The notes under the pieces were generated by a model. The model was not told the origin of the DNA and did not search any database. It saw only the letters and a program-made list of their open reading frames with translations. Made by a program: the position numbers and the translations under genes. A stretch of 62,810 nt of DNA, counting the filler. It is 3 parts of 3 records of this genome, joined end to end, with 100 filler letters (N's around TTAATTAATTAA, not from the genome) between each part and the next. Parts side by side here need not be neighbours in the genome. Positions count along the whole stretch, not along the records: positions 31,692 to 62,810 come from SRR31156797_12047; 2 more parts are not named here. The stretch is one strand, 5' to 3'. Position 1 is the first letter of the stretch; every line of letters begins with the position of its first letter. Positions 1 to 62,810 of the stretch are shown piece after piece.

Positions 1-43
1 TTTCTCTGGACTCTTCAAAACTTTTTATTAAGGCTTCGCCACT

Positions 44-2323
44 ATGGATCAGAAAAATTTACGAGATTGGGAAGCTAGGTGTACTCAGGAAGAGCCGCCT
101 AAATGTAAGGCCCGCTGTCCGCTGCATGTGGATGGACGGGAATTTTGTCGTTTATTGGCAGCAGGTCAAATTGACAAGGCTTGGGCCGTACTCTGCAAAA
201 CCATGCCCTTTCCTGCGGTTACAGCCAGAATCTGCAACGGGGACTGTCAAAACGACTGTCTTCGTACCCAAAAGGGCGGTAGTATTGAGCTGGCAGCACT
301 AGAGCGGTTCGCCGCCGAGAATGCCAAACGTTCCCCCATAATTCGATCCTTACCCCCCAAAAGCAAAAATATCGCCATTTTCGGTGCCCATCTTTCCGGG
401 CTGGCCGCCGCTTGGGACCTCGGCAAAAAAGGATTCACCGTTATTGTATTCTGTGAAGACAAGTTACAGGGTTTAGAAAATCTCCCGGCAGACCGGGTCA
501 GTAATGAAATTATCGATAAAGAACTGGCCCAGCTCGGCAAAATGAATGTTTCCTTTGCGGAGCACGGCAAACCGGATCCGCAAACTATTATGGCTGCCTG
601 CGAGAGCTTCGACGCCGTTTTTATCGATCCTTTGGTGTACAACAGTACGCAACTCGGTCTAAGTGAAGTAGATCTCAACACTTTGCAAAGCAGCATTGAT
701 TTTTTATTCGCCTCTCCGGATGTAAGCGATAAATCGCCCATTGAACTCATCGCCATCGGGCGCAAAGGCGCACTTTCCATTGAACGCAAATTACAAAATG
801 CATCCCTCACAGCCGGACGTGATCGCGAAGCCCCGTTCGAGACAAAGCTTTTCACCAATATCAGCAAAGTTGAAGGCATAAGTCCTGTTGCAATCCCGGA
901 TGAAGGTTATTCCCCGGAACAGGCCCACGAAGAAGCTTCCCGCTGCCTTCTTTGCGAGTGCATGGAATGCGTGAACAACTGTGCCTATCTGGAAGAGTTC
1001 AAGAGCTACCCCAAGGCATACGCCCGCCAGATTTACAACAACGCTTCCATTGTCATGGGTACCCGCATGGCCAATACCATGATCAATTCCTGCATGCTCT
1101 GCGGACTCTGCGAACAGGTCTGTCCTGAGAATTTCGCCATGCAGGATATCGTCCTTGAAGCACGGCAGGATCTGGTAGAAAAGGGGCATATGCCGCCCTC
1201 GGCTCATGAATTCGCCTTTCGCGATATGGATTTTGCCGACTCCTCAGCCTGTGCGCTGGTCAAGCACCAGCCGGGAACCGATCAGAGTAAACGAGTTTTC
1301 TTCCCCGGCTGCCAGCTGAGCGCATCCGACCCCGATTCCATTGATCGCACTTACAGACATCTTTGTTCTGCTTTAGACGGCGGGACCGGACTCATGCTAC
1401 GCTGCTGCGGAGCACCTGCGGACTGGGCCGGACAAAAAGAGATGTTCGGACGCAAAATGGAATCCCTGAAACGGGACTGGGAATCGCTTGGACGCCCCCA
1501 GATTATCGCTGCCTGCCCGTCCTGTATGGAAAGTCTGCATAAGGGACTGCCAGAGGCTGATGTCATTTCCCTCTGGTCGGTCTTCAGCTCGGAAGTAGGA
1601 CAGCTTAAACAACACCCGGAAGTTGAACTGCTTTCACTACAGGACCCCTGTTCCGCACGCGACAACCATGAACTGATGAATGATGTGCGTTTGCTGCTCA
1701 GCGGGCTGGATGTGACTTTCAATGAACCGGAACTTTCCGGCACTCATACCGAATGCTGTGGCTTCGGCGGACTGCTGGCAAATGCCAATGAACCTCTTTC
1801 CCGCAAGGCTGCTGACCGCAGGGCCGAAAAACTGGACCATGACGGCGTAACCTATTGCGCCATGTGCCGGGACATGCTCGCCAAAGCAGGAAAACGCTGC
1901 CAGCACATTCTCGACATCATCTTTCCCGACGGCAGTGGGGACCCGGCCGGACGTATGGCCCCCGGCTACTCAGCCCGCCGTGAAAACAGGGTCCGGCTAA
2001 AAGAAACCCTGCTCCGCGAAACATGGAGCGAACAACCCGAACCGCGCAACGATTATGAATCAGTAGCCGTGGAATTCACAGAAGAAGCCCGAGCCATGAT
2101 GGAAAAACGGCGCATCCTTTTATCCGACGTGCAGAAAACACTGCATGCGGTGCAGGGTTCAACGCAAATACTGGAAAACTCAGAGACCGGACACAAGCTG
2201 ATACAGTTTAGACCCGTTACAGTCACCTACTGGGTGGAATACGAAATAAATGACGGGACTTATCTGGTTCACCGGGTCTGGTCCCATCGTATGCGTGTAT
2301 TGGGGATAGGAGGTAGTTCATGA
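44..2323 (+). CDS. Fe-S/CCG-domain oxidoreductase (DVU1558-like pyridine nucleotide-disulfide oxidoreductase/dicluster protein)
   Basis: GltD-like N-terminal CPLHVD/RIC Cys motifs, CxxCxxCxxxC ferredoxin motifs, CCG motifs (CCGAP, CCGFGG). Confidence 0.8.
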   Translation: MDQKNLRDWEARCTQEEPPKCKARCPLHVDGREFCRLLAAGQIDKAWAVLCKTMPFPAVTARICNGDCQNDCLRTQKGGSIELAALERFAAENAKRSPIIRSLPPKSKNIAIFGAHLSGLAAAWDLGKKGFTVIVFCEDKLQGLENLPADRVSNEIIDKELAQLGKMNVSFAEHGKPDPQTIMAACESFDAVFIDPLVYNSTQLGLSEVDLNTLQSSIDFLFASPDVSDKSPIELIAIGRKGALSIERKLQNASLTAGRDREAPFETKLFTNISKVEGISPVAIPDEGYSPEQAHEEASRCLLCECMECVNNCAYLEEFKSYPKAYARQIYNNASIVMGTRMANTMINSCMLCGLCEQVCPENFAMQDIVLEARQDLVEKGHMPPSAHEFAFRDMDFADSSACALVKHQPGTDQSKRVFFPGCQLSASDPDSIDRTYRHLCSALDGGTGLMLRCCGAPADWAGQKEMFGRKMESLKRDWESLGRPQIIAACPSCMESLHKGLPEADVISLWSVFSSEVGQLKQHPEVELLSLQDPCSARDNHELMNDVRLLLSGLDVTFNEPELSGTHTECCGFGGLLANANEPLSRKAADRRAEKLDHDGVTYCAMCRDMLAKAGKRCQHILDIIFPDGSGDPAGRMAPGYSARRENRVRLKETLLRETWSEQPEPRNDYESVAVEFTEEARAMMEKRRILLSDVQKTLHAVQGSTQILENSETGHKLIQFRPVTVTYWVEYEINDGTYLVHRVWSHRMRVLGIGGSS

Positions 2324-2535
2324 GTACCCTAAAAGTTCTGGATGAGGATTTTTCCTCATGGAAATGCGCGACCTGTGGCAAATCCCTGCATCCCTCCCCT
2401 GTTGAACTGGAATATCTGGACAGCAGATTCAATGTAGAGTTGCCCTCCTGCCCGGATTGTGGATTCGTGCTCATTCCCGAAGAACTGGCGCTGGGCAAAA
2501 TGGCCGAAGTGGAACGGATGCTGGAGGATAAATAA
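2320..2535 (+). CDS. small Zn-ribbon redox protein (DVU1557 family)
   Basis: CATC...CPDC pairs; GGAGG RBS; overlaps neighbours. Confidence 0.8.
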   Translation: MSTLKVLDEDFSSWKCATCGKSLHPSPVELEYLDSRFNVELPSCPDCGFVLIPEELALGKMAEVERMLEDK

Positions 2536-3203
2536 TGACCGGAACCCCGCTCTGGGAAAAATCCATCCTCCGCGATGCCGCCGGGAACACCCTACGCCCC
2601 GGAGGTTTCACCATCACTGACCGTGCCGTTAAGTTATCCGGACTTCATGCCAATGCACGGGTGCTGGATGTTGGCTGCGGGCTGGGCGCAACAGTTTCCC
2701 ATCTGCGCAATCAACACGAATTCAAAGCATACGGTATGGATTATTCCCCGCACCAGCTTTCCGAAGCACCGCAAGATTTGCCGCTGACCCGCGCGGACGG
2801 ATCTTCCCTGCCCTTTGCAGATTCCTGCTTTGACGCTATCTTCTGCGAATGTGTGCTCTCGCTCCTGCCGGACAAGAAACAGACCATCAGCGAATTCAAA
2901 CGGGTACTCACAAAAGGCGGCAAGCTGATCATCAGTGACCTCTACCAACGCGGAAAGGGACAACATGGCACAGGGCAGATCCAATGCCTTGACGGATCAT
3001 GTGCCAATTCACCACTCTATCTGGGACGCATAGAACAAATTTTAAAAGAAAACAGGATGCGCATAACCTCTATTGAAGACTATTCCCGACTACTGGTGGA
3101 GCTGGCCGCCAAGCTCGTCTTCGCCGGAGAAATAAATTCCGCCGCCGGACAGAATTGCTGTGACCGACCAGGTTATATGCTGTTGATAGCAACTAAAGAC
3201 TGA
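2535..3203 (+). CDS. class I SAM methyltransferase (DVU1556 family)
   Basis: LRPGG and VLDVGCGLG motif I, CECVLS. Confidence 0.85.
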   Translation: MTGTPLWEKSILRDAAGNTLRPGGFTITDRAVKLSGLHANARVLDVGCGLGATVSHLRNQHEFKAYGMDYSPHQLSEAPQDLPLTRADGSSLPFADSCFDAIFCECVLSLLPDKKQTISEFKRVLTKGGKLIISDLYQRGKGQHGTGQIQCLDGSCANSPLYLGRIEQILKENRMRITSIEDYSRLLVELAAKLVFAGEINSAAGQNCCDRPGYMLLIATKD

Positions 3204-3210
3204 GGCAGAC

Positions 3211-3675
3211 ATGACAGACACTGACATTCGCATAATGCAACTAAATGGTGCAGGTTACTGCTGCGCCCAAATAATGATCATCCTCTGCCTTGATAATTTG
3301 CAGCAGGAGAACCCTAATCTTGTGCGCACAGCACAAGGTCTATGTATGGGCATGGGTGACTGTGCCGGGACCTGCGGAATATTAAGCGGAGGACTCTGCG
3401 CACTGGGACTTTACGCAGGCAAAGGGACGGATATTGAAACAGCTGAAGATAATTACCCCCTGCTGGTAGAAACTTTCCGGGAATGGTTCAAAGAACGAGT
3501 CAGTAATGAATTCGGCGGCATTAACTGTACTGATATTCTTGACGGCGAATGCGGAGCGCCAAGGGCGGACCGCTGCGGGGTCCTGCTAGGTGAAGCCTAC
3601 ACTCAGCTGGTGAATATTTTACTGGAAAACGGATTTGATCCGGCTGTTGGAAGGGATGATTCTGATGGATATTAG
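3211..3675 (+). CDS. C-GCAxxG-C-C family redox protein (DVU1555-like)
   Basis: CCAQ...TCGILSGG...C...C pattern. Confidence 0.8.
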   Translation: MTDTDIRIMQLNGAGYCCAQIMIILCLDNLQQENPNLVRTAQGLCMGMGDCAGTCGILSGGLCALGLYAGKGTDIETAEDNYPLLVETFREWFKERVSNEFGGINCTDILDGECGAPRADRCGVLLGEAYTQLVNILLENGFDPAVGRDDSDGY

Positions 3676-5014
3676 TTTTGACGTTACTGAGACCGAATCC
3701 CTTTGCCCGCTCTGTTTGAAAAAGATTCCTGCCCGCAGGGTTACTGAAAATGGTGAAAGTCGACTTGTGAAGGAATGTCCGGAACACGGTAAATTCAGCA
3801 CTCCTTTTTGGCGCGGGAAACCTGCTATTTCCGGCTGGTCACGTCCTAAAATCCCCTCCACTCCCCCGGTGATGGATACAACTGAGAGCAAGGGCTGTCC
3901 TTTCGACTGCGGCCTTTGCCCGGACCACAGCCAGCACACCTGCACCACACTGGTGGAAATCACCTGGCGTTGTGATCTGAAATGTAAGGTCTGCTTTGCC
4001 TCGGCAGGGCAAAAAGTAAAGGCTGACCCCACAGTCCCTGAACTTGATAAATTGCTGGAAAAAGTCCGTAAAACAGCCGGGCCATGCAATCTGCAACTTT
4101 CCGGCGGCGAACCAGCGATGCGCGACGACCTGCCACGCATTGCCGGACTGGCAAAGAAGCACGGATTTCCATTTGTTCAGGTCAATACCAACGGGGTACG
4201 CGTAGCCCGCGACCCAGGACTTGCCAAACGCTGGGCCATTGGCGGCGTGGATTCCGCATTCTTGCAGTTTGACGGCACGTGTGACCATATTTACAAGAAA
4301 ATCCGAGGCCGCAACCTGCTTGAAGAAAAAATAAAAGCAATTGAGAACCTCACTGCGGCAGGAATCGGGGTAGTGCTGGTGCCTACTGTTGTTCCCGGCG
4401 TCAATGACGATGACATCGGCGAAATACTGAAGCTGGCTGTTTCATATGCTCCAGGAGTTCGCGGGGTACATTTTCAGCCTGTCAGCTATTTCGGACGATA
4501 TCCCTCCCCCCCTTCAGACGAGATGCGCATCACCCTGCCGGAGATCATGACCGCCCTTGAAGAACAGAGCGGACAGTTGGTCCACAGGGAAGATTTCATG
4601 CCTCCGGGCTGTGAACATTCCCTATGCTCTTTCCACGCCAACTATCTTGTCATGGAAGACGGCAGTCTGAAAAAACTTTCCGCCAAAAAAGAAGGCTGCT
4701 GCACCCCGAAACCAGCTTCTGAAGGAGCGGACAAATCCAAGGCTTTCGTACGCCGCCAATGGGCTGCACCGGAAGAAGCCTGCGAGTGCGAAAAACCGCA
4801 GGACGACCTCGACCGCTTTTTGAACCGGGCCAAAACCCATATTCTAGCCATATCAGGAATGGCTTTTCAAGACGCATGGACACTTGACCTTGACCGCCTA
4901 AAAGGGTGTTGTATCCATGTTGCCGATCCCGACGGCAGACTGATTCCTTTCTGCGCCTATAACCTGACCGCCATGGACGGCTCCACCTTATATAGGAGGA
5001 TGATTGATGACTGA
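3665..5014 (+). CDS. trsS: radical SAM protein, TrsS-like
   Basis: CDLKCKVC cluster motif, GCPFDCGLC N-terminus, CCIHV...PFCAYN C-terminus; start estimated. Confidence 0.75.
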   Translation: MDISFDVTETESLCPLCLKKIPARRVTENGESRLVKECPEHGKFSTPFWRGKPAISGWSRPKIPSTPPVMDTTESKGCPFDCGLCPDHSQHTCTTLVEITWRCDLKCKVCFASAGQKVKADPTVPELDKLLEKVRKTAGPCNLQLSGGEPAMRDDLPRIAGLAKKHGFPFVQVNTNGVRVARDPGLAKRWAIGGVDSAFLQFDGTCDHIYKKIRGRNLLEEKIKAIENLTAAGIGVVLVPTVVPGVNDDDIGEILKLAVSYAPGVRGVHFQPVSYFGRYPSPPSDEMRITLPEIMTALEEQSGQLVHREDFMPPGCEHSLCSFHANYLVMEDGSLKKLSAKKEGCCTPKPASEGADKSKAFVRRQWAAPEEACECEKPQDDLDRFLNRAKTHILAISGMAFQDAWTLDLDRLKGCCIHVADPDGRLIPFCAYNLTAMDGSTLYRRMIDD

Positions 5015-6341
5015 CCGCCCGCTGGGTAAATGGCTCAATCTGCGCATGGGCCGTGATCCCGATATGCAACCTGTCTCTGTACACGAACTGCAGGAATGGC
5101 AATTCGCTTCTTTACGCCAGACAATGTTTCAAGCTGTAAGAAACTGCCCTTTCTACCATGATCGGCTGGCCGGAGTTCAAACCGGGGCAGTGCACTCTCC
5201 TGCGGACCTTGAAAAACTGCCTTTCACCACTGCCGAGGACCTGCGCAATGGTCCTGAAAACTTTCTCTGCGTCTCACAGGATGAAGTTGCCAGAGCCGTC
5301 ACCTTGGCAAGCTCCGGCTCCAGCGGCCCGCCCAAACGACTGTTCTTCACTGCCGGGGACCTTGAACGGACCATCGAATTTTTCCAGTACGGCATGTCCT
5401 CCATGCTGAGGGAAGGAGAAACCATTCTGGCAATCCTGCCCGATTCCCGGCCCGGAGGAGTCGGTTCACTTTTCGCGGAATCAATTTCATTACTGGGCGG
5501 GGAAACCGTGCTTCCGGTCAGCCCGTCCTATATCAGTACCCTATTCAACCTACTGCTCGACACTCACGCCAGCTGCATTTTAGGTCCGGCCATCCAGATC
5601 CATGCCTTGGCCCGCATGCTGGAAAGCAAAGGGATCACCATCAACCATGTCCGCTCGGTGCTGCTCTGCTGGGATGTGCTTCCTCAGACCAGTATACAGA
5701 CCATTGCCCGGGTCTTCGGATGTGAAGTTTTCTCCCACTGGGGCATGACTGAAACCTGCCTTGGCGGCGGAGTGGACTGCCACGCCGGATCAGGAATGCA
5801 TTTACGGGAACCGGACTTCTTTGTAGAAATCATCAACCCGGCCACAGAAAAACAGGTCCCGGACGGACACAAGGGCGAAATCGTAATCAGCACCCTTTCC
5901 CGCAGGGCAATGCCTCTGATCCGCTACCGCACCGGAGATGTGGGCTGCATCATGCCTGATGAGTGTTCCTGCGGCTTGCCCTTGCGCAGGCTGGGGACGA
6001 TTGAAGGCAGGCTGGATGACGGCATCATCCTACCCGGAGGAAGCCGACTGGACTTGGGCGAACTGAACAACATCATTCTTGCCCATAAAGAAATTCTCGA
6101 CTTCAAAGTTGAATATCAAACCGATGAACTGGCCCTATCCTTCAAGCTGGATGTATTGCCCGGAGCCAAACCCAGCCCGGAAATTAAACAGTTGCTCATG
6201 AGCTATCCCAAAATCCAGCAGGCTTGCGCCAACCACAATTTGAAAATATCAACCAGACTTGCCCATCAGGATGGAACCATCCATTCCGGTTTCGGCAAGC
6301 GATCCATAACAGTCAACCCGACAAAGGCCGGTACCTTATGA
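5004..6341 (+). CDS. phenylacetate-CoA ligase-like AMP-dependent ligase (DVU1553 family)
   Basis: SSGSSGPPK P-loop, WGMTE, IRYRTGD. Confidence 0.85.
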   Translation: MMTDRPLGKWLNLRMGRDPDMQPVSVHELQEWQFASLRQTMFQAVRNCPFYHDRLAGVQTGAVHSPADLEKLPFTTAEDLRNGPENFLCVSQDEVARAVTLASSGSSGPPKRLFFTAGDLERTIEFFQYGMSSMLREGETILAILPDSRPGGVGSLFAESISLLGGETVLPVSPSYISTLFNLLLDTHASCILGPAIQIHALARMLESKGITINHVRSVLLCWDVLPQTSIQTIARVFGCEVFSHWGMTETCLGGGVDCHAGSGMHLREPDFFVEIINPATEKQVPDGHKGEIVISTLSRRAMPLIRYRTGDVGCIMPDECSCGLPLRRLGTIEGRLDDGIILPGGSRLDLGELNNIILAHKEILDFKVEYQTDELALSFKLDVLPGAKPSPEIKQLLMSYPKIQQACANHNLKISTRLAHQDGTIHSGFGKRSITVNPTKAGTL

Positions 6342-7375
6342 AAAAACTCATCTCCAATCTCTGTGCCCAGCTCGAATCCGGCAATGACCTCATTCTGGCT
6401 TCCATTATAAAAAGCTCCGGCTCCACTCCCCGCTCTTCGGGCAGTAAGATGGTCGTAATGCGAGATGGCACCATTGACGGAACCATCGGCGGCGGACTGG
6501 TAGAAGCGCTGGTCCAGAAAGAGGCCGCAACGCTATTTAACGAATCCGCAAACACAGTATCTTTCCGTGAATTTGACCTGTCCAATGAACTGGCCGCCAA
6601 TGCGGACATGATCTGCGGCGGGCATGTGGAAGTCATGCTTGAACACCTGCCTGCGGAAGAAGAGACCATAACTGTTTTCTCCGCTGTGAACGAAGCTTTA
6701 CGCAAGGGCAAACATGCAGTGCTGTTTACTGTTTCAGAAGAAGGCTTAATCAAGGAAAGGCAAGCTGTACGCCCCTGCTGCCAGTTACCGGAACTTCAAT
6801 TCGCAGAGGAAAAAGAAGCTACTCGGCTGCTTGAATCCGCCCTAAAATCAGGGACTCCGGTAATGGAAAACATTGCAGGTGCATTACTGACTACCGAAGC
6901 CTTTATCCCCCAGCCGGACCTTTACATTTTCGGTGCCGGACATGTTTCCCGACCAACAGCAGAACTGGCCTCGGCTGTCAACTTCCGCACTGTTGTCCTT
7001 GATGACCGGGCTGATTTCGCCAACGAGGAAAGATTCCCGCAAGCAGCTGAAATTCATGTCCTGCCCGATTTCAAGAATTGTTTTGAAGGGCTGGAAGTAA
7101 ATGACAATTCATACATCATCATCGTTACCAGAGGACATTTACACGACAAAACAGTGCTGGGGCAGGCTCTTGCCACTCCGGCCCGTTATGTGGGGATGAT
7201 CGGCAGCTCCAAGAAACGCAACGCCATATACGATGCCCTGCGCGAAGAGGGAGTTGCGCAGGAAGAAATCGATCGTTGCTACTGCCCCATCGGTCTTTCA
7301 ATCGGAGCACAGACACCTGAGGAAATAGCAGTATCAATTGTAGGAGAACTGATCCAGAAACGTGCCGGGGGTTAA
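6338..7375 (+). CDS. xdhC: XdhC family Mo-hydroxylase maturation factor
   Basis: GSTPR, GTIGGG, MICGG, FGAGHV, VTRGHLHD, PIGL..GAQTPEEIA; ATG overlaps upstream stop. Confidence 0.9.
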   Translation: MKKLISNLCAQLESGNDLILASIIKSSGSTPRSSGSKMVVMRDGTIDGTIGGGLVEALVQKEAATLFNESANTVSFREFDLSNELAANADMICGGHVEVMLEHLPAEEETITVFSAVNEALRKGKHAVLFTVSEEGLIKERQAVRPCCQLPELQFAEEKEATRLLESALKSGTPVMENIAGALLTTEAFIPQPDLYIFGAGHVSRPTAELASAVNFRTVVLDDRADFANEERFPQAAEIHVLPDFKNCFEGLEVNDNSYIIIVTRGHLHDKTVLGQALATPARYVGMIGSSKKRNAIYDALREEGVAQEEIDRCYCPIGLSIGAQTPEEIAVSIVGELIQKRAGG

Positions 7376-7377
7376 GC

Positions 7378-8514
7378 ATGAAAATTTACGGACTGATTCT
7401 GGCGGCGGGCTTTTCGTCGCGCATGGGTAAGCTGAAAGCACTGCTGCCGCTGGACGGCTGTACTGTGCTTTCCCGTTGCATCCGTTCATTAGTCAACGGG
7501 GGAGCTTCCGATGTCTTTGTGGTCACCGGACATAAGGCGGATCAGGTCGGAGCCGAAGCAAAAGTGCTGGGTATGCATGAAATTTTCAACCCGGATTATG
7601 AACAGGGTATGTTTTCCTCAGTCAGAGCAGGAGTACAGGGATTACCGAGCGATACATCCGCCTTTCTTGTTCTCCCGGTTGATATCCCATTGGTTCGCTC
7701 TTCAACAATCCGGGCCCTGACCTTTGACTACTCATCAGATCCCGCTGACATAATTTATCCCTGCTTCCGGGGTGAACGGGGTCATCCACCGTTGATCAGC
7801 GCCAAACTTATCCCCGAAATTCTGACCCACGACGGAAACGGAGGACTGCGCGCAGTCCTTGAAAGGCATGAACACAATACCCGGGAACGCAACATGCCGG
7901 ACCTCGGCATCCTGCGTGATCTGGACACCCCCGAAGATTATGAACAGGCCCGGACAATATCGCGCCGCCGCATCCCCCTGCCTGAGGAATGCGAAGCTCT
8001 CTGGGACTTGGCCGAGACTCCACCCCAGACCCGGGAACATTGTAAAACAGTGGCCGAGGCTGCCTGTATTATGGCTGAAGCACTTAACAAAACCCGCAGC
8101 CATCAGAAAATTTTGGACCTCAATGTGATCAAATGTGCAGCCTTGATGCACGACGTTGCCAAGCTAAAACGCAACCACGAAGCCGCAGGAGCAGCCATTC
8201 TTGCGGGATATGGTTTTTCCGGAATTGCCGACATTGTAGCCGCCCACCGGGACACGGACATCAAACCCGACTCCCCGCTTACGGAGCAGGAAATAGTATT
8301 TCTGGCCGACAAGCTTTTTCAGGGAACCACCCCGGTATCGCTTGACCAACGTTATGGAAAAACCCTTAAGCGTTGGAAGGATGATCCCGAAGCGGTTGAC
8401 GCTATAACCGGCAGACTTTCACGGGCCAAAGACCTGCTCCAGAGATATGAACAGGAAGCTGGAATCAACATTCCCCAGCAACTGCCCCCATTGCTGGACA
8501 AGGAACTTTTATGA
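7378..8514 (+). CDS. MocA-like nucleotidyltransferase fused to HD domain (DVU1551 family)
   Basis: ILAAGFSSRMG, GMFSS, GHPP, DLDTPEDY; C-terminal HC...HDVAK...H...ADK. Confidence 0.85.
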   Translation: MKIYGLILAAGFSSRMGKLKALLPLDGCTVLSRCIRSLVNGGASDVFVVTGHKADQVGAEAKVLGMHEIFNPDYEQGMFSSVRAGVQGLPSDTSAFLVLPVDIPLVRSSTIRALTFDYSSDPADIIYPCFRGERGHPPLISAKLIPEILTHDGNGGLRAVLERHEHNTRERNMPDLGILRDLDTPEDYEQARTISRRRIPLPEECEALWDLAETPPQTREHCKTVAEAACIMAEALNKTRSHQKILDLNVIKCAALMHDVAKLKRNHEAAGAAILAGYGFSGIADIVAAHRDTDIKPDSPLTEQEIVFLADKLFQGTTPVSLDQRYGKTLKRWKDDPEAVDAITGRLSRAKDLLQRYEQEAGINIPQQLPPLLDKELL

Positions 8515-9131
8515 TTGTGCTCATCCGCCACGGGGAGATAGAGGGAGCCAAGAGGCGGGCTGTGGGTCAAATTGACCTGCATCTTTCTAAAAACGGACTT
8601 AAGCAGGCAGCACAACTGGCTGAGTCCTTGGACACCTTCCAACCTCGGCGTATCTATTGCAGTCCCCTGACCAGAACAGTGCAGACCGCATCATTTATTG
8701 AAAAGCAGTGCACTCTCAAAGCAATTCATGTTTCTGAAATTAAAGAAATCAATCTCGGTGAATGGGATGGATTGGACTTTGCTGAACTCAAGAAATTGTA
8801 TCCATGGGACTACAAGCAACGCGGGGAAGACATTGCAGGTTTCCGCGCACCTGGAGGAGAAAATTTTACTGACGTTAAGGAACGGGTCAGCTCTTTTCTG
8901 GAACAGCTTGATGGAAATGATCCGGTCATCGTAGTTACCCATGCCGGAGTGATCAGGACTGTGCTGCATATTGTGCTGGGCTTTCCGCTGGACAATATAT
9001 TCAGGATAAAACCGGACTATTGTCATACGACAGTCCTCGCCAAAAATAAAAACGGATTCAGCTTGCAGGCATATAACCTCCCCCCAACCTCCGGACTGGG
9101 CGACCATCTAGTAACGCTGATGCCGGATTAA
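8511..9131 (+). CDS. histidine phosphatase family protein
   Basis: RHGE, SPLTR, THAGVIR. Confidence 0.9.
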   Translation: MIVLIRHGEIEGAKRRAVGQIDLHLSKNGLKQAAQLAESLDTFQPRRIYCSPLTRTVQTASFIEKQCTLKAIHVSEIKEINLGEWDGLDFAELKKLYPWDYKQRGEDIAGFRAPGGENFTDVKERVSSFLEQLDGNDPVIVVTHAGVIRTVLHIVLGFPLDNIFRIKPDYCHTTVLAKNKNGFSLQAYNLPPTSGLGDHLVTLMPD

Positions 9132-9231
9132 GGTCGATTAACCTGCCCTTGACTTATTTCCCATGCAGACCCACAATCAAATAATGTAATAATTATATAA
9201 AGATAGACATAATTTCAAGAAGAGGAAGAAT

Positions 9232-10374
9232 ATGCAGGTAACCAAATTCGCCATCCCGGAAGTAATTTTCGGAAACGGCAGCATCACCTATCTGGCTTCA
9301 TGCGCCCAGAGGCTGGGAGCCAAGCGGGTCCTGCTGGTCAGCGACAAAGGATTGGAAAAATCCGGCTGGGTAAAAATCATCATCAATCTTCTTAAAGCCG
9401 CCAATCTGGACTGCGTATATTTCGACGGCCTGACCGCCAACCCGCGAGCCTGCCAGATTCAGCAGGGAGCGCAGCTTTACCGTGACCATAAGGCTGACGT
9501 CATCATCGGACTTGGCGGGGGAAGCCCCATTGATGCCTCCAAGGGCATTGCCACCATCGTCAGCAATGGCGGGGAAATCCACGACTATGAAGGAGCCAAC
9601 CGCATCAGCCGTCCCCTGCCGCCCATGATCCTGATCCCCACCACCGCCGGAAGCGGTTCTGATGTTTCACAATACGCCATCATCACCGACAAAAAACGTA
9701 AGGTGAAGATGGCCATTATCAGCCGCTCGCTGGTACCCAATATTTCCATTATCGACCCAGATCTACTGGTCACCAAACCACGGGAACTGATCCTTGCCTC
9801 GGCAGTGGATGCACTGGCCCATGCAATTGAATCCTATGTTTCCCGGCTGGCTTCGCCCTTTACGGAATCGCAAGCCCTGACCGCCATCAGGCTCATTGCC
9901 GGAAACATCAAAACCGCAGCCAACTCCAAAAATTCTGAAGCTTTGAAAAATCTTTCCATTGCCAGCACCGCAGCGGGCATGTCCTTCAGCAATGCCGGAC
10001 TGGGGGTCGGCCATTCTCTGGCTCATTCCCTCGGCGGCCGTTACGATGTAACCCACGGTTTGACTCTGCCCATCCTGCTCCCTTCAGTGGTCCGCTTCAA
10101 CAAGCATTGCGCTGAAAGAAAAATGGAAACCATTGCCCGGACCATCAACGAAAGTTGTCCGGCACCAATGAAGCAGAAGAAGCATGACCTGAGTGCAATA
10201 CTGCAAACCATGTTCGAAGAGCTGGGAATCCCCATGCGCTTACGTGAAATTGTCCCGGACAATGATCAGATGGAAGAAATCTGCCGTCTTGCGGCCAGAG
10301 ATGCCTGCACAGTCACCAACCCGCGGGAAGCGGACTGTGAAGATCTTATGTCGATCTGTGCGGAGGCTTGGTAA
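9232..10374 (+). CDS. iron-containing alcohol dehydrogenase-like protein, probably regulatory (ErcA-like)
   Basis: GGGS, PTTAGSGS, D/H/H/H ligands; stop overlaps kinase start. Confidence 0.8.
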   Translation: MQVTKFAIPEVIFGNGSITYLASCAQRLGAKRVLLVSDKGLEKSGWVKIIINLLKAANLDCVYFDGLTANPRACQIQQGAQLYRDHKADVIIGLGGGSPIDASKGIATIVSNGGEIHDYEGANRISRPLPPMILIPTTAGSGSDVSQYAIITDKKRKVKMAIISRSLVPNISIIDPDLLVTKPRELILASAVDALAHAIESYVSRLASPFTESQALTAIRLIAGNIKTAANSKNSEALKNLSIASTAAGMSFSNAGLGVGHSLAHSLGGRYDVTHGLTLPILLPSVVRFNKHCAERKMETIARTINESCPAPMKQKKHDLSAILQTMFEELGIPMRLREIVPDNDQMEEICRLAARDACTVTNPREADCEDLMSICAEAW

Positions 10375-11564
10375 TGGGTAACAAAACAGCACTGCACGAC
10401 CTGATAGGCATTGAACATCACAAACTGAACTTCTTTCAAGAACTTCAGCAGAACATCAAAGAACTGAAGGGAATCAACCGTGAATCCGAGGACCAGCGTT
10501 GCGAAATCGCAGCTATTCTTGATGGTATAACCGATGTGATGATGGTCCTTTCCGAAGACCTGAAAATCATCTCCGTGAACCGTGTTTTTGAACAACTTTT
10601 TCCCGGTATAAATCCCATCGGTAAAAAATGCTACAATCTGTTCAGGGAAAGTAACCATCCCTGCCCGGAATGTCCGGCTTTCAAATCCCTTTCCACCAAC
10701 TCGGTCTGTAAAGATACAGCTATCTTTCGCATCGACGGCAAGAACCTGCAATTCGACATGGTCGCCTCTCCATTGAAGACCCCCGGCACCGAGGAAGATC
10801 GCATCCTGATTTTCAAACGCGATGTGACCATGGAAAAGGAATATCAGGCCAAATTTTATCAGGCTGAAAAAATGGCCACCATCGGAGTTTTAGCAGCAGG
10901 GGTAGCCCATGAAATCAACAATCCCATGGCCGCAGTAGCCGGATTTGCCGAGGGCATCCAACGCAGGCTGACCAGACTGGATGACAAAATCCCTGATGAA
11001 CTGGCTGAAGATCTTTACGACTACACCAGCACTATCCTCAAAGAGTGTCTGCGCTGTCAGGACATCGTAAAGACCCTGCTTTCTTTCAGCCGTCCGGTGG
11101 CCTCGGAATTCATACCTGTGGACATGAATCAGGTAGCTGAAGATACCTTGCGTTTGCTGGACCACCAGTTCCGCCGCTACCAGCAAGTGGAGCTCGAAGT
11201 TAAACAGGCCTCTCCCATGCAATCCATACTCGGCAACGAGGCCCAGCTCAAACAGGTTCTCCTCAACCTGCTGACCAATGCGGTTGATGCCATTGAGCAT
11301 AACGGCAAAATCAGCATTGAAACCTTCATTGAAAACAAACATGTGGGAGTGCGGGTCAGTGATTCCGGCTGCGGCATCCCCGAAGAAAACCGGGACATGC
11401 TCTTTGAGCCTTTCTTCACCACCAAACAGGTGGGCAAGGGAATCGGCATCGGGCTGTCCACCTGTTTTAACATTGTACGCGAACACAGCGGCGAAATCAT
11501 AGTAGATAGTGAAGTGGGCAAAGGGTCCAGCTTTACAGTACTCTTCCCCCTGCAACGAGATTAG
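10374..11564 (+). CDS. PAS sensor histidine kinase
   Basis: AHEINNP H-box, NLLTNA, DSGCG, FEPFFTTK, GIGL. Confidence 0.95.
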   Translation: MGNKTALHDLIGIEHHKLNFFQELQQNIKELKGINRESEDQRCEIAAILDGITDVMMVLSEDLKIISVNRVFEQLFPGINPIGKKCYNLFRESNHPCPECPAFKSLSTNSVCKDTAIFRIDGKNLQFDMVASPLKTPGTEEDRILIFKRDVTMEKEYQAKFYQAEKMATIGVLAAGVAHEINNPMAAVAGFAEGIQRRLTRLDDKIPDELAEDLYDYTSTILKECLRCQDIVKTLLSFSRPVASEFIPVDMNQVAEDTLRLLDHQFRRYQQVELEVKQASPMQSILGNEAQLKQVLLNLLTNAVDAIEHNGKISIETFIENKHVGVRVSDSGCGIPEENRDMLFEPFFTTKQVGKGIGIGLSTCFNIVREHSGEIIVDSEVGKGSSFTVLFPLQRD

Positions 11565-11567
11565 AAC

Positions 11568-12911
11568 ATGCCAGAATCATATAAAGTGCTTGTGGTGGAC
11601 GATGAAGAATCCATCCTGAAATTACTCAGCAAGGAACTCGGTAGCCCGGAACGTATTGTCCATACCGCAAACTGTGCTAAGACCGCCCGGGAATTGGTCC
11701 GCAAAGAACGTTACGAAGTCATTGTTTCCGACATCCGTCTGCCGGACGGGGACGGCCTTGAACTGCTCACCGAATTCAAGGACATGGAACCGGATGTCGA
11801 AGTGATCCTGATCACCGGACACGGCAATATCGACAACGCCGTTGAAGCCATCCGCATCGGGGCCTACGATTACATTACCAAACCATTTCGCCTCGACCGG
11901 GTGGAACTGGTTGTAGACAGGGCATGGCAACGGGTTTGTCTGACCCGTGAGAACCGCAGCTACCGCCATTCCCAGCAATGCGAAACGGCCAGTTCGCAAC
12001 TAATAGGCAGCTCAAGCCCCATTAAACAGATCCGCCATTTGATTAACAAGGTTGCGCCTACCAATGTCCCGGTGCTGATCACCGGGGAGTCCGGGGCCGG
12101 TAAAGATGTCGTGGCCCATGCCATACACTGTGCCAGCCTGCGCGCGGCTAAACCCATGATCGTCAAAAACTGCGCCACCCTGCAAAAGGAACTTTCGCGC
12201 AGTGAACTTTTCGGCCACACCAAAGGCTCCTTCACCGGGGCCACGGAAAATTGCGACGGGCTGATGACTTTCGCCCATACCGGAACCCTCTTCCTTGATG
12301 AAATCGGGGAACTGCCCATGGAAGTGCAGGCTTCACTGTTGCGCGTGCTGGAAGCGCACACCTTCCGCCGGGTGGGAGAAAAAGACGAACGCACTGTGGA
12401 CATCCGCTTCCTTTTTGCCACCAACCGCAACCTTGCCAAAGAGGTGGAGGAAGGAAGATTTCACGAAGCTCTTTTCCACCGCATCAATGTATTCAACATC
12501 AGCCTGCCGGAACTCAAAGACCGCCGCGAAGACGTGCCTCTGCTTATAGATTTTTTTATCAACAAACTCGGCTTCCAGATGGGACAGGGCGAATACACGG
12601 TCAGCGAACGAGCCCTGCAATGTATGCTCTCCTACCACTGGCCGGGTAATGTGCGTGAACTGCGTAACGTTTTGGAACGCAGCATCATCCTTGCCGACAA
12701 CAACACCATCACCTGTGCCTGTCTGCCCAAAGAAATCGCAGATCAGCCCGAACGTGAAGGCGAAGCCGGAATTCTATCCTTGGAGCGCATGGAACGCGAA
12801 CACATAATCAAAGCCCTGGACTTCTTTAACGGCAACCGCCAAAAGGCCGCGCAGGCTTTAGGCATCGGCAGAAAGACCCTTTACCGCAAAATTGATAAGT
12901 ATAACTTGTAA
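11568..12911 (+). CDS. NtrC-family sigma54 response regulator
   Basis: receiver DD/D, GESGAGK, GSFTGA, WPGNVREL, Fis HTH. Confidence 0.95.
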   Translation: MPESYKVLVVDDEESILKLLSKELGSPERIVHTANCAKTARELVRKERYEVIVSDIRLPDGDGLELLTEFKDMEPDVEVILITGHGNIDNAVEAIRIGAYDYITKPFRLDRVELVVDRAWQRVCLTRENRSYRHSQQCETASSQLIGSSSPIKQIRHLINKVAPTNVPVLITGESGAGKDVVAHAIHCASLRAAKPMIVKNCATLQKELSRSELFGHTKGSFTGATENCDGLMTFAHTGTLFLDEIGELPMEVQASLLRVLEAHTFRRVGEKDERTVDIRFLFATNRNLAKEVEEGRFHEALFHRINVFNISLPELKDRREDVPLLIDFFINKLGFQMGQGEYTVSERALQCMLSYHWPGNVRELRNVLERSIILADNNTITCACLPKEIADQPEREGEAGILSLERMEREHIIKALDFFNGNRQKAAQALGIGRKTLYRKIDKYNL

Positions 12912-12939
12912 AGACAGGACTACAGATCATTAATTATGC

Positions 12940-12970
12940 AAGCCGTCCCGTATACCACGGGGCGGCTTTA
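12940..12970 (+). terminator. intrinsic terminator
   Basis: AAGCCGTCCCGT/ACGGGGCGGCTT stem after the regulator. Confidence 0.6.
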
Positions 12971-13084
12971 TATTTTCAATTCCATACCAATCCAGTGCCA
13001 AACCAACTCCAGCTGCATCGAGGCTGGACTTCCTCCTCAGTTCAGGCAGGATATATTGTCCATAAACTCCAAAGGAGGACCCAG

Positions 13085-13630
13085 ATGCGCAAAATGTGCT
13101 TTGTTTTAATAATTCTCTCATTATTCGTAAGTTCAATTGCTTATGCTGCCCCGCTTCAATCCGATATGGATTTCCCGAACATACCGCTTGAAGGCAAGCT
13201 CAACAAAACTCAAAAAGAATATCTCAATCTGAAAGGCGACGGGCCTTGGAAAATCAACGGCATTAACACCGCCTACATTATTGTAGAAATATACAGTATG
13301 TACTGTCCGCATTGCCAACGGGAAGCACCAGCAGTGAACTCCTTATATGACCTGCTGAGCAAATCACCAGAATGTGCGGATGTTAAATTTATCGGACTTG
13401 CTGCAGGCAACACAGAATTCGAGGTCGATTTTTTCAAAAAGAAATTCAACGTGGAGTTCCCGATCTTTACTGACCCGGAACTTGATATCCATGATCAGAT
13501 CGGCCAGCCCGGAACCCCACATTTTTTCATGCTCAAAAAGAACGGAAACAAATTCAAAATCCTGCTTTCCCATGAGGGACCATTTGAGTCCGCAGAAAAA
13601 TTCCTGAAAACACTCAAATCAAAATTATAA
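13085..13630 (+). CDS. exported thioredoxin-fold redoxin (TlpA-like)
   Basis: signal peptide, CPHC, GTP cis-Pro; GGAGG RBS before ATG 13085. Confidence 0.8.
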   Translation: MRKMCFVLIILSLFVSSIAYAAPLQSDMDFPNIPLEGKLNKTQKEYLNLKGDGPWKINGINTAYIIVEIYSMYCPHCQREAPAVNSLYDLLSKSPECADVKFIGLAAGNTEFEVDFFKKKFNVEFPIFTDPELDIHDQIGQPGTPHFFMLKKNGNKFKILLSHEGPFESAEKFLKTLKSKL

Positions 13631-13641
13631 CGGAGGAGGTC

Positions 13642-14229
13642 ATGAAGAAAGTATCACTCTATGCCTTGCTTATACTTCTGATTATGAGCGGTAGTGCTCA
13701 GGCCAAAGTTGCAAAGGAACAAATTTTCAATCAGGGACCGCTTAAGCCTGTAGATAGCATTCTAAAGGTCAAAGTCGGGGATAAAGCCCCGAACTTTACC
13801 CTGCCGGCTATCAGCGGAGAAAGAATCAACCTATCGGACTACCGGGACAAGAAGAATGTGGTCATTTCATTTGTCCCTGCTGCATTCACCCCCATCTGTT
13901 CCGATCAGTGGCCGGGATACAACCTCGCCCGCGAGCTGTTCGAAATGCACGACGCAATAATCCTCGGCATCACTGCCGACAACATTCCTTCGCTGCACGC
14001 GTGGACAACTCAAATGGGCGAAGACAGTCTGTGGTTCCCAGTACTCTCTGACTTCTATCCTCACGGGGCAACGGCTAAAAAATACGGCACCCTCAGACCG
14101 GAAGGAACTACCGAACGGGCTATCTTCATTATCGATAAGCAGGGAATACTGCGCTACATTGATGTACACGACATCAATAAAAGACCGGACCTCGGACAGA
14201 TAATCAAGGCTCTTGAAAAGATAGATTAA
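13642..14229 (+). CDS. exported peroxiredoxin (AhpE/BCP-like)
   Basis: PAAFTPIC (PxxxTxxC), ERAIFIID, signal peptide. Confidence 0.85.
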   Translation: MKKVSLYALLILLIMSGSAQAKVAKEQIFNQGPLKPVDSILKVKVGDKAPNFTLPAISGERINLSDYRDKKNVVISFVPAAFTPICSDQWPGYNLARELFEMHDAIILGITADNIPSLHAWTTQMGEDSLWFPVLSDFYPHGATAKKYGTLRPEGTTERAIFIIDKQGILRYIDVHDINKRPDLGQIIKALEKID

Positions 14230-14251
14230 CCCGTAGTGCCATTTTAACATC

Positions 14252-14281
14252 AAAGCCGCCCTTTGTTTTGGGCGGCTTTTC
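14252..14281 (+). terminator. intrinsic terminator
   Basis: AAAGCCGCCC/GGGCGGCTTT stem with T tail. Confidence 0.7.
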
Positions 14282-14650
14282 TTATTATTAGCAATGTAAA
14301 AAAATACTAACTATAGCAAACTTTCAAGCAATAAACAAAGAAAAACATTTGATCCAATAATCAACAAGCCAAAAAGCAAGTATTTTAGCACTAAATCACG
14401 CAAAATAAACTTATTTTCAATGCAAATATATATCCCGCAAAACACAAGTGCCATCTGACACACAACCTCACATTGCTGGTTCATATTGACACACACACCC
14501 TTCACCCCAAGCAATGTAACACTTTTGTCATTCTTGTTACATTTTTCACATTAATTTTCCCGATATTAAACCCCAAAATAGATCTGAAATGATTCATCAC
14601 AAAAAAGGCAAAAAACACATAAATGACTAATATAACACAATAATACATTT

Positions 14651-14665
14651 TGGCACACGTCTTGC
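14651..14665 (+). promoter_or_regulatory. sigma54 -24/-12 promoter of adh
   Basis: TGGCAC-ACGTC-TTGC matches the consensus. Confidence 0.85.
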
Positions 14666-14740
14666 CCTATAGAAAGCGTTAATAAGTACACGACAGGCCC
14701 AACCTTCAACAACCTATAAAGCTACAAGGATGGACTCAAA

Positions 14741-15922
14741 ATGGCAGTACGTGAACAAGTAAACGGTTTTTTCATTCCCAGCGTAACCCTTATCGGTATT
14801 GGCGCACACAAAGAAATTCCCGCTCGCATCAAAGCCCTCGGCGGCAAAAAGCCCCTGCTCGTAACTGATAAGGGTATTACCGGCGTGGGAATCACCCAGC
14901 AGATCGTTGACATTCTTAAAGCTGAAGGTATGGACTGCGTTGTCTACGATGACACAATTCCCAATCCCACTGACAAAAACGTTGCAGACGGCGTAAAGGC
15001 TTATCAGGACAACAAATGTGACTCCCTGATCACCCTTGGTGGCGGTAGCTCCCATGACTGCGGTAAAGGCGTAGGCCTTGTTGTTGCCAACGGCGGAACC
15101 ATTCACGACTACGAAGGCGTTGACAAGTCCACCAACCCCATGCCTCCATACGTAGCAGTTAACACCACCGCAGGTACTGCTTCTGAAATGACTCGCTTCT
15201 GCATCATCACCGACACTTCACGCAAAGTTAAAATGGCTATCGTTGACTGGCGCGTTACCCCCGGTATCGCACTTGACGATCCGCTGCTGATGATGGGTAT
15301 GCCTCCGGCACTGACCGCAGCAACCGGTATGGATGCACTGACCCACTCCGTTGAAGCTTGGGTTTCCACCATCGCCACCCCCATCACTGATGCTTGTGCT
15401 GAAAAATCCATCCGCCTGATCAACCAGTACCTGCGTCGCGCAGTTGCCAACGGTCAGGACATCGATGCCCGCGAAGGCATGTGCTATGCTCAGTATCTCG
15501 GCGGTATGGCCTTCAACAACGCATCCCTTGGTCACGTACACGCCATGGCGCACCAGCTCGGCGGTTTCTATGATCTGCCTCACGGTGAATGTAACGCCAT
15601 CCTGCTGCCCTACGTTGAACAGCACAACCTGATCGCAAACGTTGAACGTTTCGCTACTCTGGCTGAATGGCTCGGCGTTGACACCAGCGGCATGGATCAA
15701 CGCGATGCAGCTGACGCAGCACTCGATGCTATCCGCCAGCTCTCCGCTGACGTAGGTATCCCCGCAGGTCTGAAGGCTCTCGGCGAAAAATACGGCAAGA
15801 AGGTTTCCGAAAAGGATATCCCGACTATGACTGCCAACGCCCAGAAAGATGCTTGTGGTCTCACCAACCCCAGATGCATGACTGACGAAGCAGTTGCAGC
15901 AATCTACAAGGCTGCTATGTAA
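14741..15922 (+). CDS. adh: iron-containing alcohol dehydrogenase (Adh1/DVU2405-like)
   Basis: GGGSSHD, NTTAGTASE, DALTH, HAMAH, HGECNA. Confidence 0.9.
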   Translation: MAVREQVNGFFIPSVTLIGIGAHKEIPARIKALGGKKPLLVTDKGITGVGITQQIVDILKAEGMDCVVYDDTIPNPTDKNVADGVKAYQDNKCDSLITLGGGSSHDCGKGVGLVVANGGTIHDYEGVDKSTNPMPPYVAVNTTAGTASEMTRFCIITDTSRKVKMAIVDWRVTPGIALDDPLLMMGMPPALTAATGMDALTHSVEAWVSTIATPITDACAEKSIRLINQYLRRAVANGQDIDAREGMCYAQYLGGMAFNNASLGHVHAMAHQLGGFYDLPHGECNAILLPYVEQHNLIANVERFATLAEWLGVDTSGMDQRDAADAALDAIRQLSADVGIPAGLKALGEKYGKKVSEKDIPTMTANAQKDACGLTNPRCMTDEAVAAIYKAAM

Positions 15923-16427
15923 ATATAAATGTATTCATCCTGCCTGCGAGTCTGCAAACCGCAGGCAGGATGTACAAATACTTTTGTCTACAGGTATGCG
16001 GATCATTTTGCATAACAGAGGTCATGGATTGGCAAAGGTTTGATCCGTTACCTGTAAACATTCGGCACTGGCGCGCAGGTGGAGCTGCAAACTAAATTAA
16101 GCCGGATGGACAGCGTATTTACGGAGGGGGACTCTTATCCCCCTCAGAAATTTTCCCGCGCAGGCCCGGTTGCTGTGAAAGCCCGCAATTAAGCATACGG
16201 ACCAATGCATAAATTGTTTCAATCATGTGCGGTCCTGATGGACCGTAAACTCCGGCACCTTGGAAACAAATGCAATCGGGCCTGCTCAATTTATCCTTTC
16301 CTTTACTCTGACATCCTTTCTTTTTTAATTTCTGTACCTTTTCATCTGGTATCCCAGATCCTATTGTGCTTGATCGATAATATCTTTATTACTTCCGTTG
16401 AAAATATTCTCATTAAAGGAAAGCACA

Positions 16428-17597
16428 ATGTTTATTCTGGAAAACCCATACGTATCGAATCTGTTAAAAGATACCCTCGCGAAAACAGGCAAGCCTGTAC
16501 TTGAAAATAAAATAGCCCGCGAAGTCTTTAAAGACAGTCCAATTTCTCTCAGCACAGAAAGCGAATTCGTAGCAGCATACAATCAGGACCGCTCACAGCC
16601 GGTTTATTCCAATTCTGAAAACGCCATTGACTGGATCGACAACAATCTGGACAGCAGCGACCTGCCCCAAAAGATACGCCTGTTTAAAGACAAGGGTGCT
16701 TTCCGCGATCTGGTGCGGGATATGTACCCGGATTTCTTTTACCGCACTGTAAAATTTGAAGAGCTGGATTCTGTTGAAGCTGAAGAGCTGCCCATTCCCT
16801 GTGTAATCAAACCCTGCGTGGGATTTTTCAGCCTCGGCGTGCACATGGTGGAATCAATTGCAGGCTGGCAGGAAGCCATTAATGCCATCAAGAATGAAGT
16901 TGATCAGATCAGAACCATGTACCCGGCCAAGGTGCTGGAACTGGATAATTTCATCATCGAAGAATGTATTGAGGGCGAAGAATTTGCAGTAGATGCCTAC
17001 TATGATGCTGAGGGGAATCCGGTAATCATCAATATCCTTGGGCACCTCTTTGCCTCCAGCGATGACGTCAGTGACCGTTGCTACATTACTTCCACTGAAA
17101 TCATAAACAAGCACCATGATGAATTCCTGCACCTGCTGCAGGAAATCGGCAATCGGGCAGAGCTGAAAAATTTCCCCATCCATATTGAAGTACGCGCTGA
17201 CGGACCCGGCAACCTTGGGGTAATAGAAGTTAATCCCATGCGTTTTGCGGGCTGGTGTGTAACCGATCTGGGCTACTATGCCTACGGAATCAATCCCTAT
17301 GAATATTTCATGGGAGGCATTAGACCAGACTGGGATAAAATCTCCGGCTGCTGCGAAGATAAAGTCTTCGCCATGGTTATCGGTGAGATTGATTCCGCTG
17401 TGGACCGCTCAAAAATCAAATCTGTAGATTATGAAGAATTCAAGGCGAGCTTCACTAAACCGCTTGAATTAAGAGAGATTAATTACCGCGAGCATCCGGT
17501 TTTCGCCTTTATCTTTGCTGAAGTGAATGCGGAGAATATGGATGAGTTGCAGAAGATGCTGCATGCTGATTTTACGCCGTATTTGAATATGGAGTAG
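16428..17597 (+). CDS. ATP-grasp domain protein
   Basis: VIKP..GFFSLGV, IIEECIEGEE, IEVNP.RFAG. Confidence 0.85.
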   Translation: MFILENPYVSNLLKDTLAKTGKPVLENKIAREVFKDSPISLSTESEFVAAYNQDRSQPVYSNSENAIDWIDNNLDSSDLPQKIRLFKDKGAFRDLVRDMYPDFFYRTVKFEELDSVEAEELPIPCVIKPCVGFFSLGVHMVESIAGWQEAINAIKNEVDQIRTMYPAKVLELDNFIIEECIEGEEFAVDAYYDAEGNPVIINILGHLFASSDDVSDRCYITSTEIINKHHDEFLHLLQEIGNRAELKNFPIHIEVRADGPGNLGVIEVNPMRFAGWCVTDLGYYAYGINPYEYFMGGIRPDWDKISGCCEDKVFAMVIGEIDSAVDRSKIKSVDYEEFKASFTKPLELREINYREHPVFAFIFAEVNAENMDELQKMLHADFTPYLNME

Positions 17598-17608
17598 CTA
17601 ACTAATTA

Positions 17609-17631
17609 AACGGCCCGCAAATGCGGGCCGT
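17609..17631. terminator. bidirectional terminator
   Basis: ACGGCCCGCA/TGCGGGCCGT hairpin between convergent genes. Confidence 0.7.
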
Positions 17632-17642
17632 ATTTGTTTAAT

Positions 17643-18155
17643 TTAGAAGGGCTGACCGTTGTTCAGCGGATAGTGTCCACCGTAAGGCTGCCCACCACTA
17701 CCTAATCCATATTTTCTAACATCCCCTATCAACGCCCTTCGTGCCACAGCGTCTTCTGAAGACCATTCAATCAATGCATAACCATAAATTGCTTTCACCG
17801 AGTTTGTAACTTTCACAGTAACACAACGAGTCGAATGGGCCGGGATCTCAAACTCTTCTACTCCTGCACTTATATGCGCGGAACTTCCAGAATTATTACC
17901 TGAAAGGACACTCAAATACTGTGGTACTTCATAACCATCATGATCAAACGGAGTCACTTTGCACTTAAGATTACTACCAGTAATATTACTCAAATAAATA
18001 TTAGTCCTATAAAAGTTTTTGCTGTTAGCCCAAAAAGTCATAAACGGGACGGTAGTCCCTCCCTGCGGAACAAAAGTTCCCTGCGCAAACACAGCACCGC
18101 ACATCAAAACCACCATTACTGCGGACATAAGGCCCGCACGAATCATTTTCATCAT
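17643..18155 (-). CDS. exported hypothetical protein
   Basis: AAGGAG RBS, signal peptide ending AVFA. Confidence 0.7.
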   Translation of the reverse strand: MMKMIRAGLMSAVMVVLMCGAVFAQGTFVPQGGTTVPFMTFWANSKNFYRTNIYLSNITGSNLKCKVTPFDHDGYEVPQYLSVLSGNNSGSSAHISAGVEEFEIPAHSTRCVTVKVTNSVKAIYGYALIEWSSEDAVARRALIGDVRKYGLGSGGQPYGGHYPLNNGQPF

Positions 18156-18367
18156 CTTTTCTCCTTTAATGATTGATCTAATTAAAAACAGACTTGCCAC
18201 CCTATCGGACAGCAATCATTAAAGTTTACACGTCCCTGATATAATTATTATCAGCCACAAAGAAATATCTTTGAATACAAATTAACATAGCAAACATTCG
18301 CCTTTGACAACAAAGAACATTTGCGGCAGGTTTCGAATATTAGATATCAACCCCTCAAGGAGAAATC

Positions 18368-18661
18368 ATGAGCGAAACAATAGAAGATTTGACTATACAT
18401 TACGAAGAAGACGGCCAGGTAATCGTTAAGGAACTGGATAAAGAAGTACTGACCAAAGGCGCATGGACCACCATCATGTTCCGTTATAAGCAGCTTGACC
18501 GCAAAAGCGGCGAATACGGCAAGGACATGTACACCATCCGCCGTTTCCGCAAGATGAAAGGCGAATACCGCCCGCAGTCCAAATTCAACATCTCCAGCCC
18601 GGATCAGGCCCGCAAAATCATCAGTGCTCTTGAAGGCTGGATCAAAGATCTGGAAGATTAA
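18368..18661 (+). CDS. conserved hypothetical protein
   Basis: AAGGAG RBS, host-like codon usage, terminator follows. Confidence 0.75.
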   Translation: MSETIEDLTIHYEEDGQVIVKELDKEVLTKGAWTTIMFRYKQLDRKSGEYGKDMYTIRRFRKMKGEYRPQSKFNISSPDQARKIISALEGWIKDLED

Positions 18662-18693
18662 AATTCTCACAAAATCCATTGCTTCAGGGCAAT

Positions 18694-18732
18694 AAAAAAA
18701 CTCCGTCCGGAACACCCGGACGGAGTTTTTTT
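18694..18732. terminator. bidirectional terminator
   Basis: A7-CTCCGTCCGG/CCGGACGGAG-T7. Confidence 0.8.
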
Positions 18733-18765
18733 ATTTTTCAAAAATCACCAAAAAAATAAATCGCG

Positions 18766-19677
18766 TTAATTTACGGTATATGCTCCGCCCGGTTCAACTT
18801 TCTGGACTGTGGAATTGGAAATGGTAAACCAAAGAAATTCACTGAACTTTGTGCCTACTTCATTCTTTTCGCTATAGGTACAGCCTACCAGCCAACCGGC
18901 ATCAGTGTAATAGCAATCGGTGGCTGATTCCATCTGCAATGTTTCAGGATACATGGAATTATCGTACAAATATTTCGTAACTTCAGGGTATGACTTCCGG
19001 TCTGCTGAAAGCTCCGGTTTAGGACCAAACTTCGCCAACTCTTTCATGAAAGCTTCATACTTTTCCCGGTAACGCTCATACTTACTTTTATAAAGCTTCT
19101 CCCCGGGGTTGAGCTGCATCAACTCTTCGTAAATATCCATATTGGCCTTGAAATCCAGAACCGGTAGAGCCTGCGCCTGTGCATACAGCTTTCGCTCCAG
19201 CCTTTTACGCAGCTTTTTATCATATCCTTTCAATTCCTTGCGGTACTTACTGTTTGCCGGGTCAAGATCGGCAAGCTCGCCGTAATACTTGGCCAGATCG
19301 GAATAATTCCATTTGGAAGTCCGCTCAATACGTTCCAGCAGATCTTTTTCAGTGGCAAGATGAATCATAGCCCGTAATTCATCGTTCATGAGTTCCTTGT
19401 TCTGCTCGGCAACTGTCAGTGCAGTTTCAGCATTTCCGGTTTCAATAAGCCGTTTCATAGCATCAATTACTTTGGCTCTCTGTCCGTCCTGCTTTTCTTT
19501 CAGGATACGTTCCTGTTCAACCCTATTCTGCTCGGCAACACGGGCTTTTTCCACAGCAATGGAGTGCTGCACAGTAAAAAGAGTGTACCCGGCAACAATG
19601 AGGAGTATCCCCCCGGCAATGCAACCCAACAAAATCTTCTGCGACTGAATGAATTCTTTAATGGTTTCAATGTTCAT
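18766..19677 (-). CDS. membrane-anchored hypothetical protein (coiled-coil/TPR-like)
   Basis: single N-terminal TM, helical repeats; start estimated. Confidence 0.7.
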   Translation of the reverse strand: MNIETIKEFIQSQKILLGCIAGGILLIVAGYTLFTVQHSIAVEKARVAEQNRVEQERILKEKQDGQRAKVIDAMKRLIETGNAETALTVAEQNKELMNDELRAMIHLATEKDLLERIERTSKWNYSDLAKYYGELADLDPANSKYRKELKGYDKKLRKRLERKLYAQAQALPVLDFKANMDIYEELMQLNPGEKLYKSKYERYREKYEAFMKELAKFGPKPELSADRKSYPEVTKYLYDNSMYPETLQMESATDCYYTDAGWLVGCTYSEKNEVGTKFSEFLWFTISNSTVQKVEPGGAYTVN

Positions 19678-19754
19678 GACAGCAAAGATACGGATAGCGC
19701 TTTTAACCGTCAACAGAACTTCCGCCAAAAGGCCGTTTTTTTATATTTCATCTC

Positions 19755-19781
19755 TAAACAATTCTTAAGGTAGGCCGATAT
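19755..19781 (+). promoter_or_regulatory. sigma28 (FliA) promoter
   Basis: TAAA-N15-GCCGATAT. Confidence 0.7.
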
Positions 19782-19805
19782 GATCCATATAGAAGGAAAA
19801 CGGAC

Positions 19806-20639
19806 ATGATAATTAACGGATCAGCACTAAAAAGTAATTACGGAGCTCCGGCTTTACTGGACAACGGTTCTCCGCTTTTGGGCGGGAGCCGGACTTCCGG
19901 CGTTAGAGCGACGCGCTTGAATACTCCGGCCTCGCCCGTAAATACTGCTGACCAATTTGCTGAATTGATCGCTCAGAAGACCGTTAATCCGGACAAGACA
20001 GGCGAAAATCAGAAGGGCTCCGAAGGAGACCTACAGAATCCCAAGGACCCTTCTGACCTGGCCGGTGCACTAGCAGGCGCGGCCGACTTCATCGAAGGTA
20101 AATTCGGCAACGAAGCCGCCACCGCTTTCAAAGGCATAGTCATTGCCAACTCAGGGGACCAGATCACCGAAGATTCCCTGAGCAACGGCTTGTTAAAATC
20201 CATCCAGTTTATTGACCGCAACTTCGGTTTTGCTGCCGGGGATCAGGTCATGGGCCATTTCAATTCCAATCTCAACAATGCCATGAATGACTACTTCGAA
20301 AACGGACTGCAGGAACATTTCTTTGCCGCCAGTCCCGAAGGCGGAAGCGGAGCGCAACTTACCCTGCAGAATACCTTTGCACAGGTCAGCCAGCAATTCG
20401 GTGAAGATACCGCTGAAAACATCAAGAGCCTAATCGAGCAAGTCCTTGAGGATGAAGGAAAGAGCCTTGATTCCCTAAAAAAAGGACTCGATAAAGGTTT
20501 ATCCGAAGCAGAAAAGAATAATCCCGGAATCACAGACCTGACAGCGCCACTTGCCGCCGGAGAAATCATGGACAAGATGCAGTCCGGCAGTACTTTTGCC
20601 GCCCCTGCTCCCGGTTCCGTGCTAAACCTTTCCGTATAA
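19806..20639 (+). CDS. hypothetical protein, probably flagellar regulon
   Basis: long ORF with RBS downstream of a sigma28 promoter. Confidence 0.7.
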   Translation: MIINGSALKSNYGAPALLDNGSPLLGGSRTSGVRATRLNTPASPVNTADQFAELIAQKTVNPDKTGENQKGSEGDLQNPKDPSDLAGALAGAADFIEGKFGNEAATAFKGIVIANSGDQITEDSLSNGLLKSIQFIDRNFGFAAGDQVMGHFNSNLNNAMNDYFENGLQEHFFAASPEGGSGAQLTLQNTFAQVSQQFGEDTAENIKSLIEQVLEDEGKSLDSLKKGLDKGLSEAEKNNPGITDLTAPLAAGEIMDKMQSGSTFAAPAPGSVLNLSV

Positions 20640-20776
20640 GCTGAACAAACAGCAACACTCCCTCCTATCCCATTGTAAAACCGGATTCAATCGGTCTTAT
20701 TTACTATTCAAGACCTCTTTTTTTTGTTATTGAAGGGATATCCAGTTTAATAAGCACGTAACGGAGGAGTAAGGAT

Positions 20777-20860
20777 ATGAGCTTTTTCTGGTTTTTCTTC
20801 GGTCTCGCAATGACTATTGCCGCTATTGCTTTCATCAAGGCAGGCAGCAACGAGGACTAG
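20777..20860 (+). CDS. 27-aa single-TM small protein (not in ORF track)
   Basis: GGAGGAG RBS; MSFFWFFFGLAMTIAAIAFIKAGSNED*; followed by hairpins. Confidence 0.65.
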   Translation: MSFFWFFFGLAMTIAAIAFIKAGSNED

Positions 20861-20898
20861 TCATTACGATTAACGGGGGGTGCCCGTTATCTTTTTTT

Positions 20899-20924
20899 AA
20901 GCCCGCTTTATGCGGGCTTTTTTT
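20899..20924 (+). terminator. intrinsic terminator
   Basis: AAGCCCGC/GCGGGCTT + T tract. Confidence 0.7.
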
Positions 20925-20985
20925 ATGTCCTGCTTTCAGGTAAATATTCATATAGTAAAAACACTAACAATCAATCGGACGACTC

Positions 20986-22461
20986 GTGAGCAGACAGGAA
21001 ATCCTCGAACAGCTAGAAAAGAATAGCGGTGCATGGCGGATCATCCCCAGTGTCATTAAAAATGATCAGGGCAATCCTGAATTTGAAATGTTGCTGGCAA
21101 ATGCGGAAATGCAGGACCCCGGCACTGCATCCCTTAATTTCAGAGAAACCAAATGCGGGGGATTCGAATATGCATCAAGGGCCTTTCTGCACGCCCATCT
21201 GCAGCCCGGAAATCTGTTCATTGATGTGGGAGCACATTTCGGACTCTATACTCTGACCGCTGCCAAAAAATTCCCGGACCAGATGAACGTTCTGGCCATT
21301 GAACCGCACCCGGACAACCTGAAGCGTCTGGCCATGTGGTGTGAATTTAATGAATGTGTGAAGAATGTGAAAATCGCCCAGTGCGCTGCATCTTCACAAA
21401 GCGGAAAGAGTGAACTGATCCAAAATTCTTCCATGGGCCACAGTCTTGTTCCCCAGCCCGGCAACCGCAGTCAGGGTAAGACGATCACTGTCCGGATGGA
21501 AACTTTGGATAATATTGTCCGCCAAGCCGGATTCATGGACTCCAACGAACGTATTTTCCTGAAAATTGATACCGAAGGACACGAACTGGCAACTCTCATG
21601 GGAGGACTGGAACTGTTAAAAACAGGCCGGGTGGCAGCCATAATCTGGGAAAAAGGGCACTTCCACAACTCGGATAAAGGCATCAAGGAATTTACAACCA
21701 TCATGGGATTGCTGCGCGACATGGGTTATGAATCATACCGCTTTCCCCATGAAGATATGGGCGGACCGTTGGTTCCGTACTCGCCCAGCCATGAACTGTG
21801 TAATGTTATCAGCATCGACAAGTCACTTACTCCGCAGCCTGTTTACGAACAGCCCTGGGCAGCCCATGCTGTCATGTCCTCCGGCATGCGCCCACCTGTT
21901 TCAGAGAACTTCATGATCGGCTTCACAGAACAGCTTATCAAAGAAAAGAAGACCGACTGCGGACGCTGGTCCAGCTGGGATATGCTCGGAACAGAAGCGG
22001 ACCTGCGGGCAGGCATGGCCGGGCAACTGGTTCCCGAAAACAGTTCCGTGCTTGATGCCGGGGCAGGGTTAATGCTCCTGCGTGATTATATCCCGGAGAG
22101 CTGCACCTACACCCCACTGGATATTGTGGCCCGCAACCGCAAAACAATTGTTGCCGACCTCAACCAGCAGCAATTCCCAAAACAAAACTTTGATGTAGTC
22201 TGCGCCCTGTACCTGCTTGAATTCATACATGAAGCGCAACATTTTTTGGACTGGTCCTTCAAACACGCAAACAAGCTTATCTTCACCTATCACCCGCTTC
22301 TACCGGGGAAGGATGTTCACAAACGCAGAGGGGCCGGTTTTTTTAATGATTTCAATATCAACGAATTAAAACTCATGACTGAGAAAGCCGGCTGGAAGAA
22401 AATCCTGATCAGCGACATTACGTTCGGTCAGGCCTGCTTTGAATGTTTAAAAGAAGGATAG
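20986..22461 (+). CDS. FkbM-family methyltransferase fused to a second SAM methyltransferase domain
   Basis: DVGAHFG, IEP, KIDTEG; second LDAGAG motif. Confidence 0.8.
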   Translation: MSRQEILEQLEKNSGAWRIIPSVIKNDQGNPEFEMLLANAEMQDPGTASLNFRETKCGGFEYASRAFLHAHLQPGNLFIDVGAHFGLYTLTAAKKFPDQMNVLAIEPHPDNLKRLAMWCEFNECVKNVKIAQCAASSQSGKSELIQNSSMGHSLVPQPGNRSQGKTITVRMETLDNIVRQAGFMDSNERIFLKIDTEGHELATLMGGLELLKTGRVAAIIWEKGHFHNSDKGIKEFTTIMGLLRDMGYESYRFPHEDMGGPLVPYSPSHELCNVISIDKSLTPQPVYEQPWAAHAVMSSGMRPPVSENFMIGFTEQLIKEKKTDCGRWSSWDMLGTEADLRAGMAGQLVPENSSVLDAGAGLMLLRDYIPESCTYTPLDIVARNRKTIVADLNQQQFPKQNFDVVCALYLLEFIHEAQHFLDWSFKHANKLIFTYHPLLPGKDVHKRRGAGFFNDFNINELKLMTEKAGWKKILISDITFGQACFECLKEG

Positions 22462-22464
22462 AAT

Positions 22465-23232
22465 ATGAAAATTTATTCATGGAACGTTAACGGATACCGG
22501 GCTGTAATCAAAAAGAATTTCAACGAATGGTTTGAGCAGAGCAATGCTGATGTGGTCATGGTTCAGGAAACCAAGGCCCACCCGGACCAAATCCCGGACA
22601 AAAACCGTGACCTTGAAGGATATGATTCATTCTGGAACTGGTCCAAAGTGAAGAAAGGATATTCCGGCACAGCCTGCTTCACCCGCCAGCCGGTGATCTC
22701 CCACTCTTTCGGCCTTACAGATGAAAATTTCCAAGGTGAAGGGCGAGTGGTGCTCATGGAGTACGAGCAGTTCTACCTTTTCAACATCTACTACCCCAAC
22801 GGACAGATGAGTGAAGAACGTCTCGAATACAAAATGGGATTTTATGACAGTTTTCTCGAATATGCTGAAGAGCTACGCAAGAAAAAGCCCATTGTGGTCG
22901 GCGGAGATTTTAATACCGCACACAAAGAAATTGACCTAAAAAACCCCAAGGCTAACTCGGAAAGGTCAGGCTTTCTGCCCATTGAGAGGGCTTGGCTCGA
23001 TAAATTCATCGAGCATGGATATGTGGACACCTTCCGCATGTTCGATGACAGCCCCGGAAGATATTCATGGTGGAGCTACCGCTTCAATGCCCGCAAGAAC
23101 AACGCCGGGTGGCGCATTGATTATTTCTTTGTCTCTGAAGAGCTGAAAGGCAATGTAAAAAATGCCTGGATCGAATCAGATGTCATGGGTTCCGACCACT
23201 GCCCCGTCGGCATTGAACTGGTATTTCCTTAA
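22465..23232 (+). CDS. xth: exodeoxyribonuclease III
   Basis: SWNVNG, QETK, GDFN, WWSYR, GWRIDY, SDHCP. Confidence 0.95.
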   Translation: MKIYSWNVNGYRAVIKKNFNEWFEQSNADVVMVQETKAHPDQIPDKNRDLEGYDSFWNWSKVKKGYSGTACFTRQPVISHSFGLTDENFQGEGRVVLMEYEQFYLFNIYYPNGQMSEERLEYKMGFYDSFLEYAEELRKKKPIVVGGDFNTAHKEIDLKNPKANSERSGFLPIERAWLDKFIEHGYVDTFRMFDDSPGRYSWWSYRFNARKNNAGWRIDYFFVSEELKGNVKNAWIESDVMGSDHCPVGIELVFP

Positions 23233-23452
23233 GCTTAAATTCAATGTGGGGACTTCTACAGTTCCCACATTATATATTATCAAGAATAGATCTTATTTAA
23301 GCCAATATTTGCATTAAACATGGCTTCCTTCTTTGAAATAATGTATTGTTGTAACAATTGGGGTTGGATACTGTAAGTGGTCACGCACACTTACAACTTG
23401 AAAAACTAATAAATGGTCAACGATTCATTGTTCTGACAGGACGGAGGTTTAT

Positions 23453-25222
23453 ATGTTTAAAAACATGCGGATAGGTACCAAAATTGCACTAAGCATCAGC
23501 GCATTGATGATCATCATCTTTGTGGCATTCACCAGTCTGATTGTCAGCAAAGCCAGAGAATCCTCCATCCAACAAGCCCAGAATCTTGCGGGAGAAATGG
23601 CCGGCAGATATGGCAATGAAGTTAAAGGAATCATTGAAAAAGCCCTTGATGCCTCATGGGCCGGCGCCGCTGCCATGAAGAGCATTACAGACTTCAAAGC
23701 CAACGTAGACCGGTCCATGGTAAACGACTTCATTAAGACGCTTACCGAAGCTGACTCCATGTTCTTTGGAACCCAGATTGTTATTGAAGCCAACGAACTT
23801 GACGGTCGGGATGCAGACTTTGTGGGCAACGAGAAATACGGCCCCAACGGTGAGTACGGACAATACGGCTGGTACGACGGCGGAACTTGGAAACTTGCTG
23901 AAATGCATAAGAATGACCCCAACAATACCCGCGCCTGGTACATGGTTCCGCGCGACACCGGACAAGCTGTCCTGACTGAACCTTACACCACTTCAGTTGT
24001 TCCCGAAGTTATGGCTACAGTCAGTGTACCGATCCGCAAGAGCGGCAAATTTATCGGTGTAGTTGGTATCGACTTCGTCCTCGGGTCGTTTGAAACAATG
24101 ATCAAAGACATCCACCCCATGGAAACAGGCTATGCCTTTATCACCTCCAACAAAGGTTACTGCGTAGCCCACCCGGACAAAGATATTGTCACCAAGAATA
24201 TCACTGATGCCTTTCCTGAGACAGACCGCAGGGATATCCTGAATGCCATTGAGAACGGAAGAGCATATCACAAAACCATCATTTCTCCGAAAACCGGGAA
24301 AGAATATTACTATGTATTTGAACCTGTTGTAATCAGCGGCACAACCACTCCGTGGTCCATCGGTCTGGCAATCCCCACAGATAAAATCTACGCCGAAGCC
24401 AACAGTTTTTTCAAGCTGATCGTCACCATTTCAGTACTGGCAATCATATTGGTCATCGGTGTGGTCCTGCTTATTGCGCGCTCCATTTCCAAGCCCATCG
24501 GAGTTATGGTTAATGACGCACAGAAAATTGCAGAAGGTGACTTCGAAACCAAGATGGACCGTAGTCTTTTCGGCGGCGAACTGCTGACCCTGCACGATGC
24601 TTTGAGCTCCATGGTGGAAAATCTCGTTAAATTCATTTCCACTGCGGAAGAAAAATCAAAAGAAGCGGAACAACAGACTGAAGCAGCCAACAAAGCCCTT
24701 GAAGAAGCAAGATTGGCCAAAGAAGCAGCAGAACGAGCCAAGGCCGAAGGAATGCTGCAGGCAGCAAGAGAGCTTGAAGGCATTGTTGAGCAAGTCACAT
24801 CCGCTTCCGAAGAGCTTTCCTCCCAGATTGAAGAATCTGCACGAGGCTCTGAAACTCAGCGAGAACGCACCTCTGAATCAGCCACAGCCATGGAACAAAT
24901 GAATGCTTCTGTACTCGAAGTGGCCCAGAATGCATCTCAGGCCGCTGAAAGCGCTCTTGATGCCAAGAAGAACGCAGAAGACGGCGGTCGGATTGTTGCC
25001 GACGTAGTTTCCTCCATTGACTCAGTTAGCACGGCCTCTTCCAAGATGGTCAGCGGACTGAATGAACTTGGCACACAAGCCGAGGGCATCTCACAGGTTA
25101 TCACCGTAATTACCGATATCGCCGACCAGACGAACCTGCTGGCGCTGAACGCAGCAATTGAGGCCGCCCGCGCAGGTGAAGCCGGACGTGGATTCGCAGT
25201 TGTTGCTGACGAAGTCCGCAAG
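23453..25222 (+). CDS. methyl-accepting chemotaxis protein (dCache, HAMP), truncated by contig end
   Basis: two TMs, [35 protein letters not shown]. Confidence 0.95.
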
Positions 25223-25322
25223 NNNNNNNNNNNNNNNNNNNNNNNNNNNNNNNNNNNNNNNNNNNNTTAATTAATTAANNNNNNNNNNNNNNNNNNNNNN
25301 NNNNNNNNNNNNNNNNNNNNNN
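25223..25322. other. artificial contig spacer
   Basis: N run with TTAATTAATTAA at 25267-25278; abrupt composition change. Confidence 0.98.
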
Positions 25323-25472
25323 AGTTAATACTAAATCATAATTTCTAATATCAATGAAGTACTCTGCATCTTTATAATTTTCTGCTGCATCTACTTGGTA
25401 TCCAAAGTCTGTAAGACCTTCTTGCAGAGTTCTATTTAATGTAATTTCATCTTCAATAATTAATATTCTCAT
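25323..25472 (-). CDS. hsrA: homeostatic response regulator HsrA/CosR (partial)
   Basis: MRILIIEDE...IDIRNYDLVL; divergent from peb4-fbaA as in Campylobacterota. Confidence 0.75.
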
Positions 25473-25663
25473 ATAGATTTTCCTTAGTACGTTTGTAACT
25501 TAAATTTAAGTTAAGTTTAAATTTTGGCGTATTATATCATAAATATAGTAAAAATTAAAGGTTTTTTAAGGAAAATTTTGAAATTTATAAATAAGGTGCT
25601 AATTAACTTCATGTTAATATAATGTAGATAAAATATTCAAAACTAAAGTTATTAAGGAAAATA

Positions 25664-26491
25664 ATGATTAAAATTACAAGTAAAAAATTAGTGACAAGCC
25701 TTATTGCAACAATAACATTAGCAACTAGTAGTGTAAGTGCTTCTGATGTTTTAGCAACAGTAAATGGTGATAAAATTACTAAGCAAGATGTAGCAATTTT
25801 ATTAGGAAACCCAAATATTGATTTCAATTCTTTACCAAAAAAGAACAAAAATCAAATTTTAGACCAAATTATCAATAATAAACTTCTAACAGATAAAGCT
25901 GTAAGTAGTGGAGTTCAAAAAGATAAAGAGTATAAAGAGAGTTTAGAAAAATTAAAAAGAGATTTAGCTCTTAGAGTTTGGTTAAAAAAAGAGTCTGAAA
26001 ATGTAAAAGTATCTGAAAAAGATATGAAAGATTACTACAATAAAAACAAGGCTCAATTTAAAGTACCAGCTACTTTAGAAGCTAGACATATTTTAACAAA
26101 AACAGAAAATGAAGCAAAAGATTTAATTAAAGCATTAGATAAATCTTCAAATAAAAAAGAAAAATTTGTTGAATTAGCAAAAACAAAATCAGTTGGTCCA
26201 AGTGGTCCACAAGGTGGATATTTAGGTAAGTTCCCTGAAACTAAAATGGTTCCTGAATTCTCTAAAGCAGCAAAAGCTTTAAAGGTTGGAAGCTACTCTA
26301 AAAGCCCAGTTAAAACTCAATTTGGGTATCATGTGATTTATTTAGAAGACAAACAAGCTGAGAAACCTCTTGAGTTTGATAAAATCAAAAACAGAATTAA
26401 GCAAGTTTTATTACAAGAGAAATTTAAAAACTTCCTTGAGTCTGAAGCTAACAAGTTAAGAGACAAAGCAAAAATAGTTATAAAATTATAA
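25664..26491 (+). CDS. PpiC-type peptidyl-prolyl isomerase (PEB4/Cbf2-like)
   Basis: ARHIL, GGYLG, MVPEF, KTQFGYHVI; signal peptide. Confidence 0.9.
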   Translation: MIKITSKKLVTSLIATITLATSSVSASDVLATVNGDKITKQDVAILLGNPNIDFNSLPKKNKNQILDQIINNKLLTDKAVSSGVQKDKEYKESLEKLKRDLALRVWLKKESENVKVSEKDMKDYYNKNKAQFKVPATLEARHILTKTENEAKDLIKALDKSSNKKEKFVELAKTKSVGPSGPQGGYLGKFPETKMVPEFSKAAKALKVGSYSKSPVKTQFGYHVIYLEDKQAEKPLEFDKIKNRIKQVLLQEKFKNFLESEANKLRDKAKIVIKL

Positions 26492-26502
26492 GGAGAAAAT
26501 TA

Positions 26503-27570
26503 GTGGCTGTATTAGATGTTGTTAAACCTGGTGTATTAAGTGGAAGTGAGGCAAAAAAACTTTTTGCCTATGCAAAGGAAAATAAATTTGCTATTCCTGC
26601 TGTAAATGTAGTAGGAACGGATTCTGTAAATGCGGTATTAGAAGCTGCAGCAAAAGTTAATTCACCAGTAATTATACAATTTTCAAATGGTGGAGCACAA
26701 TATTTTGCAGGGAAAGGTCTTAAAACTGCTGACGCAGCAGTTTTAGGAGGAGTAAGTGGAGCTATTCATGTTCATACAATGGCAGAAGCTTATGGTATCC
26801 CTGTTATTTTACATACTGACCACGCTGCAAGAAAACTTTTACCATGGATTGATGGTTTACTTGAAGCTGGTAAAAAACACTTTGAAAAAACTGGTAAACC
26901 TTTATATACTTCTCATATGTTAGACCTTTCAGAAGAGTCTTTAGAAGATAATATTGGAACATGTGTTGAGTACTTCAAAACAATGAATGAACTTGATATG
27001 ATGATTGAGATTGAGCTTGGAATTACTGGTGGGGAAGAAGATGGTGTAGACAACACAGATGTTGACAATGCATTACTTTATACTCAACCAGAAGAAGTAT
27101 GTTATGCATATGAAGAGTTATCAAAAGTTTCTGAAAACTTCACAATTGCGGCATCATTCGGTAACGTTCATGGTGTTTATAAACCAGGGAATGTTGTATT
27201 AAGCCCAAAAATCTTAGAAAATTCTCAAAAATTTATTGAAGAAAAACACAGTACAGCTACTAAACCAGTTGACTTTGTTTTCCATGGTGGTTCAGGTTCT
27301 GAGCTTCATGAAATTAGAGAAGCCATTGAGTATGGTGTTATTAAAATGAATATTGATACTGATACACAGTGGTCATTCTGGGATGGTGTAAGAGCTTACG
27401 AAGCTAAAAACCATGATTATTTACAAGGTCAAATTGGTAACCCTGATGGTGAAGATAAGCCAAATAAGTCTTATTATGACCCAAGAAAATGGTTAAGAGC
27501 AGGACAAGAGTCTATGATTGCTAGACTTGAAACAGCTTACTCTGACCTTTGTTCTATTAACAAAAACTAG
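26503..27570 (+). CDS. fbaA: class II fructose-bisphosphate aldolase
   Basis: HTDH, GGEEDG, GNVHGVYKPG, FHGGSG, YDPR.WLR. Confidence 0.97.
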   Translation: MAVLDVVKPGVLSGSEAKKLFAYAKENKFAIPAVNVVGTDSVNAVLEAAAKVNSPVIIQFSNGGAQYFAGKGLKTADAAVLGGVSGAIHVHTMAEAYGIPVILHTDHAARKLLPWIDGLLEAGKKHFEKTGKPLYTSHMLDLSEESLEDNIGTCVEYFKTMNELDMMIEIELGITGGEEDGVDNTDVDNALLYTQPEEVCYAYEELSKVSENFTIAASFGNVHGVYKPGNVVLSPKILENSQKFIEEKHSTATKPVDFVFHGGSGSELHEIREAIEYGVIKMNIDTDTQWSFWDGVRAYEAKNHDYLQGQIGNPDGEDKPNKSYYDPRKWLRAGQESMIARLETAYSDLCSINKN

Positions 27571-27582
27571 TCATTATAGAGT

Positions 27583-27605
27583 GGTAGCCTAAGATTAGGC
27601 TATCA
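27583..27605. terminator. bidirectional terminator
   Basis: TGGTAGCCTAA/TTAGGCTATCA. Confidence 0.6.
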
Positions 27606-27607
27606 TT

Positions 27608-28267
27608 TTATTGTGGTATTTTTATCATATAACCACTACCTCTAATATTTATAATAAAATCCTCTTTTAAAACTTTTTTCACTCTATTTATTTCAGATCT
27701 AATTGTAGAAATATCAACTTCATCACCAGCATAAGCATACTCTTTAAACATATCATAATCAACTATCAAACTTCTATTTTTTGCTAATACTTCAATAATC
27801 TTTATTTGTCTTCTAGGCAAGATATGAGGTTCATTATTAAAGTATAAAGTTAAATTCTCACAATCAAAACTATATGATTTTGACAATCTTTTATGTTGAG
27901 TTGGTGTGATTTGATTTTTTAGTAATCTATTTATTCTAATGGTTAATTCTTTTAGGTGAAAGGGTTTTTTTAGATAATCATAACAGCCAATATCAAAAGC
28001 CCTTGAAATATCCTCTATATCAATAAGAGCTGAGATATAAATAGTAGGAATATCTCTTTTTTGCTTATGAAGAGTTTCTAAAATAGTAAAACCATTAATA
28101 TCAGGAACATTAATATCTAATATTAGTAAATCAAACTCTTGGTCTTCTAAAAGCTTTAAACATTCGTTCCCTGTGCTTGTACTTTTTATTAAGTGTCCTG
28201 TTGATGTTAAATATTCATCTATCATCTCATTAAGCATAAAATCATCTTCAAGTAGAAGTATTTTCAT
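27608..28267 (-). CDS. OmpR-family response regulator
   Basis: LLEDD, LDINVP, KPF, NIRGSGY. Confidence 0.9.
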   Translation of the reverse strand: MKILLLEDDFMLNEMIDEYLTSTGHLIKSTSTGNECLKLLEDQEFDLLILDINVPDINGFTILETLHKQKRDIPTIYISALIDIEDISRAFDIGCYDYLKKPFHLKELTIRINRLLKNQITPTQHKRLSKSYSFDCENLTLYFNNEPHILPRRQIKIIEVLAKNRSLIVDYDMFKEYAYAGDEVDISTIRSEINRVKKVLKEDFIINIRGSGYMIKIPQ

Positions 28268-30176
28268 TTTTTGTATCCTTAAAAGTATAGATAAAAGATG
28301 CAAAATCTTCATTTGATTCAAGCTCTATTTTTACATCTTCTTCTTCGCAAATTCTTTTTACTAAGTTTAATCCTAATCCAAAGCCATTTTGTGTGGTTTG
28401 TTCTCTATAGTATTCTTCAAATATCTTTCTTTTATCTAGTATCTGTTTTGAGATACTAGTTATTTTTAAAACTGTTTTAGAATCAATTTTTTCTATTGAA
28501 ATATCAATCTTATTTTTTGGTAAGGTATATTTAATTGCATTTGTTAAATTGTTGTCAACTATTCTTTGAAGTTTTGTTTCATCAAAGAAAACATAAATCT
28601 CTTTTAAAGAAGTTTGAAAGTTGAAATCAAGTTTTGCTTTTCTTGCAATAAGAGAAAAAAACTCAATTCTACTTCTTAGAAAATCCACAAGATTTATTTG
28701 ATGTTTTACTCTATGTACATGGTCTTTTTTTATTAAATAGCTTAAGTCATCATAGATATTATAAAGAGTTTTCATTGCTATTTCTATATTTGAAATATAT
28801 TTATTTTTACCATGTTCCATTTTGTACATATCAATATTTCCCATGATAACTGATAAAGGAGTATTTGTTTCATGTACTGAGTGTTTTAAAAACTGTTTTT
28901 GCAAGTTTAAAAGTTGTTCTGAGTATAAAGTTTTCTCTTCTAGTTTTTTTGATTGCTCATTATAATCTTTTGTTGATTGTTGAATTAAGTGGGTTAAAGC
29001 TTGTAAACTTCTTGCATGTTCACTTATTTGATTCTCTTCTTTAGGAAGGAAAGTTTTTGTTTTAACTGAGTCTTCTTTTTCACTTAAAGCTACAACTGTA
29101 AGTGTTTGATTTAAAAACTGATTTGAGTTTTTCTCTTTATTGTGATAAAACTCTCCATAGGTAAAAAAACCAGAAGTTGGGGCAATTTTTGAAAAAGGTT
29201 CAATCTCTAAATCAATTATATTTGGCATATATCTTCGTCTAGCCATACAAGAGTAGATAAAAAAGCTTTGAGTATTATTTATATTGTCTGCTTTAAATAA
29301 TGACTTAAGTGGGTTGTTCATAATAAGCTCTATATTTCCAAATCCAAGTTTTACTTTGTCATCTTTTAAAAGATTTCCTGCAAAGCTCAAACTTCCATCA
29401 TCATGTTTTTTTATTACAGCTCTTGCTAATGAAACACCATTTCTTTTCACTATTAATGGAAACTCAATTCCTGTTGCAGGCAAAGATTTTGCAACATATT
29501 CTCCTAGGTATTTTTCATAAAAATCTAAAGATTTAAGTCCTGATATTTTATAAACACGGTTATCTTTTACTTCATCTATTCTATGGGAAATCCCTATAGC
29601 AGACCAATTGAAGTTAAAAGCTGTTTTTACATCTAAGTTTTTAGAGTTAAGGGAAACTGCAACTGCTCCACTTGTATAGATTTGATTGTTTATTGCAATA
29701 AATGTTTGAGTAAAACTAGCATTATCTGCTGCCATTCCTCCACAAATAGGAACTTTATTATTAACTGTTTCAATACCTTTTAAAAACTCTTCTCCATTTG
29801 TTTTTTCTCCATCAGTAAAACAAATAAGAAGTTTTGTATCTTCTTTAATTAAGCTTTTCGCTATTTTTGTGCCATTTTCAAAACTTGTTTTTTCATCAAA
29901 ATAAGTAGCTTCAAAAGTAGTGTTTTCAAAAGTAGATATGCTAATTACGGTGTTTAAAGTAGAAACACTGTTTTCATAAATCTCTCCATCAGTTGATGAG
30001 GCTATGCATACACTTTGGGGTAATTCTTTTTTTAAAGTATTTAAAATCTCTTGTAAGTTTTTTCTATTTTGTCCACAAAAGACTTGAATAAGTATGTTTT
30101 CTTGGGTTTTAAATTTATTAAAGTTGATTGAGTTATAAAGTTGATTATTTTTAATAATAAAATTAGATGTTTTCAT
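28248..30176 (-). CDS. FIST-domain sensor histidine kinase
   Basis: GGMAAD, SCMARR, GFFTYGE (FIST); HETNTP, NNLTNA, GFGLGL. Confidence 0.9.
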   Translation of the reverse strand: MKTSNFIIKNNQLYNSINFNKFKTQENILIQVFCGQNRKNLQEILNTLKKELPQSVCIASSTDGEIYENSVSTLNTVISISTFENTTFEATYFDEKTSFENGTKIAKSLIKEDTKLLICFTDGEKTNGEEFLKGIETVNNKVPICGGMAADNASFTQTFIAINNQIYTSGAVAVSLNSKNLDVKTAFNFNWSAIGISHRIDEVKDNRVYKISGLKSLDFYEKYLGEYVAKSLPATGIEFPLIVKRNGVSLARAVIKKHDDGSLSFAGNLLKDDKVKLGFGNIELIMNNPLKSLFKADNINNTQSFFIYSCMARRRYMPNIIDLEIEPFSKIAPTSGFFTYGEFYHNKEKNSNQFLNQTLTVVALSEKEDSVKTKTFLPKEENQISEHARSLQALTHLIQQSTKDYNEQSKKLEEKTLYSEQLLNLQKQFLKHSVHETNTPLSVIMGNIDMYKMEHGKNKYISNIEIAMKTLYNIYDDLSYLIKKDHVHRVKHQINLVDFLRSRIEFFSLIARKAKLDFNFQTSLKEIYVFFDETKLQRIVDNNLTNAIKYTLPKNKIDISIEKIDSKTVLKITSISKQILDKRKIFEEYYREQTTQNGFGLGLNLVKRICEEEDVKIELESNEDFASFIYTFKDTKNENTST

Positions 30177-30385
30177 AAATAAAATTGTAGCATAAAAAGA
30201 AGCTTCTTTTCACAAAATTTAATAATATTTTTCTCTTTGAAAAGTGCCATTTTATGGCTACTTGATTAAATAAATTGATAATGCTATTTCTATGCTATGT
30301 TTTCGCTAAATAAGGGCTATATTTCTTTTCTAAAATTTTCCCAAAGGAAATTTAATTTTTCATAAAAACAAAAAAGGATTAAAAG

Positions 30386-31591
30386 ATGTCAACAGAAGAA
30401 AAAGTATTAGCATTTGCAAAGCCAGAGTTTAAAGCACAATATGAAAATTTTATAGGTGGGCAGTGGATTGCTCCAAAAAGTGGAGAGTACTTTGAAAATA
30501 TTTCACCTGTAGATGGAGAAGTTCTTACAAAGATTCCAAGATCAAATGAACAAGATGTTGAAGCTGCTGTTCAAGCTGCAAAAACTGCTTTTGAAACATT
30601 TAAGCACTCAACAGTAGTTGAAAGAAGTACTATGTTAAATAAAGTTGCAGATGCTATTGAAGCAAATCTTGAGAGATTAGCAATTGCTGAAACTTTAGAC
30701 AATGGAAAAACTGTTAGAGAAACTTTAGCAGCTGATATTCCTCTTGTGGTTGATCACTTTAGATATTTTGCTTCAGTTATTAGAAGTGAATCAGGAAGTG
30801 TTGCTGATTTAGATGGAACAACAGTTTCTCAAGAGATTTATGAGCCATTTGGTGTTGTTGCACAGATTATTCCTTGGAACTTCCCACTTCTAATGGCTGC
30901 TTGGAAACTTGCACCTGCTTTAGCTGCTGGAAATTGTATTGTATTAAAACCAGCAAGTGCTACACCTATGTCAATTATTTTAATGATGGAAATTATTGCT
31001 GATGTATTACCAGCAGGAACTGTAAATGTAATCAATGGAGCAGGTGGAAGAATTGGTAAATACCTTTCAACTCATCCAGACGTTAAAAAAGTTGGGTTTA
31101 CAGGTGAGACTACAACTGGTCAGTTAATCATGCAATATGCAACTGAAAATATCATTCCTTCAACATTAGAGCTTGGTGGAAAATCACCAAATGTATTCTT
31201 TGAGTCAATTATGGATGCTGATGATGAGTTTTTTGATAAAGCAATTGAAGGTTTAGTATTATTTGCATTTAATAGTGGTGAAGTTTGTACTTGTCCATCA
31301 AGAGCACTTATTCAAGAATCAATTTATGAACCATTTATGAAAAGAGTATTAGAAAGAATTGAAGCTATTACTTTAGGTGACCCATTACATCCAAATAATA
31401 TGATGGGAGCACAATGTTCACAAAATCAAAAAGAGAAGATTTTAGAGTATATTAAAATTGGTAAAGAAGAAGGTGCAGAGTGTCTAATTGGTGGTGAAGC
31501 TTTAGAGAATAGTAAATATCCAAATGGTTTTTATATCAAACCAACAGTATTTAAGGGTAATAATAAAATGAGAATCTTCCAAGAAGAGATT
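30386..31591 (+). CDS. aldehyde dehydrogenase (AldB/ExaC type), truncated
   Basis: IIPWNFP, FTGET, LELGGKSP, GEVCTCPSR. Confidence 0.92.
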
Positions 31592-31691
31592 NNNNNNNNN
31601 NNNNNNNNNNNNNNNNNNNNNNNNNNNNNNNNNNNTTAATTAATTAANNNNNNNNNNNNNNNNNNNNNNNNNNNNNNNNNNNNNNNNNNNN
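31592..31691. other. artificial contig spacer
   Basis: N run with TTAATTAATTAA at 31636-31647. Confidence 0.98.
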
Positions 31692-32724
31692 GAGCTTTGC
31701 CAAAAGTTACTTGTTTTGTAGGCGGTGAAGTTCCCGAGTAAGTGTATGTAATGGCTGTGATTTGCACATGCTTTTGGTTACCAAATCTATCCTCAACAGT
31801 AACGGTGTCACCTATGTCATAACAAATCCTGTCATTGTCGAAGGTTTCGCCAGATATGGAATATGCCTTGTCGAGTTCCAGCAGAGCAGATTCTCCCCGA
31901 GCATTTAGCTCAGCTGTGGATTCTGCATCACGAACATCAACAAAGGTTTCATTTCTGTCCAAACCTTCAGCAGTATTATCATTGAACTTCTCAATGACCT
32001 CTCTGTCAGTACCTTCACCTTGCCCTGCAATATAACCCATAGTTTTATAACTTGAACAATTTAGAGTTGTAGTAGCAGTACGAAGTGTATTAAGTCTTAG
32101 GCTAAATATAGCCCTTGTGTTGTCGCTTTGATTTGCTGTTCTATTAACTCCCTCATACACAGATAATACTATGCTTTTGGTTCGCAGGTTAACTGTGGAT
32201 TTCAATCCCAGTTTATCAATAGCTAATATACTGTATATTTCAGTATTGAGCTTCTTATATCTTGATGAGTGGTCAATGGCAGAACCTAAGTTATTACTTT
32301 TAACTGATAAATTAGAGACTTTTCTGGCTGTATCTGTAGGATTAACCATACATCTGTCAATCATGTCATTAACAATTATGCCAGTTTTTTGAGATGAATA
32401 GCTTACATTTTCAAGTCCTGTTTCAGGTACGATTACACGACGAGATATAATATCTTTAAGTTCAAATCCTGTAATAGTTAAATTCTCATTAGCATAATTG
32501 TTTTGTGATAATATCTGTGTATCATTTATATATCCGCAAATTTCATCAGATATATAGATGATATAACCACTTTCGATGTATACTGCCTGCCTGTCATTTG
32601 CATTGATAACAAGAGTGAAACTGCCGGCAGTGTTCAGATTTTGTGTGAATGTGAATGATACCCATTTTTTAATAATTGCTTTCTGTGTAAGGTCCTTATC
32701 CAATACAATTATCTTATTCATCAT
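31692..32724 (-). CDS. minor tail protein (ReqiPepy6 gp37-like), truncated
   Basis: AGQGEG..R, RNETFVDVRD, GDTVTV; follows Dit. Confidence 0.8.
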
Positions 32725-33581
32725 ATACCTATAAATCTTTCTCTATAATGAATATAGACCTCAGGATTGCCGCTTGCCGCACTAAATTTAATTGTATTTA
32801 CTCCACGTGTGAGCAGAAAGTAATCAGATAGAGGGTCAACATAGTTGCTTGCATCTACTTTTTCTCCGTTAACCATCTTGTATATATCAATATCGTATGG
32901 ATCTGTACTTATATACAGGCTTTCACCTGCTTCAATGTCAATTTCGACTTCGATATATTCTCCAGTCTCATTCTTAATGATTTTAGGCATTGCGGATGCA
33001 CCACGGAACTCAATTAAAACAGGGGATGGAAGCTGTCCTTTATAATCAATTTCTGCAGAATCACCCTGTGTAGCTAAAGTAAAAGGTAATGTCATAGGTA
33101 ATTCTAGCCCACCCACAAATGCTACTAACTTCTTGCCATATTCTATTATGCTTTCCCATGCAGGGTCAGCACAGTAGAATCCTATATCCATACGGATAGC
33201 ACTTTCGCTTACAGGCTGCTGACTGCTTTGGACAGGACCATCATATACAACTGCTGTAATGCGTTTTTCTCTAAAACCATCTGAATATATCAGGAAACCC
33301 TCAGCTGTGCTAGTACCTAACACTTCATATAGCAACTGCTTTTTGTCCAGGACATCTTCTTTACTGCTGCCTTTTATGGTGCACATACAGTTTATATATC
33401 TTGGGTTCAGATTAGATCCATAGTAAACGGTACCGTCCTGGTTAAACATCTGCATAGTGCTCAATGTCTTTTGAGGAGATTCGACACCGTTTATATCTTC
33501 TAAAACATATGGCCATGCTGTGCTTAATGTTATAGACTCGCCATATTCATTTGTGAATACTAACTTTCGCATAATTACCAT
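32721..33581 (-). CDS. distal tail protein (Dit)
   Basis: position after tape measure; QDG..., FYCADP.W, L..G.N.IKF. Confidence 0.8.
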   Translation of the reverse strand: MVIMRKLVFTNEYGESITLSTAWPYVLEDINGVESPQKTLSTMQMFNQDGTVYYGSNLNPRYINCMCTIKGSSKEDVLDKKQLLYEVLGTSTAEGFLIYSDGFREKRITAVVYDGPVQSSQQPVSESAIRMDIGFYCADPAWESIIEYGKKLVAFVGGLELPMTLPFTLATQGDSAEIDYKGQLPSPVLIEFRGASAMPKIIKNETGEYIEVEIDIEAGESLYISTDPYDIDIYKMVNGEKVDASNYVDPLSDYFLLTRGVNTIKFSAASGNPEVYIHYRERFIGI

Positions 33582-36500
33582 CCGTTTGCTACGGCAGCTA
33601 CTATATCTCTGATGTATTGATTTGCTGCAGCTCTGTTGTTTGGACCATCATTAGCACTAGATATTGTGACTCGTGGTGCTACTGTCTGGTTTCGACTATT
33701 ATAATAGGTTCTATTTGAAACTGTTGATTGATTTGAGTATGATATTTTATTGCTTGCTATAGCTGTCATATTAGACATAATCTGATTTAGATCCTTATAA
33801 GCATTAGCAGCTTGCTGTTTCATACCAAGACTAATACCTTCCAGCAGATAAGCTCCCTTGCTTACACCTACTTTTGATGGTGAGTTGATATCCCAAGCAC
33901 TGTCAATAATAGCTACGATATTGTTAGCTATCGTCTGAGCCGTAGCGTAGGCTTTCGAAGCATTGTTATTAAGACCTTGAACTAGTCCTTGTATCATGTA
34001 TTTACCAATTAGAGCAGTTTTCCAACTCGGGCTATTTGTACCTGCACCAGTTTCTGCACCGTCTACTGTAGCTAGCAATGTTTCTTCACCACTGTCCCGA
34101 GCAGCTTCGATATTCTCCTCAACTCCCTTTTCGATGCCTGCAATCATGTTACTAATTAGATTTTCACCTTCGACTTCAGCCTCTTCAAATGGAGCTATAA
34201 GCTCTGCAAAGCTGTCAGTACCTGCGGTACCTGTGGTGTCGTTCAAGTTAGTACTGAACTCGCTTAAGTTGGTTATCATATTGGTTAGCTCAGTATCCAG
34301 AGTTATACCATTTTCACTTAATGAGGTTTGCAGAGTTGCGAGAGCAGCAGGTAAATCTAAGCCATTAGCTGTGGCAAATTCCTCAACGGCCAGTCTCATT
34401 GTTTCTAGAGCTGTAGCTTGAGCAGATGCATCTGCTTCAGATATTAGTTCAGCTCTGTCCATACCGCTCAATTCTTCTTGATGGGCAATTGCACTATCCT
34501 TATACTCTTCGCTGGCTTCTATCAGCTCCAAAGAAATATGCTTATATGAATCATAACTTTTAAGAATAGCTTGATCTTCCTCTGAAAGTGTAGATATAAA
34601 TGCAGCTAATGAATCTTCTCGTGAATAATTAAGGTCTATTGTTTTGTCTTTCATGAAATCTACATATGCTGAGTATTGGTCACCTAGTCCAACTTGAAGC
34701 AATGCCATTTCCTCTTCTGTCGTGATTTTAGTTTTTAAGCTATCTACATATTGCCTTTGACTCTCCGTAAGTACTGAGTCACCGTTTAGCATACTTGCTA
34801 TGTAAGCACTGTAGTTATTTATAGCAGCATCATATTTAAAAAATAAACTATCATACGTTTCGCCTAATTCTTTGTCTGCTTCAATCTCGTCTTTTTTTGC
34901 TTTGATATCAGCATCAATTTTTTCTATTGATGTTTCAAGCGTGGAGTTATAAGTATCCATTGCACCTGTTACCGCATCTTGTACCGGCACTAGCTCATCA
35001 CCAAGAGTCTCAACGAATTGGCTAATAGTACTAGTGAATCCACCCGTTTTTTCTGCTCCAGCATCAAATAATCCATATATGTCTGCTGCTTGCTCTCCTA
35101 ATGTTTTTGTAGTTCCCATTAGCAGTTCTTCAGATATGCCCAAATCTTTTAGGACCTGTATATTTTCTTTGTATGTATCAATCATTTCAGCTGTAGGCTG
35201 TTGACCGCTTTCGATTGAATTGTAATAGCTAATAATACTTTCTCTGGCAGTGTTCACTTGTGCTTCGAATGATGCGTAATTGCTGCTTAGACCACTTATC
35301 TTCTGCGCCATCTCATCACTAGATAATGATTCATCATTAAATATATTATTGATACCAGGGAGTAAATTGTCTTTTCTTTGGCTTAATATGTTATCGAGGG
35401 TGGTATTAATAGTACTTGTTATACCTGATACGCTGTCTTTACTCATTGTAAGCATTAGCTCGTCATGAGCTTCTCTTAGTTCAATTATTGTATCTCTGGC
35501 AGTAGCTATAGACTGCTCATTGATTTTAAATTCAATATCAGTATTTATACTATTGACACTACTGTTTACACTTTCGGTATTATCAGTGGTTTCTTTCAAT
35601 TTATTATTAAACTCGTCTATAGGTTCTGTATCTTCCAATGTGCTATAGAAGTCTGTGGCAGATACAAGACCTTCTTTGAATCCTTCTGTGGTCTTTTCAA
35701 GTTTTCTTTCTAGTAGTCCCATTGTAGTTACAAGAGTTGCAACTAAACCAATGCCTACGCCGATAGGACCCAATGCAGCACTTACACCTGCTGCAAGAGA
35801 GGAAGTAGCCGTTGCAGTTGCTCCGATTTCAGTAGCTGTTGCTGCCATATTAAGAGATTTTTTAATAGTCTTAATGGTTTTGATACCAGTTACTATGCCT
35901 TCAACACCTTTTGTAAGTGGTCCTATAGATGCCACTATACCAGCCACTGCAAGTACTGTTTTTCTTGATGCAGGTGACATGTCCTGCAGTCTATCTATCA
36001 TATCATTCAGTGCTTCTACACCTCTGGTTATGATAGGAATAAATTCTTGACCAAATTCTGCACCAACATCTTTCAATTCATTTAGTGCAATGTTTAGTTT
36101 AGTTTTGGTGTCGAGGCTTTCCTCGTTAAAGGCAGCCAATGCATCAGCTGACTGTTCATATGCGATATCAAGCAATGCTACAGCCATAGATTGCTTCTGT
36201 GCACTTTCTGTGGACATGTCTAAGCCCAGGGCATATGCCCTTTGCTCAACTGATGCCTTGCTTGTAACAATACCAATGTCTTTCAACGGTTTGTATTGAC
36301 CTGTTATTGCAGAGTTGAATTTACTTGCAATGTCAGCTGATGTATATTCTGCACTGTTGAAGTTTGCCAATGCACCAACCAACGTCATTGTTGATTCTGT
36401 CATGCCCTGAGCTTCATCCCGATAAAAGCCCATTGGGACGTATAGGTCCTGAATACCACTAGCTATATTACGTGCACCAACTTCTGTAGCAGGTACAAGA

Positions 36501-37123
36501 GTCTGCCACTCGTCAATATATTCCTGCATATCATCAACCATATTGCCGAACACAGTATTGTACTTAGCTTCGGTGGCTTCAAGGTTTAGTGCACTATTTG
36601 TCATAGCCGCCATTGCACCTATAATTGGCACAGTGACGTACATGGACATATTGTTGCCAAAGCTGCTAAGTTTATCAGACATCTTATTCAGTTTGTCGAT
36701 TTCGCTTGTCAGCTGCTTTGTTTTTTGTACTGATTCGCTTTCTTCCTGCTGCATCTTATTCAGTGTAGTATTAAGCTGTTTAATCTCTTTCTCAACTCTG
36801 TTTACTGCTGCTTCCTGATTATTTAGCTTAATGCGAAAGTTTTGAGCGGCTTTGCTGCTCTCACCATTCTCTTCGACTATTTTTTCATATTCTTTTCTAA
36901 GTAGTTCAAGTTTCTTCTTCTGCCCAACAAGGGTAGTGTCTAAAGACTTTAGCTTTGCAGTTACACCTTCGGTGCTGCTTCTCCAATCATCCATTCCAGA
37001 TGAAACGGCATAGAATTCACTGCGAGTTTCACGCAAACCTCTATTAATAGTGGATATACCGGTCTTAAAATCAGTATAATCAACACTAAATCGAGCATCT
37101 ATGTCATTGATATTCTTACCCAT
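33575..37123 (-). CDS. tail tape measure protein
   Basis: 1182 aa helical, VTVPIIG, INSPSK motifs. Confidence 0.9.
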   Translation of the reverse strand: MGKNINDIDARFSVDYTDFKTGISTINRGLRETRSEFYAVSSGMDDWRSSTEGVTAKLKSLDTTLVGQKKKLELLRKEYEKIVEENGESSKAAQNFRIKLNNQEAAVNRVEKEIKQLNTTLNKMQQEESESVQKTKQLTSEIDKLNKMSDKLSSFGNNMSMYVTVPIIGAMAAMTNSALNLEATEAKYNTVFGNMVDDMQEYIDEWQTLVPATEVGARNIASGIQDLYVPMGFYRDEAQGMTESTMTLVGALANFNSAEYTSADIASKFNSAITGQYKPLKDIGIVTSKASVEQRAYALGLDMSTESAQKQSMAVALLDIAYEQSADALAAFNEESLDTKTKLNIALNELKDVGAEFGQEFIPIITRGVEALNDMIDRLQDMSPASRKTVLAVAGIVASIGPLTKGVEGIVTGIKTIKTIKKSLNMAATATEIGATATATSSLAAGVSAALGPIGVGIGLVATLVTTMGLLERKLEKTTEGFKEGLVSATDFYSTLEDTEPIDEFNNKLKETTDNTESVNSSVNSINTDIEFKINEQSIATARDTIIELREAHDELMLTMSKDSVSGITSTINTTLDNILSQRKDNLLPGINNIFNDESLSSDEMAQKISGLSSNYASFEAQVNTARESIISYYNSIESGQQPTAEMIDTYKENIQVLKDLGISEELLMGTTKTLGEQAADIYGLFDAGAEKTGGFTSTISQFVETLGDELVPVQDAVTGAMDTYNSTLETSIEKIDADIKAKKDEIEADKELGETYDSLFFKYDAAINNYSAYIASMLNGDSVLTESQRQYVDSLKTKITTEEEMALLQVGLGDQYSAYVDFMKDKTIDLNYSREDSLAAFISTLSEEDQAILKSYDSYKHISLELIEASEEYKDSAIAHQEELSGMDRAELISEADASAQATALETMRLAVEEFATANGLDLPAALATLQTSLSENGITLDTELTNMITNLSEFSTNLNDTTGTAGTDSFAELIAPFEEAEVEGENLISNMIAGIEKGVEENIEAARDSGEETLLATVDGAETGAGTNSPSWKTALIGKYMIQGLVQGLNNNASKAYATAQTIANNIVAIIDSAWDINSPSKVGVSKGAYLLEGISLGMKQQAANAYKDLNQIMSNMTAIASNKISYSNQSTVSNRTYYNSRNQTVAPRVTISSANDGPNNRAAANQYIRDIVAAVANGW

Positions 37124-37137
37124 TTACTACTCACCAC

Positions 37138-37419
37138 CTAAGAAAGAGAAGAAGGAGCATCCGTTAACGTATACTCCTTCCCATTAATAATTTTTGTTTG
37201 TCTGACTGTGTCTTTTTTGATATCCAGTGTTTTATTCATGACTTTTAGCAATGATATGAATTGAGTGTTATCCACTTCAAAGAGTGTCATCCTCAACACG
37301 TTGCTACACGCAATTTTAAACATGACTAAGATATCAGAAAAAGAGGGAGTTTCCTCTTCTGTGCTGCTGCTTTTGTCTGCAGTTGCATTTAAATTGGTAA
37401 CTCCCTGCGTTAGTTTTTT
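37138..37419 (-). CDS. tail assembly chaperone -1 frameshift extension (gpGT)
   Basis: open -1 frame from slippery site 37413-37419 to stop 37138. Confidence 0.75.
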   Translation of the reverse strand, partial: KKLTQGVTNLNATADKSSSTEEETPSFSDILVMFKIACSNVLRMTLFEVDNTQFISLLKVMNKTLDIKKDTVRQTKIINGKEYTLTDAPSSLS

Positions 37420-37709
37420 ATTATATGTTTATACCATGCATAAAAGCATGTTTTCATTTCCGACTGTGAAACAGCATTGTTTAATGCCTCAATTGTAAAC
37501 TGATTATCGTATATCTCAACAAGAATAGCTTTCATATTAATGAAATACTCTCTAACAGCTGCTGTGCTGTAATTTTCGCCTTTGACTTTTTCAATGCTAT
37601 CTTCCAGCTCAAGTATTTTATCTGCTTGTCCAGCCAATATATCTGTTTTGCTATAGGTTTCAGTAACATTGCCTTCTTTGTCTTTAAAATTTAATGTTAT
37701 AGCTTTCAT
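37410..37709 (-). CDS. tail assembly chaperone (gpG)
   Basis: between major tail and tape measure; YDNQFT.E. Confidence 0.8.
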   Translation of the reverse strand: MKAITLNFKDKEGNVTETYSKTDILAGQADKILELEDSIEKVKGENYSTAAVREYFINMKAILVEIYDNQFTIEALNNAVSQSEMKTCFYAWYKHIIKN

Positions 37710-37735
37710 GCATTTTTCCTTTCTTTATGAGATTA

Positions 37736-38344
37736 TTAAGTCTCAGGTACTTCAGGTGGTGTCTGTACTGCAGCGAAAAAGCCTTCACCAGTAAAGTTCT
37801 CTGATGAAGTATCACCTTTGACCCATGCACAGGCTTGAGCTTTGCTGTCAATCTGGAACTTATGGGTAGTGGTTAAGCCGCTGTACGTGTATTCTCTAGT
37901 TGAGATAGTAATACCATCTTTCTTGGTTTCACTTACGATATTTCCACCTTTGAGAGTACCTTTCAAAAACCATGTGCAGACATAATCTTCTTTGCCTTTG
38001 TTCATCATTATGCCCATAGCTTTATATGGTGGCTCTTCTTTATTTGTTGCGTAGGATAAACCAGTTGAAGCATCATGATGGATACCTCTGATCTCTGCAT
38101 CTTTCGCTTCGGATATACCAGATACAGTGAAAACAATAGTTTCTTTTCTGATACCGTAGAAAGTATCCTGCAGTTCATTGTTTGCATAGAAATCTTCTGA
38201 TGCTTGTTCTGCAGTCCAGTCTGCTTTGGTTCCTGGTGCAAATTCTTCAGGAGTACCAGCAGTATATGCATCTTCAGTATCCACTGTAACGTCAGCTATA
38301 TAGATTTTTTCTATTCCTGTTAAAGGAGCATAAACTCTCTTCAT
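37736..38344 (-). CDS. major tail protein (phi13 family)
   Basis: FYANN, PPYKAMG, ETKKD motifs. Confidence 0.85.
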   Translation of the reverse strand: MKRVYAPLTGIEKIYIADVTVDTEDAYTAGTPEEFAPGTKADWTAEQASEDFYANNELQDTFYGIRKETIVFTVSGISEAKDAEIRGIHHDASTGLSYATNKEEPPYKAMGIMMNKGKEDYVCTWFLKGTLKGGNIVSETKKDGITISTREYTYSGLTTTHKFQIDSKAQACAWVKGDTSSENFTGEGFFAAVQTPPEVPET

Positions 38345-38346
38345 TT

Positions 38347-38700
38347 TTATTCCTCCATGTAGTATTCATAGTCGCAAGTATAGCCAATATAATTGGTATC
38401 CTTGTCTTTAGATAAATCCCTGCCATGACCTTTGGTAAATCCAGCAGGGATTAGAATGTTTTTTATTGTACTTTCTGCTTGCTGATGGATTGCTGGGTCT
38501 TTTGAATATAGATTAATTCGTAGACTGTATACTCCATCAACAGGCTTATTGTTAGCGTAAATCAAAGGCTCTTCATCATATTTAAGATAAGTGATGTATG
38601 TTTCAGGATTGCCATCAACAGTGTCACCGTCCATACATACAGCGAAGCCGGTTTTGCTCAACTCTCTGTAAATAGCGTCATATACTGTATCATTCATCAT
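38347..38700 (-). CDS. tail completion/terminator protein
   Basis: synteny; YITY, INLYSK, AGF. Confidence 0.65.
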   Translation of the reverse strand: MMNDTVYDAIYRELSKTGFAVCMDGDTVDGNPETYITYLKYDEEPLIYANNKPVDGVYSLRINLYSKDPAIHQQAESTIKNILIPAGFTKGHGRDLSKDKDTNYIGYTCDYEYYMEE

Positions 38701-39091
38701 TACTCCATTCTGCTAATACTTCTCTAAATATTTCATTAGCCTTTGATTTGTTCTTTTTGAATGCTCTTGCTATACCGGGGTCAGCTTGAAACCCTGGACG
38801 ACCATATTCAACAAATACGGCATGCCAGCCTTCATTCGCTCCTTTAATTCCAAGTTCTACATAGCACTCATAGCCTACTGTCACTGATTTGATTTCCATA
38901 ACTTGTGCAAGCTGTGCTCCTGTGAGCTTATGTTTTTTAGCCCATTTAATAATATCATCATATATAGGCTTAGCCGCCTGCTCTATAGCATCTCTCAGGG
39001 CTTCATCAACGTTTTTTTCTAGCTTCTCAATTTTTTCTAGAAATTCATCTAGTCCATTCACTGAAAACTCATGTTTGCCTTTAAGTGCCAT
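38690..39091 (-). CDS. HK97 gp10-like neck protein
   Basis: TGA.L, FVEYG, A.P.I..AF. Confidence 0.75.
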   Translation of the reverse strand: MALKGKHEFSVNGLDEFLEKIEKLEKNVDEALRDAIEQAAKPIYDDIIKWAKKHKLTGAQLAQVMEIKSVTVGYECYVELGIKGANEGWHAVFVEYGRPGFQADPGIARAFKKNKSKANEIFREVLAEWSNDE

Positions 39092-39439
39092 TTAACCATC
39101 TCCCAGACCTACTCTTTTTACCTTAAAAATCATAGTCTTGCTACGCATTTCAATGTTCTCAGGAATTGAGATTATTCTATAAGGTTGGTCAGTATCACCG
39201 TTAAGCAATACACGGTCACCTTTTTTTATATTAGGATCATACCATGTAGTCACATTTGCAGTATCTTCATATGTCATGACAGAGCCTTGAACTACCTCAG
39301 TACCGCCCATGCTCTGCCATAGACAGGAAGATGGATATAGATCAGTGAAATTATCTTTAGATGAACCATTTACAGTGGTCGGACTATTAGACTGAAACAA
39401 TATTTTTGTATTGAAGTTTTGTATATTAGGAGTAAACAT
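39092..39439 (-). CDS. head closure (head-tail adaptor) protein
   Basis: synteny; start MFTP overlaps upstream stop. Confidence 0.7.
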   Translation of the reverse strand: MFTPNIQNFNTKILFQSNSPTTVNGSSKDNFTDLYPSSCLWQSMGGTEVVQGSVMTYEDTANVTTWYDPNIKKGDRVLLNGDTDQPYRIISIPENIEMRSKTMIFKVKRVGLGDG

Positions 39440-39735
39440 TATGCACCCTCTTCTGCTGGTAATTTCAGTGATAATTGAGTTACCATATTCATAAACAGTT
39501 TTGAGAATTGAGCTTTCCCACTTGCCAAGTTCCACGTATCAATAACACCAAAAACGACAAGGTTTTTACCCTCGTCGCTTAAGATGTTTTCAATTGTAAC
39601 TCCAGCATTTTCAATATATCCTACAACACCTTTGATTTTTTGAGTAATCAAAGAGTCATGAAAATCATTCTCTGCTGGTATGGATAGTCCAATTTTAACC
39701 TCACTGAGCAATTCTGCCAGTTGTTCTTCTGTCAT
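39439..39735 (-). CDS. head-tail connector protein (gp6-like)
   Basis: EVKIGLSI...D.LI...AGV, synteny. Confidence 0.75.
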   Translation of the reverse strand: MTEEQLAELLSEVKIGLSIPAENDFHDSLITQKIKGVVGYIENAGVTIENILSDEGKNLVVFGVIDTWNLASGKAQFSKLFMNMVTQLSLKLPAEEGA

Positions 39736-39748
39736 AACGTCACCTGCT

Positions 39749-40042
39749 TTACTTCTTTATTTCAGCATCTACTGAAAAAGGCACAAGCATGATTTTCTTA
39801 CCTGTACCTTTCTCCTCATATTTTAGCTTATTGCTAATGGATTTGTGAGCTTCATCTGTGACTGGTTTATTGACTTTCCATATAACCATGTATTCATCTT
39901 CAGCTTCTTTAGTAACTATTTCACCACCCACATTCTTAGTCGTAGCAGGTTTGCTTTTTATAGTCTCCTGCTTGTTTTCTGCAGTTGGCTCGACTACTTT
40001 ATCTAGTTTATTTTCTGCAGTTGGATTATCTTTTTTACTCAT
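39749..40042 (-). CDS. hypothetical phage protein
   Basis: ORF coupled to capsid stop. Confidence 0.6.
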   Translation of the reverse strand: MSKKDNPTAENKLDKVVEPTAENKQETIKSKPATTKNVGGEIVTKEAEDEYMVIWKVNKPVTDEAHKSISNKLKYEEKGTGKKIMLVPFSVDAEIKK

Positions 40043-41331
40043 TATGAAGCTGCTCCCTTCTTGATGAGTAGAACGCTCTTAGGGTCAATCAACTTACCAT
40101 CTGCAATAAGGATAGCTTTGTCAACATACTCGTTAGAATCATGGTCCATGTATCTATACAGCCATAACTGCATATTAGAGTTCCAACCATAATGTTTAAG
40201 ATTTGCAAATATAGCAACTATATCACCTGTTGATGCATCATCATAGTTTGTAACAACATCATCCTCGACCTCAATAACCTCTTTACCACCGAATCTCCTT
40301 TGACTTCCTTCAGTGATACCATAGTTCACTCTACCAATTGGCTGGTTATTATCATCTGTCATGCCATCAATGTAGCCTTCAAATGTACCAGCGGCCATAA
40401 TAAAGACTGCTCCAGCCTTATAACTCAACTTCATTTTGGCAAAAACTTTCTTTTTCCATGATTCCCATGAAGTGAACTCATCGGGAGTTAGCGTAATCTT
40501 CTGACCTGTAGCTACTCTTGTGTCGCTAGTTATACCCAGAGGACCTGTAGTACCATTACCTTTGACAATAGCGATATCAATAGCTTTAACAATAGCTTCA
40601 AGCATAATTTCTATGATTGTTTTTTCGAATATTTCCAATGTAACAGTATCAGATAATAGTGATACTGAGATTCTGACTTCCAGACCAAAATATGTGAATG
40701 ATACGCTGGTTGATAGGTCAACCTTTTTCTTTTCAGATGGAGTTGATTCACCTATCCAAGTAGCAGTTGGTGTGATTGTAGAAATTGGTATCTTCACACC
40801 ACCTTTAATTGCCATCTTTCTTACTCTATTATAAAGTTGTCCATATGTTTTCAGTTCTTTAACAACTTCGTTTAGAATAGTTGTAGGAATAACAGCAGCA
40901 GCGTCAGCAACAACTGTCATTGCATCTGCTCTACGCTCTGCAGCTTGTTGTGATATTCTTAGCTCGGGAGTGACTTCACCAGTTGTTACATACTTTCTGA
41001 AAGCCGTTCTATATTCTTCTGTAGAATATACGTCATTGGATGAATTGCGGTTTTCATTCTGGTCGAATGAGCCGAGCACATTTAATGGGTTAAATTGCGA
41101 GCTGTTTTGCTGATTTCGTTGCACTGTTTCATTAGTGATTGACTGGCTAATGCCTTTAAGTGCCTCAATTTCACTCCTTAGAGTTTTCTTTTTGGTTCTA
41201 ATAGTTTTCAATTCCTCAACATCTGTTACTTCAAGTGATCTCTCTTCCAGGTTATCGATTTCATTTTCTTTTTCAGTAATTAGTGCTGTAACTTGGTCGT
41301 TAGCATTGTTGCTTCTTTCTTCTCTAGCCAT
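40042..41331 (-). CDS. HK97-fold major capsid protein with delta domain
   Basis: N-terminal coiled coil, IPTTI..., ATWIGE, G.G...P.GI, DGK. Confidence 0.92.
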   Translation of the reverse strand: MAREERSNNANDQVTALITEKENEIDNLEERSLEVTDVEELKTIRTKKKTLRSEIEALKGISQSITNETVQRNQQNSSQFNPLNVLGSFDQNENRNSSNDVYSTEEYRTAFRKYVTTGEVTPELRISQQAAERRADAMTVVADAAAVIPTTILNEVVKELKTYGQLYNRVRKMAIKGGVKIPISTITPTATWIGESTPSEKKKVDLSTSVSFTYFGLEVRISVSLLSDTVTLEIFEKTIIEIMLEAIVKAIDIAIVKGNGTTGPLGITSDTRVATGQKITLTPDEFTSWESWKKKVFAKMKLSYKAGAVFIMAAGTFEGYIDGMTDDNNQPIGRVNYGITEGSQRRFGGKEVIEVEDDVVTNYDDASTGDIVAIFANLKHYGWNSNMQLWLYRYMDHDSNEYVDKAILIADGKLIDPKSVLLIKKGAAS

Positions 41332-41349
41332 GTTTTACCTTTACCTTTC

Positions 41350-42000
41350 TTAATCGCTCAATATTTGAGCTCGTAGTGTATTTATTAACATTCCATCTGC
41401 AGCTGAGTTCTCCAACTCAGAACTAGCCCTGGCATTCTCCAATGCAGTTTTGGCATTCTCCAATGCCAATTGGCTACGTGCATGAATATCAGTTCCTTGA
41501 TATGCTGGCATAGCAGTAGCAGTCACTTCTCTGACTTTTGTGATTTTGGTGATGTATCTGGTCGGCATATCTCTGTCCAGGTCTTCCCATCTGTCCTCTG
41601 CTACCCACATGATTAGTGACATGCCTGTTGTATCACCTCTTGCTATTGAGTGGTACAAACTTGTTGCTTGTGGATTGTGCTCCAAATCAGGCACTGCTCT
41701 TATGTGCAACCCACTTTCATCTACTTTCAACTGCATGGTCGATTTATCGTTATTCCTTCGGCTTCGAGCTATCGGAATCTGTGTTAAATCATGATTAATG
41801 CAGAAAAGAACATCTCTGAAGTCGGTATCATCAAATGCATTACGTTCGATTACCTCCCAAAACAGCCCTGCTATGTCAGCCTTTTGATTGAACACAGCTG
41901 CATGTCCTTCAATGATTCTCTGTTCATCATCTCCGCTGGCACTAACATCAGGCATGTCAAATGCTCTGCTTATTGCAATATCGTTATACTTCTTTGTCAT
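41350..42000 (-). CDS. HK97 prohead protease
   Basis: GHAAVFN, NHD, GMS, PAYQGT. Confidence 0.9.
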   Translation of the reverse strand: MTKKYNDIAISRAFDMPDVSASGDDEQRIIEGHAAVFNQKADIAGLFWEVIERNAFDDTDFRDVLFCINHDLTQIPIARSRRNNDKSTMQLKVDESGLHIRAVPDLEHNPQATSLYHSIARGDTTGMSLIMWVAEDRWEDLDRDMPTRYITKITKVREVTATAMPAYQGTDIHARSQLALENAKTALENARASSELENSAADGMLINTLRAQILSD

Positions 42001-43228
42001 CTGTGTTCTCCTTACTTTTGTTAAGTGATTGTTTTAATTGATATTGAGTAACTATTGATTTGTCAGCATAGTTCAAAGACTGCGTAACTCTTTCTCCTCC
42101 AGCAACAGGAGGGTATCCTAAAAGGGCTAATTTCTGATTGTCAGATAGTAGCCCTTGGTCACCTGCTATTCGCAGAATTTCAAGTTTTGATTTTGTTGAA
42201 AGGAACATATTGTCTTTTATATATGTTCCTATATAGTTACCACGTATTAGCTGGTTTTTTGTAAATAAAACCTTTGAAAATGCCTGTGCAAAAGACATAA
42301 TTAAAGGTTCAATTGTTTTCTCGTAAAATGCCTGATACTGCTCGTCACTGTAATCACCGGTTAATATTGGCAGTGATACACCGTAATATTTCAAAACTTT
42401 AGATTCTAGAAAATCTAAGGTTGTTTGGTCTACCAGTTTAGGATCTACTTTTAATGAGGTGTAATCACTTTTAAGGTCAAGAGCCAGTATGCCGCTGTCA
42501 TTATTTTTAAGTGCCGTTTCAAACTTTTCTCGCTCTGCTTTCAATGCATCTTCATTTGACATAGTTCCCATGTTGATAATTCCACGGATTTGCATTGATG
42601 TTTTTACGCCTTTATCAATACCTTGAAGAGCAGTCTCATTGATTTCAAGCACCTTTAACACTGCTGCATTATTTGGCTGCCCATCAACACCACCACCCAT
42701 AATGTCATTCTTAGAGAATTTCTTTCTAATGTGAATGACTTCAGAGTAAGGCAGTGTAGTCTTACAGTCGCTATTTAGAAATTCCAATTGAACATATAAT
42801 TTGCCAACTGGATCCTGCAGGAAAGTTACCACACTTGGATTTAATGGATATAAACCTGTAAAAACGGCATTTCTTTGGGCATCATATTTATAAGTGGGGT
42901 AAATAAAACAGTTGTAATTTTCATACAACTGCCATATCGATCTCTCTATAAAATCTTTTGGTGTCATGAGCGGATTTGGCTCAAATCTAAGCAGATAGTT
43001 CAGTTCGCTCTTGCATTCCACCTGACTGCCATCATCTTTGTTTCGTATGTGCCGTAATTGAACCTTGCTGCTCTCTGTTGCGATTACGTCTATGCACATC
43101 TGAACAATATCCGATTTATATACATCCTTGCCAAATTGCCTGAATATTGGACTATAGCCATTTAGCAGCTTGGCATATTTATAATTCTTACCAATACGCT
43201 TTATAATGTCTTTAAATATGTTAGCCAT
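41984..43228 (-). CDS. HK97-family portal protein
   Basis: EPNPLMT, YPLNP, EVIHIR; synteny. Confidence 0.9.
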   Translation of the reverse strand: MANIFKDIIKRIGKNYKYAKLLNGYSPIFRQFGKDVYKSDIVQMCIDVIATESSKVQLRHIRNKDDGSQVECKSELNYLLRFEPNPLMTPKDFIERSIWQLYENYNCFIYPTYKYDAQRNAVFTGLYPLNPSVVTFLQDPVGKLYVQLEFLNSDCKTTLPYSEVIHIRKKFSKNDIMGGGVDGQPNNAAVLKVLEINETALQGIDKGVKTSMQIRGIINMGTMSNEDALKAEREKFETALKNNDSGILALDLKSDYTSLKVDPKLVDQTTLDFLESKVLKYYGVSLPILTGDYSDEQYQAFYEKTIEPLIMSFAQAFSKVLFTKNQLIRGNYIGTYIKDNMFLSTKSKLEILRIAGDQGLLSDNQKLALLGYPPVAGGERVTQSLNYADKSIVTQYQLKQSLNKSKENTDDKEV

Positions 43229-43241
43229 TATTACTCCTGTT

Positions 43242-44954
43242 CTATCTGATACCTGCTATTTGCAGGTATTCACCTTTGTACCTGCTGTAAATTGCATAAC
43301 TAATAATCGTGGTGACAGCACCGTCAATACGAAGGTTATCCTGTATTTTGGTTGGCATTACTCTGGCGATTTTATCAACTACTATACCGGTGTTTTTAAA
43401 GCAATACTCGTCAATAGGATTGTTGTTATATACAATGTATTTGGATTTTAGGTCAGCCTCTACTAGCTTCATTGGATTTGACAGAGTGTCAAAATCCATT
43501 CTTACTTTTTCGACTTCTATATCTGCATCTTTTAACCGAGTAATAACATCTTTCATCTGCCAGTTATCATAGCCTACTCGATACGGTTTTATCTTGTATT
43601 GATTAAACATATCAATGAACCAATCAGCCACTTTGGGATAGTCATTTTCATTGCCTGGACATATTTCAAGTAGCCCTAGTTTTGCACATTCTTTATAATC
43701 GATATCATCATTAGCCACTGTTAGCTTAGCTTCAGGAATCCAATACTTAGTAGCAAAGTACTTTTTCATGCTTCCCGGTTTCATAACAAGTAGCTTTGCA
43801 CAGCAAAGATCTGTAGTTTCTGACAGGTCGATACCTCCAATACCGTAACAGCCTCGTAGCATGTCAATATTGAATGTTTCAGTATTTTTATACTCACTTT
43901 CCATCAACCACGCAGATACTTTGTTTTGTTTGATGTTAAAGTCTTTCGCAAGTGTATATATCCTAGTACCTTTACTGGTTTTAGACTCTTCGATTTTTTC
44001 TCTTAGATAAGATTTTCTTTTAATAACACCCATACCAGGGTTGCTTTTGAACCAAGAATTATCATTCTGCCATACTTCAGCTTCACTATCCTGCGTGTAC
44101 ATCCAAATTTGCCAAGAAGGGCGGTCCAGTTCACCACTTAATACTTTTCTTGCATCTGCCACACGATCATCAAGATAACCGCCGTTTACTGTACCTTCTG
44201 TTGTTAACTCAATGTATAGTGGTTCATCCTGGGTGGATAGAGCTTGCCTGATAGGCATGATAGAACTGTTATCTTTCAGCTCCCACACTTCATCAACAGC
44301 CCCGACTCTTATGTTACGTCCATCTTTTGCACCTGTTTTTGCAGATATCTTTCGAATGGTACCTTTGTTCTGGTAAGAGAACTTACCCTTATACTTCGGT
44401 TTTTTAGGATTACCAAAGAATATCCCTTTAACATTCTTCCTTGTAACGTTTAAAAGCAGCTTGCTTTCTTCACGCATTGAGTTTATAGCTTGAAACATTA
44501 AGTCTGCTTGCTCGTAGTCATTACTGGAACATAAGACTTTAGTACCAGGCAAGCCACAAAACCATTCTGCTAGAACTAATGCTGCAACAAATGGTGTCTT
44601 TCCATTTTTCCTAGCAACGAGTAAGAGTAGTGATTTGACTTTTCTAACCCATTTATCCCATTCTTCATCAAATACTTTGAATATATAAATGGATTCAATT
44701 ACAGCTTTTTGCCAGAGCATAAGGATGAAAGGCTTACCAGCAAATGGAGCTTCAAAGTGCTTGCACCGGGTTTCAATGAACTTTATCCGCTTATGAGCCT
44801 CTTCAAACTCAACTTTTACATCTGGATCATTAAAGTCTTTTTCAATCCTATCAAAATTGAGTAGCAGCTCTTTTCCTACAATGATTTCACCTTTTCGGCA
44901 TTTATCTATGTATTCAAGCAGATAAGAATGCGTACCATTGTAGCAATAATCCAT
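43242..44954 (-). CDS. terminase large subunit
   Basis: ARKNGKT Walker A, DEV, GIDLS, GYD.W, RIDGAV. Confidence 0.95.
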   Translation of the reverse strand: MDYCYNGTHSYLLEYIDKCRKGEIIVGKELLLNFDRIEKDFNDPDVKVEFEEAHKRIKFIETRCKHFEAPFAGKPFILMLWQKAVIESIYIFKVFDEEWDKWVRKVKSLLLLVARKNGKTPFVAALVLAEWFCGLPGTKVLCSSNDYEQADLMFQAINSMREESKLLLNVTRKNVKGIFFGNPKKPKYKGKFSYQNKGTIRKISAKTGAKDGRNIRVGAVDEVWELKDNSSIMPIRQALSTQDEPLYIELTTEGTVNGGYLDDRVADARKVLSGELDRPSWQIWMYTQDSEAEVWQNDNSWFKSNPGMGVIKRKSYLREKIEESKTSKGTRIYTLAKDFNIKQNKVSAWLMESEYKNTETFNIDMLRGCYGIGGIDLSETTDLCCAKLLVMKPGSMKKYFATKYWIPEAKLTVANDDIDYKECAKLGLLEICPGNENDYPKVADWFIDMFNQYKIKPYRVGYDNWQMKDVITRLKDADIEVEKVRMDFDTLSNPMKLVEADLKSKYIVYNNNPIDEYCFKNTGIVVDKIARVMPTKIQDNLRIDGAVTTIISYAIYSRYKGEYLQIAGIR

Positions 44955-45289
44955 TATTCGAACTCTTCCATCCCATCATCCTCTTCAACTTGAATTTTGC
45001 TTAGAATACCATTTAATGTCTTAATAACATTTGCGTAAGAGTTTACATTTTTTAGATATTGTTCAGCTGTAGGCAATTTTCTTTGTCTGGCAGGGTTATT
45101 AGGGTCAATTCTGACCATACCTGTAGATTCCATCTGTGAGCGAAGCTCTTGATTTTGGGCAAACAAAAAGGCTGCATCTTTAATCAGCCCGTCAATCAAC
45201 TGTTTCTTATTATCAGTTGCATTTTCGAATAATTCTTTTAATTTTTCCTTTTCATCGAGAAAAACCTGTTTTTTTTCACTCATTTTCAT
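44954..45289 (-). CDS. terminase small subunit
   Basis: directly upstream of terL; P27-like length and acidic tail. Confidence 0.7.
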   Translation of the reverse strand: MKMSEKKQVFLDEKEKLKELFENATDNKKQLIDGLIKDAAFLFAQNQELRSQMESTGMVRIDPNNPARQRKLPTAEQYLKNVNSYANVIKTLNGILSKIQVEEDDGMEEFE

Positions 45290-45363
45290 TTTCTCCTCGG
45301 ATTTTCAATTTTTTTGATGTGTATGGAAAATGCCTTCCCCCTCTCGGTTAGTCCCCCTATCAC

Positions 45364-46065
45364 TCATATCAGAGGTGGGGGGGTGTAATTATCAAACCAT
45401 TGGTGAATATACTTCTCCCAGTTGTTTTTTTTACGGAATGAATCAACCTCTAGCCGTGCCATGCACTCATCAATACTTGGCATGATAAGTATTGGTTCTG
45501 CTCCTGTAGAATTGATAACCATGTCACGCTTGTACTTGTCAGCGTAGCCGCCTATTATCCAAGCGTTGTGCCACTTACCATGTCTAGTCTTTATATTATC
45601 TATTAATACATTACGCACAGCAATAGCATTACTTAGCAGACTGTTAGGCTTATCGTATCTATCTAGTCCAGTAATAGCACAGTAGATACTATCCATATCT
45701 ACAACTAAATCATTGTGTTTCTTGTACTTCCTGACGTAGGTTGATTTGCCTGATAATGGTGGACCATACACTAGGAACACCTGTTGCTTATGTCTGTTGT
45801 AGAACCTATCATGTATCTGATTGTGGCACGTACTATGCACTATCAGTATGTTATCAGGGTTCAGGCTGATGTTAGTATCATGTACATTATCAACCGTAAG
45901 CTCTGTGATATGGTGCAGAGTAATGTCCTTAGAAACAAGGATAGCTTTTCCGCAGTGCTCACAGATTACCTGACCGCTAACCATCCTCTGCGTAATAAGG
46001 TTCTCTCTGAATGTGCGCCACTGCTTAGATGCATAGAAGTTTTGAAGTATAGGATGCAGTGCCAT
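45364..46065 (-). CDS. HNH endonuclease fused to a P-loop domain
   Basis: FYAS..W, CEHC, HHI, CHNQIH; GPPLSGKST. Confidence 0.85.
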   Translation of the reverse strand: MALHPILQNFYASKQWRTFRENLITQRMVSGQVICEHCGKAILVSKDITLHHITELTVDNVHDTNISLNPDNILIVHSTCHNQIHDRFYNRHKQQVFLVYGPPLSGKSTYVRKYKKHNDLVVDMDSIYCAITGLDRYDKPNSLLSNAIAVRNVLIDNIKTRHGKWHNAWIIGGYADKYKRDMVINSTGAEPILIMPSIDECMARLEVDSFRKKNNWEKYIHQWFDNYTPPPLI

Positions 46066-46514
46066 TAGAAACTATTCCTTTCATCCATCTCCTTTTGGTG
46101 CTCGAACTGCTCACGTCGCAGTTGCTGCAGTAACGGATTGTCTGCCCATTCACCTTTACATTTGTTGTTGAGCCATATCCTTTGTGCTGCTACCTGAGGA
46201 GCTGACCATTTTCTTAGAGTAACAGTCTCCAAACTTTCGTTGCCCTCAGCATCTTTTACCTTCCGGACTTCGTCTGTATAATAATAAAACCCTGTCGCAT
46301 TCTTGAACAGGGCATTAACTACTTTCTCATTTGAGTATGACTTATTATTCTTTAGGAGTTCGGAAAGTTCGGGTTTCTCATTTTTGTATTTCTCCCATGT
46401 TGTCTTTCCTATACCAATGATTTTACAGATATCTTTTTCTAAATATCCATCTTTGGTCATGCGAGCTATCTCTTTGAACTTAGCCTCAATGAGCGGCCAT
46501 TTAGATTTTGCCAT
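46065..46514 (-). CDS. HTH protein resembling pac-type terminase small subunits
   Basis: N-terminal HTH, ALFKNATG, AQRIWLNN...W. Confidence 0.6.
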   Translation of the reverse strand: MAKSKWPLIEAKFKEIARMTKDGYLEKDICKIIGIGKTTWEKYKNEKPELSELLKNNKSYSNEKVVNALFKNATGFYYYTDEVRKVKDAEGNESLETVTLRKWSAPQVAAQRIWLNNKCKGEWADNPLLQQLRREQFEHQKEMDERNSF

Positions 46515-46665
46515 CTGCTCACATCCTTACTCCTTGCGTTTTCTTTCTACACATTAATAATATTCCTAATTATGTCCGCATACAAGCGTTATTAACAGCC
46601 ATATACAACTATTGTAAACTATCTCCAGCCATATTGTTGATAGTAAATATTTCAATGTGTAATGC

Positions 46666-47154
46666 TTAAGGATTGTACATTTCATTATATTGAGTCAAAA
46701 TTTCTGTTTTGTATCGCCTGGAGGTTGTCTCAGATATACCGGCAATGCTTATAGCTTCCTTGACAGATTTGCCACATACATATCTTGCATATCCGTATCT
46801 TTTTGCTCTATATTCGATTTTTAGATTATTATATTTCGTTACTAGATTGATACGTTTTGTATTAAGTTCTTTTATATCTTCCTTTATTTGTGTTACATAG
46901 TTATCATAATCGTCTGCTTCGAGTTCAGTAACAGCTTTACTAACTGGATCTGATACATTTTTTACAGAGTTATATCCTCTTATATTGTCATCTGGTGGTT
47001 TGATTTGATATGCATAAATTGAATATCTTTCATTTTCCTCACCTAGCAGAGTTTGTAGATATTTAATCTCGTTGTCCAGTTTTGCTATACTATTTAATTC
47101 TTTTTCAGCTTTATTTAACTTATCCTTATCCACATTATCCTCCAGCATTATCAT
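46666..47154 (-). CDS. putative late transcription regulator (RinA/ArpU-like)
   Basis: position before packaging genes, SDP, C-terminal HTH. Confidence 0.5.
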   Translation of the reverse strand: MIMLEDNVDKDKLNKAEKELNSIAKLDNEIKYLQTLLGEENERYSIYAYQIKPPDDNIRGYNSVKNVSDPVSKAVTELEADDYDNYVTQIKEDIKELNTKRINLVTKYNNLKIEYRAKRYGYARYVCGKSVKEAISIAGISETTSRRYKTEILTQYNEMYNP

Positions 47155-47285
47155 TTCTTCTTATCATTGCCGTTATTAAACGGTACTAGCATTGTTTCTC
47201 TGCCACAGTTCTGACAAAAGAACTTATACTTGTTTTTTGAATCTCGTGTCATCATATAATCACAACTTTTACATGGTAGTCTCAT
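47151..47285 (-). CDS. 44-aa Zn-ribbon protein (not in ORF track)
   Basis: MRLPCKSC...FFCQNCG; GGAGAGG RBS; ATGA overlap with next gene. Confidence 0.55.
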   Translation of the reverse strand: MRLPCKSCDYMMTRDSKNKYKFFCQNCGRETMLVPFNNGNDKKK

Positions 47286-47549
47286 TACTGTTGTCCTCTC
47301 CTAAGTACCACTTTATAACTTCAATAGCTTCCTCAGCACTCCTGCACAGATGCCAGCTATTACCTCCAGCAATCAGGAAATCTTTCCATCGCTTCTGGCC
47401 AGCTGATAATCTGCCTTTCTCGGCTTTCATCTCAATAAACAGTGCATGCTCCAGCCTGAATCTTTCCATTGATGACAGTTTCTTTTTTTTGATATAGTTA
47501 CAGGTGGTGTTACTAGTTCACCAAATATGTTGTATTGCTTGTAACTCAT
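47269..47549 (-). pseudogene. frameshifted/truncated VRR-NUC nuclease
   Basis: FIEMKAEKGRLSAGQK in one frame, upstream part in another across an A8 run. Confidence 0.5.
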
Positions 47550-47550
47550 T

Positions 47551-48429
47551 TCATTCATCCCTCCGCATCCGAACATACAGATAGCATCCTGATACATAAT
47601 CACTATAGCTAACCTGCATATCTTTGAACTGATAGCCTTTGTATATTCCTTGGAAGTAATCCATTGGGTTAACTTCATATCTAGCTAGTTTAGCGGCTCT
47701 TGTTCTGGTCATTTTACTGTCAGCTATGATAGCGTGCTGCCAAGGTTTATATAGGTTCAGGCTATAACCATAGTTCTTAGGCTTATTGTTTTCATTGTCT
47801 GAGTGCTTGTCCTCTCCATGAGCCTTCTTACTGATATATCTAGCTAGCCCTTCTAGTCCAAAGTCATCAGGTTGCAATCTCCTTGCTTGGGAGTACTTTC
47901 CTTTTGTCCATTTCTTTTCTGCAATATCTCTATTTGGTATACTTAGCACTATATGATGATGAAATTTTCCTGATTTTGTTCCTTGCTCTGTTACATACAG
48001 ATACTTTAGCTTTGGATAGTTCATCTTCTTGCAGTAGCGTTGTAGCCTACGGATATAATTAACTACATCCTTTTTAGCCTGTATGAGGTCAATTGGTTCT
48101 TCATTGCCCTTGTATCCGACTGTTATCCATATGTCCTTTTCTGTGAAGTTAGCATTTATCAGACGTATTATCTTTTTTATTAGTTTCTTTCGGTTATGTC
48201 GTGCATCTATCGCTGGATCTCGTCTCTTTTTATCCTTTATCTCTTTTATTACTGTTGATTTCTTGGTGTTCCATAGAGGATATATCTCACATTCCAACAT
48301 AGGACCTGATTTGATAGTTTTCATCCTATATCTTCTAATGTCCTTGTCCTTGAGCCTAATCTTATGCTCCTGTGTATCCTCGTATGGAGTGAATAGCACA
48401 TTAATATACTTATCTAATTCGTATTCCAT
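47551..48429 (-). CDS. HUH rolling-circle-type replication initiator
   Basis: WITVGY (motif I), FHHHIV (HUH), LARYISK (YxxK). Confidence 0.75.
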   Translation of the reverse strand: MEYELDKYINVLFTPYEDTQEHKIRLKDKDIRRYRMKTIKSGPMLECEIYPLWNTKKSTVIKEIKDKKRRDPAIDARHNRKKLIKKIIRLINANFTEKDIWITVGYKGNEEPIDLIQAKKDVVNYIRRLQRYCKKMNYPKLKYLYVTEQGTKSGKFHHHIVLSIPNRDIAEKKWTKGKYSQARRLQPDDFGLEGLARYISKKAHGEDKHSDNENNKPKNYGYSLNLYKPWQHAIIADSKMTRTRAAKLARYEVNPMDYFQGIYKGYQFKDMQVSYSDYVSGCYLYVRMRRDE

Positions 48430-48505
48430 ATATTTACCTATATTATGGTTGAGATTTTACTACCTATTACAAGCCCCTAAAAGCCTTTGAATAGTATGGT
48501 TTCCG

Positions 48506-48607
48506 TTGTAAATCCTGTCCAAATATGGTATAATAAATTAACATTTAAGTGGTTGGATTTACAATCAAAGCCGTGTCAGATTTCCTACATCTTACACGGC
48601 ATTTTTT
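48506..48607 (+). ncRNA. candidate antisense sRNA (promoter plus terminator) in rep leader
   Basis: TTGTAA-17-TGnTATAAT then GCCGTGT/ACACGGC hairpin + T6. Confidence 0.55.
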
Positions 48608-48715
48608 ATATTGATTTGACCACCTCCTATATGTTTTATAAATATGGTTAGCCTTTTACCCATAGGCTCAATGGAGCTGTCTTTCCAGCAGTCATTTATT
48701 TAACTTTGGAGGACT

Positions 48716-48871
48716 TTACACCAGTGTTGTTAGGTAGAATACTAAAATAGTTCCTATAATTACTATTAAGTCCGAGTTCCTGCTATCGTAGTGAGTCACT
48801 ATATACAAGCAAGCACCGCCCCAGATGAAAACCAATAAATATAAAAGCATCTGCCATATATCATTTATCAT
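48716..48871 (-). CDS. 51-aa two-TM membrane protein (not in ORF track)
   Basis: MINDIWQMLLYLLVFIWGGACLYIV...LIVIIGTILVFYLTTLV*. Confidence 0.5.
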   Translation of the reverse strand: MINDIWQMLLYLLVFIWGGACLYIVTHYDSRNSDLIVIIGTILVFYLTTLV

Positions 48872-49097
48872 TTCTATTAACCATGTCCTTTAGGAATTCA
48901 ACAGCATCACGATTACTATTTAGCTGTACATCCATCCAACGTCCATATCGATTATCAATGGCTATATTTCCATATACAAACATTGCTCTAGGGGCTTTGG
49001 ACATGTGGGGTTTTGATTTCAGTTTGCTATTTCGATAGTCAGTATACTCATCATGATTTAATTGGAATATTGCTGGTTTACTGTTTATCAGTTTCAT
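48861..49097 (-). CDS. hypothetical phage protein
   Basis: GAGG RBS; in early operon. Confidence 0.6.
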   Translation of the reverse strand: MKLINSKPAIFQLNHDEYTDYRNSKLKSKPHMSKAPRAMFVYGNIAIDNRYGRWMDVQLNSNRDAVEFLKDMVNRNDK

Positions 49098-49098
49098 G

Positions 49099-49521
49099 TT
49101 ATAGACCTCTTACTGATGCATTGTCATATGCTTTGATAGCTAATTCTTTATCATAGAAATACTCTGATTTATCTACATCCCAGGTATAGTCACCTAGGAT
49201 AAAGCCACGAGCCACGATAAATATGTTTGTGTTTAGTTCACATAGTAGGGCAGTATAGCCGCCTTTGCCGTCACTCTTTAGCTTAGAGTATTCATAGTTT
49301 CTGATAGGTTCTGCTATGTATCCAGCTAGTACATATGTCTCCATACTCTCTGTCAATGGCTTTGTATCATCTACCTTCACATAGCCATGTGCTATTAGCA
49401 TGCTTAGTGCTTCCTGTTTGTCTGTGGCATTTAGCCATTCGTGCCAGTCTACGACTATTTCCTCATATTCTGATTGAATTTTGTTTAGTAGGCAGTCCAT
49501 TGGTTGTTGATTATTATTCAC
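49099..49521 (-). CDS. hypothetical phage protein
   Basis: in early operon with RBS. Confidence 0.6.
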   Translation of the reverse strand: MNNNQQPMDCLLNKIQSEYEEIVVDWHEWLNATDKQEALSMLIAHGYVKVDDTKPLTESMETYVLAGYIAEPIRNYEYSKLKSDGKGGYTALLCELNTNIFIVARGFILGDYTWDVDKSEYFYDKELAIKAYDNASVRGL

Positions 49522-49545
49522 CTCGTATCCTCCTTGGTTGATTGT

Positions 49546-49848
49546 TTATCTGCTATTTTCACATTGTCTGGTAATGTAATCATCTACGCTATGCTCCTCA
49601 AACAGCCATTTACCGCCTAGGTTAAAGCCGTCTATTTCACCTGTGGAGTGTAGCCGTAATATTACTTCTCTCTTTAGAGATAACTTTTTGCTTAATTCCG
49701 CCATTGTTATCATTTTCCTAGACTCACGCATAGTCTTTAGTTCAAAGAGGTTCTCCAGCTTATTTAGGATGGGCTGCATCTCCTTGCTGACTTCCTGGGA
49801 TACTGCATCGTTTATGATATTTTCTATAATGCCTAGATTAGAACTCAT
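49546..49848 (-). CDS. excisionase-like HTH DNA-binding protein
   Basis: MITMAELSKKL...GEIDGFNLGGKWLF; AAGGAG RBS. Confidence 0.7.
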   Translation of the reverse strand: MSSNLGIIENIINDAVSQEVSKEMQPILNKLENLFELKTMRESRKMITMAELSKKLSLKREVILRLHSTGEIDGFNLGGKWLFEEHSVDDYITRQCENSR

Positions 49849-50019
49849 GGTTATCTCCTTTGTCATGTATATAGATACTCTGCTGAACAAACTAGGGCTA
49901 AACTTTCCATACCCGGGGGAGAGGTAGATTTAAAAATCTGAAAATTCAAAATTCATCACTGCTTGTATATTCTAGTTTGTTCAGCACAGCATCTAGAGGG
50001 TTAGATGCGTGCGATTACG

Positions 50020-50208
50020 TTAGTCTGTTATTTGTTTTATCTTGGATATTTTATTAAATTGTGATTTTGATATACCCAAAGTAAAGGCATATAATTTTCT
50101 TAGATTTCTATAGTTTAGACTCTTAGCTAACTCAAAAGTGTTATTTATAAGGTTGCACCTACCGCTTGGATAATTAAAAGGTGTACCTTTTGATGACAGA
50201 TTACTCAT
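50020..50208 (-). CDS. small hypothetical protein
   Basis: ATGA overlap with antirepressor stop. Confidence 0.4.
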   Translation of the reverse strand: MSNLSSKGTPFNYPSGRCNLINNTFELAKSLNYRNLRKLYAFTLGISKSQFNKISKIKQITD

Positions 50209-50918
50209 TTAGATGTCCTTTCTGTATAAAAACTTCTGATTTTCTCATATAGATACTTCTGTCCTTTACCAGTTATTAAAGGAGTGAATTTTAATCTTTC
50301 AACTCCCGACATATCTACTCTTGATATCCTTACTTTAAAAATACCCATTTTAATGTATTTATCATTAGGCTCATTCCATGTAGACTTATCTCTGCTTAGA
50401 TACCCTTTGTTACGCAACCATTTGAACAATGTTATTTCTCCTATATGAATATTGTCATTTGCTAATAGTTTTGAGAATTCACCCACTAAAATGTTATCTT
50501 TTGTTTCAGCAATTGCTTTTCCAAACTCAGCATATGGTTTTAATTCTTTGATTTGTGTATTAGCTAGCAATACTGCTCTTGCCATGGTTTTCTCTGGACT
50601 ATTGTAGTCTTTTTCTAACTGTATAAAGTACAGTCTTGCTCTTTTGCCTTTATTATTACGCTGAAGCATACATAGTTCTTTTGCCATATCCAACTTAATA
50701 ATATGATCTGTTATTGTAGTATAAGGATTTTTGGGATTATTGGTTTCCGATTTTTCGGATACTAAAGCATAGTCTGAGTTCTCGCTAAATCCATATTCTT
50801 TCATTCTTTTAAACCATTGAGTGTATCTTTCTTTTACTTCAAGAAATTCATGTAGCAATCTACCGCTTAGAACTTGCTCATAGTTTTCATTGATTGATAC
50901 TTTTATTAATTCATCCAT
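50205..50918 (-). CDS. phage antirepressor (AntA/AntB + KilAC)
   Basis: SGRLLHEFLEV, LDMAKEL, LFKWLR, ITGKGQKY. Confidence 0.9.
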   Translation of the reverse strand: MDELIKVSINENYEQVLSGRLLHEFLEVKERYTQWFKRMKEYGFSENSDYALVSEKSETNNPKNPYTTITDHIIKLDMAKELCMLQRNNKGKRARLYFIQLEKDYNSPEKTMARAVLLANTQIKELKPYAEFGKAIAETKDNILVGEFSKLLANDNIHIGEITLFKWLRNKGYLSRDKSTWNEPNDKYIKMGIFKVRISRVDMSGVERLKFTPLITGKGQKYLYEKIRSFYTERTSK

Positions 50919-50942
50919 TTTGATAATACCTTTCTTTATTGA

Positions 50943-51303
50943 GTCGCATTTATGCGACATTTTCATTAAAAAAAATCTCACTAGCTTCTTGAGCTGTAAG
51001 AGAAAGCAACATTGCTATCTTTTCGGCTTCTTTCAATGTGATGTTTGCTCCATTATTCCGTAATTTTCGATATAATGTGCTTTTATTAATTCCCATTTTT
51101 TTAGCTAAAGTCGATACGCTCATTTGATTCTCTGCTATTTTACCTTTTAGCTTATTAATGTTTATTAGAATCACCTCCATTACTTATATCGCAGATATGC
51201 GACACAAGTATAATAGCACTATTGATATATTAAGTCAATACTAAATTCGCATTTGACGCGACATATGTATATGGTTTTGGTCTGTCTATTGCATTTTTGC
51301 GAA
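50943..51303. promoter_or_regulatory. CI/Cro operator array
   Basis: four related TCGCA-N-TGCGA dyads at 50943, 51188, 51246, 51288. Confidence 0.7.
50950..51180 (-). CDS. Cro-like HTH regulator
   Basis: XRE HTH divergent from CI. Confidence 0.8.
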   Translation of the reverse strand: MEVILININKLKGKIAENQMSVSTLAKKMGINKSTLYRKLRNNGANITLKEAEKIAMLLSLTAQEASEIFFNENVA

Positions 51304-51340
51304 TTCTTATCTATAATATAACTGTTTACAGGAGGTTAAT

Positions 51341-51886
51341 ATGAATATTGGTGAAAAAATAAAACAACGTAGATTAGAACTAGGGTTACCGGTTGATGAT
51401 GTTGCAAAAAAGCTTGGTAAAAATAGAGCAACAATATACAGATATGAAAGTAATGAAATTGAGAATATGCCAATTACAGTATTGGCTCCATTAGCGAAAA
51501 TTCTTGAAACAACACCTGCGTATTTGATGGGATGGCTCGAAGAGCCATCTATAAATACTCATAATAATATATCTGTAACTAATAGTAGTAAAGTGGAGAA
51601 TTTAAACAATAATAAGAATCATCCAAACAAATTAGATAGTATAAAAAGAATAACTGATAATTTGGCGACGATGACGGATGAAGAGATTATTATGTTTGAA
51701 AGAGTGTTTAAGCATATGAAAGCCAATCCGAATATGTTTGAAGGTTTAGACGAAGAGATTATATATAATTTAGGCATGATAATGGGTGTTCTAAGCCATA
51801 TGGGAAATGTAGACAAGATAGATAAGGCATTTAAGGAATTAGAAAAGCTTAGTATATCGGATGAGGAAAATAAAATGAATAATTAG
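51341..51886 (+). CDS. CI-like repressor
   Basis: IGEKIKQRR...TIYRYESNEI...TPAYLMGW. Confidence 0.85.
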   Translation: MNIGEKIKQRRLELGLPVDDVAKKLGKNRATIYRYESNEIENMPITVLAPLAKILETTPAYLMGWLEEPSINTHNNISVTNSSKVENLNNNKNHPNKLDSIKRITDNLATMTDEEIIMFERVFKHMKANPNMFEGLDEEIIYNLGMIMGVLSHMGNVDKIDKAFKELEKLSISDEENKMNN

Positions 51887-52162
51887 CATTGTTGTAGTAT
51901 CATACAGTAATTTATATAAGTAGTTTAGTCAAAATCTATATAAATATTATGGTACAAATATTATAAAGGCATACTGTAAATCAATGGTTGTTTAAAATAG
52001 ATAAGCCAAGACTAAGTCAAGGTTTTTTTTCTTTTTTCCATTATTCCTTTTGTATTAGCGTACACTATTTGTAGTTCCTTTGTGTTCATTTCTTTGGTGG
52101 AGGATACTATATAATTCCTCCAACGTTCTCTTTCTCTGTCCACCTCAATACTTTCTCCTCAT

Positions 52163-52402
52163 TTATTCTATAAATATTTCATTTATTGGCTTTTCTAGAA
52201 CTCTAGCGATTCTCATAGCAATGTATACACTAGGAGCTGATTTATTCCTTTCTATGTCGCATAGTGTAGTACGCCCGATTAATACTAATTCAGATAATTG
52301 TTCCTGTGTAAGCTCTTTCTCTAATAATAACATATTGACCATATAATTACAATTATGTGCAGTTGCCTTTTTCTTGTCAATGAAATGTCGGTATTCCGAC
52401 AT
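52163..52402 (-). CDS. XRE-family HTH regulator
   Basis: LTQEQLSE...IERNK..PS...IARVL...INEIF. Confidence 0.75.
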   Translation of the reverse strand: MSEYRHFIDKKKATAHNCNYMVNMLLLEKELTQEQLSELVLIGRTTLCDIERNKSAPSVYIAMRIARVLEKPINEIFIE

Positions 52403-52596
52403 TTTTGTGGTGTATTTTTAATATTTGGGTGTATATTCTTCATTTATAATAATTTAATGTAACATATTTTTATTTACATGTATCAATGTAATAACAGGGA
52501 ATATAGGTGTGATGTGGGTAAGATGGTTGAATTTGACATATTATATGATATGGAGTAAAATATTGCTTATTATATTTAGAATAAAAGAGGTTTATT

Positions 52597-53099
52597 ATGA
52601 ATGAGAATAATGTAGAAACAAATGTAACTGAACAACAAAAGCCAAAAAAGAAATTCTATCAAAAATGGTGGTTTTGGGTAATAGTAGCTGTGTTACTGAT
52701 TGGTCTTTTAAATGGGGGAAATGATGACGATTCAAAGAGTGTCTCTCTTTATAAGCCACTGCAACGGCTGAACTTACACAGGTGCCAACACCTGAGCCTA
52801 CTTTAGAACCAGAGGGAACAGAAGAACTAACGGATGATATGACTGATGATCTATTAGCTGTTTTGATTGAAAGTTTTAAAGGAACTAGTACTGTTACAAT
52901 TGATAGAGAACTGAAGGTATATAATGTTATACCGACTGACCAGGGATTTACAGATAGCCTTAATGCTATAGCCGAAGGTGATACATCCCTGTTTGATGAA
53001 TGGGATATTATTTGTACTGGCTTTGAGGAATTGTCAGATTCTGTTTATGATATGACCCAATATTCGCTCTGTTGTTTTACTGTATGGATGGAGAGATGA
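52597..53099 (+). pseudogene. frameshifted membrane-anchored surface protein
   Basis: KKKFYQKWWFWVIV anchor ORF continues as ATATAELTQVPTPEPTLE in another frame near 52750. Confidence 0.55.
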
Positions 53100-53258
53100 T
53101 TGATAATTGAGAGTACTTCATGTTTTTATACAAATATAAAATGTTTAGGGTCAATTGAGTGATATATTGCGAAATATGGAATATAATACCATTTATATGA
53201 TTACTAAAAAATAGTAATATATATTTATTGAATCATATAATAGTATAACATTTAAAAA

Positions 53259-53287
53259 TTGACAATTGCAATGCTAGCAAGTATACT
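53259..53287 (+). promoter_or_regulatory. sigmaA promoter of four-gene cargo operon
   Basis: TTGACA-17-TATACT. Confidence 0.8.
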
Positions 53288-53350
53288 CATATTTGAATGT
53301 GTCTGGTATGACACATTTATAATTGCTTAACATGAAGTGGAGGGATAATA

Positions 53351-54613
53351 TTGTACGTTATAGAGTTACCCGAAAAATTTACGTCATACACTTTTTTTAA
53401 TGTTTTCTTATCACGGATAAAAGACTATATGCTAAAAAATAGAAATGAAAAGCTTATTATTGACATATCTTCAACTGTTGAGTTTGACAGTATAGCATTA
53501 GTACATCTTTTAGTACTAGGAACAGTATTGAAGAATAGTAGTATATCTGCTGAACTCATAATTGGAAACAATTCAAGAACAAAAGGTTATTTGTTCTATA
53601 TAAAGTTCTTCAAGCTAGCAGCCATGAATTATAATAATTTAGGTTCAATTTTCAAAATACCAAACCATGCTTATGGAGGATTTAACGATGTAGTTTATAA
53701 GAATATACCTCCTATATCTTTAAATAACAAAAATAAAAGTAATGAGTTTGATAAACATTATTCACCAATAATTAAAGAATTTTATGGAATAATTGATGAT
53801 AATACTGGATTAAATGACAGAAGTTATGCAGCTAGAAATAAATATTTAGCTGCTACAAATGTCATTACTGAATTATTGCTGAATATAGATGATCATTCAA
53901 AATCAATAGGATATTATACCATTCAAAAGGCAAAAAGTAACGGGGTATTTAAGATGTGTGTTAGTGATTGTGGTCAAGGAATATATAATTCGATTGTTAA
54001 TAAATTAGGTGTGAAACATAAGGATTATGAAGAAAAAAACTTTGAATTACAAATATTTACAAAGAAGCAATTTAATAAAAAGTCCGCAAAAGATGAAAGT
54101 GGAAATTACTTACTCGCAATAATTGAAGCATTATTTCATAGAGCTTCAGACTATTCATTATACAAAATGGGAGTAAATTATGGTTTGTTTGGTGTTACTG
54201 CACACACTATTAATTCTGGAGGTGTAGTTCGTATACATACAGGAGATGTGCAGTTAATAATAAACGAAAATTTATGGTCTAGCACTTTAAGTGAGACATC
54301 AAAAATAATAAATAGTATTGAAAAAATGAATTCATCAAGCATTCAGTATATAGACAAAATTGATTTAGTTAATGATAATGAGCAAATAAAAAAGCTAATT
54401 CATAGGTATAATGATGAACATAATACTAACCTGAAATCAATAGATGAAGTAAAAGACTTTGAGATTGATATATTGAAAAAGAAATTTAAAGAAATAGCAC
54501 TAAATAGAAAAGAACAAAAGTACCAGGTTACTAGTAAAAGATTAAGATTTTTTTATAGTAAGCTTGCAGGAACACATGTTGAGATTGAGATATATAAGCA
54601 ATATATATTATAA
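53351..54613 (+). CDS. STAS-like + HATPase_c (GHKL kinase-like) protein
   Basis: LIIDISSTVEFDSIAL; ELLLN, DCGQG, NYGL, GTHVEI; GGAGG RBS with TTG start. Confidence 0.75.
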   Translation: MYVIELPEKFTSYTFFNVFLSRIKDYMLKNRNEKLIIDISSTVEFDSIALVHLLVLGTVLKNSSISAELIIGNNSRTKGYLFYIKFFKLAAMNYNNLGSIFKIPNHAYGGFNDVVYKNIPPISLNNKNKSNEFDKHYSPIIKEFYGIIDDNTGLNDRSYAARNKYLAATNVITELLLNIDDHSKSIGYYTIQKAKSNGVFKMCVSDCGQGIYNSIVNKLGVKHKDYEEKNFELQIFTKKQFNKKSAKDESGNYLLAIIEALFHRASDYSLYKMGVNYGLFGVTAHTINSGGVVRIHTGDVQLIINENLWSSTLSETSKIINSIEKMNSSSIQYIDKIDLVNDNEQIKKLIHRYNDEHNTNLKSIDEVKDFEIDILKKKFKEIALNRKEQKYQVTSKRLRFFYSKLAGTHVEIEIYKQYIL

Positions 54614-54634
54614 AATAAAGGGAAGAAGGAACCA

Positions 54635-55654
54635 ATGGTAGAGGGACTAGAATATAGATTAACAGTAAATGAAGATTGTAAAATTGTATATTTAAATGCG
54701 CATCTGTTTAATGTAAATGATAATAAAACTAAGCACTTTAAGGATTTTAAACTAGATGGAAGCACTGCATCAAGTATTATAAATAGGATTAAACATTATG
54801 AAAATTCTGGTATTAATTTTCTTTATGTTATAGATTTAGATCTAATTTTAGAAGCTCATCACTTTTTTAAGAAATTCAAGAAATTATTTCAAAGCAAAGA
54901 TATAGAAATTTTCTTTACTAATGTTACTAGGAATGATATTAGTACTGTGTTGTGTGAAGAGATAGGTATTGATACTATTTTACAATCTTCATATAATATT
55001 AAACATTATTCGAGTGTATCAATAATAGAAAAATATGGATTGTTATTGTCTAGTATTTGTTTTAAGAAATTACGAAGAACACAGCTTCACACTCATTTAA
55101 TGAAAAAATCTTTAGAGCTTAAAAGTGATGATAGGAAATTAGAATATCTGAATTCTTCAAATTTATATACTGATTATTATATCAATGCTAAGACTTATTT
55201 TACACATCCAATATATTATTTTAAAGTTGTATATGAATTGTGTATAGAAATTCTATTGAGCAAAGCATCATTTGATTTTATTGTATCACCTAGTAATAAT
55301 GCAAGTATTTTGGCAACGGGAATAAGTCGACTGCTAGGAGTAGAATCTGTATGCTTGCATAACATTGGGCCAATACAATCCTTTAATGACAAGATGTTAT
55401 TTGAAAGAGTTCTCGCAGATAAAAGATACTTGTTTATTTACGACTTTATGTGTCTAGGGTCTGAGATGAGAAGAACAATGTTTGTATTAAGTCTAAAGAA
55501 TAGCAAGTTAGTAAGCGCAGTAGGAATATCGGTATTTAAGTTGCCATTTAGAAACCCAGATATAAAGATTTTTGATAATGTACACTACTTATTTAATATA
55601 AATGAACTAGACGAATATAATTACAATTGTTACTTTGAAGCTTCAGATAACTAA
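54635..55654 (+). CDS. degenerate type I PRTase-fold protein
   Basis: SSNLYTDYYIN, FDFIVSPSNNASILA, YLFIYDFMCLGSE. Confidence 0.65.
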   Translation: MVEGLEYRLTVNEDCKIVYLNAHLFNVNDNKTKHFKDFKLDGSTASSIINRIKHYENSGINFLYVIDLDLILEAHHFFKKFKKLFQSKDIEIFFTNVTRNDISTVLCEEIGIDTILQSSYNIKHYSSVSIIEKYGLLLSSICFKKLRRTQLHTHLMKKSLELKSDDRKLEYLNSSNLYTDYYINAKTYFTHPIYYFKVVYELCIEILLSKASFDFIVSPSNNASILATGISRLLGVESVCLHNIGPIQSFNDKMLFERVLADKRYLFIYDFMCLGSEMRRTMFVLSLKNSKLVSAVGISVFKLPFRNPDIKIFDNVHYLFNINELDEYNYNCYFEASDN

Positions 55655-55674
55655 AGCAAGGGGAGAATGTAAAA

Positions 55675-57387
55675 ATGCCAAATCGTAATAAGTTTTTAAA
55701 GAAATTCGAGGAAATGTCACCAGAATATTTTAGTAAATGGGAGAAAGCAAAGAATTTTCTGCAACCAATATTAGATAAAGAACTTGAGAATAATAAGTTT
55801 AATATATTTAGCGATATTGCTTATACTCCGCATGATTACAGTAGACATTGCAAAGGGTTGTATAGAAACTTGGATAAGATGTTAAATGATGATGTATATA
55901 ATAAAATAGGAGATGAAGGATTATATTATTTAGCTTGCTCAGTCCTTTTACATGATGTAGCTATGGCTGTAAATCCACTTTGTCGTGATTATCATGCTGA
56001 TGCGGGTGCAAAAATTACGTTTGGTGATATTAAAATCGATATATTAACAGATAATTACTATGGTGACATTAACAGAGCGGACTTATTGGATTTTACATTT
56101 AATAAGTATTCTAGTTTTGTTAAAAGTATAATAGAGGAGATAATAGGGGAAAGAGAAAGAGAGATTATTGCATATATAATACTAGGGCATTCAGATATAA
56201 AATTTAAGGGAGAACGTATAAATATACTAAAGGAGTTAGATAAGGCGAATATTGTATGTGAAGATTCTAATGCGGATCCAATTGATATTCAACTCTTAGC
56301 AGTTTTGTTAAGATTAGCAGATGAGTTAGATGTTACAAACCACAGAATTGCAGACCTTTCTCCAGAAATATATAGTCTTAGTCTTGAATCTACAAAGCAT
56401 TGGGACAAATTACGCCTTATAAAGAAGGTGGATATTCGTGATGATGGAAATATTAAACTAATTGTTAGTAACAATATAATAAGAGATAATTATAAATACT
56501 ACTTTAAACTATTATATGAAGTAGAAAATAAAATAAATGGAGAGCTTCAAAATCTACGTGAAACTAGTTTATATAGTAGGGTGCGTTGGATGAATTACAA
56601 TAAAGTACTATTTGTATTTGGGGAAAGACTAGAAGATGATTATAACAGATTTGTTGCTGATAGACTAGATGGAACTGTTTTTAGTACCATTGATTCCGAT
56701 GTTGTATCAGAGGTTGAGGAGTTTATTAAAGTGAAAAATCTGATCAAAGAGGTGCACTATAGAATTAGTGAAAGTTATTGTATTAGAGATTACGTAGATA
56801 CACATGACATAATTTCGAACACGGAGCTACTAAATAATATAAGCCTGGCATATCATGATAAATTAAATGAGATTTGGAATGATTACAGTAATGAGAATAC
56901 ATATGCGATAGGTATTGATATAGAGGGCATGATTATGGCTGCGAACTTCTCAATTAATTATGATATAGCTTTTTCATATGTGCTTAGTAATCATTTAACT
57001 CAAAAGCATGATGAACATGATAGGATAGTTAGATTTGACACATTCCCAAAGTATTTAATTATTTTTATAAGTGCAGTTGTAAGTTGTAATACGATTGATA
57101 AAGCAATAAATTATTTAATTGAAGTGGGGATAATATCAGGTGAAAGCTCTATAGCTGTTTTTACAATATTAGAAAGAAAACCTGCTAAATTATTCACGGA
57201 ATATAGAAAATATAAGGAGATTATAAAAACAAAGAATGGAATTCTTGAAAAGTACAATTTGGATAGTGGACATTTATATGCAATTACTTCAAAGTTTGAT
57301 GTAGAGATATGTCCAAAAAATCCTAATCAATGTCTACAATGTTTGTATTCTAGTGATAACCATAAAAAGGAGGCAAATACTTTATGA
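55675..57387 (+). CDS. HD phosphohydrolase fused to degenerate PRTase-like domain
   Basis: TPHDYSRH, LLHDVAM, H, GH, LRLADELD..R, KHW; IGIDIEGMIMA; C-terminal CxxxxxxCxxC. Confidence 0.75.
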   Translation: MPNRNKFLKKFEEMSPEYFSKWEKAKNFLQPILDKELENNKFNIFSDIAYTPHDYSRHCKGLYRNLDKMLNDDVYNKIGDEGLYYLACSVLLHDVAMAVNPLCRDYHADAGAKITFGDIKIDILTDNYYGDINRADLLDFTFNKYSSFVKSIIEEIIGEREREIIAYIILGHSDIKFKGERINILKELDKANIVCEDSNADPIDIQLLAVLLRLADELDVTNHRIADLSPEIYSLSLESTKHWDKLRLIKKVDIRDDGNIKLIVSNNIIRDNYKYYFKLLYEVENKINGELQNLRETSLYSRVRWMNYNKVLFVFGERLEDDYNRFVADRLDGTVFSTIDSDVVSEVEEFIKVKNLIKEVHYRISESYCIRDYVDTHDIISNTELLNNISLAYHDKLNEIWNDYSNENTYAIGIDIEGMIMAANFSINYDIAFSYVLSNHLTQKHDEHDRIVRFDTFPKYLIIFISAVVSCNTIDKAINYLIEVGIISGESSIAVFTILERKPAKLFTEYRKYKEIIKTKNGILEKYNLDSGHLYAITSKFDVEICPKNPNQCLQCLYSSDNHKKEANTL

Positions 57388-58007
57388 ACATTATTAAGCC
57401 TAGTTTTGAAATTCTTTCTGAGATTGATAGTACTAATATTTTATCATCAATTGAATTGTATGGAAGGGTTTGTTATAAGAGCGAAAATAAAATTACAAAT
57501 GAATCATCAAAGAAGTTTATAGGAATGCTTATTGGCAGGGGACATGAATCTGTGTTAGAACACGAAAAGATTAGTGTTAAGATAATATGTGATAGGGGAG
57601 TAACTCACGAAATTGTAAGGCACAGAATTGCTAGTTATAGCCAAGAAAGTACAAGATATTGCAATTACTCAAAAAATAAGTTTGGTAGTTCACTAACTTT
57701 TATTAAGCCTAGCTTTTGGGACGAAAACAGTCCACAATATAATGTATGGAAGAGTTCAATGAAGCGTATTGAAGATGAATATATGAAGCTTATTGAAATG
57801 GAGGCGGCACCAGAGGAAGCAAGAAGTATTCTGCCTAATAGCCTTAAAACAGAAATTGTAGTTACAATGAACCTAAGAGAATGGAGACATTTTTTCAGAT
57901 TGAGAACAAGTGACAAAGCACATCCTCAAATGCGTGAAATTTCTCGTCCATTATTGGACGAATTTAAAAAGCGAGTTCAAACTGTTTTTGATGATATTTC
58001 TTATTAA
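57384..58007 (+). CDS. thyX: flavin-dependent thymidylate synthase
   Basis: GHESVLEH, RHRIASYSQES (RHRx7S), NLREWRHF, AHPQMR. Confidence 0.95.
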   Translation: MNIIKPSFEILSEIDSTNILSSIELYGRVCYKSENKITNESSKKFIGMLIGRGHESVLEHEKISVKIICDRGVTHEIVRHRIASYSQESTRYCNYSKNKFGSSLTFIKPSFWDENSPQYNVWKSSMKRIEDEYMKLIEMEAAPEEARSILPNSLKTEIVVTMNLREWRHFFRLRTSDKAHPQMREISRPLLDEFKKRVQTVFDDISY

Positions 58008-58051
58008 TATTATACAAATGTTTTTTGTGTTATTCATTTAGATGTAGTTCG

Positions 58052-58096
58052 ATAAATACACCCTCTGGCACATTGTGTTTTGGAGGGTGTATTTAT
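58052..58096 (+). terminator. terminator-like hairpin closing the cargo operon
   Basis: perfect 14-bp ATAAATACACCCTC/GAGGGTGTATTTAT. Confidence 0.7.
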
Positions 58097-58167
58097 TCAA
58101 CAGTAGATTTAACAGAATAGCTAATGTATACAACAATGAAAAGCAGATACCTAACGATATGGTGAGA

Positions 58168-58207
58168 TTGCTTTGTTATTTAATTGTATGTATGATACAA
58201 TTAAATA
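58168..58207 (+). promoter_or_regulatory. MTase promoter with overlapping operator
   Basis: TTGCTT-17-TATGAT; 13-bp inverted repeat 58177-58189/58195-58207. Confidence 0.65.
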
Positions 58208-58232
58208 TACAAATATAACTATGAGGTGAACA

Positions 58233-59459
58233 ATGGCGATAAGCTATAATAAGCTTTGGAAATTGCTTAAAAATAGAGGAATGAATAAAACGCAATTGAA
58301 GGATGCAGCAGGAATTAGCTTTAACGTATTAGCCAGGTTGGGGAAAGACAAACCTGTTTCAATGGAGAGCATCGAAAGAATATGCTATGTGTTAGATAGC
58401 AATATTGGAGATGTAATGGAAATAGTTAATACTAATAAAGATAACCAAGGTAGAAAGTTCAAAGCCATTGAGTTATTTGCAGGGGCAGGTGGTTTAGCTC
58501 TCGGTGTAGAAATGGCAGGTTTTGATACTATAGGGTTAGTCGAAATAGACAAATATGCTTCTGATACACTGAAGCACAATAGACCAATGTGGAATGTAAT
58601 AAATGATGATATAGCTAAAATATCATCTCAAAACCTAGAACTGTATTTTGATATAAAAAAAGGTGATCTAGACTTGCTTTCTGGAGGCTCACCTTGCCAA
58701 TCATTTTCATATGCAGGAAATAGATTGGGTCTTGAAGATGCAAGAGGAACATTGTTTTATCACTATGCGAAGTTCTTGCAAAAGTTACAACCTAAAATGT
58801 TTCTATTTGAGAATGTAAGAGGACTATTGAGCCATGATAAGGGTAGAACATTCTCAACCATACATGATATATTTGAAGAAACTGGATACACAATTCAAAA
58901 AGATGTTCTTAACGCTTGGGATTATGGTGTGCCACAAAAGAGACAAAGGTTGATAACTGTTGGCATTAGAAATGATCTTACAGATAAGATTAGCTTTGAT
59001 TTTCCTGAACCACATGCATATAAACCTGTTTTAAGAGATATTCTATTGGATTGTCCTAAAAGTGAGGGATCTCCTTACTCAGAGTATAAGCGTAAGATAT
59101 TTGATTTAGTACCTCCTGGAGGATACTGGAGAGATATACCAGCGGACATTGCAAAGGAGTATATGAAGAGTTGCTGGAATATGGGAGGTGGAAGAACGGG
59201 GATATTGAGAAGGTTAAGTTTAGATGAACCTTGTCTGACTGTACTAACATCTCCGAGCCAGAAACAAACAGATAGATGCCATCCACTAGAACCAAGACCT
59301 TTTACTATTAGAGAAAATGCTCGTTGCCAGAGTTTCCCGGATGAATGGCATTTCTGTGGTAGCGTAGGGCAGCAGTACAAACAAATAGGAAATGCAGTGC
59401 CAGTTAAATTGGCATATGAGATAGCGTTAAAAATAAAAGAGGGATTAGAGAAATTATAA
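58233..59459 (+). CDS. dcm: C5-cytosine DNA methyltransferase with N-terminal HTH
   Basis: FAGAGG, GSPCQ, ENV, QKRQR, QIGNAVP; N-terminal Cro/C1 HTH. Confidence 0.95.
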   Translation: MAISYNKLWKLLKNRGMNKTQLKDAAGISFNVLARLGKDKPVSMESIERICYVLDSNIGDVMEIVNTNKDNQGRKFKAIELFAGAGGLALGVEMAGFDTIGLVEIDKYASDTLKHNRPMWNVINDDIAKISSQNLELYFDIKKGDLDLLSGGSPCQSFSYAGNRLGLEDARGTLFYHYAKFLQKLQPKMFLFENVRGLLSHDKGRTFSTIHDIFEETGYTIQKDVLNAWDYGVPQKRQRLITVGIRNDLTDKISFDFPEPHAYKPVLRDILLDCPKSEGSPYSEYKRKIFDLVPPGGYWRDIPADIAKEYMKSCWNMGGGRTGILRRLSLDEPCLTVLTSPSQKQTDRCHPLEPRPFTIRENARCQSFPDEWHFCGSVGQQYKQIGNAVPVKLAYEIALKIKEGLEKL

Positions 59460-60256
59460 TGTGGGATTTAAAATTTATAGGTGAAGAGGATTTTGTAAAG
59501 CATGTTGAAGCAACAATACAGAAGTATGGAGAGAAATTGGAACCATATGGCTTAAAGAGGTTTAATACAAATATTATTGATCCTATAAAGCTAATATTTG
59601 ATAAAACAGTATATCAATCAACCTGGGAAGAGATTGTTTCAAATGAAATATTCCGTCAGCGTGACAAATCAAATAACAATGATATCGGCTATTTTCATCA
59701 GCGTATATTTCAGTACATTGATAACTGTGTAGTTCCTCAAAAAGGTTGGGATGTAATTTATAATAACGAAGATGGTATTAGGTTACCTGATGATAGTATG
59801 GTTCATACTGTATATGTAGAATTAAAAAATAAGCATAACACAATGAATTCTTCCTCTGCTAGTAAAACATTTATCAGAATGCAAAACCAATTACTGCAAG
59901 ATGATGATTGTGCATGCTTTCTAGTGGAAGCAATTGCTAAAAAATCACAGAATATTAAATGGAAAACTACGGTTGATAAAGTCAAGGTTAGCCATAAATT
60001 AATACGAAGAGTTAGTATTGATGAATTCTATGCTTTAGTAACTGGTGAGGATGATGCTTTCCATCAAATGTGTATGGTATTACCAGGTATTATTCAAGAT
60101 GTAGTTGATAGACTTGGTGATGCTATTGTTCCAGAAGATACGGTTCTAAACGAACTAAAAGCGATAGCTCAAAAGCAAGACATTGATGATGATGATTTTG
60201 CTATTGCTATGGCTGCTTATATATTAGGATTTAGTACATATAAAGGGTTCAAATAG
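59459..60256 (+). CDS. type II restriction endonuclease, Eco47II/Sau96I-like
   Basis: IDPIKL.FD, RQRDKS..N.IG.FHQ, GWDV, ELKNKHNTMNS. Confidence 0.85.
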   Translation: MWDLKFIGEEDFVKHVEATIQKYGEKLEPYGLKRFNTNIIDPIKLIFDKTVYQSTWEEIVSNEIFRQRDKSNNNDIGYFHQRIFQYIDNCVVPQKGWDVIYNNEDGIRLPDDSMVHTVYVELKNKHNTMNSSSASKTFIRMQNQLLQDDDCACFLVEAIAKKSQNIKWKTTVDKVKVSHKLIRRVSIDEFYALVTGEDDAFHQMCMVLPGIIQDVVDRLGDAIVPEDTVLNELKAIAQKQDIDDDDFAIAMAAYILGFSTYKGFK

Positions 60257-60287
60257 TTAGATATAAATATAGAGGTTAGATATAGAA

Positions 60288-61448
60288 ATGAAAAGACAGG
60301 GTAAAAAAGAAAAGAAAAGTCCAAAGAGTATACATAGAGAATCTAAAAAAACATGGGTAACTGTATTATACATATTATGTATTATTATATTGATATCAAT
60401 TAATGTATTCTGCATATCTAGATTAGTGACAATTTTAAATAAAATGGATTTAAGTAATAAACCTAATATTATCATTCAGATTGCAACAATGATTGAGTCT
60501 TTTGGCTTTAATACTATACCTGATGTTAGTGTTGTAGACTTAGTAACAGTAGCTACAATATTATTGTTAATTGTACAACTATTTATGTTAAAAAGGTCAA
60601 ATATTAATACAAAAAAGAGTTTTGATCAGACAAACACACAAGAGATAACTAAATTTTACATGAATGTTATTATACCTAGAATGGATTTTTTTGACAAAGT
60701 GTTTGCTCAAAGTGAGAAATATAATAAAGTAGTTGAACTAATTAGATCTTCAAACTATTTAATATATGAATTTAATGAAGCTGACTTAAAGCTGATCGGG
60801 AAAGTAATTGATGATGATAACTTTCAGAATTTAACTACTGAAAAGTATTATTTTAGTAGTTTTATTTCTAATGAATTTTTTAAAAAGTATAATTATGATT
60901 ATTTAAAAACTATATTAAGTTGTGCTTTTAATGTGCCTTATAATAATAATATAATGAGTGATAATGATGCATTAAAAACATTCTTAGTATTTGAGTTAGA
61001 GAAAATGCTAGATAATATTGAGTATTTTAGTACCGTATTGTTCTATAATAAGTCATGTAATAAATTGTGTTATTCTAGTATACATAGGAACTTCATTCAA
61101 ACAGTTGAGAAGTTACATTTTTTTATTTGCAAAAACAATGGAGAATATAAGGAGTATTATCAACCCAATACTATTTTACTGTATAAAAACTGGAAAAAAA
61201 GAAATGGAGAAGAGATAAGACTTAGAAAGTTGAACAAATCATCGTTGTTATATCGTTGGTTGAATAGGAATAATACATTTGATTTGCTAAAAATAATTAT
61301 GATATCTTTTATTCCTATGTTTCTTTTCTCAATATATGCAGCATATAACTCCGAATTTTTTATGAATTCAACTTTTGGTTTACTTATATACATTATATAT
61401 GTTTTTATTCTAATCTTTTCTTACTGTATTTATTTAATCTTTCAGTAG
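60288..61448 (+). CDS. hypothetical membrane protein (two N- and two C-terminal TMs)
   Basis: hydrophobic segments flanking a soluble helical core. Confidence 0.7.
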   Translation: MKRQGKKEKKSPKSIHRESKKTWVTVLYILCIIILISINVFCISRLVTILNKMDLSNKPNIIIQIATMIESFGFNTIPDVSVVDLVTVATILLLIVQLFMLKRSNINTKKSFDQTNTQEITKFYMNVIIPRMDFFDKVFAQSEKYNKVVELIRSSNYLIYEFNEADLKLIGKVIDDDNFQNLTTEKYYFSSFISNEFFKKYNYDYLKTILSCAFNVPYNNNIMSDNDALKTFLVFELEKMLDNIEYFSTVLFYNKSCNKLCYSSIHRNFIQTVEKLHFFICKNNGEYKEYYQPNTILLYKNWKKRNGEEIRLRKLNKSSLLYRWLNRNNTFDLLKIIMISFIPMFLFSIYAAYNSEFFMNSTFGLLIYIIYVFILIFSYCIYLIFQ

Positions 61449-61523
61449 TGTTGCGCCAATGAATAAATGTAGTAATATTATTATACATCGTAACCATGAA
61501 ATAACTCGATTAAGGAGGACATT

Positions 61524-62630
61524 TTGGCTACAATAAACAAATATAAAACTAAAGATGGCCAACAAAGATACCGTGTTCGCTGGACAGATGATTTAGGCAG
61601 GCAAAAAAGCAAATCATTTGACCGGTATAATATTGCTCGCAGCTATCAGAATGAAATAGAACACACGATGAGAGTAGGGGAGTATGTTAGCCCTGATAGC
61701 CTTACAGTAAAAGAGTTCTTAGATAGTTGGATTGAAACTCATAAAGCTAATTTAAAGCCTAATACTGAGCGTGGTTATAGAAATGATATCAAGCACATTT
61801 GTAATCACTTAGGACAAGTTAAGATTCAAAGCATAACTCCTGTAATGATTGAGGATATGTATGCTGCACTGCAGAAAGATACCAAGGATAAAAAAGGTTT
61901 ATCAGGTACTTCGGCATTAGAAGTACATAGAGTATTATCAAAAGCATTGCAAAGGGCAGTCAAAAATAGATTGATACCATATAACCCATGTACTGTAGTA
62001 GATGCTCCAAAGAAGAATACTAGTTTTAAACCAAAGTTTGTGCATCCTGAGGATATAGATAAATACCTAAATGCATTTGAAGGCCACTATATGTATACTG
62101 CTGTGTGCCTGGCAATTTTCGCAGGACTGAGACGTGGTGAAGCTCTGGGCTTGTGCTGGTCAGATATCAATAAGAAAAATGAGATAGTCAGTATAAATAA
62201 ATCTCTAGGATATCATGGCATATCAACCACGAAATCTGGCAAAGAGAAAACACTACCTATGTTTGATACACTAGCTACAATTTTGGCTAAGCAAAAAGAA
62301 TATCAAAGAATTAACAAAGAGCTGCACTGGGATAAATATATTAGATCTGATTATGTAGTTACAAAGCCAGGAGGAGGATCATTAAGTGTTAAGTGTTTCT
62401 CCGGACTATATAAAAAGAGACTAGAAAAATCAGGTCTAGAGTTTGTAAGATTCCATGACTTAAGGCATACATTTGCTGCACTACTTATCTTTGCAGGTGT
62501 AGATCTAAAAACAGTAAGTGAGTTAATGGGGCATAGCAGTATTAAGATCACAATGGATGTTTATGGACACCTCTATGATGAGCATAAAAAGAAGCAGATA
62601 TCAAAGCTGAATCAGTTCTATAAAGCGTAG
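61524..62630 (+). CDS. int: tyrosine integrase
   Basis: GLRRGE, FHDLRHT, MGH...Y; AAGGAGG RBS. Confidence 0.95.
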   Translation: MATINKYKTKDGQQRYRVRWTDDLGRQKSKSFDRYNIARSYQNEIEHTMRVGEYVSPDSLTVKEFLDSWIETHKANLKPNTERGYRNDIKHICNHLGQVKIQSITPVMIEDMYAALQKDTKDKKGLSGTSALEVHRVLSKALQRAVKNRLIPYNPCTVVDAPKKNTSFKPKFVHPEDIDKYLNAFEGHYMYTAVCLAIFAGLRRGEALGLCWSDINKKNEIVSINKSLGYHGISTTKSGKEKTLPMFDTLATILAKQKEYQRINKELHWDKYIRSDYVVTKPGGGSLSVKCFSGLYKKRLEKSGLEFVRFHDLRHTFAALLIFAGVDLKTVSELMGHSSIKITMDVYGHLYDEHKKKQISKLNQFYKA

Positions 62631-62633
62631 CCG

Positions 62634-62662
62634 ATGTCAAGCAAATGTCAAATGAATGTCAA
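62634..62662 (+). repeat. three ATGTCAA direct repeats (integrase arm-type sites)
   Basis: copies at 62634, 62645, 62656 (11-bp period). Confidence 0.7.
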
Positions 62663-62706
62663 GTGCCAGACGTAAAATAACCTAAACTGGCATATATTAA
62701 ATAAAG

Positions 62707-62754
62707 TGAAAAAGCCCAAAACCCTACTAAATAGGCGGTTTTAGGGCTTTTTCA
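62707..62754. terminator. hairpin downstream of integrase
   Basis: TGAAAAAGCCC-AAAACC/GGTTTT-A-GGGCTTTTTCA. Confidence 0.65.
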
Positions 62755-62780
62755 GTTTCAAAATTAAAACTAACTATATA

Positions 62781-62810
62781 ATTGGAAATCGTGTGTGCGT
62801 TGATAGCGTA
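62781..62810 (+). tRNA. 3' half of tRNA-Ser(GGA), prophage att core (partial)
   Basis: TTGGAAA anticodon loop, TCGTG stem, long variable arm GTGCGT-TGAT-AGCGTA; no 5' half upstream. Confidence 0.7.

What the first reader, a model, noticed from the sequence alone, without database searches (positions are those of the whole stretch)
53259..58096. Candidate undescribed anti-phage operon: STAS-kinase + PRTase + HD/PRTase + ThyX
Seen: four co-oriented AT-rich genes with their own consensus promoter (TTGACA-17-TATACT), gaps of about 20 nt or an overlap between them, and a closing 14-bp hairpin. They sit between the prophage repressor and integrase, directly before an R-M system. Domains read from motifs: STAS-like + GHKL ATPase; degenerate PRTase; HD hydrolase + degenerate PRTase; intact ThyX. 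Known: this position is a hotspot for prophage defence cargo, and HD and PRTase domains act as nucleotide-targeting effectors in conflict systems. Inference: a phosphorylation-gated system that senses or rewires the pyrimidine/PRPP pool during superinfection. I do not recognise this gene set as a named system.
Basis: partly seen in the sequence, partly recalled or inferred. Interest (0 to 1): 0.92.

Follow-up and report, generated by a model that had tools for sequence, protein, structure and literature searches.

The report
Prophage STAS-kinase, HD-CE, ThyX cassette
A prophage carries a rare, conserved four-gene cassette that pairs a kinase-like switch and an adaptor with a predicted nucleotide-degrading enzyme and a spare thymidylate synthase; it is most likely an untested anti-phage system.

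Summary
Four tightly packed + strand genes (53351-58007) lie between a promoter-like site and a strong hairpin, in 29% GC DNA inside a 42% GC prophage, between its repressor and integrase.

Domains:
- A: STAS plus a histidine-kinase/anti-sigma-type GHKL domain.
- B: STAS-like plus an OPRT-like PRTase fold. The STAS part is new here.
- C: HD-CE (Pfam PF24391) plus a PRTase-like domain whose PRPP loop is degenerate in this copy.
- D: intact ThyX.

The same A-B-C order recurs in 10 other loci, all named ones Bacillota. ThyX follows C in 8 of the 9 loci that can be judged. A, B and C are about 25-28% identical between loci; ThyX is about 65%.

Other support:
- Every cassette genome held also has another thymidylate synthase.
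- A related ThyX follows a different HD-CE operon (ORC/CDC6-like plus CARF).
- Modelling supports B binding C through their PRTase-like domains (0.75 against control 0.48).
- No PADLOC model matches A-C.

Best reading (about 0.5): a toxin-antitoxin-like defence built like the tested VapKSC system, with an HD-CE nucleotide effector and ThyX as an accessory. Phosphorylation gating is not supported, because B has no conserved acceptor serine. I rate it a new variant of a known kind. The paper that defined HD-CE could not be read, so prior description is possible.

The parts
53259..53287 (+). Promoter-like site TTGACA-17-TATACT, 64 nt upstream of the A start codon
   Evidence: 11 of 12 matches, the best in the scan. 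The region gives 48 such sites against 39.6 expected by shuffling, so the evidence is weak. Not tested by RNA data.
53351..54613 (+). Gene A (420 aa, TTG start): N-terminal STAS domain plus a GHKL (histidine-kinase/anti-sigma-type) ATP-binding domain. It has a helical insert of about 85 aa (residues about 305-400) that only this copy carries.
   Evidence: STAS Z 9.6 to RsbS. N-box E174/N178/H182 and G1 box D206/G208/G210 invariant. Profile E 6e-4 to the YycG ATP-binding domain. The family has 908 clusters at E<=1e-3.
54635..55654 (+). Gene B (339 aa): N-terminal STAS-like domain (residues about 5-137) plus an OPRT-like PRTase-fold domain (about 148-330) with an altered but invariant PRPP-loop (D270, F271, C273, G275, E277)
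   Evidence: PRTase matches at Z 10-11. STAS matches at Z 6.1-7.6, which is middling. Predicted to bind C.
55675..57387 (+). Gene C (570 aa): HD-CE phosphohydrolase domain (residues about 49-291, metal-binding H/HD/HSD/D motifs intact) plus an OPRT/PyrR-like PRTase-fold domain (about 350-520). Its PRPP loop is degenerate in this copy (ISAVVSCNT against TDVIVTGNT in relatives).
57384..58007 (+). Gene D (207 aa): flavin-dependent thymidylate synthase ThyX with an intact ThyX motif. Its start overlaps the stop of C by 4 nt.
58054..58096 (+). Closing hairpin, a probable transcription terminator with a weak T-tract
   Evidence: sequence; -28.4 kcal/mol, z -5.7. Not called by the terminator scan.

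Best explanation
The cassette is a self-contained conflict (anti-phage, abortive-infection or toxin-antitoxin-like) module carried as prophage cargo. It is built on the same logic as the tested VapKSC system.

- C is the effector. Its HD-CE domain is predicted to hydrolyse phosphate bonds of free nucleotides, probably pyrimidine (deoxy)nucleotides.
- B is an adaptor or antitoxin-like regulator. Its OPRT-like domain pairs with the OPRT/PyrR-like domain of C in the way PRTase dimers pair. It probably also reads a pyrimidine nucleotide or PRPP-type ligand through its conserved pocket.
- B's STAS domain is the handle for A, a STAS+GHKL ATP-dependent switch. On an infection signal A binds or modifies B and frees or activates C.
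- D is a working ThyX that serves as an accessory. It most likely keeps, or re-sets, the thymidylate supply that the effector or an infecting phage disturbs.

Shown here: the domains, the conserved operon, its rarity and mobility, the redundancy of ThyX, and a model-supported B-C interface. Inferred: the defence role, the substrate of C, the trigger of A, and the role of ThyX.
For: 1. Conserved unit. A-B-C order with gaps of -47 to +47 nt occurs in 10 other loci. These are L001-L004, L101 and L102 from Desulfosporosinus, Thermincola, two Bacillota MAGs, Acutalibacteraceae and Acetatifactor, plus metagenome loci L082-L085. B adjoins C in 10 of 10. A is upstream in 9 of 9 loci that can be judged. 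ThyX follows C in 8 of 9 that can be judged.

2. Arms-race-like divergence. Median pairwise identity is 28% for A, 25% for B and 27% for C, against 65% for D.

3. Mobile, sporadic and foreign.
- The window copy sits on the repressor/integrase strand of a prophage, at 28.8% GC against 42.5%.
- The L001 copy lies in an 82-kb IMG/VR provirus next to a resolvase and an OLD-type AAA_15+TOPRIM gene. The L002 copy lies next to an integrase fragment.
- A was found in 1 of 399 scored genomes of the class, and that one was the seed.

4. Effector. C scores 65.9 bits to HD-CE, and all metal-binding motifs are invariant in 12 of 12 aligned relatives. 'CE' stands for conflict effector, a family set defined as predicted nucleotide-pool effectors (passages in bioRxiv 10.64898/2026.01.15.699771). 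A sister family, Calcineurin-CE, was shown there to deplete dNTPs.

5. Regulator layout. A is STAS+GHKL and B starts with a STAS-like domain. This matches VapK (STAS+GHKL) - VapS (STAS) - VapC (toxin), which protects E. coli against a phage (PMC13373217, sections read).

6. B-C contact. Complex prediction scored 0.75 against a best control of 0.48. That mark was reached by 51 of 78 solved complexes and 2 of 108 mismatched pairs. The runs agree in at least 72% of contacts and the partner's pLDDT is at least 78. The interface runs from C 375-455 to B 158-258, so it joins one PRTase-like domain to the other.

7. Non-catalytic PRTase folds. The PRPP loop of C is degenerate in 5 of 12 relatives, including this copy, whereas B keeps an invariant altered loop. 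The best structural match of B is PurR, a PRTase-fold ligand sensor.

8. ThyX is dedicated and redundant.
- All 4 cassette-ThyX genomes held have another ThyX or ThyA elsewhere.
- The cassette ThyX proteins group together with those of a second HD-CE operon type (HD-CE + ORC-CDC6-like + CARF + ThyX in L014 and L015). Support is 84/85.
- The catalytic motif is intact.
Against: - No experiment, and no RNA data for this locus.
- The acceptor Ser/Thr that defines CapS/VapS-type partners is not conserved in B, so the VapKSC mechanism cannot simply be transferred.
- The GHKL domain of A was modelled poorly (pLDDT below 50). It rests on motifs and weak profile hits (E 6e-4; the anti-sigma F kinase scores only E 0.5).
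- B's STAS match is middling (Z 6.1-7.6).
- PRTase homodimers are solved structures, so the B-C pass may reflect likeness to them. It cannot tell heterodimers from homodimers. One control reached 0.48.
- No PADLOC model hits, so there is no direct link to a validated system.
- Defence-type neighbours were seen in only some loci.
- The substrate of HD-CE is unknown, and no solved relative was found by sequence.
- ThyX at 59% identity to a copy in a housekeeping context (L017) gives no clue to a special role. A plain metabolic reading of ThyX cannot be excluded.
Confidence: 0.5

Rival explanations
1. ThyX and HD-CE are co-effectors of a pool-normalising defence aimed at phages that replace thymine (dU, 5-hmdU and derivatives). 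HD-CE would remove the non-canonical pyrimidine dNTP. The extra ThyX, of a type unrelated to ThyA, would drain dUMP and restore dTTP. Phage DNA would then be made with thymine and become open to restriction. A and B would gate this.
For: - ThyX is kept in 8 of 9 other cassettes that can be judged, is under strong constraint (65% against 25-28% identity) and has intact catalytic residues.
- It is always a second thymidylate synthase.
- It recurs with HD-CE in two different operon types.
- Both PRTase-like domains are of the pyrimidine (OPRT/PyrR) kind.
- R-M genes adjoin the window copy, and a C5 methylase adjoins L015.
- That thymine-replacing Bacillus phages shut down host dTMP supply is recalled textbook knowledge, not taken from any call.
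Against: - One cassette (L101) lacks ThyX, with no remnant by tblastn.
- An earlier unchecked scan note (e1-1399374) says only about a quarter of the ORC/CARF-type modules carry ThyX. That fits an optional accessory better than a core effector.
- There is no evidence on HD-CE substrate specificity.
- R-M adjacency is not conserved.
Confidence: 0.15
2. It is not a defence system but a prophage auxiliary pyrimidine-metabolism or regulation module. An extra thymidylate synthase plus salvage/phosphatase enzymes, under a STAS/GHKL stress-type switch, would boost or tune nucleotide supply for the phage or lysogen, or feed a DNA base modification.
For: - ThyX is a common phage gene (PHROG 85, E 7e-51).
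- OPRT-like, HD and ThyX domains could in principle form a salvage route.
- Two copies lie in proviruses.
- Earlier scan notes describe phage ThyX+HD clusters read as base-modification pathways (e1-5797026 and e1-5920308; unchecked).
Against: - The PRPP loops are altered (B) or variably destroyed (C; 5 of 12 relatives), which argues against catalytic PRTases.
- The cassette lies on the lysogeny-side strand with its own promoter-like site and hairpin, not among the replication genes.
- A-C diverge far faster than ThyX.
- C falls in the HD-CE family rather than a housekeeping HD family.
- No polymerase, kinase, glycosyltransferase or deoxyribosyltransferase is linked.
- No isolated phage or plasmid record carries C (0 hits).
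Confidence: 0.13
3. The cassette synthesises a modified pyrimidine nucleotide or nucleoside. A PRTase-like step, a ThyX-type C5 methylation and an HD dephosphorylation would yield either an alarm signal or an antiviral nucleotide analogue.
For: - The enzyme folds present (PRTase x2, ThyX, HD) could make up such a route.
- The conserved pocket of B suggests it binds a specific ligand.
- In the second operon type a CARF nucleotide sensor sits next to ThyX.
Against: - The cassette ThyX is close to ordinary ThyX (59% to a copy in a housekeeping context) with the standard dUMP motif.
- The PRTase loop of C is not conserved.
- ThyX is dispensable in L101.
- No nucleotidyltransferase or cyclase is present.
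Confidence: 0.08
4. The four genes are unrelated neighbours in an AT-rich cargo region and do not work together.
For: Promoter-like matches are common in this DNA (48 against 39.6 expected). No expression data exist.
Against: The same order and tight spacing occur in 10 other loci from different families. Modelling supports a B-C interface.
Confidence: 0.02

Closest known systems
VapKSC and CapK/CapS (Chambers et al., EMBO J 2026, PMC13373217; abstract and sections 7, 11 and 13 read)
   Same: - A first gene encodes STAS+GHKL and a second gene begins with a STAS domain.
- In VapKSC a toxic enzyme follows, held in check by the STAS protein.
- These modules sit in or next to immune loci and R-M systems.
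- In this cassette the adaptor (B) is likewise predicted to bind the effector (C).
   Different: - The effector here is HD-CE+PRTase-like, not a PIN nuclease or a repressed operon.
- The adaptor carries a whole OPRT-like domain instead of a short C-terminal helix or a wHTH.
- The predicted contact runs through the PRTase-like domains, not the STAS domain.
- The absolutely conserved acceptor Ser/Thr is missing from B.
- A fourth gene, ThyX, is added.
- Sequence homology of A to CapK/VapK was not tested, because their sequences were not on hand. Datasets EV2 and EV3 of that paper are supplements and could not be seen.
HD-CE / PRTase-CE / Calcineurin-CE 'conflict effector' systems (Nicastro, Burroughs, Iyer, Aravind, Nucleic Acids Res 2023; 51:11479). 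The paper is not held. It is known here only from Pfam names, from citing passages and from my recollection of its abstract.
   Same: C is a member of Pfam HD-CE. The family was defined as a predicted nucleotide-targeting immune effector combined with varied sensor and switch modules. The second ThyX-linked operon seen here uses ORC-CDC6-like (PF24389), whose accession number lies next to HD-CE's.
   Different: - The PRTase-like domains of B and C do not hit PRTase-CE models (no hit at E<=0.01) and look non-catalytic.
- The switch is a small STAS+GHKL protein rather than the HSP90/HSP70-type modules I recall from that abstract.
- I could not check whether that paper or its supplements already list this four-gene arrangement or the ThyX link.
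Partner-switching modules RsbW-RsbV and SpoIIAB-SpoIIAA
   Same: A STAS domain is paired with a small GHKL ATP-binding protein. The best fold matches of both STAS domains are RsbS, RsbR, RsbV and SpoIIAA.
   Different: No sigma factor is involved. In A the STAS and GHKL domains are fused. No conserved phospho-serine is present, and no PP2C phosphatase gene lies in the cassette.
PurR and PyrR (PRTase-fold regulators)
   Same: They are PRTase folds used as ligand sensors fused to another module. PurR is the best structural match of B (Z 11.1). PyrR entries match C's C-terminal domain (E 1e-5).
   Different: Those proteins regulate transcription or RNA. No DNA- or RNA-binding domain was found here.
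PUA-Calcineurin-CE-HAD dNTP-depletion system (bioRxiv 10.64898/2026.01.15.699771; abstract and passages read)
   Same: It is a tested example in which a 'CE' phosphoesterase effector plus a partner enzyme collapses nucleotide pools after a nucleotide ligand is sensed.
   Different: The folds differ (calcineurin-like, HAD, PUA). It has no ThyX and no STAS/GHKL.

Membership tests
HD-CE (Pfam PF24391) | Score above the Pfam gathering cut-off | tested here: met
   65.9 bits against a cut-off of 27, residues 49-291. Relatives L001, L014, L015 and L086 also hit.
HD-CE (Pfam PF24391) | HD-superfamily metal-binding residues (H...HD...H[ST]D...D) | tested here: met
   TPH, LLHD, GH[ST]D and RxADELD motifs are present in 12 of 12 aligned sequences, including the window copy.
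HD-CE (Pfam PF24391) | Nucleotide-degrading activity used as an immune effector | not testable with these tools
   This is a prediction in the defining paper, which is not held. No biochemistry is known to me.
PRTase-CE (Pfam PF24390 and PRTase-CE_2 to _4) | Match to the family models | tested here: not met
   Pfam-A scans of B and C at E<=0.01 gave no PRTase-CE hit. Scanning all members of the B alignment at E<=1 gave only generic Pribosyltran, in 1 of 5. A language-model look-alike cluster with 15% PRTase-CE members scored 0.86, which is a lead only.
Catalytic type I phosphoribosyltransferase | PRPP-binding loop: four hydrophobic residues, two acidic residues, two hydrophobic residues, then T/S-G-x-T (motif recalled from the literature) | tested here: not met
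   C in the window reads LIIFISAVVSCNT: no acidic residue and no glycine. L082, L083 and L084 also lose the glycine, and P0005 also loses the acidic residue. B reads YLFIYDFMCLGSE, an altered loop whose D, C, G and E are invariant in 10 of 10 sequences. That pocket could bind a ligand, but catalysis is doubtful.
ThyX / flavin-dependent thymidylate synthase (PF02511, TIGR02170) | Model scores above the cut-offs and the ThyX motif RHRxxSxxxxSxR | tested here: met
   179.4 bits (cut-off 24.8) and 146.9 bits (cut-off 87.9). Motif RHRIASYSQESTR is present, and the alignment to M. tuberculosis ThyX is E 1e-21.
VapKSC / CapKS kinase-STAS modules | First protein with STAS and GHKL kinase domains | tested here: met
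   The STAS fold scores Z 9.6. The N-box and G1 box are invariant. Profile hits to histidine-kinase ATP-binding domains have E 6e-4. The GHKL fold itself was not modelled with confidence.
VapKSC / CapKS kinase-STAS modules | Second gene immediately downstream encodes a STAS-domain partner | tested here: met
   Residues 5-137 of B match STAS domains only (SLC26A11 Z 7.6, RsbS 7.2, SpoIIAA 6.2-6.3, RsbV 6.1). These Z values are middling.
VapKSC / CapKS kinase-STAS modules | Absolutely conserved Ser/Thr at the start of helix 2 of the partner STAS domain (the phospho-acceptor) | tested here: not met
   The 10-sequence B alignment shows His in the window copy at the modelled start of helix 2 (residue 75). 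Ser lies at or next to that column in 4 of 10 sequences. The alignment is shallow, so this result carries moderate confidence.
VapKSC / CapKS kinase-STAS modules | Sequence homology of A to CapK/VapK, and activation by single-stranded DNA | not tested
   No CapK or VapK sequence was on hand. The datasets of PMC13373217 are supplements, which are closed.
Any system in PADLOC-DB v2.0.0 | Match of component proteins to system models | tested here: not met
   There were 0 meaningful hits for A-D in the window (one Cas8e hit at E 0.007, 13 bits, disregarded) and 0 for A-C of L001. DefenseFinder was not available.

The most novel reading that the evidence does not exclude
ThyX is an integral working part, not a passenger. 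On this reading the cassette is the first immune system built around control of thymidylate. The HD-CE effector would cause a regulated collapse or editing of the pyrimidine deoxynucleotide pool. The dedicated flavin-type thymidylate synthase would act as a metabolic antidote or co-effector that decides between thymineless arrest and recovery. Two dead OPRT-like domains would act as the latch and ligand sensor, and a STAS-GHKL switch would work without the canonical phospho-serine.
Probability: 0.2. Interest if true: 0.85.

Novelty: new variant of a known kind. Interest (0 to 1): 0.62.

Why it matters
Several recently tested bacterial immune systems act by attacking nucleotide pools, but the HD-CE family has no tested member that I could find.

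This cassette is compact and self-contained, with a clear effector, a predicted adaptor-effector latch and a switch of a kind whose relatives have just been shown to work. It is therefore an easy entry point for testing HD-CE.

Two features would be new biology if confirmed. One is PRTase folds reused as a heterodimeric latch and sensor. The other is a second, dedicated thymidylate synthase recruited repeatedly to HD-CE modules of two different architectures. That recruitment hints that thymidylate supply is itself contested between phages and hosts.

The A family is large (908 clusters at 50% identity), so a worked example could annotate many genes.

Tried and rejected
DNA and protein searches that found nothing:
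- Megablast of the cassette and of window 25001-50000 against the phage collection gave no match.
- tblastn of C against phage and plasmid records gave no match.
- The word-based protein search found only 9 relatives of C, 1 of A and 0 of B. The exhaustive profile search later showed the A family is large, so those small numbers reflect the method.
- The single-protein locus search with C found nothing.

Wider context of the A family:
- Alignments A5, A9 and A10 were too diverse for pattern scans.
- A single distant member, P0063, found nothing, and that used the last genome scan.
- So I could not learn whether distant A relatives pair with other effectors.

- No whole genome is held for the window.
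- No RNA holder was listed for the cassette.
- The AlphaFold model of A was poor outside the STAS domain, so no fold search of its GHKL part was attempted.

Literature:
- The defining HD-CE paper could not be opened by DOI, PMC id or PubMed id.
- Full-text searches found no open paper linking ThyX with HD-CE, PRTase, STAS or CARF in a defence context.
- Papers not held, and all supplements, remain unchecked.

Readings considered and dropped:
- HSP90/MORC-type GHKL for A. Its profile hits are to histidine-kinase-type domains.
- B or C as working OPRT enzymes. Their PRPP loops are altered.
- The adjacent R-M system as part of the unit. It is not conserved in other loci.

Earlier scan notes were searched by place and by sequence, with nothing found.

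Full report
**1. What is in the sequence**

The ORF listing gives four + strand ORFs:
- A: 53351-54613, 420 aa, TTG start with GGAGGG upstream.
- B: 54635-55654, 339 aa.
- C: 55675-57387, 570 aa.
- D: 57384-58007, 207 aa.

The spacings are 21, 20 and -4 nt.

TTGACA-17-TATACT lies at 53259-53287. It is the top promoter-like match. However, the region yields 48 such matches against 39.6 +/- 6.0 in shuffles, so it is weak evidence by itself.

The closing stem-loop at about 58054-58096 folds at -28.4 kcal/mol (z -5.7). The terminator scan did not call it.

The cassette is 28.8% GC, against 42.5% for window 1-50000.

It lies on the repressor/integrase strand of a prophage. The neighbours are:
- an anti-repressor, a Cro-like gene and a replication gene on the - strand;
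- an HTH repressor-like gene at 51341-51886;
- a superinfection-exclusion-like fragment at 52597-52806;
- the integrase at 61524-62630.

An HTH-fused C5 methylase and an Eco47II-family endonuclease follow at 58233-60256.

**2. Domains**

*Gene D* is an ordinary-looking ThyX. It scores 179 bits to Pfam Thy1 and 147 bits to TIGR02170, and the motif RHRIASYSQESTRY is intact.

*Gene C* is a member of Pfam HD-CE (65.9 bits against a cut-off of 27). Every HD metal-binding motif is invariant in 12 of 12 relatives.
- Its C-terminal domain is an OPRT/PyrR-like PRTase fold (profile E 1.5e-7 to OPRT and 1e-5 to PyrR).
- The PRPP loop reads TDVIVTGNT in most relatives but ISAVVSCNT here. It is also damaged in P0005, L082, L083 and L084.

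*Gene A* had no Pfam hit at E<=0.01. Other evidence places it:
- Its first 106 residues model confidently as a STAS domain. The matches are RsbS Z 9.6 (rmsd 2.6, 94 aligned), a stressosome RsbR 9.4, TM1442 9.3, RsbV 9.0 and SpoIIAA 8.6.
- The rest carries an invariant N-box (E174, N178, H182) and G1 box (D206, G208, G210).
- Its profile hits histidine-kinase ATP-binding domains (E 6e-4 to 4e-3) and, weakly, the anti-sigma F kinase (E 0.5).
- The AlphaFold model of that part was poor.

*Gene B* also had no Pfam hit.
- Its residues 148-330 are a PRTase fold (Foldseek E 4e-5; PurR Z 11.1, APRT 10.9, OPRT 10.8).
- This fold is of the OPRT kind (4 OPRT entries at E 4e-5 to 6e-3).
- Its residues 5-137 match only STAS domains, at a middling Z of 6.1-7.6.
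- B keeps an altered but invariant PRPP-loop (D270, F271, C273, G275, E277) and an OPRT-like upstream motif (S174, Y182, F189) in 10 of 10 sequences.

B gains a STAS-like domain that was not noticed.

**3. Is it a unit?**

Scans with an alignment of C relatives, and later of A relatives, recovered the same A-B-C order in these loci:
- L001: Desulfosporosinus sp. FKB.
- L002: a Thermincola MAG.
- L003 and L004: Bacillota MAGs.
- L101: an Acutalibacteraceae MAG.
- L102: an Acetatifactor MAG.
- L082-L085: four metagenome contigs.

The counts in these 10 loci are:
- B adjoins C in 10 of 10.
- A is upstream in 9 of 9 that can be judged. L085 starts inside B.
- ThyX follows C in 8 of 9 that can be judged. 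L082 ends 71 nt after C. L101 has no ThyX and no remnant by tblastn.

All gaps are between -47 and +47 nt.

Median pairwise identity is 28% for A, 25% for B and 27% for C, but 65% for D.

The cassette is rare. A was found in 1 of 399 scored genomes sampled from the class, and that one was the seed; 2 further genomes could not be scored. No phage or plasmid record carries C.

The A family as a whole is nonetheless large: 908 clusters at E<=1e-3, 351 at <=1e-10 and 133 at <=1e-30. I could not obtain contexts for its distant members.

**4. Context elsewhere**

- L001 is the same DNA as an 82-kb IMG/VR provirus (L080 and L111). There the cassette is followed by a resolvase and an OLD-type AAA_15+TOPRIM gene.
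- L002 has an integrase fragment upstream and a UvrD-type helicase downstream.
- L083 has a Cro/CI-type HTH gene upstream.

This fits mobile or defence-island cargo. It is not a statistical enrichment test.

**5. The ThyX link**

Probing with D showed that the closest ThyX proteins (67-71% identity) in L014 and L015 end a different operon. That operon encodes:
- a stand-alone HD-CE;
- an ORC-CDC6-like ATPase (PF24389, E 1e-102);
- a CARF protein (PADLOC CARF6 model, E 3e-77);
- ThyX.

L015 also has a C5 methylase upstream. I confirmed the architecture in two loci but not the fraction.

In a maximum-likelihood tree, all 8 cassette ThyX sequences, both ORC/CARF-type ones and one further sequence (L016) form one group with 84/85 support. 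It is separate from a ThyX in a housekeeping neighbourhood (L017, 59% identity, next to glgB, rho and ftsW).

All four cassette-ThyX genomes held contain another thymidylate synthase elsewhere:
- G001 and G002 have a second ThyX.
- G004 has a ThyA.
- G005 has both.

G003, whose cassette lacks ThyX, has a tandem-ThyX gene elsewhere.

ThyX is therefore a dedicated and redundant copy. It has been recruited repeatedly to HD-CE modules but can be lost.

**6. How it probably works**

The closest tested system is VapKSC (PMC13373217; abstract and sections 7, 11 and 13 read).
- VapK (STAS+GHKL kinase) phosphorylates a conserved serine of VapS, a STAS antitoxin.
- That releases the toxin VapC.
- The operon protects E. 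coli against a phage.

The cassette here has the same first two positions (STAS+GHKL, then a STAS-led protein) followed by a predicted toxic enzyme.

I asked whether B binds C.
- Complex prediction gave 0.75 against a best control of 0.48.
- That mark was reached by 51 of 78 solved complexes and 2 of 108 mismatched pairs.
- The runs agree in at least 72% of contacts, and the partner's pLDDT is at least 78.
- The handed-in alignments were not used.
- The interface is C 375-455 against B 158-258, so it joins one PRTase-like domain to the other.

Type I PRTases are dimers with solved structures. The pass may therefore reflect that likeness, and it cannot exclude homodimers.

Together with the damaged catalytic loops, I read the two OPRT-like domains as a latch, and in B also as a ligand pocket in the manner of PurR or PyrR, rather than as enzymes.

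There is one clear difference from VapKSC. B has no conserved acceptor Ser/Thr at the start of STAS helix 2. The window copy has His there, and Ser lies at or next to that column in 4 of 10 sequences. A may act as an ATP-dependent binding switch, or it may modify another site.

The substrate of HD-CE, the trigger of A and the role of ThyX are all inferences.

**7. Known or new**

No PADLOC v2 model matches.

'CE' means conflict effector. The family set was defined by Nicastro et al. 2023 and is cited as such in bioRxiv 10.64898/2026.01.15.699771 and in PMC10853773. That paper is not held. What I say of its content beyond those passages is recalled, and I cannot exclude that it lists this arrangement.

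Nine full-text searches found no open paper linking ThyX with HD-CE, PRTase, STAS or CARF in defence. Supplements are closed.

I therefore class the cassette as a new variant of known kinds: kinase-STAS-toxin modules and HD-CE effector systems. Its unusual features are the ThyX accessory and the PRTase-fold latch.

**8. Verdict**

The best explanation is a VapKSC-like, HD-CE-armed conflict module with an accessory ThyX, at confidence about 0.5. Interest is 0.62.

Noticed in passing
window 52597-52806 and 52782-53099 (+): A 69-aa ORF matches only the N-terminal part of superinfection-exclusion PHROGs (E 3e-6). It overlaps a 105-aa ORF in another frame (phrog_28133, E 5e-5). This may be one frameshifted sie-like gene just upstream of the cassette.
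   Followed up: no
window 60288-61448 (+): A 386-aa ORF at 23.9% GC lies between the Eco47II-like endonuclease and the integrase. It has no hit in Pfam, PADLOC, NCBIfam or PHROGs. It is another unexplained cargo gene.
   Followed up: partly
L014 633-5215 and L015 941-6636: A second HD-CE/ThyX operon type: stand-alone HD-CE, an ORC-CDC6-like ATPase, a CARF protein (PADLOC CARF6 model, E 3e-77) and ThyX. L015 has a C5 methylase upstream. It matches earlier scan note e1-1399374.
   Followed up: partly
window 53351-54613, residues about 305-400 of A: The window's A protein carries a predicted helical insert of about 85 residues, absent from all 7 aligned relatives, which are 316-370 aa long.
   Followed up: no
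G003:C19:32330-33559: The genome whose cassette lacks ThyX (L101) has, elsewhere, a 461-aa open frame with two Thy1 domains in tandem.
   Followed up: no
L003 2586-4216; L085 608-2309: Gene C is split into two ORFs in these two loci. The cause could be a frameshift, decay or an assembly error.
   Followed up: no
window 58233-60256 (+): An R-M pair: a C5 cytosine methylase with an N-terminal Cro/C1-type HTH, fused in one 408-aa protein, followed by an Eco47II-family endonuclease. The endonuclease start overlaps the methylase stop.
   Followed up: no
L016 6001-9562: A ThyX that groups with the cassette ThyX clade is followed here by a GNAT+SAM-methyltransferase fusion (518 aa) and an AAA ATPase. 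No HD-CE was detected in the 10.4 kb held.
   Followed up: no
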